Shown here in pieces: positions 1-64,000 of a DNA stretch of 64,000 bases; positions within the stretch are counted from its first letter, which is position 1; the number at the start of each line of letters is the position of its first letter. The notes under the pieces are model-generated. The model made no database searches and was not told the origin of the DNA. It saw nothing but the letters and a program-made list of their open reading frames with translations. This DNA comes from Pelomyxa schiedti (taxonomy: Eukaryota > Protista > Evosea). The position numbers and the translations under genes are program-made. The DNA lies in NCBI GenBank assembly GCA_020536535.1, contig JAHLWZ010000810.1:1-64000 (forward strand). Direction: 5' to 3'.

Positions 1-3000
1 TTTCTGTCTATGATGATGGTGTTGCAATCAAATTTGACATTTCTGACAACATTCCTACTTCCTCTCCCTCACTCATATGGGTGTGCAATATCCATCCTTA
101 TCATATGTCAAATAATGGTTTGTCTTCTTGTTCAAGTCTCCATCTCCCAACCGGCATGAGACAGAGAGGGGTGGGTGTGAAGAGCGCCTAGGGAATGTTG
201 ACAAGAATACCTCGGTATATATCATGTACTCCAAGTACACTATTACATTTGTTTTGGACATGCGTGCTTCCATTACATCAGTGGATGTAACAACTGGGAC
301 AATTTACATAGACCAAGTAAAGGTACAAGTTACAACCTCGTCTTATGGTCTCCCAAGATTATGACTGTCCTATCTAATTATATCATGTGCTTAAGAACCC
401 CCATGTGCATGACACTAGGCGACTCAAAACTTCAGGTATATTGACAAAATAATACCTTTTCAGAACCCCTTTTGGTACAGTTCTCTCCAACCATCTTTGT
501 GAATGTCATTGCTGGCTCTGACTTCGAGGAGGCTGTAGAAGTACTTGTACAAGAATATTCACTCACAAGTGAAGAAGAAATATCTGGTCTTATTGAAATT
601 CTAAATGAAGGTGTTATAAGAATGGAAACCAAAATTGCCACCCTCATGGGATCCTTACCCAGGTACATCAAGATTAGGAAGTAGAAAATGTTAACACTTT
701 TTAAGTTCCAAACGGAATCCACCTGAACTATCCTTTGCAAGCATTTTACATCATGTACTTTTTGGATTCAATGTTACCCCAAAGGATTGTTGTCCTATTG
801 TTATTTGTAAAACTTGTACCAAATTGATGTCTTCTCATGGTTGCTATTAGATATAACAGATGGGAGTTTGACGTATCAGGATACCACTGGCTATGACCCT
901 CAACTGATGCTATTTACCCGTGATGACATATCTTGCTTTATTGTCCAACTCGGATCCAATGTAGCACTGACCAGTAGGTTGGGGTTTCTTCCAGACACAG
1001 GTTTGTCTCACACAATTGTTTCTACCCTTGAGCAACTTCTCCTAGACTTGAATAAGTTTATATGCAAACGTTCTTACGGAACCTTATTGCTGGCTTCTGA
1101 AATGGGATTGGATTGTGCACCAATTGCAAATAGCTGGTGGACTACCACCAGAATTCAGCAACTCCTTTTTTTTAGAGTGTGTGCGCCTTTCATATTTGCT
1201 TTTTCTCAATCACTAAGGGTGTCAATGTTGACTTCTGTTTAGAGGAACCAGAAACACTTGTTTTGGATGTACAAGGTGTTCCAAGAGAGATGTTGTACTG
1301 TGTTCCTTTATTGAAGGTTTAGATTGAAGTTCCACTTTTCGATACTTATATAGTAGCAAAATATTGTTTCGTATACATTGGACTTAAACCTTCCACGCAC
1401 TGTGACGATGAGATTGTGGGAGGGGTTTCATCTTACTGATGTTTATGAGACCCCGGACGGTACGTGAACCAGGACGATTTTATTTCTTATTGAACTAGGT
1501 CAACTTAACCTTGTGCTTTTGCTTGACTGGCACCCCCACATCAAAATACAATATCACATCCATACATCAGGTTTATCACACTTTGCTGTATGTTCTTTGC
1601 TGTTTTGCTCTAGATTCATCTTTGGTTTATTTTTAGGCTCAATCATCTTCTGTAGTTGATATTTCTATTATTTCGTACTACGAACTTCTCTTCCAGTTTT
1701 CCAATCTTTTACAGCAAGTATGTTTGTTGTTTAGGGTAGATGCTTAACAAAACACAATAAAAAGGACAAATCAACTAAAGGAGAACGAGGCCAAGAACTT
1801 CAGTCAGATGGGATATGTGTGCACTTGCTGTCCTATCTAAACACTTTAGAAGACCAAGACAGGTTTGCTCCTTGGAGCTTGGTTCCAACTCATTTCAACA
1901 AGATTCGTGTCACAAATAAATTTGTCCAGTGAAGATAAAATATGGTGACTTAAGATGTTGTATCACTCATCGGTTTACGACTTGTAGGACTCTGTGTGAC
2001 ACAATTTTCCAGAGATCATGGCATCACTTTGTGGCAACTGCAAAACTTACATTTTTATGCAAACCAGATACAGGTATCAGTCTACTTTCTATTATGATGT
2101 TTAGCCAATGCTGCAGAGTTTTGTTCAAAAGAGTTGCCAACCTTCAGAAATGGACAAAAGCAGGTAGAAGAAAAATGTAGACATTGGGCAACGTACCACC
2201 ACAATACCCAGCAAATATATATTAAAGTATTCGCGGGAAATTTTTCTATGAGCCTTGTGCATGCTATATGGTATTTACATCACTTAAAAACGCGTAAATA
2301 ATCCAAGTTTCCAACAAGGGATACCCCATGCCTGGTGTCAATACATATTGCCTTCCTTTTTGTGCCCCTTCTATTGCAAAGAGATCTTGTTGACTCTCTT
2401 GCACAAACTGTTGTATCTTGCCAAGTACGCATAACCGCTTTGTGAATTCCCTTCAAATCGTACAATTCCACAGGGTGTCAGCTTCGTCACAAAAGTTCCC
2501 TCCTACACACCTTCAATGCTTATTCAGTACTGTCAAAGTGATCGTACAAAGAAAACAGAGTTCGTAAGTGGGGAACCTACAAGTGGGGATCTCACCGGAG
2601 GCACACCTTCAAAGCAAACACTACCTACTGCCTTACATCAGCACGAACCTCCACTTTTTATATCACCTTTCATTGTTTCTTACCTGCTTCACTAGTATGC
2701 TGCATAACACTTTTTTCACACTTGACATGTGTTGAATTAGTCGTTGGGTATGGCATATGCCAAATACTGCCACAATGCAACTGGCAACTACCTTGATCAT
2801 TAGACAGAGGATCAAAGAACAATTTCTTTTTGTCAATACCATGCTGTCAACATTTATTAAGGTATACTTAAATGACATCAATTGCTTGTTGTTCAGCATT
2901 TCCAGTCTTTGAGTGCCATTACAAGCACTAACAGCATGGATCAAAGTATTGTACAATATGTTGTGTACAACAATACGAAATACTTTGCCACAGAACTCTG

Positions 3001-6000
3001 GATGGAACCCAAGTCAGGGTATGAGAACCAGTAAAGACACTACCTATTCATCTATTACATGTGCAGCTTTGTTCAATCCAATCCAACTGGTGACCGAATT
3101 CCAATGGTTGTTGTACCCCGATCTATATATTCCTGTATTAAAGACTGCAGCAAAAAGTATTTCAGTCTCTTTGCGCATGGGTTTTTGAGTCCGACCGTTG
3201 TGTGGTTGCAGCTCTTGCCACTTTTGACACGCTTGTGAATTCCCCTCCTGAAATAGATCCACCCACACCATGTGCCAAGGTTCTCACACAGGGAAATCAT
3301 ACTCTATGCCAACTGGTAAGGTATTAATTCTCACACATTCAATTTAAATCGTTTAGGGACCACTCTTCAATTTATCTCTTATTCTCCCAGATGATATGAC
3401 TAAAATGCAAACACCTCTTCCAGCTTTACAGTTGCCAACCTCCGAGTATGTATGCACACTAAAAATACTTTGTTAATTGAGCATACAACACCTATTGCAG
3501 AGGGCAACTGCGAGCACATCTGAGACTGCATATGCAAATTGGAGAACAACTGAAGGAATTAAATCACGCTGAAATACACAACTTACACTTGCAAGAAGGC
3601 TTGCCCTCTGAATACACAAGGTAGAATGGTTCCTAACCATTATTCACCAATTTACCAGTGGACGCTGCTTTGTTAAAGCAATGAATTCTGAGATTGTTAT
3701 TCTCACATTCTTGCATTCTGTGAGTACTGCTCCCTATTCGGACTGGGTTGTAAGTATATTTTGTTCTGATAAAAAAAGCCTGGAAACTGGAAGTCTATCT
3801 TTCAAGTCTGACCTACTTTTTTCGAAGTTAGTTGACATCTTTTCCCAGGTATCGGTCCAGTACAAATCGCTCCCTTCTAGAGTCAACTGGGGTGCTTCCT
3901 AACATCCCCGAATATCCCATGAGGTCCATATCCCTTTCCTCTTATAACAAAAAACCATCATTACAGGCAAGAAATATCAATTACAGTCAAAGAGTACGAG
4001 TCAGAAATCCTCCGAAACTACCATAAAATCTGCTTCACATGCTTGTATTTTAATATTGTTGAAGGGTAACGCAATTCCCCGACTTTTATGGCACTAAACA
4101 TTAACCACAGAGTTGGATGTGTTGATATGGATTTCAAAAGAGTTTTGTGTGACTTTATAGCCACTGACTCTACAGTAGAGGTTTGACTCTGAGACCCTTC
4201 CATTTTCCCATATAACCAGATACCTTTGACACCTTTGCTTCTTATACTTCATCGCAGACAAAACCCAAAGCAGCTTGTAATGTAAATACTTCCAGGAACT
4301 CTAAAAACTTCACTCATGAAGACAAAATAGCCTCCATCAAAGTTTCTTGAACTTAATGTCACAACACTTTCCTCCTGTTACCTGCGCTCCATCATATTAC
4401 TATTACCACTCCAGTGCCATTACGAACTCTGTTCCGTTGTTCCTACACTTGCAGATATATGCTGACAGCTCTGGTAATGACCTTGCAATAATTATTCTCA
4501 TTGGTCCTCCAGAGTTTTCCACTCTTGAAAGCCTTTCTCGTGAATTATTCCACCACAACTGGGCCAGTTCCAAGTGCTTTTTAAAGCTTTCATTCTATGC
4601 ATTGCCAGGTGTGTCAACACAGTCCATAAGTGACCTGACATCCAAATTCATGTATGCCACAGTATCTCAACACTTCTTTTTTTTTAACTTTTTGCCTATT
4701 ATTTGACCTGCAGACTGGGAACGGAATCTCTTATTTCTGATACTACACTTTCCCAATTGACAGTAGAAAGACCCATTACTCTAGAAACCCTCAAACAGGT
4801 CACATCATTTCGCCTTGGCTGTCTTGGTATTTAATACTTTCTAGGTTAAGGAGTTATTGTCAAAATCTGAATCATTCAAAAAAGAGGACTTCCCGTATCA
4901 TTTTGTTGAACCTAGAGAAACTGGCAAGAAAGTTTTCTTGCAAACAATTCAGGACATTGGGCAACTAAAGGTATTCTCTCAGTTTCCTTTGCAGTAACTT
5001 ATTTGTGTGGAGTGGGTGTCTGAGAGTATGGCTTTCTATATAGAAAACCAGCCAGGATCAAAGGGTTCACGCTTCCCTTTCATTGAGTGGCATCCCAACA
5101 TTAATTTTAACAAAGATTTTCTGATTCCAGTGTGGATTATTGTTGAGCTCAATACTGCTCCAAACCCACCACCACAACCCCCACCACCAATACTTCCACT
5201 TCCAGTTCAATCAGCTTCACAGAACAGTTTCACACCACAACCTGTGGCAACATCACCTCAAGCTTCTGTAAACGTGTTCCTTTCTTCTTCCCCTCCTGCG
5301 GCTGGTGGCCCAGTATATTCAAATCCCCCTGATCTTACAGTCAGTCTTCTTGCTCACAATCCTGATTGCCTTGATGCAGTCAAAACTGAGGCATTTGTTC
5401 TTTAACTAGAGCTCCCAGAGTTATAATTAGACACAACAGATCAACAAAGCTCATATCAAAGCAAACCAGTTACTACTTTTGCAACAGCTCTGGGAGACTA
5501 GGGTTATTTCCCCTTGGCTCGTACCAGATGGAGAACACCCGTAAGCCCCAAGCAACATACAAATAAAATTTATTTGCCTCAGTACACGAACATTTAAACT
5601 TGGACAATTTGCTTGCCAGTCAGTTCAAAAACTCAAGATCCCCATTCACCCACGGCTGGCAAACCAGCACCCTGTTGAGTTGCTCTCTTCAAGTAGGTTG
5701 AAAGTTATACAAATCATTAACAGACAACGAATGTTTGTGTATAGGTAATAGTCAAGTGTTTCCTTGTCCATACGTCCTCTGTCTTACAACATTTTCTTAG
5801 ATCTACCACTATACCTTCATCACAGATATTCTACCTGGCTATGTCTGAAACCGTTGAGGGAGATTTGCACTTTCTCACACTTGATGTAGTGCTGTTTTTC
5901 CCGCACAAGCAGTAACTGAAAAAAAGGTCTATGGTGCAGAACCAGCAGGACCACAACTATCAGAGTTAAATAAACTTATTGTGGAGGAAATTGAACACCT

Positions 6001-9000
6001 TACGATCTTGCAATTCCTCAAGATGCTGGAGACAAATCCAAATCTTAAGGTTCAATGTGCATGTATGGAAACAAGCTTACACAGTATAGTTCACCAAGGC
6101 AGATATGGACTTCGTACAACCACCACAATCTCTCCCCACAAAAACTCTGGTCTTCCAGTAAGCAAGTAGCCAAAGGATAAAGAAGCACTAAACGTTTTTT
6201 CAGAGCACCACCCCATTCATCCAATCCTCATTTCATGTATTACCTCAATCAAAACATTCTTCAGTTTTGTACAAGGTTACACAGTCCCTCTGCATCACCT
6301 GAAGAGATTGTGGAAAAAAAAGGTAAGTTGTACTTTTCCGTTTTTTGCAATAACTTTGCAGTAGGACCACAGTCTCATTCGGTAGAGATTATGACTCTTT
6401 GAAATTTTTGACACTGTTTTTAGCTTTCTGCAAGCTACATCTATTCTAGTACAGATTCAAGATCACTTGCTTTTGTTTATTTAACCCGCTTTTCCTCTCT
6501 TGTATGCTCCCCTTTCTGCACACATTGTTTAGTGTACCTTCTTAGGTTGCTGAAGAAAGTGTATCAGCCAACTTCCCTCCACTCCTAGCCATACCACACT
6601 GTGATAATGAAGGAAAAGTAGTCCCATTAAAATGTGTTGTTATTCCGCCAAGAAGTGCTGAAGGCTCTGACTACCAACCAATTTCGTATTTTCTTGTCAG
6701 TGTCAAACCCTTTGATTGATAGATTTTGTTCTCCCAGGCAACTTGAAGCTCAAGAAGCATGGGAGTCAGTCATGTCAAAATCCAAAGCTGCAGTTCAACA
6801 TCCGACTTCTTCTCTATTGGTTGTAACCTTCTGGATAAGAGGATCGAACACTGAAGAGGAGTTAATCAAGCTATTGTCTCAGTGTATTGATCAGGTCCGT
6901 ACTACTGAAAAATGCTCCTTTTTTTTCTAACTATCTTGAAAGACAATTCTGGAATTTTCTCTTGAAAGGTTTGTGAGTAAATTTAAACTACTTCCATTCC
7001 TCGATGCAGTTGATTTTGTTGGTCCATGTTGCCAACTTATCTCACTGTTACACACAGCAAAAGCCTCTGGCATCAAGGTGTGTTGTAAACATTTCTTTGT
7101 AAAGTAAATTAAATTGTATGTAAATTTGAAAAATGGTTAATGCTTCTAGGAGCAAGAATCTCTCTCATTACCTTCATGGTGCCTGTCACAGTTTGCTCAT
7201 GAAGTAAGGCAGTTAGGATCTTGACTGGACTCTAATTTTTTTCTGCTTTTTCCAGTTGCATAACTTGGTGAGCAATCTGCATGCCAATAGCAACCCCATA
7301 GACTACTACAGCTCAAATGGTGGGAAAAGCTATTCTCTCCTAGACTGGAGTGAATTTCCTACCTATGACACCTCCCAAGCACACTTCGGCAAACAGGCTA
7401 CACCCCAATTGTCCCAAGGTACCTATTCCAGTGTTTCACCAGGACCACAGATACGAGTAAATGAGAAAAACAAGTGGTCCTTCCTTATTGTGAATGGTGG
7501 TCTGACACAAAGGTTTCTGATTTTCAAGAAAAAGCCCGACTTTACTACCTCCTCTTAGTGATGGAAGTTCACCTGTAATGGACCTTTCGAGAGCAGTTGT
7601 CAGACGCCGTTGTGCAATTATAAAGCTAACAAGCGAGTCCCTTGAACTTTATGCCTATTATTGGCTGAAATCGCAGGTCAAGGCATACAATGAAATGGTT
7701 CAAAAGCTTCTGAGGTGGTATCAGGATAGGTCTTCCCTTTTGAATGACATTCTATTCCAGAAGCTTGGCCTCTTTCATGCAGTTGTATGGGAATGCATCA
7801 ATACCCAAGCTTACAAAATAAATAGGCCCTAAATCCCGTCTCATTCTTTGATAGCTTGAAATCCATGGATCCTTTGTTAACAAGGTCTCCATTTGCATCA
7901 TCTGGTAACTTATTGCTGTGTTACATCGTCTTACAATGAACAATGGAACCAGCTGTGGAAGCAAAGACACCAATGTCCTCGGCACAGCCGATTTCAGGTG
8001 CACCGGTGGCGCCTCACTCCAAAGTCACCATATTTCCACTAAGATTTGTGTACAAGGTATCACCTCTGTTTCATCTCCCCAAATCCAAGGCTTACAACCT
8101 TTAGAACTTCACACCAGCTCAACCTCTTCACTCCTTCTCTGGAAATTGGGACCCAGTCATCCAGCACACCAAACAGTTTCGGGTATTTATTCTCTGTTTC
8201 GTAAAAATCGGACACATGTATGTTAATTTAAATCCCAGGCCACAGCAGATCGCCGCACAAAATTACTCCAGCCACAGAACCCTTTACTCTCCAAAGAAAC
8301 CACTGAAAAGGAGGTTATGGATCTTCCGTCGCTTTCCAAAGGCAATAACGATAACAAAGCTTTCACGCATGCTGAGGCATACAAGGCTATTACATTGCTG
8401 CAGGATTCCTCTTTGCATCAGCTTAATGAAATGGAAAAAGCAATTTACTCCTTCACTTTACCTATTTTCTGCTTCAACTCCCGATACTGAGCGGGCATGG
8501 GGTAGACAGTACAGAAATAAGTTCAGTATTATCTTTGAATGACAATCCACTTAGCAACAAAAAAAGGTTCATATCAGAGTACACAACGTACCTAGAGTGT
8601 GAGCTGGGTGTGAAGCAGATCCAGTTACTTCAACAAGGGCACCCCCACTCACAACCACCAGTAAAACATCAGGCACAAGCACACCAGATACAACCACAAC
8701 CCCAACTGCAGCCACAACAGCATCCCCAAGACCACAAGCACCCTGATCGTCCACCATCTGAGGCGGCACACACCCCACAGAGGTCAAGACAGCCTGGCCA
8801 AACCAAGCACATTTTACCAGACAAACAGGTCCCTTTTCTTTCATTTTTTGAATTCCCATAAATTTAGATTTATCACATGAAAGAACTAAGTAGTGAGAAT
8901 ACAGCCATCATTCGGATTGGTTTCAAAGATATATTTGGTATTGTCTTAAGTTAAGCCCTTCTATGCACTAAAGCAGCCACAGTCAGTACAGATATTTTTA

Positions 9001-10629
9001 CAGTTGCTAGCTCACCCACAAATACCAAAAGTGCCAGGTAGAACATTGTTTTTTTTTCTTTGAGTTTGCCTATGCCCTCTAGAATGATCACAGAAGAGTT
9101 CAATAATCTCGCAGCTAAATTGCATCTTAATTCTTTCATATACGATTTTCATATTCGATCTCTTTCACATGTCCTCATCTCAGCTACATCTCATTCCAGT
9201 AGCTCTGCTTCCTCGGCCACAGCAACAAAGTCATGTGACAATTCGGATTCGGCAGCTCCTGAACCGTCTTTAAATGTACGTTTTTCTGGAATCCAGGATA
9301 AACAAACATCCCTTGTAGGTGGCTGGTTTAGACCATGAAACCTTTCCGCACCTCGAGTTCGTTCGAACTCTGGGACTTGTTGTGACAGTCTTTGAAGAGC
9401 CACCAAGATTCGCTTTCAATAATTTGGTATTTTCTCTTTATTTCCTCAGTTATAAATAAACTTGTGCAAACCAAATTGTCAGTGCTCAGAATCACACGAA
9501 ATTAAGATGGAATCTGGTGTTGTTGCTTTAGATATTTTCAAATATATGGAGGAGAATTCCAGAAGGTACCTAACTTTCCGATTTCCACGCTCTTTCATTG
9601 TGTAGATATGGGTTCGACTCGCTTAAGTCTATTGGCCTACGGCCAGTAATATTCAAAACTCACCAGGTAGAATCTCACAGAACGGCAGTTCTTACTTATC
9701 CTTCCACAGTGCCCATGGCGAACGTATTGCTCACTTTCTGCAATCATTTTTGCCCATGGTCCATCTGAGAAGATTGCAGTTGCGTCATCGAATGCTCTTT
9801 GTGATTCTGTTCTTAGTCTCACGATTTTTGTGATGCAAACTAATATTGAAACGTCATTTCCACGCAGAGAATCAGACTGTATTTCTGATGAAGAACGGGA
9901 GTTTAGTATGGAACACTTCCACTCTTCTTGTTTCGTTAAGCTCTTCTAGACACTATGCAGTTGAAGCAATCTATTGAAAAGCTGAAAGTTCACATTGAAA
10001 AAGTTTTGGCAGTGGCTGAGCGCCACTTCCAACGAGACCAACTGTGGACAAGACTGCTGGGCTCACACGACCCTTTTACCCACAACATATCTCCAATGCA
10101 ATTTTCACAGTTCATTGACCTCGTTGAAAAACGGTTGCAGCCTTACTGTCTAGTACCCTCTCAACCATACCACAGGAACCTTCTTGAAATCGACCCCTCT
10201 CTCGGGGAATCACCCAGTGTAATGCACCCCAGAACACTTTTAAATGCTGAACTCCCCTGGAGCACGCTGCTGCGCCATTTGGCACTGTTGTTCGAAAGAG
10301 AGGGCCGCTACATGGCCACAGGAACAGCAGACCATCTTGTGGTGTTCAACCCCATGTCCCGAGGTGATTCCTTGGTGTACTTTGTGTGGAACAGAGGCAC
10401 AACTAGTCACGCCGGAGAGGTCTACTTATGCAAACGTGAACTACCAGAAGATTGTTCCATCCCGCCTGTATCCCACTGCTTTGAGCCCTACAATTATTCC
10501 CCAAGGTACATCGAACCACCACCGGAATTATTGTGCACACAGCATGATGCCGTTCTTATCAGCACTCTCATCAATGCCATTTGCCACTTTGTATTTTTAC
10601 AATTCATGGGAGGCACACCCCTCCACTAA
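1..10629 (+). CDS. SZT2: KICSTOR scaffold SZT2-like protein, multi-exon, 5'-partial (starts upstream of window)
   Basis: Spliced N-terminal exons read KYTITFVLDMRASITSVDVTTGTIYIDQ|IMTVLSNYIMCLRTP...|FSPTIFVNV...VLVQEY...RMETKIATLM, matching the remembered SZT2 N-terminus ([29 protein letters not shown]...FQPEIYVTI...QVLVQG...FEDKVATML). The last exon (9955-10629) has AERHFQRDQLWTRLL...EIDPSL...HLVVFNP...LISTLINAICH, like the SZT2 C-terminus (RRDTLWKRLF...DIDPQL...YLVVLN...SVINTAC). Plus-strand exons with short GT-AG introns run throughout; the middle exons were not individually verified. Confidence 0.8.
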
Positions 10630-10754
10630 AAAAAAAATAAATTTAGAAATAGAAAGACAAAATACAAGATTTTTTTTTTTTTGCTTCTTTGTCAGTTCAT
10701 TCGTCCTCATCATCAGTTTCCACAGGTTCCTTGGTTATATTAGGCCCAATTTAA

Positions 10755-12445
10755 CTAGATACTAGATACCCGCCCAAATTCTTCATACACTCTTGTTTTT
10801 TCCTCTATTCTCTCCCTTGCCTCTTCGAAGTACCCCTCGGAGAGACCTTCACCACCTTGTTTTTTTTTTTGGTTGGCGTTTTTATACTGGAAGATACATA
10901 CTAAACCAGTGGACAAAGGCTCTTTTGGCATAAGCCGTGTCGAACAGGCTGCATATTTCCGATAGGACATTTGAGATAGCAGAGTTATTAGAAACCACAC
11001 AAACAGAAGAAGCACTGGGGTCAAAGTGCAGGCTACTTTGCAACTTTTACCAGAATGAAGTAAGTACCAAAAAACGGGATGGGATAGTTACCGAGGGGCA
11101 ATTCGATACAAATGCTTTGAAATTACATGGATTAAAGTTCACAAATTCAGAGGAATGCGATTGCTTGTAAGCCGATAAGGCAGACACGGCCTGTATCTCG
11201 TTCACAGCACCGCGATAGAGAGCACAACAAGAGAGATACTTCCCCATATTGGAATGGTATGAGAGCATCTGCGACTCCGGCTCCATAGCTTTTTTTTATC
11301 AAGCAAGTTTATCTGAGTACACAAATTGAGATGGGAATGGACCATATGATAGTAGATCCAATGGCCCAATGGGATTGTGTTCTACAATTCCTTCAAGGTA
11401 TTCCCTCGTTGTGGCACTCATAGACTTCGAAGTCGTGCATGCCGTTTCGGGATTCTCACGTGTAGTGCTGTGTTGAGGACGATGAAGGGGTGCAAATGAT
11501 TCACACAAAAAGTTTGTATTGGGGAAGGGTGTAGAATTCACGATAATTTCATTGAACTTCTCTGAGGCGAGTATTGAAGCAATAGCTACTGATGCTGTTC
11601 TATTCACATCAACGAAGCTTGGCGTGACCAATCCAGTGCGATAGCGTAACACAGAGTACAAGGCACTGTTGTCGAAAAGGAACCAGGACGTTTGGTCCCC
11701 AGAGGTGCAAATGGCATCACACAAAGCAAGAATTGTGTTGTAAATAGACACAGTGTTCCGCTCCAATCCACATGGCAAAAAGGCAAAATTCGCATTTGTA
11801 ACAGCCATTCCATACTCACCAAAGATGAGAGAATCAAAAAAGCTTCCAAATCCAGAACCTGTTCCTCCTCCTTTTATTGTATGGAGGTAATGGTTTTAGC
11901 TTGATACTTGGAGGACATAAAAAAAAATGCATACCCATTGACCTCGTAGTGAAGAAGCCCCCGAAATTGTCACACCCCTCCACGAGCTTCCTCACACTTT
12001 CGAGTACTTCCTCTCTCAAGTCGCGGCAAATGGTGTAATGACCTCTCGTGTAGAAAATCCCACACTCGTTGCTAGCGTGCACTCTGGCACGTGACAATAT
12101 CCCCCCCTCGCGCTTTTGCTGCGCGTGATAATGTGTCACATCTGGCTGTCACATCTGTCACCAAGAGGAAAGGAAAAAAAACAGGCCGAGTCAAATGGCA
12201 AAACGCACCCCGTCAATGAGCACGGCCCGTGGAACGAAGTGCCTGCCACCGTCAGTTTCCGCGAAGAACGCAGAGGGGTGCGTGGGTGCTGGGGTCGACG
12301 TAAGGGGTGGTGCCCCGTTTTGGTGTTGGTTCGAGCTTGTTGTCAATGTTGTGGCTGCTAAGGCCGTCCAAATCGGGTCGGCTAAGTGTGTCCCTGTCTG
12401 CCCATAGTGAAGGCCGATGTACTGCCTCGTGGGGGTGTTAATCAT
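10755..12445 (-). CDS. Highly divergent alpha-type tubulin (multi-exon)
   Basis: Exons give RQYIGLHYGQTG...FFAETDGGRHFVPRAVLIDG, YTRGHYTICRDL...VRKLVEGCD, the signature MG|GGTGSG across an intron (~11842-11870), FLFDNSALY, MEPESQML...GKYLSCCALYRG and GEGLSEGYFEEARE...YEEFG. The order and alpha-specific motifs (RGHYT, GKY..CC.LYRG) match alpha-tubulin. Confidence 0.85.
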
Positions 12446-12818
12446 CTTTCGGCTGGCCCACTTTACCCTAAAACAAACAACTCACTCTTTCAAAATGCCT
12501 TCTTGTAAGCGACATTTACCAAACCCCCGCTTTCAAAGTGAGCTGTGCCTGCCTCCTGTGCCACACATTGGAAGTCACACCGTAGGGCGGTGTCATGTGC
12601 TGCGTCATTACAGGTCACGTTCGAGGCCTAGTGGATCTATTCCTAGAAAAACGACAGCAGTTGAAACGCCAGCGCGAAGGATGAGTAACCTCATGCCCTT
12701 TGGCCCAATGGGCGCCCAATGTTGGGACAAGGCGACAATAAAATAGCATCTATTGCCCATTCAACCAGGCCACCCAAGAAAGACAAAGACCGACACCGAA
12801 ACCGGTTGTGCGACCATC

Positions 12819-15800
12819 ATGAACCTTCATTCGTCTGTGAACACACCCGCGCCGTTGACTTCGACACCGCCCATACATTCGTCGCATGTGGTGCCCGCAA
12901 TGTCACCGCTTGTTTCTCTTCGAAATGCTGCAAGCAGAACAGAAAGAGAAAGGTACCAGCCACGGCACCGAGGTACCATGACATCAATCATTTTTCTCCC
13001 AACGTCACAGGTTGATGAGCGACATGAAAACCACTGATTTGGTTGCGGTTGTCAGTGGCCTCACTGAGATTTTGGGGAGCACACAGCCCAAGGAAGAAGG
13101 TGACCGTGAAAAAGCCAGGTTGGTGGTTGATCTTTGGCCTTCCCGTTTGCATTTAATCTCGTCCATTAGTGAAATTTTGGGTGAGATTGGAGCCTTGGAC
13201 CCAAGGCACTTTCCAATAAGGACTAAATTGCCGGAGCCAAAGCTGGATCAGTATGAAGTTGGGTTCACCGTTCTATATCTGCTTGTTCAGATTCCGTCGA
13301 GAAGAGAGCCGGTAAGGTCGTTCTGGATCTGCTGTTCCTAATGAATGGCAGGCAGTCTGCGGTGCTGGGAAGCACATTCTGCACAGTCTAGGAATATACG
13401 CAGTTCCTGTGGTAAAACTGGAGCCTTGGAGTTTTTTCCCTCACTGTGAATTCCAGGTAGAAGGCAAGGGAACAGAGTTCTGGAGGAGATTTCATCGTAC
13501 AGAACAAGAAGTCCTTCTGTTTTACCTGAGCTTCAACCCTCCAGAAACCCCCATATGCATGGCTACCAACGTAATGTAGACATATCTCTCTTCTCTCTAA
13601 CACTTGTTTGACTGGCCACCAGTGACTTCATGGTGAAGGTAGCTCGAGTGCTTCTGAATCTTCTGGGAATTCAATTGGCTGGGGAGTCCTCCCCACCCAA
13701 GTTAGTTCTACCAACTACTTCTCCCAATAACACACTTGTAGTTCGAGTTCTAGGACTTTCCCCAGTTGTCATGTTTATTATCTCCACTTACTCGTATTCA
13801 TTTCACCTAAATTGTAGGACGAAGAGGAAAAGCTTTGCGTTCGGGTCTTCGAACTTCTGGACTTGATTGAAATGTACCAGGAAAGCAACCAACACAAAGA
13901 CTTCATTAGCCAGCTTCCTTATTATGAACTACATTTGAAGGCAATGCGATTCGGGGAGTGTGTACCCCCAAAAGAAGTCATTCATATTGATCACAATTCA
14001 CAGCAATGCTCGAGCGTACATGTATCTAGAGAAGCATCTCAGAAAGGAGAATAGTTTAGAAAAACAATGTGAAACCTTTTTCCGTGCACTTAGGTTTAAT
14101 TTTGACTACGTTGACTTTGCATATGGTACTGTAACTCTTCCCTCTTGAGCTTGTCTGGAACCCACTATGATACTAGAATTGCAGGAGAAACCTGAACGAA
14201 TCATCGAACAGTCGCTTCAATTAGAACCCTCTGATCCAAGGCTCTGGGTAAACTTGAGCACTCTCACTGAAATAGATACTGGGATAGAAGATACTATCAG
14301 GGCAACAGTCAATCTGAAGCTAAAGGAACCGCCAGTGATTCCCCCATCTCCCGCCCTAGTGTCAGTGCTTTCCAAATTGGGTGAGTGGGACAAGCTAGAC
14401 GAATTATTGAAAAGAAGCCCTGAGACCAACGACAAGTGGGAAGTTTCCTTGGGGAGGTATATTGTGGGTTTACGAGTTTATCTTTTGTCTCATTCCCAAA
14501 GGTGTTTGTTCTTCCTAAACGCAGGGAAAAGAGACGCCTTTCAAACCCAGTTTGACGCAACAAAGGCAGCGGTTACTTCGTCAATCATCAGCACAAAGTA
14601 AGTCACACTAAAGCAGCACATTGATTAAACTCTTTTTGAAAGCTACCATCAAGTCTACCAGTATGTTCTTCATCTACACATGCTGCAGGACTTGCAAGAT
14701 TATTCAGAGCATGTCTGGAAAAAATCAAGTCTTTTCGAGTTGCCATCACGTCCCTTGACGCTTCTACAGGCAAAGAACTGTTGGATGCATGGAATAAACG
14801 CCTTAAAAGGGCCAGGGATAACTTCACGACTAAGGTGGTACTTAGTGTCTCTCTACACATGTGATTATATTAATATTTCTTTCTAAAAAACACATTCAGA
14901 AGTCCATTGTTGAATTGCATCGAATTCTACTTCACATGAAATATACTGCTTCCCACTCAGAGGCAGAGCCTAACTACACCTTACCCAGCATGTGCGTCTA
15001 GTGTGTGTCCTTTTGTTCTTACGCGCCTGTAGGTTATCATTGGAATACTCAATACTCAAACTCAACTGTACAGTACACCCCAAATTTGCGGCAACTCAAG
15101 CAGGGATAATAACCAGTGCTATGAGCGCGAAGATGGGTGGAATAATTAGTGCTCTCAGTGTCAGGGAGGACGTCATGTCTAGGGGCATTCTGGCCAGACT
15201 TGATATTCAGCAGGCCAAGGGGGCTTTAGCACATATGGAACCGATAGACGTCGCTGAGAAACCTTTTACTGCTGCAATTATTAAAGCCCGTGCTGGGTTG
15301 ACATTTTCCCTTCCTATATCATTTATAACTCACTTTCTACCCCAGGCAGAAGGTACGGCTCGCATATGCCGTTCTACTTGACTCATTCCACGCCGACGCA
15401 CTCGAAACACTTGAATCCACTGTTTCCCCATCAGCCACTTCGAAAAGAAATACTGACAACTATGCTTGCAAGGCAATACATCAGTACCGGTACACACTCG
15501 AGTGTGGAAAGAAGCATTCAGTTTACTGTATGAGGTTTGGGGAAGGGACAACAATTTATTTTATGTAATCTCCCCATTAGCAGAATACTGGATCTTTGGC
15601 TCAATAGTGGTGGTAAAGGAGACACTGATAAAACGCAAGTTGCTCCCAATCACTTTTTTCTTGCACTAAAAAGAAAACAGATTCGATCTGCTGTCCAGAT
15701 TGCATTAAAACGGATCTCTGGGGATGTGTGGGTCCCTGCCCTACCATTACTGGTGTGGCATTTCTCCAAGTTTGGGAACTATGATAACTCAGAAGCAGTC

Positions 15801-17647
15801 AAGTCATTGATAGAAAAGGTACTATTGAAAATGTCATCCCACACTGCACGCACCCGCGCAACTTACACTCTCCCTCTGTGGCCCATATCCAGGCTCTAGA
15901 GGCATGTCCTCAATCAGTGTGGTATCTGATGGAGACACGTGGCACTGCAAACGACCCCAAAAGGTACTGCCTTTTATCTTCACTCAATCTTAAAAGCACA
16001 AGGCTTTCATGGACTGGCATATTGAATTCACACAAACAGCTCAAAGAACTTTTTGATGCGGTATGCAGTTTTTATATCTCACAATTGCCTAAAAAAAAAA
16101 ACAGACCCGCCAACTTTTTGTAATTCTCAATGATATTAGCCGTCTCGGAGAAGCTGATAATAATGAGTAGGCCTCGTTTTTCCCTCTTGTTCCCTAATAA
16201 ATCTTATGGCAGATCACGGATAATGCCAAGAGTTGAAAGCTGGGTGACTTCCCAGAAATCAGGTCCGATTGTCATGTGCCCAACGAAGTCTGCGTTCACA
16301 AGTCCCTTCAATGAAGTACGTGTCTCTTACTCTCACTCTTCTCCTGGGTCTTTTCTTTCTTTTTGAACTGGTGTGTATCAATGTTGTCTTCTTCAGGAAG
16401 CACATCGAATCATCTGCCTGAAATACCAGAAATTACCTGAAATCTATCCAAACCCTGTTGTGACTTTCACGAGGAGCGATGGGTTTCAGAGCAGGTTCAT
16501 TTGCGCTCCAGAAGGGGAAATGCAGAAAGTTAGTGCTCTAAATTTATCCTTTTTTTTTGCTAAATCACCAGCAGGATGCAGGGGTTTTGCAGTTTATTGG
16601 GTTGGTAAATATGTCACTTGCCCAAAATCCTGAGGCCAGGCAGCGGAGACTTGGTCTGGCTTTTCATTCCTTCCGCAACACAATCATTTATTTTACATGC
16701 AGCCGTTCCTTCCTATACTTGCATTCCTTTTGGGGAGAATAGGGGTGGTATTGTGGAAAGGCTGCCTGCTGACCGGTTGTTATATGTGTGGGAGACACTG
16801 TGGGCCCAGGAACCATCTATGTGCTCAGATATTACAACAACGCTAAAACGACGGATTACGGAACCCCTGCTCTACAAATGGTTCTACCAACAATTCCCTG
16901 ATGTTGGAGCATGGTTTGAGGTTTGTAACAAAGCATGCCCCAATAATATCTACCCCCAAATAAGGCAAGGGTGAGGTTTATTCGTTCTGTTGCAGTAATG
17001 TCGATGGTTGGATATGTGATTGGGTAAGGCAGACCCATACATCATATAATTCAAACATCACACAATAATCGTGCAGACTGGGGAATCGGCACCCATCAAA
17101 CCTTCTGCTTTCACAAAATGGAGAAGTTATCCATATGGATTTCAACAGAATATTTTGGCAACCATCTGAGAGGGTAAGCTCTTTTAGCCACAAAACAGTC
17201 TGACTTGGTGTCAGGTACCATATCGATTAACGCACAACTTACAGCACGCTATGGGGATTCGAGGGTTAAATGCATTTAGCAGAATAAGTGAGATAACACT
17301 ATCTACTTTGCGTACTACAAGAAACAGGTTCAACCGCACCACACCAGACACCATTGGGGTTTCCCTTTAACTGAGGTGGTATTGTTAGGTATGCCCTAGT
17401 GAATATGCTCCAATGCACACAGCAACCCAAGAATAACGAGGACATTAACAAGCGAGACAAGGTTCTCCACCTCCTGCAGGTTCTAGCTCCTTCCTTGTTC
17501 TGAAATTTGTTAATTTGGTGTTTTTTTTAGGGTCGAGTGAGTGAAGGGAAGCTCGATGTTGTTGCACAGGTTCGCCGCACCATCGAAAAAGCCACTGACC
17601 AGAATAGACTGAAGGAAATGTATGCAGAGTGGGCACCTTGGGTGTAG
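12819..17647 (+). CDS. ATR/Mec1-like PIKK (FAT + kinase-like + FATC), probable pseudokinase; 5' end uncertain (ATG candidates 12495 or 12819)
   Basis: RSDGFQSRFICAPEGEMQK|DAGVLQFIGLVN..EARQRRL; CIPFGENRGGIVERL; PLLYKWFYQQFPDVGAWF; AVMSMVGYVIG|LGNRHPSNLLL..GEVIHMDFN; ER|VPYRLTHNL; FATC VRRTIEKATDQNRLKEMYAEWAPWV* (stop 17645-17647). The DFN, MSMVGY and RLTHN motifs are ATR-type. Confidence 0.85.
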
Positions 17648-17733
17648 AATAGGTTTTGGCCACAATGAACTCCAATTTCTAGAATAAAAAGCCAAAAAGT
17701 TCTTCTTGGAATTCAACAAAGGGATTATTTATG

Positions 17734-19221
17734 CTATACGTAGAGCATGGGGAAGATGGAGCGCGGGTAGTAGGGGGAGGGGCAATGGATGGTAAACAAG
17801 ACGGTGCCAGTGGCAGCATCAATGAAGGCATGTCTGGTGCCGAACCTTGGTGGAACTGTGAGCACTCGGCACGTCAATGCCGCAAGGGGGATGCCGGCAG
17901 TCTTCTTGAGGTCTGCTGCGTCACATTCCAAGGTTGTGACAACAATGATCCCGCACCCAGCAGACACCATTGGCGGCCCGTGGTAGCAGTACACTGCGGT
18001 TGGTGAGGGTGACTTTGTTGGGGATGGCAGAGGTGTCAACAGAGTGGGAAGTGAGTAGACGAGGCAGTGGAGCCAATCGTGGTTCCTATTTGTGAGGAGT
18101 AATTGGGTTTCATCCAGCCTGGCAAGAACCAATTCCGGCCTATTCCTCATCCACTTTGAAATTGTGCCGGCACTCAAATCCAGCAGTGTCTGATTTCCGG
18201 CCTCATCAGCAATTGGGAAAAAGTAACTGAACGTGCCCATTTGTCGTTGCACAAGAGGTTCCCACAGAGTTTGTACATCAACCCCGAGGCTTGAAAGATT
18301 GCACTCCTTGGTGTAGACGGCAGATGGAGTCTCGGCAGCGCCACTGATGAGGTAATGCTCAACGTGCAGGATCTTATCGCCGGTAGTAGTCGTGTAAGTC
18401 AGCTCCACCAAGTCTGAGAGGCAACTGTACGGCCAAAGCTGCCACAACCACTTTAGAGACAAGATTTTGATTGGATCCTTGAACAAAGGGTGATTTCCCG
18501 GGGGCATCTGCACTTGACCATTGAGAACCTTCCACACCACCAGTGATGTACCACCTGATTCGCTTTGAACGGCGATGACAATCCACTTGCTGTTAGAGCA
18601 GACAGCAGGCCTTTCTTTGGAATCGATAGATATGACTGTTTGGGCAAATGTGTCTGATTGCTTTTCAACACGCCACCGATCGAATTGATGGGTATAGAAC
18701 TTGTGGGCGTGCTTCTCTATCACACACCTTAGGTCCTTCTTTGCGCCAATTTGCCCAACAAGGTTGCGTGGGACTTGCACAGCACTAAACGGTCCTTTGA
18801 GGAGCCCAAGAGTTTGCGATATGACAAACGTGACATGGTCGTGCACTAGCAGCTCCACCCCGTAATATTGGCACAGCTCACCACGGAAAAACCCCCCCAC
18901 AGAGCTGTCAAATGTGCTGCTTCCGAACTTCCACTTGGCGAACGGCACCGTCACATCCCTGTCAGGATCCATCACCCACCTTCTCCCAATCATTTCCACT
19001 AGAGAAGCAGGCAATGCCGCGATTCCGCAGCGTCGGGGGCCTTGCGACGCCGCCTGCTGTTTCTTGCGTCGTGCGGGGGGCGGAGCGGGTACGTCGTGGG
19101 CGAGCCGCGCCGACGCGAGAGCGACGTACTGCTCGGCAGCGAAAAGGGGTCTACTGCCGGTATTGCACTCAATGGCGAATTCGAAAGGAATGGCGTTGCT
19201 GCGTTTTTTGTTTCCTTTCAT
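17734..19221 (-). CDS. Intronless ~495-aa hypothetical protein (N-terminal helix AALPASLVEMIGRRW, beta-rich remainder)
   Basis: Uninterrupted 505-codon ORF with first ATG at 19221. No recognised domain. Confidence 0.7.
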   Translation of the reverse strand: MKGNKKRSNAIPFEFAIECNTGSRPLFAAEQYVALASARLAHDVPAPPPARRKKQQAASQGPRRCGIAALPASLVEMIGRRWVMDPDRDVTVPFAKWKFGSSTFDSSVGGFFRGELCQYYGVELLVHDHVTFVISQTLGLLKGPFSAVQVPRNLVGQIGAKKDLRCVIEKHAHKFYTHQFDRWRVEKQSDTFAQTVISIDSKERPAVCSNSKWIVIAVQSESGGTSLVVWKVLNGQVQMPPGNHPLFKDPIKILSLKWLWQLWPYSCLSDLVELTYTTTTGDKILHVEHYLISGAAETPSAVYTKECNLSSLGVDVQTLWEPLVQRQMGTFSYFFPIADEAGNQTLLDLSAGTISKWMRNRPELVLARLDETQLLLTNRNHDWLHCLVYSLPTLLTPLPSPTKSPSPTAVYCYHGPPMVSAGCGIIVVTTLECDAADLKKTAGIPLAALTCRVLTVPPRFGTRHAFIDAATGTVLFTIHCPSPYYPRSIFPMLYV

Positions 19222-19476
19222 TGTCGTGCGGGCGTACCGCGCACCACCCACAGCTGTCTTTGACTTTAAGATCTCAGGGCTAGAAATCTGACGCTCAAGT
19301 GTGCATAAGGAACAAGTGGGCCGAGCCGGACAGCGGGCGCTGCTGCACTCCGCAATCCTCTGGAGCGCGCGCCAGGTTCAGGGAGTGCCCCTGGGACGAC
19401 GAGGTAGAGAAGAGGAGCAGTAAGGAGGAGAGGGGGAGGCAGCCAACGAGGCGGAGGCGGCCGAGGACGACGGGAG

Positions 19477-20930
19477 ATGACGCAGGAGGAGCTGGCGGCG
19501 CTGGAGGCCCAGCTGCACCTCGGAGTCGAGGAAATGGAGGACCTGGCCGGGGACGCCGAGAAGGCCGAGAAGCTGCTGTCCGCGTATGGGTCTGCAAGAA
19601 GAGCACGGCGAGAGCGAAGCGCCAGGAGCTAGATTCTTCCGGAATGGAGAAATCTGTGTGTCCCTGTTCATAGGAATTTTTATTTGCTCTTCAGTTTCAT
19701 TCTAATTCTTTCAGTGAATTGTTGTTGTGGATGGATGCCATGGACTGAACTTATAGTACTTGGTACTAATTCCTCATTTTTTCCAATTGTTTTACTGTGC
19801 ATGTAGTATTCTAAATACCTGCATGAAATGGTCCTGCCTATCCTTGTTGGCAGATTTTTTGCTTCACCTTCCCTCTGAGTATGAAGATTGGGGAGAATGC
19901 ATGAAGTGCAATCTTAAAATGGAACAGTTTCGTCACTTGGTGGGCAACTACCTTCTATCTCACCTACTCCAACAACATCTCGCAGAGCACAAAAGTTCTC
20001 TGCAACCAGCCAAGTTCAACGATTTAGCCTTCCCCTCACTTTTAGGCAGGTCTGTAAATGCCTTTACAGGTCTAAACCACTGCACCCTCCATGCATAAAT
20101 GGAAACCCTTGCTGGTTCAAGTGGCAATAAAGAAACTCATTGAACCACGATGTTATGAATGGAACTTGCACACTTCTGGAAATGATAACCAAGTGGTATG
20201 TCGAAAGGACTAAATACCTTCCCTGTTCCCTGGTATTATCCGTCGTGGATGTTCTAACAGATTAGATAGCAATGGAAGCTCAACAGCCGGCAATGGAAAA
20301 TTTTGCCATCAATTCCATGCATGTACACATCCCTTTATTCTATTGCACACTGTCTAAATCTACCCAGGTTGCTGAACTTACAACCTCTCTTACTCTCTTC
20401 TAAAGAAGTGCTGGTATATCATAAAGGAAATAGAATTTCTTGACTTGGACCCCGTTCTCACAGCTTTACACTTATCACTTCATCCTTGTATAATTCCATT
20501 GCGTTATACGACTGGTTTAAGCAGGTATTTATTTCTGAAAAAACCAAAATTATTCAAACAAAACAAGGCCGGAGTGATGCACTGCTCATCAAGCATGGTA
20601 ATCTATGAAAGTGTGTGTGTGTTATTCCACACCCATAGCAAATCTCAACTGTGGTTTTGCACCCAGGTGTCCATATGGGTTGTCATTGAAATTCTCAACT
20701 ACGCACACACTGCCAAGACTTTAGTCATTTTGCAGGTATTGATTGTGATACTGCTTCTTTGCTTGTCAAAAGTTAGAATGGACAAGAGGAGGCAATGTCA
20801 ACCTCAAATAAACGAAATCACAGTTGATCAATTCCATCAAATAACGGCTTTTTTTTCTGACTTTCCCAAACACCCGGGCAATTTGATGTTGACTTTGCGT
20901 TTTTTTTATGGGTGCCACAAGCATTAGTCA
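19477..20930 (+). pseudogene. Copy A of a locally triplicated unknown gene; probably decayed
   Basis: GC-rich start MTQEELAALEAQLHLGVEEMEDLAGDAEKAEKLL, then plus-strand splice signals. 20345-20715 is homologous to 23273-23769 and 28285-28569 but has internal deletions. I could not build an intact CDS. Confidence 0.3.
20390..20715 (+). repeat. ~325-bp direct repeat, partner 23444-23769
   Basis: Near-identical sequence ttactctcttctaaagaagtgctgg...gaaattctcaactacgc, with only a handful of substitutions. Confidence 0.95.
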
Positions 20931-20986
20931 TTAAGCGCGTGGTTCTCGGCTCACTTTTTGGTTGAAGCATTACAAAACAAGTGACC

Positions 20987-22868
20987 ATGCATTCACGTTC
21001 TTTTTTCACGCCGCCCACCCCAACTCCCGCGTCTCCCTCCCAGACCCCGCCGTTGCCGCAGCCCTCAGGGGCCCCGCTGCCATCACCTGGCCCAGCGCCC
21101 CCGATCTTTCCCCTCCCGTCCCCCCCGCAGCCCCCGCCGTCTGCGCCCCTGCAGCGGCGCCGAGGCGTAGCCCACAGTATTCTGCACGTGATGTCTCGGT
21201 TGATTCCGTTTCGCGTACTTGTCGAATACGCGGCCGCCAACCAGCCCGGCCTCGCCGATCCCTTGTTGGAAGACCTCGCTGCCATTTTGTGTGAAATGCG
21301 GAGCTCCCGTGCTGTTTCTTATGATTCTATTCCATCAACTCTGTTCGGCATCTCTGATGACGCAGCGGCCATTATCCTTGATATTACCACGCAAATTGAC
21401 AGAAGTATGATTAACTCCGGCTTCGAGAAGGCCATCAGTATGCTTTTGGACACTGTAAAGAAGGTTCCAACAGGGTTCCAAAATGTCTCTCGTGGTTTGT
21501 TAGCACCTACTACTTAATGCCCAATCTTACTCCATCCATGTAGTCCTCACTCTCACAGTGGGGAGCCAGGACTCCTTGCTAGTATCACTCAATGAGTACT
21601 TTTCACTGTATATAGCGCCTCCTGTGATCTTCATTCACATGAAAGGACACATACCTGGGAGCTTTTCATACCCTACTGACTTCTCCATACAGTCTATGAA
21701 CTACAAATTGTTTGCGTATGTCTATTTAGATCCCTATTCTGTGGTTACTCACTACCTGTAGTGTTCTCGTCCATTCGGTACAAATTCCTCCTGATGGACA
21801 GTATTTTGTGTTCCTAAGGAAAACCCTGATCCACTGGTTTTTATTTCGTTTCACGTCACGTTGCTTTTTGACCTCTCTTTTTTTTCCCCCTCAGGATTAA
21901 ACTTTCTGACGGTCAATTCAGTGAGGAAACGGAACATACAGTTCTTTCTGCAGGCTCCACTGTCTGTATGTATCATGACGACTTACCATCTTTTCTCCTC
22001 ACGTCTCACAGACATGCTTGTATATGTAAGGACGGGCGATTTAGAGGCTATAACGGGGATTTCATCTCTTTTGGAAATGCCCGCCACCAGTGAAATGCAC
22101 ACATTGCAAGTAATCGCTGTGGATGCCCCTGTTATTGTTACTGTGAGCAATTACCCTTATTTCCCTTATTTCCCACCAAAAACAGGGCCTGTATGAAATT
22201 ACTATGCCAACAAGGGCAACAGTTGTTACGCTAATAAGCAATGTCCTGCGCCTTCGCAATATTACTTCTGAACCTTCTCACTATGCTATTTTCAAGCAGA
22301 AAGACTGCCGCCTTGTTCAAGTGGTATGTCTACCTTGCCATCTCTCCCACTGGGAACTAACCTTCGCTCTCTTTCCAAAGTATGAACCGTCTTTCCCCAT
22401 TGCGCCACTGGAAGACAAGAAGGCCTTTTATCGTGTTGAAGAGTGTAGCCAAGGAAGGAGACTTGTGACCTTTGTACACGTTCTCGAAACCGAAAGTGGT
22501 TCCCACTGGAGTACGCCTCAGTTCTTGGGCCTGCCCTTCTCATTGGTTTTGCAGGTAAAAAAAGCAAAGTTATCCCACATTGCTACCAAGCCTCTAATTT
22601 TTTTTAGGGGTATATAAATCTGAAGGAACTCAGAGAGCACATAGCCAGAAAAATGGACCTAGATATTCACATTATAGAAAAATGGAGAGTTGTTAGAGTT
22701 GAGGAGGATATGCTGGGTGAAGAATACACAAGGGGTTTGTACTTTTACATATCATTCACCCAACAAACAATTTATGTAGCAGGGGAAATCCCTGAGGGGG
22801 ACGAGATTGCACTTTTGCACCCGTTGGATGATTCTTTCTTCCTCAGGACAACAGCTCTCATCGATTAG
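20987..22868 (+). CDS. USP7/UBP15-like protein with degenerate catalytic domain and C-terminal UBL-type region (pseudo-deubiquitinase)
   Basis: RGVAHSILHVMSRLIPFRVLV vs USP7 [30 protein letters not shown] vs LPPVLHLQL; YKLFA|VLVHSVQIPPDGQYFVFL vs [29 protein letters not shown] vs AYMLVYIR; FLGLPFSL vs FGIPFLL; EIALLHPL...TTALID* vs LGLDHF...KAIKIHN. Confidence 0.7.
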
Positions 22869-23272
22869 AACACCTCACTCACTGCTCCTGAGCCGCAAAG
22901 ACTATGGAATAACTTACTGCAACTAATAGAGTGTTGAACGTTCAGGGTTTTTCTTAGAAAACCTCGGGGTTGTTTGTTTAGCTAAACAAGTTCAAACCAG
23001 GCACACTCTTTTCATCAGTACCGCAGGGTTTTTTTCCCTGCAAAGAATCAAACATGGCGTGAAGTGGTGGTGCGATCTCTCGGGTCAGTAGAACGAGTTC
23101 GTGTGGGCGATCTAGCTGTAACGTTGCCTCTCGTCGCGACTTGGCCGCTTCGGAATTTAGTGGCTGATCTTACGAGACATATTCTGGTCATGACCTGGTG
23201 CTAAAAAAACAGACCAGGCGGCGATGTAAAATTCAGTTCCATGCCATGTTCGTCCTTTTCTTCTTCTTCCTT

Positions 23273-24430
23273 GCACGCTGTCTAAATTTACCCAGGTTGT
23301 TGAACTATGACTGTTACTGACACTCACTTATTTAGTTACTTTTTTGCGGGCTTTCAAACAAGGTTTGTTTTTTGTGCTTTTTCATTTCCTATGCTTGCCG
23401 CTTTTCCAAGCCATACACGACCAAAAAAACAGCACAGCTTGATTTACTCTCTTCTAAAGAAGTGCTGGTGTATCATAAAGGAAATAGAATTTCTTGACTT
23501 GGACCCCGTTCTCACAGCTTTACACTTATCGCTTCATCCTTGTATAATTCCATTGCGTTATACGACTGGTTTAAGCAGGTATTTATTTCTGAAAAAACCA
23601 AAATTATTCAAACAAAACAAGGCCGGAGTGATGCACTGCTCATCAAGCATGGTAATCTATGAAAGTGTGTGTGTGTTATTCCACACCCATAGCAAATCTC
23701 AACTGTGGTTTTGCACCCAGGTATCCAAACGGGTTGTCATTGAAATTCTCAACTACGCCCACACCGCCAGGAGGGCCTCAGTCCTTACCCACTTTATTCA
23801 TATTGCAGGTACTTCATATTTCTTTGGTTTCAAGCTGACGTTATCCCTTTTGAACACAAAGCGTGCTGCAAAGCCTGGGATAATTATGTGATTTGTTACT
23901 GTATCATCAGTGCACTTAATACAAACTCCCACTGCCAACATGACAGGCTGTGGGAGGTTGTTCCCTTTTTCCAAAACTTTCCAAAAAAAAAACCTCTGAT
24001 TTGTGCCTGCTCTAGGGCCTTTCGCACCACTATGCCGAAACTTCCAAAGGCCCTGTATCCTTCATAGACCCTTTCCACTACTTTGAGGAAGTGACTCCCA
24101 TATTTGAGGAGATGAACGTAATGCCGCCTAACAAGCCCTTGACTGTGCCAACTAACATCCCCCAGCCATGTGGTCAAGTCAGATAGCACAGGCTGAAGAG
24201 ATTCCACTTTTTATCGAAGATGACAATCACAACAAAACTGATAGAATAAACTTTGTAAGTTGACCTCAATTGCCAAAGTTCTGCAGCGAATCATATCCCT
24301 TCAGACACATCAGTACTTGTTCAAACAGGTGCCGAAAATATACTCCTATCTCAACACACTCTTTTCGCAAATGTGGCGGCCAGGGTAACTTTCAGTGTTA
24401 AAACTAACTGTGTCAAAGGTGCACCCTACG
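23273..24430 (+). pseudogene. Copy B of the triplicated unknown gene
   Basis: Plus-strand introns with ctaac branch sites (e.g. ...aactaacatcccccag; gtaagt...tgcag at 24255-24286) flank exons MWSSQIAQAEEIPLFIEDD and RIISLQTHQYLFKQVPKIYSYLNTLFSQMWRP. Frames do not join cleanly. Confidence 0.3.
23444..23769 (+). repeat. ~325-bp direct repeat, partner 20390-20715
   Basis: Direct sequence comparison. Confidence 0.95.
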
Positions 24431-25201
24431 CCAGCAGCAACAACTTCCGGGTCCACACATGAAAAAGCGTCATCATCCCACTTCAGGAGAAGGTCTTTGA
24501 ATTTGGGCCACACAACACCACTTGGCAGTGGACTCTGAAAGTGCTTGACTTGCTTTTCTCGGGGGTCCCACATAAGATAATAACAACGAGAGCGAGTGCC
24601 TCTGGACACTATTAGTGTAAACATCCTTCATACCGCCAACTATAATAGTTTGTATCTGTTGTAACAAAAAGCCTTCTTTTCTTCTGACTTTGGTTTTCAC
24701 TCCCAATGGTGTTTTAGCTTACAAAAAGGAATAGCGGGTTTGTTTCTCTTTTTGGAGTGTGGTGGTGTATCTGTACCGTGTGGCTGGTTTTAACGGGTGG
24801 GGTGTTGATGTAATAATGCTAGTATGCTTTGGTTCTGCTGACTGTAAGGATGTGATGTGACTAGTGGGTGTTGCTTGCCAGAGTCAATCAATAATAACAT
24901 CGAAACCGTGGGGTCCTTTCGGGGGCTCAGCGAGAGGGAAAAAACGTCAGGAAACAAACCGCGGAGTTTCCGTACTCTTCAGAGTGCCCGGAAATCGATA
25001 AAAATGGAGTCTTCTGTAAAACCAAGAGTGCACCCAGTCCTAATATTATCTTCAGTGCTGATTCATTCTCACACTTTCTCACAACTTTCTCACCTTCCTT
25101 GATTTCATGCAATCATCATGTATAGGCACAGTGGCAATCACCATCTCACGTCATCATCCTTCCTAAGATCAAGGCTGGTTTGTTCGTTGGGGAACCCAAT
25201 G

Positions 25202-25487
25202 GCCAAGGTGTCAGGGGATCACACCTTGGCAGCCTTGGAGGAAGAAGAAAGTGATGAAGAGAGTGAAGAGAGAAGAGAGTCTTCAGTCTTTTCACAGTTC
25301 TTTCCCGCCAAGACTAGTTCCCCTCTACGGCACTAGTTTTCATTCCGCACACACACAGTCACACACTCGATTTGTAGTTGGGCGTTTGTTTGGCATTTGG
25401 CAACCACCACTCCCTCCAGCAATGTGAAGGTTAGGGAACCGCGACCAAGGCTGTGGTGAGCCTTGGAAGCCTTGGGTGAGCAAGGCT
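25202..25487. promoter_or_regulatory. Two clusters of inverted CCAAGG/CCTTGG motifs forming short perfect hairpins
   Basis: gccaaggtgt-N9-acaccttggc (25202-25230) followed by agccttgg; ccaaggct-N6-agccttgg (25445-25466); agccttg-N6-caaggct (25468-25487). Function is inferred only. Confidence 0.35.
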
Positions 25488-25590
25488 GATTCCGCTACGG
25501 GTTTTCACTTGCTTTCACTTTCATTCAGTCGGGAGGAAGAGATAATTCCCGCGTCTGCCCCAACGCACAACTACACTCTGCACTGCACTG

Positions 25591-25626
25591 CAAGCACGCA
25601 AGCACTCAAGCACGCAAGCACGCAAG
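25591..25626. repeat. Tandem 8-mer (CAAGCACG)x4.5
   Basis: caagcacg caagcact caagcacg caagcacg caag. Confidence 0.9.
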
Positions 25627-26330
25627 ATCATTTGACCACTCATTTGCCAGTAACATCTGACTGGGTGTGCTGTGATTTATAGACTTGACCAGTCCTGTAA
25701 GAACATTAATTCCATGAGAGAGAAAACACAACGTGTTTGTAAGATTTGGTGAACTTCAAAGTCTGGAACATTCAGGTTGTAGAAGCGGAGTAAGAATTGC
25801 TTTACTTTTGTTGGAAGAACGAAAGTATGTTAGAGGGAGAATACCTGTGTTTGGGAGGAGGCTAGGCGCTTAATAAACGAAACGGCACAAAAGGAAGTGG
25901 CAAGATATCGAGGCCGAGGAGGATTGATTTGTTTGTTCGTTCTTGTTGCTGTTCGTTGCTGGTGCTGGTCGGCCTTGGCTGTGTTGGGAATTATGGGGTG
26001 GCGTTGACGTCGCCAGTTGTTCGTTTCCCGCCGAACCATCGCCCCAAAACGGCCCTCCCCTTCTCAGCGACGACGATGTAAATTCGCTGCGTTGATTTTA
26101 GATTTTGTTGTCGACGAGCTTAGTGGTGTTTTGTTCCGATTTGGATCTCGAGGTAACGTTGTCGGTGTCGTTGGTGAGAGTGCAATAGATGAAGATCCGC
26201 ATTTTCGTGTTGTAGTGGGGGCTCTACCGCGTCTGTGAACAAGGGAGACCCTGTGAAAATCAAAGTCAGGAAAAAACCAAGGTGCGGGTTGTGTACCTGG
26301 AACCATGAACGTCAAGGAGCGACGTTGTAT

Positions 26331-26351
26331 TCGCGTGTCGCGTGTCGCGTG
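26331..26351. repeat. (TCGCGTG)x3 upstream of a T-rich tract and an ATG at 26431; possible promoter element
   Basis: tcgcgtg tcgcgtg tcgcgtg is seen directly; the promoter role is inference. Confidence 0.5.
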
Positions 26352-27214
26352 CCGGCGATGTCGCCTTGCGTGTCACTTTGGTTGTTTCGGTTTTGGTTTT
26401 TTTATTGTTTTGTTTGGTTTTTTAGTTTAAATGGACCAAGAGGAAAAGAACGTAACGAGTTTCGGCAGCAATTGCTCTGTGCAGATGTGAGTACAATTGA
26501 GTAGACTCGGAGACTGACACTCCCACACACCGTACAGTGATGGGGCACCTCAATTTCTGTCGGAGTCAGAGTCCCAGAGGTCCAGTCTCCAGTACAGATG
26601 CGGAAGATAAGATTAACTCTGAAATCCACAAGAAAGTGATGGGCCGGCGCGTCCTTTGAATTACAGGCGGACCTGTCGGCAGTGAAGGTGCGTTCATTGG
26701 TGGTCCCCGGTGTACTTGCCACGGGCACGCACCGCTCCCGACTCAATTGTGGGAATTGGCATACGTATGGACCCTATGTCCGTGCTGTCACTGCACCGCG
26801 CTCGCGCACCACGATCATAGACGCCTCTGGGGGCTCCCTCCTCCGCATTGTGGGACACCCACACACCGTGTGGGCCATTCCCCACTTCTTCGGTTTGTTG
26901 ATGACGAGACTCGCCTTTGTGTTTGTTGGGCTCACACCCGTGTGCACCAACGACACGATTTCCTTCGTTCACGTTTTCAGAATACTCGGAAACTGTTGTT
27001 GTTTTCCCATCAACAAAAGGACTATCAGGCGGACCTCTGCGATGCCTGATTGCACCTGCATAATACTGCTGCTTGTTCATATAGGTTCACTCTTTTAGTG
27101 CTGCCTTATTCTTCCCCATGGACTCTGTTTTTCCAATGAATCTCATCAACCACATCTCAGTTTCGTTCCGCTAATCGAAGCGTTGCGGGAAACACAGCGA
27201 TAGCGGTCCCGGAA

Positions 27215-28760
27215 ATGCCCGCAAAAGCGAACACCGAAAGCAACAGCACCAGGCCACTACCGCCACTTGGGCGCCTCGTCTCAAACAGCCGCGCTCAAAA
27301 AGCAAACAAACGTGACGTGGGGTTGCAACTGCGGCGGAACCGCGCAGAACAGGTTTCGACCTACGATGTGAGGCCACAAAACGTGGGACAGTTTGGGAAG
27401 AGTGGAAGAGGGACAAGAAAATGTCCAAGTCGAAGGGAGGAGGAAAATTCGGGTGCAGGAGTGTCTGAGGAGCAGGAGCAAGAAGAGGTAGAAGAGTAAG
27501 TGGGAAGAAAGTTATGAACAAGAGAGTCGGTATCAGAAGAATCCGATGCTAATTCTGAGGCTGAATCGGAGAGTGAAGATTCCGAACCAGAGGATCGCCG
27601 TTGGCACGAGGATGTGTCAAGCATGTCCTGCGGAGATTGTTCAACAACACAGTCAAAAAGGATAGGCTCCGAATCTCCCCGCGTCTTGAGACCTGATCAA
27701 GGGGGTTCAACCTTTCGTGATGGACTTTGAGGCTACGTGCGATTCTGACACTGGGATTCCCTTGTACGAATTTATACAATTGTCCAGTTCGGTTGTACTC
27801 TTGAATACCTTCACGTATGTAGATAAAGCAAAAAACGGCACTAGGTAACCTTTTTTTTGAAGGTTTTTGCACATGCAGGAAAAAGTTTGTCATGCCCCTT
27901 TTCACTGTTGCAACAGTAAAATTTTCAATCAGCAACAATCCTCTGCAGCCCAGATTTGCATGTTGTACCTATGCACCTTGGGATCTTAACTTCCTCAATG
28001 CAGAGTGCAAAAGAAAGGTATAGAGCCCTGGTTTAAGTGATCTCAACTGAGGTTTATCGTGCAATGTTCTTACTCTGTGCAGAGTTACCGAATATAGAAA
28101 TGATGTTGGCAACACTGTAGGGAAAAATCTGTTGGGCATCAGAAGCACAGTGGGTAATGAATATTTGCTTCTATTTTTCCAATAAAAAAACAATGAAAAT
28201 AATGACGCCTTTTTTAGGCTCCGTGATTCCCGTAACATCAAAATGGCTAATCATCCTTTGAAGCCACCTTCATTTATTAGACACCTACCCAGGTGGCTGA
28301 ACTTGCAACATTTCTGATAGCAGAAAAAAACCTGTTCTCTAAGGCAAAGCAAGAACTGGAAACATTCAATATGGACATTTTGGGCTCACAGTATCTACCT
28401 TTTTTCCCCTGTGACTGTTACTGACACTAGTTTAGTTACTTTTGTGCAGGCTTTCAAAAAAGGTTTGTTTTTGGTGCTTATGCTTACCGCTGATGCCACA
28501 TAAGAAACCCACCACAGTTTGGTTTACTCTCTTCTAAAGAAGAGAGTGCTGATATATCATAAAGGAAATGATGCTGAAGAGATTCCACTTCGTATCGACG
28601 ATGACAATCACTTTGTGAAGTTGACTTCAATTGGCTGCCCAAGTTCTGCAGGAGGGTGTTAGTGTCCGTCCCTTCGGACACATCAGTACTTGTTCAAACA
28701 GGTGCCGACAATATACTCCTATCTCAACACACTCTTTTCACAAATGTGGCGGCCAGGGGG
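27215..28760 (+). CDS. Copy C of the triplicated unknown gene (acidic N-terminal region); most intact-looking copy
   Basis: MPAKANTES...EEQEQEEVEE|ESVSEESDANSEAESESEDSEPE; later exons VAELATFLIAEKNLFSKAKQELETFNMDILG and LVYSLLKKRVLIYHKGNDAEEIPLRIDDDNH. 28412-28758 is homologous to 23308-23487 plus 24192-24385. Confidence 0.3.
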
Positions 28761-28974
28761 TATGACTGTCTTCTCGCCATTTGGATGAGCTAATAACCTT
28801 CAGAACCGTGTCGAATTATCAAAATGTGAAGAATACCAAAATCCCACCTTTCATCCACCTCAGAATCCTTCCTTTTGCACTGAATACAATGCACACAGCT
28901 ACAACAAGCAAAAACCAGAAAAAAAAAAGGGAAAGCAAGTGTTGGCTTCTATTTGTTTATGAAAAAAAAAGTCT

Positions 28975-31900
28975 TCACCTGGAGTGTTGGGGAAGTAGTA
29001 TCTGCCACCTCATGGAGCCTGCCCATTTATCAATGATCTTGTGATGTTTGTGGTGTGGCTTGGGGTCCCTGTCTTGGGAATAGTGTGGCAGGTGTCGGTC
29101 CTTGTTGTTGGAAACGTACTGAATGTTTGGCTCGAGTCCCTCTGGCATTGACGTGATGACAGTGCTGTAGTGCCTGCGGTGCTCGCGCTTGCGCCCGTGC
29201 TCGCCCTTGGAATCGTTCTTGTGGGAGTGGTGGTGGTGATGGAGGAGGGCTGTTGACGGTGGTGGTGGCGGGAGCTGTGGCTGCTGTGCCTGTGCCGGTT
29301 CCTGCGCCGGTGTGTGCAGCTGCAAATTCTCGGGTTCGCGATTCAGTTCCTGTTGGGTTTCGACCGTCGATGCGGCAGATTTGGAAGTGGTGACATCAGG
29401 TTGATTAAGACAAAGAGGAGCAGTTGGTTCAGCGACAGTCTCACGGGCGATGTGCTGTACAACAGCCTGATGTGGATCACGGCGAGACTCAGTATCGGTA
29501 TCGGAATCGGGTGGATTACGATCAAGGTGATGTGCAAGGGGCACCTGTGTGTTCCCGAGCGTCCATGGAGCCGTAAGTTGTGGTTGTGATTGCGGCGGCG
29601 GCAAAAGAACGGGTGCTGCAACATCATTTTGAAAGATCGTGGTAACTTCTTGTGTGCAGTTGGAGATAATGCCTTCGGAGGCTGCTTTCATTCCTGCTGC
29701 GTAGCTGTATGGACGCTTCCAGCAGTCCAGAAACCATTCATCCCGCAGGACAGTGGCAGAGGAGGGTCTTCCTTTCGGATCACGTGACAGAAGTCTTGTG
29801 ATGAGCTGTTTCGCTGGAACAGGTACCGTTAGCACTTCTTCTTCCAGGGAAAGGAACTGGGTTTTACCCTGGTATGACACATAAGTCCATTCTGTTGACG
29901 AAAAGTCTGGTTGTGAGTGCTTGGCTTCGTCGTCGTTGTTGAAGGGCGGACGGGCACAGAAGCTTTGTTTTTGTTTGGTTTTGTTTTCAGCCAATGACAA
30001 GACAATTGGGGGAAGGGAAGAAAGGAAGGGATTGGAAAAGAAAAACTTACCAGTAATGCAGCACTGCACCCATAGCCCACATATCAACAGCCTCGGTGTA
30101 AGGTTCTCCTTTCAAAATCTCCGGGGCTGAAAAAAGTGGTGCTTAAGTTGCCGGATTTGAATTAATTGAGCAAGTAAGAGTATACCTTGATAACGTGCCG
30201 TCCCGCACATCGTTGTGGCAGATGTGATGTAATCCGCTAAGCCGAAATCAATGATGTAGGGCTTGTGCCACGCAGTGCGTGTGGAAGGGATGGACATGGG
30301 ATCATCTTCCCAAAGCATGATATTAGACGGCTTGATTGGCACAATCAATCAATTTTGGCAGGGAAAAAGAACGTGTCAGACCTTCAAGTCTCGGTGACAG
30401 TATCCTGAGGAATGAATGTACTTGAGTGCTGAAAATAGTTGCACGAAGATGGTTTTCATCATGGCCTCTCCTCCCAGTCCTGGTTCGCCCATCTCTTGCC
30501 CTTCTATAACTTGTTCCAGTGTGCGCCCAACAATGCTTTGGATGTTTAGCCATGTTATTGTGGTACAATTGTTTCTCATACAAATCCATTCCCAGGAACA
30601 TGATCCTCTTTCTCGACAGGTAAGACAATAGAAGCCTCGGGATATTCGGATGTTCCAGCCTAAGGATCGTAATCATTCAGGGATTCAGGGCATTAGAACC
30701 CCCACTGCATTACCTTTTGTGAATGAGGTACTCCCTCCTGGTCATGTCTACAAAATGTGGGTCATCAAGGTTCTTTCCTAAGCGGTTCGCTATATTTGGA
30801 ATGTCTAGCACCTGGAGGGTACCCAAGTCAGGATCACGAATTGTCAAACTCTGGGTTTGAGAGTTAGTTAATTAACCTTTACAGCTGCGATTCTGGTTTC
30901 TCCATTGCGAATGTATTCAGCCGACCAAACGGTTCCAAAATTCCCAGAGGTACTAGCAGTAGTGTGAAGAAAGGCTAAAAAGAGAAGGGAATATACCCCT
31001 CAACTTGCTTGCAGAGGGTCATTTCGATCCCGTCCCCTCTCAATACTCGCCCCCAATTGGTTTTGAGATTTCGAAAAATCAAATCTGCAGAAAAGAAAAC
31101 AAAATCCTCTGAGAAATATTGTGGAGAAGTTTGAAGCATGGTGGTTATTGTTACCGTTGGCACCAATTTTGATTGTCGCCGACTCGCCCAGAGGTCGCAT
31201 TGCCCCTGCAGGAAGGAACACATTTCCCAAATACAGCGAGGATTTACATCTGAAGGAAGATTGATTGTTAGCAATGAAGAACCAACTAGAGTGTTGGAGT
31301 AAGAGCCACTCACATTATCATTCCTTGGCATCCCCTCCTTGAGTTGCTCTCATTCCAGGGCCTTGAGTCCGTACCATACCGAACGAGAGTGAAATGGTGT
31401 GGCTCCACACCAGGGGCTGTCCATCGAATTTGACAAGTAGGTGACGATCCAACTTTGGTTGTTACTTCTGAGAGTTGTGTTGAGCGAGGGTTAGTTAGGC
31501 CTCCCCATTCTGGCGTGGGTTACCTGTGACGTGACCAAGACGAGCCATGGTGAAGTCCTCGCGAAACACATTGAGCACTGCCCACACACATGGGTCCTTT
31601 GGCAGCTTTTCGGTCACGGTCTCTATCCCTGGCAGTGCGAACAAGCCTGGGAAAGGGGTGGAAGCGATCGGTCCAGGGGTGCCTCCAAATTGTGGGAAGT
31701 TCGTGGGTAACTAAACAAAGTGAGATCACGTAACAATATCACGTGCAGCAGTTGCTAGTAGTGTTTGGCTATTGCTGTTGCTATTACTGTTACTGTAGCT
31801 ATTGCTATTGCTATTGCTGGTGGGCGGAGGGGGGGTGGGCGGGAATGTACGTACAACACAAGGGTTCGTCGCGGGGTCCTCAGCATCCAAGTGGCCATTG

Positions 31901-32094
31901 CCGCCACGGAACGTGATGAGGTTGGGCGCCGTTGTAGCCAGCAGCGGGTTGATGCGAAGTCTCTTGGTTATGGGTGCCGTTGCTTCGTCATTCTCACTGT
32001 CCCCTCTCGATGGCAGGTGAGAGACGCACTCCTCGTCGCCCCTGCCCGTGCTCGTGCTCCACGCAGCCCACCAGTCCGTGTTCGGCGGTTGCAT
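28975..32094 (-). CDS. FHA-domain Ser/Thr kinase (Chk2/Dun1/Mek1-like architecture) with long low-complexity C-tail
   Basis: FHA: KVGSSPTCQIRWTAPGVEPHHFTLVR...LYLGNVFLPAGAMRPLGESATIKIG. Kinase: TSGNFGTVW, AAVK, RREYLIHKR|LEHPNI, CHRDLK|PSNIML, IIDFGLA, MCGTARYQ|APEILKG, VDMWAMG, LITRLLSRDPKGRPSSATVLRDEWF. Confidence 0.85.
31765..31820 (-). repeat. Imperfect hexanucleotide repeat encoding SNSNSNSYSNSNSNSNS in the kinase N-terminus
   Basis: (ctattg/ctgttg/ctatta)n seen directly. Confidence 0.85.
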
Positions 32095-33438
32095 CACAAT
32101 CTGTTGGCCTGGAAAGCTACCACCCGCCCTGCCGTCCACGAAATAATAAAAAAAAACCGGCTGAGAAAGTTCCACAAGTTCTATCTGAATCAATCAACGC
32201 TCCTCCAGCGGCACTCCCCCATGCGAGACGTGCGCACACAACTCACTTGTGGGATTGGCGGTGTCGGGTTCAGCACCACGGCGTCACGCAGTACCATCGG
32301 TGCAATTTCCCAAACTTGGGGAATGAGTGGGGTCGCGGACATAGTATAAGAAAGAAAAAAACTATGGGACGAGGAATGGGATTGGGTGGTTGAGAAATCC
32401 CCGTCACTCCCCGCACGAGGGAACTCACAACGCTCAGAGACAAAAAAAAATTATCAACCTTGCTTGCAAGATATACGGAACCCTCTTATCTTATGCCCTG
32501 CTGTGGCTGTCGGTGTCAAAGCACCAATGCCTGCGTGCAATTACCGCCTTGGGCTACTGATGCCTGACATGTGGTCTCTGCCTATGACATATTTCCCCTA
32601 TCTTCTAATCCGCCACATATATTTCGACACTGGACAGCTGTGTAACGATGAAAAAACAAAGAACAAAGGCAGATTCAGTGATGATTATCACCCCAAGCTT
32701 CCGGTAACGGAGAAAAGGGCGTTGGAACGCACAGGATCCTAAAACCGCACTGCCAATCCCGGAGGTGTTTGAGCTCCCAGAACGGCAGCGACTTTGTCAA
32801 CACAACTACACCAGACAAACGCCTGCTATTGCTCTTCTTACACCACGAACCGGTCAACTTGCCATGAAGCGCCCATCATCATCCATCAGCATCAATTATG
32901 CCACACGCAGGTTCAAATGGGCTGTGACCCACTGCTTAGTCGCCAAGTTACGCGCGACCTGACTACGATCAGCAAACGGCAAGTTGAACGACCGTGAAGG
33001 TAAGCAACACTTCACCGTTCCGTTCCGCTAACGCACCGTGAATAGAGATGAGTCCCCATCGGAATTTCCCTCCTCAGTGGCATAGCACCGCACTTTCATT
33101 CCTATGGCTTTTCCATATGCATGTTCGAATTCCCAATGACATATCATCAGCTCAGCAACAAACACCCAACCCACCCCCAAGTTTAACACAGCAAGCATCG
33201 CCAACATGCCCATGGCCTCCAACAATGTAAGTGGAGTACCGTGCGCCACCAAACACTCCAACAACTACTTCCTGCGTAAGGGTCCATCCAACAAATGACC
33301 AACAAAAGAAAAAAAACAAAAAAAAATCTTTTGCTGTGTTTTATTTACATTGTCCAAAATAGGAATACGGAACAACACTCAATTCCATTGTGTGTTTTCA
33401 GTGGGTGGGGAAGAGGATTTTGTCCCTGGTAATTTCTT

Positions 33439-35844
33439 TCACTCCCTGCGACCTGGGCTTTGCGTCTTATGATGATAAGACTTGTTGTGCCTGTGCTCGT
33501 GCTTGCCCCTGTGGTGCTCGTGTTTCTTCTCACTGGTCTTCTGGTTGGAACACATCAATTTATTAATCCAGGTTAGTTAGGAGTTCGGAACAAAGTACCG
33601 CGGTTGTAGCAGCAGGTGGCGGGGTGGAGAGCCTCGGCTTCTTTGGGTTGCTTGGCTGAAGTACTTCCTTGGTTGGATAACAGTGTGAGCGGTGAGGAAG
33701 AAAACCAGGGGGGAAAAAAGGAGGAGAACAGCAAACACACGTGGGAGGAAGGCTCCAGAGTCCAGGGCCGCTCTCGGCTGCTGCCAAGAAGGAAGTTGCT
33801 ATTATTAGTACTACTCCGGGAGCGGGTGTGGAAGTACAAACCGTATCCTGTCTGGTGATGGCGCTTCGGTTTGTTCCTGGGATTTTTCTGGCCCCTGCTG
33901 CTGTTGTTCTATGACTGCGATGTTCTTGGGTGCATCATTCTCCGTTGTAATGCTAGTTGTGTTGCTTGTGGTCGCGGATTCCGGTTCTAAATGCACTTCC
34001 TTGAACCCCATGAAGTGTTATTTTGGGAAATAGTGGCAGTACCGCTTCCTCCACCGATCTCTTGTCAGCTCCTTTATGATCAGATGTGCTCTCAGAAACG
34101 AATTGCGACTGCTGGGTCCCGGTGTTGGCTGCGGCTGCGTTGTTATCACATGGAACTGCATGCAGTTGTTTTTCGAATTCGGCACACATCTCCCGAAGTT
34201 TCTGGCATTCCCTTTCATTCTCCCTCATCTTTAGTTGCATGGAAGACTTCTCTTTCTCAGAACTCTCTAATGATTCTAGCAGTTGAGCTTTTCCAGATCG
34301 CAATTCCTTTAGTTCTCTTTCATGCTCCAAGTTGACTGCATTGGCACTTGTCAAGGAGGTCTCCAGCGAGGAAGATTCTCGCTTGGCCGCTTCCAGTTCC
34401 CGCGCTGCCTTGTCCAATTTACTCTCGGACGCGGTGAGTTTCTCGATAAGGGTGTCTCGTTCAGAGCCAATAGATGCTACTTTGTTCTGCAATTCCGCGC
34501 ACTGACACCTCAAAGAGGAAGTTTCCTCTTTGGCTTCCTTGAGTTGTGCCTGCGCCTGACGAAGGTCTTCGGCGGCCAGCGACAAGTCGGCCGCCACTAG
34601 TGCATTATGGGCCCCACGCTCAAGTCTTTCCCACACATCGTCGGATATGCAGATCTCGGAAGATACAACATGCTCTTCACCACTGCGTGTGCGGAAACGT
34701 GGAGGTACAATCAGTACAAGTGGTTGGTTTGACTCACTCAATCGCAAGCAAGTTATGGGATGCGGGTTGGGTGTCGACCCACCACCAAGTGGGAGGAGTG
34801 GCGAACAGTAACAGTTAATTAAATTACGGCGCGGTTACGTACATTATCTGACTGGTAGCATCCGAAGAGCTGGGGAGCGGGGGGCGCAGCCCCGCAGGGT
34901 GACCGGCCCGCCCTCTCCCGCCCCCTTGGCACGGCCCTGGTCCCCTACCCATACCCCTCCCCATCCCCATCGCTCTCCCCCTGCCCATTCCCATTCCTGT
35001 GCCCATGCCCAGGCCCCGGCCCCTTCCCCCTGCGTCGTGTGCCTGTTCCGGCCCGCCTCGCCCGCGCAGCGGGGCGCCAGGCGGCCCCGCGTCGCCGCGC
35101 CTCCCGCTCCTCTGTCCCCTGCCTCTCCCTTGTCCCCCGCGCTCCCCGCGGCAGCCGCCGGGCCCACCACCGCCGGCTTGGTCCTGCTGCTGCGGGGCTG
35201 CTTCGCTGCCCTCCCCGTCCTTTTGTTGCTGTATCCCCGACATTGGGCCGGTAGTCGCGCTGAGGCACAACGGGTTTATTTGGTGCCACAGACCTCAGAT
35301 TCCACCAAAACCACAACACTGAGGAGGAAATCCAACCGCCTTGCTGTATGGGACCACGCCCACCGACACGTACGTGTGGGGCGCAATTCGACGCCACTCA
35401 AGTTGTTTGAGGTCCTGTTCCCCTAATTGATCATCCAGCCAAACGAGAAAAATCGCGATGGCGACGGTTAAGCGGACTCGGCGTCGGCGTAGTGAGGGAA
35501 GAGGGCGGGGAGGAGAGGGAGTGGTGGGGGCGACACACGGGCCCGACCAGGCGCTGATCCAACCCGCTGTGTTCTACGCGCTGCGCGGCGCGGTCCCGCC
35601 CCAGCGGGACTGACCGATGGCGGCAACCCCCTTACGCTCGCAGGCGCGTTTCTCGCCGTACCTCGTCGCTCTCTCTTCGCCCTCGTCGCCAGCTGCGGCG
35701 GCCGCCTCGCCTCGTACGCGTCCCGCAGCTCCAATTGACGCACACGCAGGGCATCGAAAAAGCCTACACTTGTCGTAACACAATGGGAGTTGCCGACTAT
35801 CGATCCGAACCTTGTTCTTGATAACGAGAGACGTATCCGCCCAT
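33439..35844 (-). CDS. Hypothetical protein: MGxxxS N-terminus, RGG/GM-rich segment, ~150-aa coiled coil, His-rich tail
   Basis: Phase-consistent hand splicing: MGGYVSRYQEQ|GFFDALRVRQLELRDAYEARR..|GEQDLKQLEWRRIAPHT|ATTGPMSG...GRGRG...MGMGRGMGRG...|GEEHVV...heptad-rich ORF 33953-34747...|KTSEKKHEHHRGKHEHRH..*. The coiled-coil ORF is solid; the joins are inferred. Confidence 0.45.
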
Positions 35845-36322
35845 AAGCCCGGCGACCGAGTCGGTGAGGCGGCCCATTCCCTCCTCTTGTTCTACTACTC
35901 TTTTTTGTTGTTATTGTTATTATTCTGATTATTATCATTACTTCCCTCTAATTCCTTCCATGAATCCACACACATCCAGTTCTCTACGGCCAGGTGACCC
36001 AGTACACTCGCGGCAGTGTGACTCTTCAATTGATTTACGAGAAGGATTGCTCAGTTCTTGTTTCCACACCGGAGGAACTCAAGGGATCCATGAAGAAAGG
36101 GGAGCTGGTGACCATCACAGAAGTGCTCATTCATAATGCAGGTTCGTTCAAAGATTCCAAGTGAAGAAGTACTGATTGCCCATGCACACGCACATGTACA
36201 TGCACAGCACCAAAGTGTTTAAGCGGCAGCTTGGACTCAAAGTTGTCCTGCGTTATTCAGATAAGATTTTCTTTTTCCCCAATTGGCAGGTTGAAAACGA
36301 CTCAAAAAAGAGGCGCACTTAG
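35800..36322 (+). CDS. Possible small OB-fold protein (TEN1/SSB-like pattern); start codon unresolved
   Basis: Phase-consistent exons LFLITRDVSAHKPGDRV|VLYGQVTQYTRGSVTLQLIYEKDCSVLVSTPEELKGSMKKGELVTITEVLIHNAGSFKDSN|TKVFKRQLGLK|VENDSKKRRT*. The beta-strand pattern resembles TEN1-type OB folds. No clean in-frame ATG. Confidence 0.3.
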
Positions 36323-36618
36323 AACTGCCAAAGCAAAGCCACACAAACACTACAAAGTTAACAATGAGAACGAGCCAGAGAGTGCGTGAGCCACTCAATT
36401 ACCCCTAATAACAGTGTGTTGTTTCCGTAATAGAAAACATTTCACAAGGAAAATTAAATCCGAAAACCAAAACAAGGGATACGTATCAGTCAAAATTTTG
36501 TTTTTTTCTGAACTTGGTGGATGGTACGGTAAACAACAACTTTGTGGTGGGGTTGGATTGGTGGGTGGGTGGGTGCGAAGGGGGTTGGTTGCATGGCTTG
36601 GTTGGGGGGCAACTTATA

Positions 36619-38824
36619 TCAACCCCACATGCTTTTGTCGGCACTTCCTTGTTCTATCATCCAAGGATGGTCCAAAATGCCTTGAGTGCATTTAGTGCCT
36701 TCAATTTTGATCCGCATGTCGGGATTCACGGTCAACATTCTACGAAGAAGATCTTTCACTGCAAAAGGTTATTGTTAGCTATTGACTGTTTGATTGTTTG
36801 TTTTCGCTGGCTGGAACAGTCCAACACATGCATACCCTTCATGTGGACACCAACAGGACCCAAAGGGCCTTCATTGTATCTCCCCGAACCTGCAAAGAAC
36901 GTGAGAAGAGGTGCGCGGAATTGAGTGGAAAATACGTATAAGAGCCTCGAAATTCCCTCCTGCAAAAGGAAACGCGAATGCGGCCCTATTGGTATGTGAG
37001 TTTTTAAGTCAAGTGTTGCTGAATGGGCCTGCTGAAACTGCCCACACACATTGAATACAGTACAACGCCAGAAGACCTAGCCAAATCAAAAAGTAAGGAA
37101 AAAAGGTTACAGAAGGGGTGAGCCAAACCAGACATCTGCAGGGGTGCCGTAAGTCCTATTGGTGACATTGATCCCATGTACTTCCGGGGCCATGTAAATT
37201 GGAGTACCAACTCGTGACTGGGCAGTTCCACTTGCATCTGATATGGAGTTAACTGTGAATAATTCAGGTTTCCTTGTTCTCACCCAATGTTCGGCAGTGT
37301 CCAAAGTCCTATTTTGTGATCAGGTTTGTTTTGATTGGATTGTTCTATTGTTATTACTTTTATCATTTGGGTATTTTGTTGAGGGGGTGGCGTGGGGTGA
37401 GGTGGAGTGGAGAAATACTGCAATGGCAACGCGAGGGGTTTTGTTTGGGTTCCACGGCTCCAACACGAGAATGTTATCACCCTATCCAACCAATCAGTTT
37501 CTCCACAGGTGATACATATATCTATTTCAAGCAGTGTTGTTCATTCATACCTTAAGGTCTCTAAAAGGGAAAAGTTAGTGGGCACGGAACACCACACTGT
37601 GTTTAAAATGAAAACCCACCGATGGACGATATTATTCAGATGCAAAAATTTCAGACCCTCAATGAACTGGGAAAAAATTTCGAATAACTGCCTCTCGGTA
37701 AACCTTTCATTTTTGGATGCCATCTATTGTAGTATTAATTGCATTCTTCAGTTAAAAGGAATAGTGAAATGTGAATTATTATAGATGGATAGGTATGGAT
37801 TTTCTAGGCTTACATTGCCAATGAGATTACACAGGTCACCTCCATATGCCCTTTTTTGGGAATGTGTGGTTAGTGTTTGGGGAGGGAAGAGTGTGGCTCT
37901 GCGCCTACCAATCAAAGAGCAAGACAATCTTTTGCGGGGAGAAATGGTAGTCAACACAACTTATGATGTTGGGATGCGTTTTGCCACGGAGTGTCTATCT
38001 CGCGCGAAGTCGCTGTCGGGTTTGCGTTGTGGAGATTCATAACTTTTGCTACCATCCACTTATTTCGATGAACAGAGAAAGCAGCGAAAATGGTGCCTGA
38101 ACCTCCTTGACCAATAGGAACGCCAGAAAGTATGTAGGAACGAAAGAATACATCCTAGAACTCAAGCATTAATATTTGCCCATATGCGCAGCCTTGATTC
38201 TTGATTGTACAATGCAATACATATTTATTTATGTCTGTGTGTATGCATTCATGTATGTATGTTTTATGTAATGGTGTGGTGGGTTATCTCACTTCTTCAT
38301 GAAGTCCAACTTTTTCTGGTATGCTATAATCTTGTGCAGAGAAAGTGTATTTCACTTCTGTGCAGGAGAAAGAAAGGGAAATGAAAGAACGTGGTTAAAG
38401 AAAAGTGAAGAAATAACAGTCACCATCTGCTTACTGAGATCCTTTGCGAGAAATACAGTAATTGGAGATCCACAATAAAGCTGGGCTCGTTTGTTTCGCA
38501 ATAACACGTCTCCACATAATATTCCATAGCGGCTGTGTGCAGATTAAAAAAAAAGAGTAAGGATAATAATTACTATTTTTGTGCGAATTTGTTTGTTGCC
38601 CTACCTTCTGTCTTCTATTGTCAGAGTCCCATTGACGCGGGAGATTATAGCGTGCACCGGCTCTACGTATGGGAAATTCAATACCAAGCTACATCTGCAG
38701 TCGCGCCCAATCACGAAAGGCGCACTTCCGGAAATCGCTGCGTACTTGGGGATGCATGCCGGGATCGCACCGTTGTCCGGACCGGGAGTCGCCGCCAGAT
38801 GCCCCAAAAAAGATCTCGGTCCTG
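36619..38824 (-). CDS. Second FHA-domain Ser/Thr kinase; 5' end lost at N-gap; frame disruption at alphaC
   Basis: FHA: PFVIGRDCRCSLVLNFPYVEPVHAIISRVNGTLTIEDRS|RYGILCGDVLL. Kinase: IGQGGSGTIF, MVAKVM, REIDT/LRGKTHPNII, W|AYGGDL, IVHR|DLK|GDNILV, DFGHCRTL|D..VGTPIYMAPEV, ADVW|SSG, LLRRMLTVNPDMRI, ILDHPWM. Confidence 0.8.
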
Positions 38825-38845
38825 GTGTGCAGGGAAAAAAAGGAA

Positions 38846-38918
38846 AAAAAAGGGCATATGGAGGTGACCTGTGTAATCTCATTNNNNNNNNNNGGGGGGG
38901 GGGGGGGGGGGCGGGGGG
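38846..38918. other. 38-bp inverted copy of 37820-37857 abutting a 10-N gap (38884-38893) and poly-G run; probable assembly artefact
   Basis: aaaaaagggcatatggaggtgacctgtgtaatctcatt is the exact reverse complement of the kinase-exon sequence at 37820-37857. Confidence 0.85.
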
Positions 38919-39750
38919 AAATGAGAGAGCCCATTAACACGTTGTTGGTTGGTGGGAATAATAGGGGAGTCTTGCCTGTTGCATTATGGCGCTGTTGTGG
39001 CTGAACAGCGGACGACAGCATGTCACCAACGCGCCTCGTGCTTTGTGTCGGTTTTTATGTTTAATTACGAGGGTAAAATCTGTAATTCTGCCTCGGTGTA
39101 TTTTCGCCCTGGAGAAAGTTGTTAGAAAACTCGAAGGGAACAGGAAGGCGATTTAACTTCTATTTTCCGCTATCGGCCATTTTTAACCGTGCAAGATTCA
39201 GCCCAGGATTGGTGAGTGCTCTTCCACCTTAAATGACTCTATTCCACACAGCACTGCACGGCAATGCCCAGCCAGGCCGATTCCGTCTGTTCCCTCATAT
39301 TTCCTCTCAGTCCATAGCAAAAATAAATAACCTCATCTTTAGGAACCACCTTGCTTCTCCCATGTTTGGGACGTAATGGGTGCGAGGGTTGTTTCTTTCC
39401 CCTCGTCGTGGCTGCTGCGCCAAGCCACCGCACTGGTTCTACTACTCAAGACTCGCGCACCCAGTGGGTTGTTTTCTGGTGAACACGAAGTAACCCTTCT
39501 GGTTCAGGTGGTCACGACTGTAGTGTGCCTTCGCCGCTGTCAGGGCGGTACTTTCATAGCCATGGCTTGTGCTGCTTGTACACCGGGCAAGCCTTGATGT
39601 TTTCCACCAGAGTTCAACAAAATCCTCTCACGTAAAAGGTTGAATAGAAGTCACGAAGAAATAAAGCCACTCAAAAGAATTTTGTTTGGAACTATTTTTT
39701 TTTCTTAGAAAACCAACACAAAACAAAACACTCAATCAAAACTTGCTTCT

Positions 39751-42493
39751 CTAGTGTCCAGAGGCGGGGGCGGAGACCAAGCCAGAGGCGGTGTTGAACA
39801 AGTTAATTGGGCTGTTGCCATCGGTGATCATCAGTGACTTGAGTCCAAGGCCGTTGAGGAGCTTGGCCTGCATTTCTGGTCCGGCCTGTGCAATAGCCCT
39901 GATTGTCTCTGGTCCAATGGCGGAAACTACCTCTCCGAACTTGGTGGTTTCGATTTCAGCAAGGTCGCGGGTGCGCTTCACCTCCAGCTGTGTGAGCTTC
40001 TCCTTGTGTGCAAGCTCCATTCCTTGTCGCTTCTTGAGCTCGTCAAGGGCTGCCTTTGCGGTAATGGTGGCAGAGTTTGCGGAGAGGGTTGCCTGCTTGA
40101 CTGCGGCCTCGCCCTCGATGGTTGATGCAGCGGCAAGAGCTCGAGCCTCAGCTGTTGCCTGACCGGTGCTCTCCACGGTTGCGCTTTGTGCCTGGAGCTC
40201 AAGGAGTGACTTGCGGGCCCTCTCGGCCTCGGCCTCGTCGGCGAGCTTTTGTCTCTCAAGGCGGCCGCGGGCCTCCTGGTCAAGGCGCTCAGCCTCCTGG
40301 CGGGCTGTGGCCTCCTGGGACTTGGTGGTAATCTCAATAGCGAGTTGGACTGACTTCTGAAGGGAGTCGCGGGTGCGTTGGTCGACGGGCTCAACAGACT
40401 GAATATCAATGTTGGTGACAACAAGGTTGTTGCTGCTGAAGACAAGTCGGTCATTGATTTCGCCGGTCTGTGTGTTGCGACCAAAAACGGACTCCTGAAT
40501 GATATCTACGGAGTGCTTGTGGAAGGCATCGAAAGATGTAGAGGCAACAACTCCTCTGACGCGGGCACTGAGGGCCTTGCAAAGATCACCAACTACGAGG
40601 TGTCAAAATAAAGAAAACCACACAAGAGAAAAACAAACCGAAGTCAGGTGTGCTGAAGATGCGGCCAGCAGCCTCCTGATCGCTTTGGTCAACCTCGAAA
40701 TGCCAGTTATAGCTGAGCTTGAGAGCCAAACGGGCGTGATCAGCGGTTTCAACGGTGATCTGATCAGTCATGAAGTCGGGTCCAAGGAACAGGGAGATGG
40801 CGTGGATTTGGTTGGATTGTTTAGGAACACCACCGCTCATGTTAAGAGTTGTGAAGTGCTCATCTGGCTGGAGGAGGACAAGATCGGGTCCGAATACAAC
40901 ACGTGATTTCTTCTTCTCATAGTCATACACTTGTACAGCAGCGCCGTGGGGTACACGGTAGCTGACAACGCGGGTTGGGTCGCGAGCCTTGGGAGATCCT
41001 GTCTTAATGTCGTTCTTGTCGCGAGAAGCATCAACAAGGAGCAACTTGTCGACTTCAGTGGGGAGAACCTTAGACCAGAGCTCCTCATTAGGGGCAAGCA
41101 TGTATGAAGATCCAATGTGGGCGCGGATCTTGCCTGTGGTGATATCGCGTACGTAGATACCCTCGTTCTCGTCAAGAGGAATTGCTCTCCTCTTCTCGAC
41201 TACCTCAACCTCTACTGGTGGGATGAAGTCTCGTGGGCCATAGAGCATCCACCTGTCTCCAGGGAGCTTCTTCTCTTCTGGAAGGGCAGAGCGGGCACGG
41301 AGAAGAAGGGCCTCCTCCTGAGCAAGCACGTACACATCCTGGATTCCATTCTCAAGCCTCTCACCTGGGTAGAGGAAGAAAGAAGCCTCGCCTCGGCGGA
41401 GTTCGCGGGCGCCGAACCTGGGCCTGCCGTCATGGCCAATTGGGTCGACAACAACGCAGAACTGTCGGTTGTTCAGGGTGGTGATTTTCACGATTCCCTT
41501 GACTTGCTCATAAACGTCGGTGATGTAGGTCTCAGTATCTTGCATGGTGACAAGCCACTCCTCTCCAGCCTTGCGGACCTTGTTGAAGACATCAGAGAAC
41601 GTGTTGTTGGCAACAAGGTGAAGGGCGGTAGTGGGAGTCAGAACAACGGCGCTGACAGTTCCAACGATTTCCTCATTGACATCAGGTAAGTAAGCACCGC
41701 TCTTGCGGACCAACCACTGCTCACCAGCGCATCTGTGCTGGGTGGTGCTATCAACGCAATCGAGTCTGGCGCGAAGCTTGAGGGCCTCATTCTCCTTGAT
41801 GATTGTGCTGTTAACCTTCTCCACAACTGATTCCTCAACACGGGGAGTGTATGTGGAGGGTCCCTTGAACAGCCACTCGTCGCCAGAGGTTCGTTTGTGT
41901 CCTTCCTTGTCTTCGAAATCCCTCACGGCACGGATACGGAGTGCCTGATTGGCTTGAACGACAACCAAGGGTGTTGGCTTCTCTAAAACGCAGGATTAGT
42001 ACTCGGAATTGGAATTAAAGGGAAAGAAGTGGGCATACCCTTAAGAGACTCTCCAGGGAAGAGTGGGAATGGGTCCTGAGCGAAACGGATTTCCTCATCT
42101 CCATGTCTAATCTTGGGCATGCCAAACTGATCAAGGAGTGTGTTCCCCTTCTTGTCCTTCTCCACTGGGTTGGAGATCTTGCAGTAGTTGCGGGGAGGAA
42201 CAGTAATCATAGCCTCTGAAATTTAAATTAATAACCATTAAACCACAAGTATTTAAAAAGACACACACGACAAAAAACATCGCATTATTGAGTGTGTGTT
42301 GTAGTGGAAAAAACCCAATAACACGAAGGGAGAAAAACAAACAAACAAAAAGCGAACCTGGGCCGAGGATGATGTTTTCATGGTCGCGGCGAGTGAAAGT
42401 TCGAGGACCGACAACAACAGTGGTAACGTTGGTGTTGTTATCAAAGACGTGGATGTAGTGGTTGGGCTTGATTCGAATGACTGACTCCGGCAT
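39751..42493 (-). CDS. MVP: Major vault protein
   Basis: MPESVIRIKPNHYIHVFDNN..VGPRTF; EEIRFAQDPFPLFPGE; repeated GEEWLV/GDEWLFKGP/GDRWMLYGP vault repeats; IPLDENEGIYVRD; RVVFGPDLVLLQPDEHFT; DFMTDQITVETADHARL; cap helix; C-terminal LITDGNSPINLFNTA. Confidence 0.97.
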
Positions 42494-42936
42494 GGTTGAA
42501 ACAAAACTTGACTTTTGGTTTGTTTTGGTTTTTCTTGTGTTTTTTTTTAAATTATGTTTTGGTTTTTTATTCGGCACAAAATAAAAAGTAGCTACGCGGA
42601 TCTAACGGCCAAAAAAAAAACCGAACGGAGGAAAAAAAAACAAACCAAGAATTGAAAGAGAAAAAAATAGGAATTCCTGAAAGCGAAAGGACTGGGCGTT
42701 GAATCAGTTGCTTTTTAATCCGGGGTTCTATCTTTCTATCCTCCGCGCCATTCTCCTCTCTGAGCATGGAAGCATCGCCTATTCCCAAGCCTCAATAGAT
42801 ACACAACAAGGTCTTTGTGAGCAGCTTCGAGACCCACACCACCAGAAAACACAAAATCCTTTCGCCGTGCCTGATTGTGTGCAATGCACTGCATCTTTCA
42901 CGAACGTTCTTCGTTGCCGTCCACCAACCGGCGAAC

Positions 42937-45900
42937 ATGCAACCTGCCAACGACGACCCCCCTTCTCCCTCGCCCCAGCCCACGGAATCCGCAGACACCC
43001 GCCCCTCCGCCTCTGCCTCTCCCCCTCCTTCACACCCATCCCACCACCACCGGGACCAACACCGGCACAGCTGCAGCCCAGAGAGGCAGCACGAAGGGTG
43101 CCCGGCAGACAGCCCCCCGCGGTGCGGCCTGCCCCCCCCGGGGGCCATCCGCGCCCGCGCCTCCACCTCCGCGTCGGTGCTGGACAAGCGGAAGACCCTG
43201 CAGCGCTCCAACGGCGTCCTCAACCTCCGCGGCATGGGCTGCGACGACACCTGCCCGCTGCCCCCGTCCTCGATCCGCGCCTCCTGCTCCCTGCTGCCGC
43301 TGCCCTCGTCCTCGTGCCCGCCCTCGTGCGCCTCCCACGAGGGGATGCCCTGCACCTGCCGCTGCTCCCTCACGACGACTACTACTACTGCTACTACTAC
43401 CTCGGCTTCCTCGTCGTCGCCGAAGGGGGTGGTGCTGCGGAGCCTGGGTAAAAACACTGCTGGGGCACCTACCAGCAAGTCGATGGACTCGGTGGTTTTG
43501 AACCCCACTGGGGGCGTCAAGTGCACTGTGAGGGGCACGGACAACGATCGCAACAACTCGCTCTCTCAGTCTCCAAATGCCACCAGGAAAAAATCGACTT
43601 CCAAAAGACCTTCCCCATCTCCACCACCAAAATCCACTCCTCTGAAAACAATGGTAACTGTGAGCCAAATGGCCCAGGCTACTACTACGGGGATCCCGCA
43701 ACCTACTGAACAGATAGTACCAACTGGCGATTCAGGTGATTCAGCTTCTAGTAACACCCCTGCGAACAGCAGAACCAAAACGTCTCCAAGGATTGCACTT
43801 TTTCCCACCATCAAAATACACTGCCTATGGAAACATGGCAGCCATACTACCGTGTCACAACTGTCAAGATACTCCCGTTGCATCGCGGAGGCGCTAATTC
43901 CGGAACTGCAGAGTGATGAACTTGACCGAGCAAGGGCATTAAAGAAGTTGCAGGAACAAAGCCCCAAGATTATCAAAGTGTTTGCCAACGTCTTCGAAGC
44001 TGCTTCTTCCGAGTCACATTCGTCGTTTGACACCTTTGGAGATTTTCACCCAATGGCATCCCTGGCACAGGCTTCCAACATTAGTGACCTAGTTTCTCCT
44101 GGTCTAAATTATACCACCCCCTCAGAGTCTCCCATGTCAGGCGACTCAACCCCAGAGTCAAGAGGTGCCAGCCTTCAAAGTGGAATGACTGATGAAACGG
44201 CACTTATATTTATGCTTTCTGTGAGTGATAGCTCCATTCCTTATGTTTGGGTACATGCTGCCCATGCAGCTGTTGATGCTCTATGGTGCATTTGCTTAAG
44301 TCCGCGGTTCGCAAAACTTGTGCATCAAAATGTTGTCGTATTTGCATGCCGGCTATTCTTCCACTCTTTGGCATCGTCTTTGACCTGGTCTTCGCTTCCT
44401 CAGCTGCCTCCGTCATGTCTTTTGGAGTCGACTGCCTCAGCGGCGTTGTTGATGTCTTCCTCATCAAGCTCCCTATTATCACCGCACGTACCCTCTCTAT
44501 CGCCCACTCCAGACACCAAAGCCACAGGATCTGGTGTGGCTCCACCAGTGGAGGAACCGGAAGCTCCACTAAATCCTCTTCGCAATGCTTCAGTTCGAAA
44601 AGATACCTGTGGTATTCTTTGGCGCTTGACAGAGATTCTAACAAATCGCATTGATGACTCCGGACTTCCTGAGGGGGGTGGACTTCAACAGCGCATGCAA
44701 ATAAATAATGTTGCCCTACAGTCAGCAGTATCACGCCTTCTGAAGGCATTCCCTGAACACCAGCGCATCCAATATCACAGTTGTAAGTTGATGACAGTTA
44801 TGATAAAGCGGTATTCATTTTGCTGGGAATTCGTCAAACTTGATGGGCTCAAAGTATTGAGTAGTGCTGCCCGACTCTTAATGAGAACTGCTGAGGCAAT
44901 TCCCGATACTCTTCAGGAGCTAAGAGATCATATTATTAACGTTGGTACTTGCCCTCTGCGGACTGGATGCTCTTATTCTTCGTGTGTATATTCCTCCAGC
45001 AATGCATACTTATCTTTTTAGTGGTTCAGGGGAGACCACATGCGTTTCTGTTCTATATAATGCCTTGTTAGCAGAACAGTACCAAGAGCTTGTGTTAACT
45101 GAAAATATCACTTCACAGGCCTTGGCTCAATTTTTGCCTTCCCTGTACCCTTTCTCCCGAGTCGTTATGAGTAATTTGGGGCTGGACTCTGTGCCTATCG
45201 AGATAGGCAATCTTTCCAATCTCGTTCAAGTTGATCTGAGTCACAATCAACTTGGTTATGTCCCTTGTTCTTTTGCTAAGCTGGAGAAACTGGAACTTCT
45301 CAACGTTGAATACAATAAGATTGACCGGTTATTCCCAGGGTTTGGGCTCCACCCAACAATGAAACTGATGTGCCAGCATAATCCTCTCAAGGGAATACCC
45401 TTCATGGCCAGAAACTCTCCAAAAAACTTGAAGACTTATTTGAAAGACTTAAATGAAGACATGCACTACTGGAATCGCGTTCGGATACTCGTAGGTATGA
45501 TAATAGACTCAAATATATAAAAAGAGTAAATCTTTGTTCCAGTTGGAGAAGAATCAGCTGGCAAAACTTCTCTCATTCGCCGTTTGCAGTCACGCAAATT
45601 CAAGTCCAACTCTCTGGCTACAAATGGAATTGAAGTAGCATCGAAGCAAGTAAGTATTGGTGAATCTACACTGGGACCTTCAGTTAAATTTATGTGCTGG
45701 GACTTTGGTGGACAGGTAGTTCGCCTCTTACCCATAAATTATTCTAAAAGTCCTAAGGTGTGCTTCTATCCAACTCACCAGTTCTTCCTATCACCCAAAG
45801 CCCTTTACCTAGTGACCTTTAGTCTGGAAAAGTTTCAGCTCTCCACTATTGATTACTGGCTTCAGCAGGTGTGATTAGAAGTTTTGTTGTCTGTTCTGAG

Positions 45901-48775
45901 ATGCACAAGATTGAAGCAATTTCCTCCAAAGATCAAACAGAGCCTCCAGTAATTCTTTGCGGGACGCACTCTGACGTTTTTCCTTCCCTAGAGGAAGCCA
46001 CTATACAAATTCAAAGTATGCTTTCCAGATACAAGCAAAGGTTTCACAACATTAAGGTATATTGTGACTTTATTGTCTTCCAATATTCATCTGAGTCCAG
46101 GGAGCAATTGCACTGAGCAATAGCACTGGCATTGGCATCAATTCACTTAAGACGCTTCTCCTAAAAGTCGCTAAGGATACGAAGGTAGTCCTTTGTCGAA
46201 TACATTCTTTATTCATAAGTGGAATAGCTCACGAATATCGAAATTCCCACATCTTACTACTGCCTATCAAAACGGGTGATCTCGTTGCAAAAGGCATCCC
46301 CTGGAATGCGGGTAATGCCCTGGATGAGCTTTTATCAGCTCGCAAACCAGGTGAACTTATTTTGCCCTGTAAGTGTCCAACTTGCAGCGGAATTTCTGTG
46401 CAGGTAGAACTAGCTTCCTTTTATGCTTTCCTTTCCTAATCCCAGCAGTATGGGTTATTTGTTACACTACAACCACGGTTTACTTGCGGATGTGGTGTTT
46501 ATGGACATGCAGGTATTCGAACTCCTTCGTAATTTTTTCTGACATCTCCTATAGTGGGTTGCTAACGTTATGGCGACACTGATTTCGTTTACCCACAATT
46601 TCGGTAAAAGAGATGGGCTTCTTAGACCAGAGGACCTTAAACAGGTTCCCTATTGTTATCAATGCTCTTTAATTAAATCATGTGCCTAAGATTCTGAAAG
46701 GAAGCACCACAAATTCACTGGAATTCATAGAGCTTCTTGTAAAATTCAACATTGCTCATGTTATTTCTAGCAATGACTCACTTCTCATCCCGTGCCTCCT
46801 GTCTGATGCCTGCCCCAATATGGAGTGGCCTCCACAATCTCCAAATGATAGCCTTACTTCACCTATGGTGATAAGTGCTTGTTCTAGGTACTACAGATTA
46901 TATGAATTTCGGTTTCTGCCTCTTGGGTGTGCCAGCTGATGTTATAGAGGTTTCCTTACATTTTTCCATGAAATAGCTTTATGGGTAGATTGATTACACA
47001 AATACTCCAGAGCCCAAATATATCCATGCTGAATTGCTGGAAGGATGGGCTTATTATTACAGATAAACTCCATCCCCAGTTTTGTCTGTTTAAGTATGAC
47101 CCTGAACTGTGCACTGTGTCTCTTGATGTTGCTCTGTTTGGCTCTCTTGAGGACCCCAAGGCATCTTTGCTGCGAATATGTATTGAAATGATAGGTGGGG
47201 ATGATGTAAATCCTTGTACCCTCACAATAAAATAGAAGCCCTAGCGGAATGTTCATACCCAAGATTATTTTATTGTCTTCAACGAAGAGTTCCCTGCAAC
47301 CACTGTAAAGCTCTCAGCACTGCTTCAGTTTTCAAGTATGAAGATATTGTATCACTGTATGTTTCTGGGCAAACAGACGTGAAATGTAATGGTGACTCTG
47401 TTACGGTTGTACCTATCAAATGCTACTGTTTACTGACACACCTAAGTTGGAAGACTTAGCACCGGACATAACATTCACTGATATACCAGTCCTAAAGGAT
47501 GTACGAATTGTTAGAAAACTGGGTGAAGGAGGCTTTGGGGCTGTACTTCCATCTTTCCTCCAATTCAATCTTAGAATCAGTATTAGGTTTACCAAGGAAT
47601 GCTAAATACGAGCAGCTGGGTGGCAGTAAAAGTAGTTGTGCTATGTTTCGACACAAATAACAAATGACTACAGGAGTTACTCGGTTCTGGAGAGGACACA
47701 GTACAGAAATTTACGCAGTTCCAGCGGGAAACTGCAATAATGAACTTCTTACATCATCCAAACCTCGTCTCACTTCTTGGAATAACTCTGACGCCTCCTC
47801 GTATGGTTTTAGTATGTACCGCCAGAATAGCCGGAAAGTACTAAGTTCCCACAGGAATTCATACCTGGAGGAGACCTTTCACATTTCATGCACCCACAAG
47901 CAGAGAAGACCATCTCACAAGAAGAATTCGACTGGGTATACAGATTGAACATCGCTATTGACATAGCTCGGGGGATGGAATACCTTCAAAAAATAAAACC
48001 TCCCGTGATACATCGAGGTAAATATCTATTACATTCCACTCTTTGCACAGTTCTCAGTGCACTAGATTTACGACCTGCGAATATTTTCCTCACTGGAACC
48101 ACTGAAGGACCAATTTATGCGAAAGTTGCGGTATGTGTTTTTGATAGCATTTGGTTCTTTTTTACCAATTCAATTCCACCTTAGGATTTTGGTACCTCGT
48201 TGTCTATTCCCGCCTCCCATAACTTCTTACTTTCCAAGGTCTCAGCAGAAGGGTATCCGAGATGAATGACTCTCTTCCAAATTGGGAATGGCTGGCTCCT
48301 GAAGTTTATTCAACCTCCTCGGTCACTAAGAAATATGACTGCAGCACAGGTTAATAAGTGGTTAACGGCAAATCAAATTGAACGAACTTCCTTCAGATGT
48401 ATATAGCTTTGGGCTTATATTGTATGAAATGGAGGCCTTGCGGATTCCCTATTCGGAATTTCGTGAAGACCCAAGATACAACACAACAGCAGGCACAAAT
48501 AAAGCTGGGAAGCCTATTCTAAGATTCCAACTAATTAAATTCAAAGTACACAAACGCAATTTTTCCCCTTTTAAAATAATACACCCAATTAGAACGCAAT
48601 TGAGGAAGGACTGCGGCCCACTCTCCTAGAATCCCCTGAAATACCCCTTGGTTACAATGAATTGATGAAGCAATGCTGGGATAATGACCCCACCAATAGA
48701 CCCACCTTCTCCCAGATTTACGAGGACCTTACAAGGATATATGCAAATAACGACTGCAGTAGCCAACAGCACTAA
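42937..48775 (+). CDS. Roco-family protein (low-complexity N-terminus, helical repeat region, LRR-ROC-COR-TKL kinase)
   Basis: LRRs (LDSVPIEIGNLSNLVQVDLSHNQL); ROC VGEESAGKTSL, WDFGGQ, YPTHQFFLS, VILCGTHSD; COR; kinase LGEGGFGAV, VAVK, IHR|DLRPANIFL, DFG, WLAPE, DVYSFGLILYEM. The HRDLRxxN motif is typical of amoebozoan Roco kinases. Confidence 0.9.
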
Positions 48776-48890
48776 TTCTAATTCAGTATTGTACAAAGAA
48801 GAAAGAAATAATAAATTGTATATTGTTTTCTATCTCTGGTTGTTTGGTTTGTATGCACATTGAAAATGTGTATGACTGCACCACTGAAGT

Positions 48891-49849
48891 TCACCGCCTT
48901 AACTTAACAGGCTTATGCTTTGGCACCAGAGGGAGGTGAATTACCATAGAACCCTTCGAAATCTTCAAAAAAAAAAGTGTTACAAAGTGTGGTGCGTGCC
49001 TCAACGTTATAAACATATACACGTTATACCGTAAAAATAGGGAAGATACGGTAGTTTTATCAGAAACGGAATTCCCATCTTTGACGTAGTTTTTGTTTTC
49101 GTTTTGCTTGCTGGCAGGCTTCTTGGTCATTGAAAGGCAGCAACCAGTAGTATCATGCTTCTCTTCACTTGATCCTGAGAGTTATTCAATATTGTTAGTG
49201 CAGTTCGGGAACTTTCTATACCATTGTGTTGAGAGACAGACTGGGCGTCGGTGGATAAGGTGAAGGCAACTTGTAGTTTCGGTTTCAGCTTTTGCTTCAC
49301 CTTTGCTTTCGTACGCGAGTTTGGCGACACAACGGGGTCCTCTGCATTGCCCACCTCCATCGCTTCGTCGGTCGACCGAGCAGTCGTTGCTGGCGCCGAT
49401 TCCGCCCATCTGGCCCCTGTGGATGCCGTTTGGCCCCCCAATGGCTGCGGATCGCTCGTCTCCTCATCCTGTCCGTTGTCGCAGGGCAGCGCACTCGCAG
49501 AAGAAGGTGCGCTGGAACCAGCCGCACGCGCCACAGCGTGCGGGCTTTGGATTCCGCCATCAGCGCTTGAGTTCTGCCCCACGCGCGCGCGCTTCCGTGC
49601 CGTTTCTCGCGCGAAATCCGACGCGTCGCCATGGGAAGAGGGCGACGACGCGGGAGAAAACGCAGGCGAGCGGGCGTGGGCTGCGGACCTGGAGTGCTGT
49701 TGCTGGCGGCGGCGTGGGAGAGCCGTGTGGAGGCTGAGCTGCACGATTTGTTCTGCAATACACAAGGAAATGTGAGAACGTGAAGGTTGGCAAGTGACTT
49801 GTGTGTGAGTGTGTTTTGTTTTGGTGTCAGGGAGAGACAACACAAACAC
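48891..49849 (-). CDS. Hypothetical low-complexity protein (Ala/Ser/Arg-rich, possible NLS RKRAR)
   Basis: 240-codon GC-rich ORF 49127-49849 plus a short downstream ORF. Start and splicing unresolved. Confidence 0.3.
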
Positions 49850-50242
49850 CCAAGTCCATGTGTGCCGTTCGCAAGGTTTTCTTTTTACGAGATCTTCGGG
49901 TAAGACTACTTACTGTAAGCTCTCAGTGCAACTCACTGTCACTGCTTGGAGGACTGCTCCCCCAAGACCGTGGATCGTGATGTAGGATTATGGCTGACGG
50001 AGGAGCCGGAGTTTTAGGGAGTTACACACATCTTGATATCTGAATCATTCTGCGACTTCGAAGTCGCACTATCAACTGCATCTTCCTCGTTTGGGGAAAA
50101 AAGAGATAGGAAGTTTCTGGTGGCCGAAACCGCAACGGAGTTTTCCTTGGCGTTTTTATATCGATTTTGTTTTATGATGAAAGAAAATAAATAAATAAAC
50201 AAACAGACACTCGTTCAATCGCTTATCCCACGCGCCAATAAG

Positions 50243-51353
50243 ATGGTGTTGACTGCAGCTGTGTGTTCTCAAAGTGAGTGCATTCTGCCATATCGTACTG
50301 TTCATTCTTAACAGTAACGATAGGCACGCCACTCAAACAAGAGCAAGAGCCAATAGTAGTGCCAGAGAAACCCAAAGAGAAACCAGCTGCAAAAAAGTCA
50401 GGGATTTCCGCATTGCTATGCAGTGTCTTCTCTGTTCTTTTCAATCCTCTGATTCCGAGGTATGGTGCATTCATGAATATGCTGGCTCCAAATCAACCTC
50501 ATTCTAGACCTCTTCTCGAGGAACCCCATCCAAGTCATGTTGGGAAGAAGACTTTGGTCTTGGATTTAGATGACACCCTTGTCCACAGTTCATTTCAAGT
50601 GAGTCACTCACAATTTATTGTGTTGTGTAAACCTGACAACTGATGCACAGCCGGTTGAACACTGTGACATGACGTTCCCAATTGAACTCGAAGGGAAACC
50701 CTTCACTGTTTATTTGAACAAAAGGCCAGGCTTGGATGAGTTCTTGCGTTACGCGACTCAGAATTTTGAAGTAGTAGTTTTCACTGCTAGTCTCAAACGA
50801 GTGAGTTTCTGCTTTGTAATTTCACACATTTACTTACTTGATTTTCCAGTACGCGGATCCAGTTATAAACGCGATTGATCCGGACCACACAATTCCCCAC
50901 AGACTCTACAGAGGGTCATGCACAATGATACAGGGGCACTACATAAAGGACTTGAGCAGATTGGGCAGAGAGCTCCGGAACTGCATCATTGTTGACAATT
51001 CCCCAGTGTCTTACGCCCTTCATGCCCAGCACGCCATTCCAATCTCCACCTATGTAAATAGTCCCCATGATAGGTGCTTGGATTCGCTCCGCTTGATCCT
51101 TGATCAAGTCAACTCACACCCCGATGTGTGCGCGACCCTCAAGTGGGTTTTAAAGAGCCCTCTTGCCGCCGATCACATGGCGCAAGCAGAGCTCTCAGCG
51201 CGAGCCACTCTCGCGCCCCCCAAAGCTACAACAATCACCATCGCATCAACAACGACGTCATCTTCAAGAGCCACTGCGCCGCCAAACGCGCCAACAATGA
51301 CTACTGAATGCACATCAAAAACGCTAGTGCTCACAGCCAGTGGTCAGAGTTGA
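50243..51353 (+). CDS. CTD small phosphatase-like (SCP/CTDSP, FCP1/NIF HAD family)
   Basis: KKTLVLDLDDTLVHSSF; YLNKRPGLDEFL..FEVVVFTASL..|YADPVINAID..HRLYRGSC...KDLSRLGRELRNCIIVDNSP. Confidence 0.92.
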
Positions 51354-51710
51354 ATCTGCCAGATCCGCCGTTTACGGTGGTCTCTACGATGTGGGCCGGC
51401 TAAGTCACGTGCCCCTCCCGCAGGGATCTCACCCTGTTGTATTTATTTTTGTTTTGACATAAAAAAGACAAAAGCAACTATTTTGCCCAAACTCTTTTCC
51501 TATTTCTTTTTCTCGGTGCAACTGCTTAGCTGGTCTCCTTTGGCATCATTTCCCTGCAGACCCTTATGTCACGATCTGGGTAGGAATAAAGCAATCTAGT
51601 AAATAAACAAACCACACAAGGGACCGCAAGGGGGATCAGACATAAGAAGGAAATCAACAAAAAGGAAAACAAAGAAAAAAAAAAGTACGCAGACCAACGT
51701 AACAACAAGA

Positions 51711-53817
51711 ATGGACGCGACACAAGCCAAAACTACTGAAGTCGTAACGGCACCTATTGCTACGCAACAACCTTCGGCCGCAGAAAGTTGTTCCACAAAG
51801 GTACTCGAAGTTAGCCCTCCAAGTGAAACAGACAAACAAAATTGTACCAATGGAGAAGCAGTAGTGCCAGAAAAAAAAGAACTAGAACCAAAAAATAAAG
51901 ACGCAACCGAAGCGCCTCAAACACAGCAAGCTGAACAAAACACACAAATACCAACACAACAGCAACAAGAAGCAGCCGTGCAACCAGGTGATGGGAAGCC
52001 AGTCCCACCAAACGATAACCGTACCTTGTACTTTGGAGGCCTCGCGTGGCAAACATCGGAGTCTGACTTGGCTCATCACATTGAAGATACATGCGGTTGT
52101 CAAGTGTGAGTCACTCCTTGCTTCATTATTTTCAATTAATTTTGTCTAGGTTGGCAGTTGACATAAAAACCAAAGGAAGACAATCTTTAGGTTTTGGGTT
52201 TGTGGAAGTAGATACCCCTGAATCTGCATCAGTAGTAGTCAGTAAGCTGCACAATCAATCATTCCAGGGCCGTGTGATATCGGTGGATTTTGCTCGCCCT
52301 CGTAACTTCGTTCCGTCATCTTCTAGCTCGACATCGTCTTCAACAAACTCGACGTCAACATCCTCTCCTGTGCTATCCAGACCACCAATGCGAACGGGCT
52401 TTCGCACCCAATGGGGGAATTCATACGGATTTCCAATGCCCAGAATGTGGCCAAGATTCCCGCGGGTGAGATATCCTTTTGTGCAAGCACCTATTATGCC
52501 GAGATATACCCCACAACCAGCATTGATAGCTCAACCAAAGATGTCACTACCACCCCCTCAGCCACAGCTTCCCCTTCCCCCACCACCTCTAATTCAAACC
52601 CACACTGTTTCCCAACCACTCATTTCTTCTCAGCCATCTGCTCCCCAGTCCCTTCTACCACAACAAGATGGAAGATATTCTATGCCACAGCGCCGTGGTC
52701 AATCTGTATCAGCCCAGCCTTTGCTCCCTACAACCCCGAGCCAACCTGCATTCCAGACCCCGGTATACAATGCCGCACCTCCTGCAATGCAATCTACCAC
52801 CCAATCTCAACAAACTAGACAAGGTGCTCCAATTCAACAGAACTTCCAGCGAGAAAGGTTTATTTTATTTGCTGCCCATCCCCTTTATCTCAATAGTGAT
52901 AGACAATTCTTTACTCAGCGGAGTTACAACGGACAAAGATCACCCAAGGTAACAAATGCAATTTTGGTTACGGAGCCTAACTGCGAATTTAAATAAAATA
53001 GTCTAGAAATATGTTGGCAATCAACTACCCTGCACCAGCAGCACAAATGATCAATCAGAACCCCCGAACCAACACTGGCATTTCCTACCAACAACAGTAC
53101 AACCAAGCACCGCAGATGTTGCAGTCACCACAGTGGCCACAGGTAGGCCAACCGCAACAAATGATGCAACCACAAATGATGCAGCCGCAAATGATGCAAC
53201 CACAACAAATGATGCAGGCACCTCAGATGATGCAACCACAAATGATGCAACCCCAGATGATGCAGCCTCAACAAATGATGCCGCAGTCCCAGATGATGCA
53301 ACCACAACAAATGATGCAACCACAGCAAATGATGCAGCCACAACAAATGATGCAGCAACCCCAGATGATGCAACCGCAGCAAATGATGCAGCCACAGATG
53401 AATTATCCTCCAAGAAGGTTCTTCCTCTTTGGAGGTTGCCAAATTACTGACTCTCTTCAGGGTTGAATCCCGCACTACCCTCTATATCGGAAACCTTCCT
53501 GCTGTTGTTACCGATGCCACACTTAGGGAGATTTTTTCAGAGATGCCCGTGAAGGTTAAGGTATGACGTACTTATGTTCCACTTCTCTTCTCATAGTTCT
53601 TTTTACAGAACTGTAATGTCGCTCAAACGAACGATGGTCGCAGCAAAGGATTTGGATTTGTAGAATTCGCGTCTGAGCGCGATTTCCAGACTGCCTTAGA
53701 AACACTTGACAAGATCGAGATTGATGGCAATGTACTCATCCTCAAGCCTGCTCGTTGTGAGTTCCCTCTCGTTCCCCTTTCCCTTCTAACGTAACACAAG
53801 TGCCTGTTCGTATGTGA
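51711..53817 (+). CDS. RNA-binding protein with two RRMs separated by a P/Q/M-rich low-complexity linker
   Basis: RRM1 TLYFGGLAW...SLGFGFVEV..FQGRVISVDFARPR; RRM2 TLYIGNLP...SKGFGFVEF..IDGNVLILKPAR. The final short exon (LPVRM*) is inferred. Confidence 0.88.
53155..53397 (+). repeat. Coding tandem repeat, 14 units of (P/A/S)Q(Q)MMQ (15/18-nt units)
   Basis: QQMMQPQMMQPQMMQPQQMMQAPQMMQ...; the synonymous codons vary between units. Confidence 0.95.
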
Positions 53818-54284
53818 TCAGACTCTGGATAGGAAAAATAAGAATAATATAATTATTTGTTTTTCTCCTATGATGATTGGTGACTAGGGCATTGCCGTAC
53901 AATGCACGCTCTTAATTTCCGGCTGCTTTTGCATGCAATTAACTACGATGATGGGAGACGGCGCTGGCGCAAAAGCCGAGGAGCAAGGTGTACAAGTTGG
54001 TGCATTGGAGGCATTTTCGGTGTGCTGGCGGCCTGAGGATATTTTGGAGACTGAGGGAGGAGGCGTTTTGTGTCAGTACTCCCCTGCGTCGGCTGATGGT
54101 CCGTGTTTGACACACATCGTTTTCAGTTTGGCATATTAAATCGGGAGTTTGCAGGCTCTCGATGCGTTGGGGTTGTTGCTGTGTTGCGGCCAGAGACGTG
54201 TGATCAATCCTCTGCATTAAAGAGTGCGGAACGGGGACCGCAGATCTCAAAAGGGTTTGTGTGCCCTTCACCAGATCTGTGTTA
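53678..54284 (+). repeat. 607-bp direct repeat, partner 54564-55170, separated by a 100-N gap (54285-54384)
   Basis: Collinear, with about 8 substitutions counted by eye. Confidence 0.95.
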
Positions 54285-54499
54285 NNNNNNNNNNNNNNNN
54301 NNNNNNNNNNNNNNNNNNNNNNNNNNNNNNNNNNNNNNNNNNNNNNNNNNNNNNNNNNNNNNNNNNNNNNNNNNNNNNNNNNNNCTTATTCTCTGTTTCC
54401 GACGTGATTGTCGTGGTTTGGGATCTACTTACCTACAAATTGAGGTTATATCTTGTCGTTGTTCCTTGATTGCTGATTGGTTCTTAGAGAACTTCCATG

Positions 54500-54568
54500 T
54501 TTCATAGAAGTCCTGTTTCTGGGTTCTACCAGAACATCATCAATTGACTGTAAAATAGATCCCCGCGA
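54500..54568. repeat. 69-bp inverted copy of 55190-55258; preceded by a 121-bp direct copy (54385-54505 = 55397-55517)
   Basis: Exact reverse complement; the junctions share microhomology (tttcat; cgcga). Confidence 0.9.
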
Positions 54569-57500
54569 TTTCCAGACTGCCTTAGAAACACTTGATAAGA
54601 TCGAGATTGATGGCAATGTACTCATCCTCAAGCCTGCTCGTTGTGAGTTCCCTCTCGTTCCCCTTTCCCTTCTAACGCAACACAAGTGCCTGTTCGTATG
54701 TGATCAGACTCTGGATAGGAAAAATAAGAATAATATAATTATTTGTTTTTCTCCTATGATGATTGGTGACTAGTGCATTGCCGTACAATGCACGCTCTTA
54801 ATTTCCGGCTGCTTTTGCATGCAATTAACTGCGATGATGGGAGACGGCGCTGGCGCAAAAGCCGAGGAGCAAGGTGTACAAGTTGGTGCATTGGAGGCAT
54901 TTTCGGTGTGCTGGCGGCCTGAGGACATTTTGGAGACTGAGGGAGGAGGCGTTTTGTGTCCGTACTCCCCTGCGTCGGCTGATGGTCCGTGTTTGACACA
55001 CATCGTTTTCAGTTTGGCATATTAAATCGGGAGATTGCAGGCTCTCGAAGCGTTGGGGTTGTTGCTGTGTTGCGGCCAGAGACGTGTGATCAATCCTCTG
55101 CATTAAAGAGTGCGGAACGGGGACCGCAGATCTCAAAAGGGTTTGTGTGCCCTTCACCAGATCTGTGTTAACTCAGGGGCAGCTGGGTCTCGCGGGGATC
55201 TATTTTACAGTCAATTGATGATGTTCTGGTAGAACCCAGAAACAGGACTTCTATGAAATTGGGAGTAGTTCCAACGAAACGAGAATGTTTCATTTTTCAC
55301 ACACATTCTCTTTCTCCAGAACATGGTAGGTACTTCAACCACACAACATTGTGTAACCCCTCCAATAGGAGCTATTCCTCTCAAGCTTCAAACTTTCTTA
55401 TTCTCTGTTTCCGACGTGATTGTCGTGGTTTGGGATCTACTTACCTACAAATTGAGGTTATATCTTGTCGTTGTTCCTTGATTGCTGATTGGTTCTTAGA
55501 GAACTTCCATGTTTCATCAACAAAATACTAGATGGTGGTACACGCTTCCTACAGTCAAATGGAATGCAGGGTGACAAGTCCACAATCTCTGTGAGACAAA
55601 ATGTAGTAGTATTACTCGTTAATCTGAGTCAGAGCCTGCTCTCAACATTCCACAAAGCGAATTACTCATTTATGCTAGGGTATTGTGATCCCCCAATCTT
55701 TTCTCATTATGAAAAAGAAAATCGCCTTCAACTCCTCTGGAAGAAGAGTGGCACCACGTCTTACATAATGCATCACACCTTGTGGCCTTATACGCAACGC
55801 CAAACAGTTCATGCACATTTCTAGCTTTACCAGAGCTATCAAGTCCTCTTGAATCAACTTCTCCTTCCTCAGATGTGACTTTGACTCGAAATGAGCTTAG
55901 AATGCACGCATTTGAAACAATACAATTCCAGGCCTTTCAACAAAGCCAACTTCATTTCCCAGTCAGAATCCTGTTCGACTTGTCGCAGGCAGTGATTGAC
56001 AGTACCACCAACATAATTTCACCTACCATCTCTCACCTTATCTTTTGGCCAGCAATAAATACGGGCTCTTCCTTTGTTCGCATCTTTGACCTGCAAGAGC
56101 AAGTTGCCCTAGCCACAGCAGCCAAGTTTTACACTGGCTATCCCCTTCCCCTGACATCATCTAGTGTAATTACCGAAGTAAGTAATTTGTCTAATAGAGC
56201 AGAAATCTTACTCAAGAAAGGAAGAACATAATCAGAGAGTTTTTGTAGCCTCTGATTTTCTCTCGCAATTTGCACCTAATTGTCCCGAACGCCCATCGCA
56301 AGACATGTCACATACTGTTGGCAATTCACTCACATTCAAGTATGACGCAATTGTTAGCATGCTAAAATTGCGTCTGGACTCCCTTTATCAGACGGTATAT
56401 CAACAGTGTCCAGTGCCTCCTCCATGTAGAACCCTTCCTTCGAGCACTGTCTGTGAGATTACCCACAAGTGCAAATATAACATATCACACTCCGGGACCC
56501 ACGCTTGTGGCCACTGGGTCAGGTTTTTGGTTTGCAAACTTGATTTTTTGGCTAATTAAACTCTAGTAACATATGCCGGTTTTGTGGACATAAATATCAT
56601 TCTCCATGCAAGGCAAGAGGTTCTGGAGAGCTTGCAATAGACGATTGCAAAAGGTGCTGCCTTCACACATGCCCACACGCACGTGCAGTAAGCTTTATGA
56701 ATACTAGCCTTGAAGTCACTTCCGATAGTGTACGGAACCAAGAGACAATGCGCATAGTCAGCATATAGCGAAGCTATGTTGTTGTGCATCTCTGTGCACC
56801 TTTCATGGCAAACAGTGTTTAAGAACGGTGTCTGACTCCCACGGGGTTTGCCTAAACCTGCATTTATTCCTCAATAACATAAATAGATACCCTCAGAGTG
56901 TATTTGTAAAGAGTGCTGCAGAATAAAGTGTGTATGTGGTGGTCGTTGCATACTGTCTTCTTCCATTCTTGGGCACCAGCATTCCTGTGGCTCTGTTCGC
57001 GAGAAGGCAAGTTACCCTTGATGGTTTTCTACTGACTATGCCTCAGCAATGCTGGGCCTGTGGTATGATAGAAAGTCAAGTGTGTGGGACACAGCTGAAG
57101 TGCTGCTGTTGTAAAAGCACATGCACTCCACATAATCTTCACTGCATAGCAACCCACACTTCCCTAGCCCCGCCGTCTGTCCAGACACTTGTAGAAGATA
57201 CACACTACTGTAGGTCTTACGTTACTACTTCTTGCAGTGTGCCTGGTTGCACTTCCCGGTTCGAAATGACTTGCAAGGAATACTCGCAACTTTCCCAAAC
57301 GGGAAACAAATACTATTGCGGCTGCTGCAAAGGGCTGTGTGCTCGCCACGGATCGCACTGTTCCAAATTACTGGGTCACACTGGGTCTCATTCTTGCTCG
57401 CAAAGTGACTGCATAACTGACTGCATTTCCAGAGGAACGCAGTGCGAACTGATTACCCCCACTACACCCGAGGACAAACCTTTGCAGCTCGCTGCGGAAA

Positions 57501-57704
57501 TGAAATCATCAAAAACCAACATACCAGCTACAACAGACCACACACCCTTCGTGAAGTGCGCACCAACCATTGTAACCGTAATGAACACTGAGGCTACCAT
57601 TGGCTTCTCTAAATCGCCGCTTCACACCGAACCTAAAACTCCTGGTCCACCGAAAACCACAGCACCCAAACACTCCAAACGAACAACAAGTCCCAAAATG
57701 AAAC

Positions 57705-64000
<6,296 letters not shown>

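Follow-up and report, generated by a model that had tools for sequence, protein, structure and literature searches.

Several pseudokinases, including the JH2 domain of JAK, STRAD, KSR and HER3, regulate an active sister kinase with a fold that was kept while catalytic residues were lost. All of these have the ePK fold. Among PIKKs, which have the PI3K-like fold, the only pseudokinase described in the literature is TRRAP/Tra1 (PMC8926402, PMC8625110). This protein of ~3800 residues is ancient and pan-eukaryotic, serves SAGA and NuA4, and shows that the PIKK fold can be a pure scaffold (PMC8926402, PMC5982823).

Inactive forms of ATR have been made in the laboratory by replacing the catalytic-loop Asp (human D2475A, mouse D2466A). 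D2475 is the standard kinase-dead position; a single change there is enough to abolish activity, and the mutant protein is dominant negative on wild-type ATR within the ATR-ATRIP tetramer (PMC6990542). In human ATR, ATRIP and most of the TOPBP1 activating domain dock on the N-terminal HEAT solenoid (residues 1-1071), the FAT domain provides the FAT-FAT dimer contact, activation spreads cooperatively over both protomers, and roles in catalysis have been described for the ATP-orienting Lys K2327 and the Mg ligands N2480 and D2494 (PMC13468113).

Here we describe a gene seen in a single draft genome, assembled from single cells of the anaerobic amoeba Pelomyxa schiedti. Its product KAH3757014.1 resembles TRRAP in that FAT, kinase-like domain and FATC are present and the protein has been kept after loss of catalytic residues. 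It is much shorter (~1175 residues), and the loss of its catalytic residues occurred independently, from an ATR ancestor and, as sampled, in one amoeba lineage. In our reading it is a real, transcribed ATR paralog, catalytically dead, kept by selection and acting non-catalytically in the ATR pathway, to which we assign a probability of about 0.5.

Gene structure and ATR-type identity

The window (the whole stretch of 64 kb that was analysed) encodes the deposited protein exactly. The gene lies at 12681-17647 on the + strand, as do all its parts given below, and has 30 exons and 1175 codons plus the stop; its 29 introns are 39-81 nt long and all of the GT..AG type. Exons 1-2 with the intron after them (12681-13010; aa 1-75) encode an N-terminal extension that is unrelated to ATR, predicted to be disordered (pLDDT <50 over residues 1-58) and without credible alignment with KAH3766329.1, the second ATR of this species; these two exons are known from annotation alone and lie outside the RNA contig coverage. 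Exons 3-22 (13011-16315; aa 75-874) encode an M-HEAT2-like segment and the FAT domain, collinear with residues 727-1710 of KAH3766329.1 and with human ATR from ~1289. They are followed by the kinase domain in exons 23-28 (16397-17327; aa 875-1107; aligned to human ATR 2311-2548), a shortened linker lacking the conserved F-x-x-D-P-L motif in exon 29 (17389-17479), and FATC with the stop codon in exon 30 (17531-17647), which is covered by RNA contigs and by itself matches Pfam FATC with E 4e-8. A divergent tubulin gene begins 236 bp upstream. A splice-aware dynamic-programming model based on codon log-odds from long open frames recovered the FAT exons roughly correctly, but whatever the penalty it spliced the short kinase exons wrongly; the hand-built model of the kinase exons agrees with the RNA joints and, with an unbroken frame, is identical to the deposited protein.

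The order of FAT (E 1.8e-10, residues 421-545), PI3/PI4-kinase-like domain (PI3_PI4_kinase, E 4.3e-34, 906-1104) and C-terminal FATC (E 7.3e-6, 1145-1174), all above the Pfam cut-offs, is that of the PIKK family. In phmmer searches of the PDB the best match was human ATR (143 bits, E 5e-41; four collinear stretches over residues 1289-2636), followed by Mec1 (113), mTOR (95), ATM (85), Tel1 (72) and SMG1 (65). TRRAP/Tra1 chains were absent from the best 60 of 154 PDB sequence matches, which reach as far as PI3K-gamma and PI4K-alpha, and also from the 50 Foldseek matches listed. The AlphaFold2 model (pLDDT 68, pTM 0.69; in the kinase region most blocks of 10 residues have pLDDT 70-90) is closest to ATR FAT-kinase structures (TM 0.69, E 2e-31), ATR chains occupying ranks 1-9. 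In a tree rooted on one TOR, in which ATM, SMG1, DNA-PKcs and TRRAP were not represented, the protein was nested within the ATR clade with starred support. Taken together, this evidence places KAH3757014.1 in the ATR subfamily, apparently closer to ATR/Mec1 than to other PIKKs; a TRRAP identity is ruled out by the PDB ranking and the position inside the ATR clade, and the assignment as an ATR-type, non-TRRAP PIKK made in the earlier note is borne out.

The M-HEAT_ATR profile reached 17.2 bits on this protein against a cut-off of 27, and HEAT_ATR and UME were undetected by Pfam, in a region that is nevertheless collinear with KAH3766329.1, where M-HEAT_ATR (6e-22) and HEAT_ATR (3e-14) are recognized. 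Shorter pieces were uninformative: the 72-aa kinase exon alone found no match in the PDB, a 150-aa FAT piece matched only designed PPR/TPR repeats, the 32-aa catalytic-loop exon did not discriminate between TOR, Vps34, PI3K and ATR, and Pfam searches on ten open segments returned kinase and FATC matches only.

Active-site residues lost and kept

The Lys that orients ATP (human K2327) is replaced by Ala911, encoded by GCT at 16505-16507 within the reading TTC ATT TGC GCT CCA GAA GGG GAA ATG CAG AAA (FICAPEGEMQK), and HMMER sets ficapegemqkd opposite mmckpkddlrkd of human ATR. Among 123 aligned sequences, of which 121 are ATRs, one is a TOR and one is KAH3757014.1, this column holds Lys in 121 (all 121 ATRs), a gap in one and Ala in KAH3757014.1 alone. 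The catalytic-loop Asp (human D2475) is replaced by Asn1040, encoded by AAT at 17084-17086 in the reading GGA CTG GGG AAT CGG CAC (GLGNRH, opposite glgdrh), at a column with Asp in the 122 other sequences (121 ATRs and one TOR). KAH3766329.1 has AAG (Lys) and GAC (Asp) at these codons, which differ by 3 and 2 bases, respectively. Both replacements had been proposed in the earlier note, together with an uninterrupted frame and retention of DFN, VPYRLTHN and FATC, and all of these readings hold, with the Ala codon present in the window and in RNA contigs and the Asn codon in the window and a DNA contig.

Further positions around the nucleotide site are altered. The invariant D-D-L-R stretch after the Lys (columns 99-100% conserved in 120 ATRs) reads G914, E915, M916, Q917 (16514-16525, also in RNA contigs), so that DD became GE and Arg became Gln. 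The Trp of the IEWV motif, present in 100% of 120 ATRs and encoded by TGG in KAH3766329.1, is Arg964 (AGG, 16759-16761); we take this Trp to line the adenine pocket, as in mTOR and ATR structures. In the catalytic loop, Ser1044 replaces an invariant Glu directly before the retained Asn1045 (17096-17101; human N2480), and the DFN motif keeps D1058 (codon 17138-17140; human D2494) and is followed by Arg1061 in place of an invariant Cys (17138-17149 for the motif and Arg1061 together). The activation loop after DFN is 5 residues shorter than in KAH3766329.1, and the C-lobe DPL motif, whose D, P and L columns are 97-99% conserved, is deleted. The additional ATP-site changes, the deletion of the DPL motif and part of the activation loop, and the absence of the N-HEAT half had not been recorded in the earlier note.

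Retained elements comprise GLG-x-RH-x-x-N, His1042, N1045, DFN, VPYRLTHN, AVMSMVGY and the W-x-P-W ending of FATC. Of the residues that define an active kinase, K2327 and D2475 are therefore lost (Ala911, Asn1040), and N2480 and D2494 are kept (Asn1045, Asp1058). Judged from its residues, the protein has kept the kinase fold and lost positions essential for catalysis, as expected of a pseudokinase; with the gamma-phosphate-orienting Lys, the acidic/Arg motif, the IEWV Trp and the catalytic Asp all replaced, neither productive ATP binding nor phosphate transfer would be predicted. The two Mg ligands, His1042 and the conserved frame of the catalytic loop, in a kinase domain that is the most conserved region of the protein, would suit a weak or unconventional kinase, or another nucleotide-dependent activity, as in some former pseudokinases. 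Such an activity is nonetheless highly improbable in view of at least six independent changes at or near the nucleotide site (Lys to Ala, Asp-Asp to Gly-Glu, Arg to Gln, Trp to Arg, Asp to Asn, Glu to Ser), of the shortened activation loop and missing DPL motif, and of the fact that the change at D2475 by itself abolishes ATR activity (PMC6990542).

The locus is transcribed and correctly spliced. Spliced RNA contigs were found in three runs from two studies, at depths of 1-6 and at the 3' end only. Contigs of two runs, one from each study, cover 16478-16528, including the Ala codon, with zero mismatches; the introns 16316-16396, 16529-16574 and 16654-16702 are seen as RNA joints, and those near 17328-17388 and 17480-17530 appear in contigs of two runs. 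These contigs reach neither the 5' three quarters of the gene nor positions 16788-17161, where the Asn codon lies; this codon is supported by the window and by one DNA contig whose sample is probably that of the assembly.

This last circumstance, the assembly of the genome from seven amplified single cells (PMC8887013) and a break of the Logan assembly at 12520-12573 would fit an artefact, either amplification or sequencing errors behind the replaced residues or a chimeric or mis-joined contig that removed the N-terminal half. However, the Ala and Lys codons differ at all three bases, the Ala codon and the substitutions next to it recur without mismatch in the RNA contigs of both studies, hundreds of further differences separate the two paralogs, and the contig continues for 12.6 kb upstream of the gene through other genes, with no N-HEAT coding sequence in the 64 kb. 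An origin in error is, in consequence, barely credible.

A partial duplicate of a canonical ATR and its maintenance

The same genome encodes a second ATR, KAH3766329.1 (2023 aa), with the Lys, the Asp and the N-terminal HEAT region all kept; a second ATR, for which the earlier note had suggested a search, is thus present and intact at both of the replaced positions. The two proteins are sisters in the tree (99/94), with the ATR of Mastigella eilhardi next (98/95). Their alignment is collinear (residues 74-1175 vs 727-2023, E 3e-120, 30% identity), the identity being 43-44% in the kinase domain and FATC and 32-33% in the rest, including FAT. Among 27 comparable introns, 21 are common to both genes in phase and in position within two alignment columns (15 exactly), and the copy therefore arose by partial duplication of DNA; a retrocopy is ruled out by the 29 introns, most of them common to the paralog.

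The order of M-HEAT2-like segment, FAT, kinase domain and FATC is that of canonical ATR/Mec1/Rad3, among which KAH3766329.1 is the nearest to KAH3757014.1. The protein differs from canonical ATR in its missing 726 N-terminal residues and in the exchange of the Lys, the Asp and no fewer than four other invariant residues in the active-site region. The first 726 residues of KAH3766329.1, that is N-HEAT and the first part of M-HEAT, have no counterpart, so that the N-terminal HEAT solenoid typical of ATR is absent. A tblastn search with these 726 residues against the whole 64 kb found no match (best E 2.2), and this blank also rules out a longer gene with N-HEAT exons further away in the window and the tubulin gene inside one of its introns. 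On sequence grounds, KAH3757014.1 is best described as a Pelomyxa-lineage duplicate of the 3' two thirds of an ATR gene, made at the DNA level and with a product of about half length. Its terminal branch is 3.21 vs 0.42 for KAH3766329.1, a rate ~7.6 times higher. Such a long branch makes the placement in the tree less certain; long-branch attraction would draw the protein to the TOR outgroup, away from its paralog.

Between the paralogs, pS is 0.74-0.82, which is saturated, and dN is 0.49-0.76; a dN/dS ratio is not computable because the synonymous sites are saturated. All 58/58 splice dinucleotides are intact and the 1175 codons contain no internal stop, although neutral drift simulated at 0.05 substitutions per site introduced a mean of 7.7 stop codons and 0/300 runs stayed open. 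An intact frame and intact splice sites at synonymous saturation evidence that the locus is not evolving neutrally and, with the spliced RNA, support the view behind the earlier note that it is neither silent nor neutral. Retention of the ATR consensus in KAH3757014.1 vs KAH3766329.1 was 0.57 vs 0.91 at near-invariant positions, 0.43 vs 0.70 at highly conserved ones and 0.25 vs 0.39 at moderately conserved ones. The loss is about equal over the conservation classes, suggesting that the kinase-type constraint was broadly relaxed, with no preserved interaction surface singled out.

Exhaustive HMMER searching with the FAT piece among 1.84 billion representatives brought up no ortholog, nor did word-indexed searches with the kinase region at full-length or fragment size; the full-length-size search also missed the Mastigella ATR, and a word index could likewise miss a very divergent ortholog. 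As far as sampled, the protein is confined to one amoeba lineage.

The many invariant residues and motifs lost, the blank ortholog searches and the thin RNA coverage, restricted to the 3' end, would be expected of a redundant duplicate in decay, transcribed but dispensable, whose lost residues are the first visible damage. This explanation is improbable: transcripts are correctly spliced, dN is well below saturation, and the open frame with all its splice sites has persisted to synonymous saturation, whereas neutral simulation closed it at 5% divergence in 300/300 runs. Given the intact frame, release from constraint could only have been very recent, which leaves a long history of a dead kinase under selection unexplained. 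The data argue instead that KAH3757014.1 is probably an old, expressed pseudokinase maintained by selection rather than a pseudogene.

Possible non-catalytic function

The dominant-negative effect of engineered kinase-dead ATR offers a model for the proposed action of KAH3757014.1 inside the ATR pathway. The engineered and the natural protein have lost the same catalytic-loop Asp; the former, however, is full length and binds ATRIP and thereby RPA-coated DNA, whereas the latter is missing that half and is altered at many other sites as well. Trapping on RPA-ssDNA is thus not expected of it. Rather, KAH3757014.1 may pair with canonical ATR through FAT-FAT contacts, or act as a decoy that competes for partners and substrates of the FAT and kinase domains, and either could damp or retune checkpoint signalling. 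A scaffold or decoy role is what we infer, and a specific ATR-directed mechanism has at best an even chance and perhaps somewhat less. Like JAK JH2, STRAD, KSR and HER3, the protein would be a retained duplicate of an active kinase. The FAT region, needed for a heterodimer, is only 33% identical to that of KAH3766329.1.

In a more specific and doubtful version, the N-HEAT-less, ATP-blind paralog would be a natural dominant modulator that joins ATR by FAT-FAT contact and, as activation has to pass through both protomers, sets the threshold of the replication checkpoint. If true, this would be the first case of a DNA-damage kinase giving rise to a PIKK pseudokinase, and likewise the first of a PIKK under the control of a dead paralog.

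Alternatively, the protein may have left the ATR pathway and serve as a stand-alone helical scaffold with new partners, its fold kept as an architectural platform, for which TRRAP is the precedent. The extreme divergence over the whole length, with the long branch, the even loss of consensus residues, the new and unrelated N-terminal extension and the disappearance of the ATRIP/TOPBP1 docking region are all in line with such a role. We consider it unlikely, though the strongest of the alternatives, given that conservation is still highest in the kinase domain and FATC and that ATR-specific sequence signatures persist. A non-catalytic role within the ATR pathway is retained as the preferred reading.

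No report of an ATR-derived pseudokinase was found in the searchable literature, and we know of no genetic tools for Pelomyxa schiedti. Next to TRRAP, KAH3757014.1 is a candidate for a second kind of PIKK pseudokinase. Its ATR-derived FAT-kinase-FATC core was apparently kept long after the loss of catalysis and of the half that docks ATRIP and TOPBP1, which implies a non-catalytic job of this core. If that job is to pair or compete with canonical ATR, the amoeba would hold a natural equivalent of the kinase-dead, dominant-negative ATR of mice and cell lines, and if it is directed at ATR, a compact construct of ~1100 residues may become available for the study of the non-phosphorylating roles of the ATR core.

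The gene and its substituted kinase domain

At 16440-17160, the + strand of the window encodes a PI3K-like kinase domain in short exons. Reading of the window sequence confirmed the replacement of the ATP-binding Lys and the catalytic Asp claimed in the earlier note: GCT at 16505-16507 encodes Ala911 of the ATR-like protein P0001, within F-I-C-A-P-E-G-E-M-Q-K, and AAT at 17084-17086 encodes Asn1040, within G-L-G-N-R-H. Kinase exons assembled by hand, based on GT..AG sites and frame continuity, yielded a single open frame of 301 codons with FATC followed by a stop at 17645-47. An exhaustive HMMER search with a FAT segment of 150 aa gave one strong match, P0001 (KAH3757014.1, 1175 aa), from Pelomyxa schiedti contig JAHLWZ010000810.1 of GCA_020536535.1, in which window and contig coordinates are equal; its C-terminal 301 residues are identical to the hand-built model. 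Exact mapping of the deposited protein placed the gene at 12681-17647 (+ strand), with 30 exons and 29 introns of 39-81 nt, all GT..AG. The P. schiedti genome, derived from seven micromanipulated cells, is intron-rich, and ATR goes unmentioned in the paper describing it (PMC8887013).

Among all solved structures, a sequence search ranked human ATR as the best match of P0001 (143 bits, E 5e-41), in four collinear stretches (residues 1289-2636), followed by Mec1 (113 bits), mTOR (95), ATM (85), Tel1 (72) and SMG1 (65), with no TRRAP/Tra1 chain within the 60 best matches. Pfam recognized the kinase domain (4e-34), FAT (2e-10) and FATC (7e-6), with M-HEAT_ATR scoring under threshold. An AlphaFold2 model built with 40 ATR homologs (pLDDT 68, pTM 0.69) had ATR FAT-kinase structures as its best structural matches (TM 0.69, E 2e-31). 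This ranking, together with the sister position of P0001 to the P. schiedti ATR described below, upholds the proposal of an ATR-type rather than a TRRAP-type protein.

Ala911 and Asn1040 align with K2327 and D2475 of human ATR, respectively. Across 123 aligned sequences, the Lys position is K in 121, a gap in one and A in P0001, and the Asp position is D in 122 and N in P0001 alone. K2327 orients the gamma phosphate in human ATR, where N2480 and D2494 are Mg ligands (PMC13468113), and the mouse equivalent of D2475A is a standard kinase-dead allele (PMC6990542). Further departures are D914G, D915E, L916M and R917Q directly after the Lys position, E1044S in the catalytic loop, C1061R after DFN, deletion of the D-P-L motif and an activation loop five residues shorter with one Gly lost. 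W964R affects the Trp of the IEWV motif, which we take to line the adenine pocket as in mTOR and ATR structures. The Mg ligands N1045 and D1058, the latter being the DFN Asp that had been noted as kept, are retained along with His1042 and the surrounding frame. In total, at least six changes lie in or around the nucleotide site. Of the 68 columns at least 97% conserved across 120 ATRs, 29 differ in P0001, compared with 6 in P0011, the canonical P. schiedti paralog.

Origin from the canonical ATR gene

The second ATR with intact Lys and Asp that the earlier note proposed to look for was found in the genome. A search with the P0001 kinase region retrieved KAH3766329.1 (P0011, 2023 aa) at 45% identity, with HEAT repeats, M-HEAT_ATR, FAT, HEAT_ATR, a kinase domain and FATC, and with the motifs FLCKPKDDLRRD and GLGDRH. 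Its kinase region scored 289-350 bits against 120 other ATRs, with one plant entry higher. P0011 is compact, with 50 introns and without a UME Pfam match (contig JAHLWZ010000158.1, L002:3001-13406). The segment between its kinase domain and FATC is very short, as in P0001, a shared trait suggesting that shortening of this regulatory segment preceded the duplication.

Residues 74-1175 of P0001 align collinearly with 727-2023 of P0011 (30% identity, E 3e-120), similarity being highest in the kinase domain and FATC (43-44% vs 32-33% elsewhere). A maximum-likelihood tree built from 40 sequences, with a TOR as root, shows both proteins as sisters (99/94), and the ATR of Mastigella eilhardi, the closest to both in the tree, branches next (98/95); by this topology, the gene was duplicated after Mastigella had diverged. 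Terminal branches measure 3.21 substitutions per column for P0001 vs 0.42 for P0011; long-branch attraction would pull P0001 to the long TOR outgroup, not to P0011. The aligned region contains 27 P0001 introns, of which 15 share column and phase with a P0011 intron and 6 more have the same phase within two columns, the shared introns including 7/7 from the kinase domain to FATC. Based on these common positions, P0001 arose when part of the gene itself was duplicated, and a retrocopy origin is ruled out.

The first 726 residues of P0011 had zero credible matches within the 64 kb window (best E 2.2), and the truncation of P0001 on this contig is real. Annotated residues 1-75 are unrelated to ATR, predicted disordered and devoid of RNA support. 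According to the domain limits of human ATR (N-heat 1-1071, M-heat 1072-1376, FAT 1381-2206, KD 2207-2644; PMC13468113), P0001 starts inside M-heat and keeps FAT and KD. Upstream, a tubulin-family gene (10697-12445, - strand, 477 aa; Pfam Tubulin and Tubulin_C) is oriented divergently from the P0001 gene, at a start-to-start gap of 236 bp. On the other side, an annotated 482-aa gene with no Pfam match on record (17734-19221, - strand) converges on it, with stop codons 86 bp apart, and is expressed, since run X5 has an RNA contig of 1250 nt starting at 17731.

Expression and selection

Contigs from four public runs were compared with 12300-17900 of the window, with no part of that stretch excluded for resemblance to human sequence. 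Five P0001 introns appear as exact joints in RNA contigs (16316-16396, 16529-16574, 16654-16702, about 17328-17388 and about 17480-17530). The stretch 16478-16528 is covered without mismatch by one RNA-derived contig in each of two separate studies (run X3 record 6, run X4 record 8), evidencing that the Ala codon and the adjoining G-E-M-Q substitutions are present in spliced RNA. Within the four runs, RNA coverage is sparse and limited to the 3' end of the gene, with none upstream of 16268 or at 16788-17161; the Asn codon is supported by the window and one DNA contig, whose source is probably the sample that was also used for the assembly. For run X1, the Logan DNA assembly is fragmented into short, alternative contigs at 12520-12573, before the annotated start. 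It also deviates from the window at two bases, 12609 (T>G, again before the start) and 15870 (C>T, intron 18), both outside coding sequence, a pattern that resembles variation between alleles or between cells.

Simulated neutral drift at 0.05 substitutions per site produced a mean of 7.7 in-frame stops and open frames in 0/300 runs. All 116 splice-site letters of P0001 are intact (116/116), an outcome with a chance of 3e-3 under neutral drift at 0.05 and 9e-6 at 0.1. Synonymous sites between P0001 and P0011 are saturated (pS 0.74-0.82), against dN values of 0.49 for the kinase domain and 0.71-0.76 for FAT and M-HEAT. Protein change lies mostly on the P0001 branch. Synonymous change is expected to be about equal on the two paralog branches, and average omega on the P0001 branch is therefore well below 1, saturation precluding a figure. 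Consensus residues are kept at 0.57 in P0001 and 0.91 in P0011 for near-invariant positions, 0.43 and 0.70 for highly conserved and 0.25 and 0.39 for moderately conserved ones. Relative to P0011, P0001 thus keeps consensus about equally across conservation classes, which counts against a simple preserved-fold story, and the old kinase-type constraint seems broadly relaxed. The codons AAG, GAC and TGG of P0011 correspond to GCT, AAT and AGG in P0001.

A probable PIKK pseudokinase paralog and its possible action

P0001 is an expressed protein of ATR descent that has no N-HEAT region and is under selection; the initial observation is confirmed and its interpretation supported and extended. As it lacks the N-HEAT region and key catalytic residues of an ATR, it is regarded, on sequence grounds, as a pseudokinase paralog descended from ATR rather than an ATR proper. 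TRRAP has been called the only PIKK pseudokinase in the literature searched (PMC8926402, PMC8625110), where no report of an ATR-derived one was found, and none appears in a review of trypanosomatid DNA-damage kinases. Neither the HMMER search with the FAT segment nor word-indexed searches with the kinase region found an ortholog, and P0001 is to date known from P. schiedti alone. For the M. eilhardi ATR (P0016 and cluster members, EukProt EP01105), the sequences consist only of incomplete transcripts (764-1418 aa, several isoforms), so that the lack of a P0001-like sequence in that transcriptome is weak evidence. The finding is bounded by sparse RNA coverage, a single draft genome and orthologs not found, and the pseudokinase function is a prediction.

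In the human ATR-ATRIP ring, ATRIP-ATRIP contact occurs between the N-heat domains and FAT-FAT contact at the opposite end; the main docking sites of TOPBP1 are N-heat and the N-heat/M-heat1/FAT nexus, and activation is cooperative in both protomers (PMC13468113). Kinase-dead ATR is dominant negative, which was attributed to a stable tetramer (PMC6990542). P0001, keeping FAT and KD without the half that docks activator and ATRIP, could pair with canonical ATR via FAT; alternatively, it could compete for KD-binding partners or substrates. P0001 may instead be a scaffold for something else, in the manner of TRRAP, a reading favoured by its low identity to P0011 in FAT. If P0001 acts on ATR, by FAT pairing or by KD competition, either route would lower or retune ATR signalling in P. 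schiedti.
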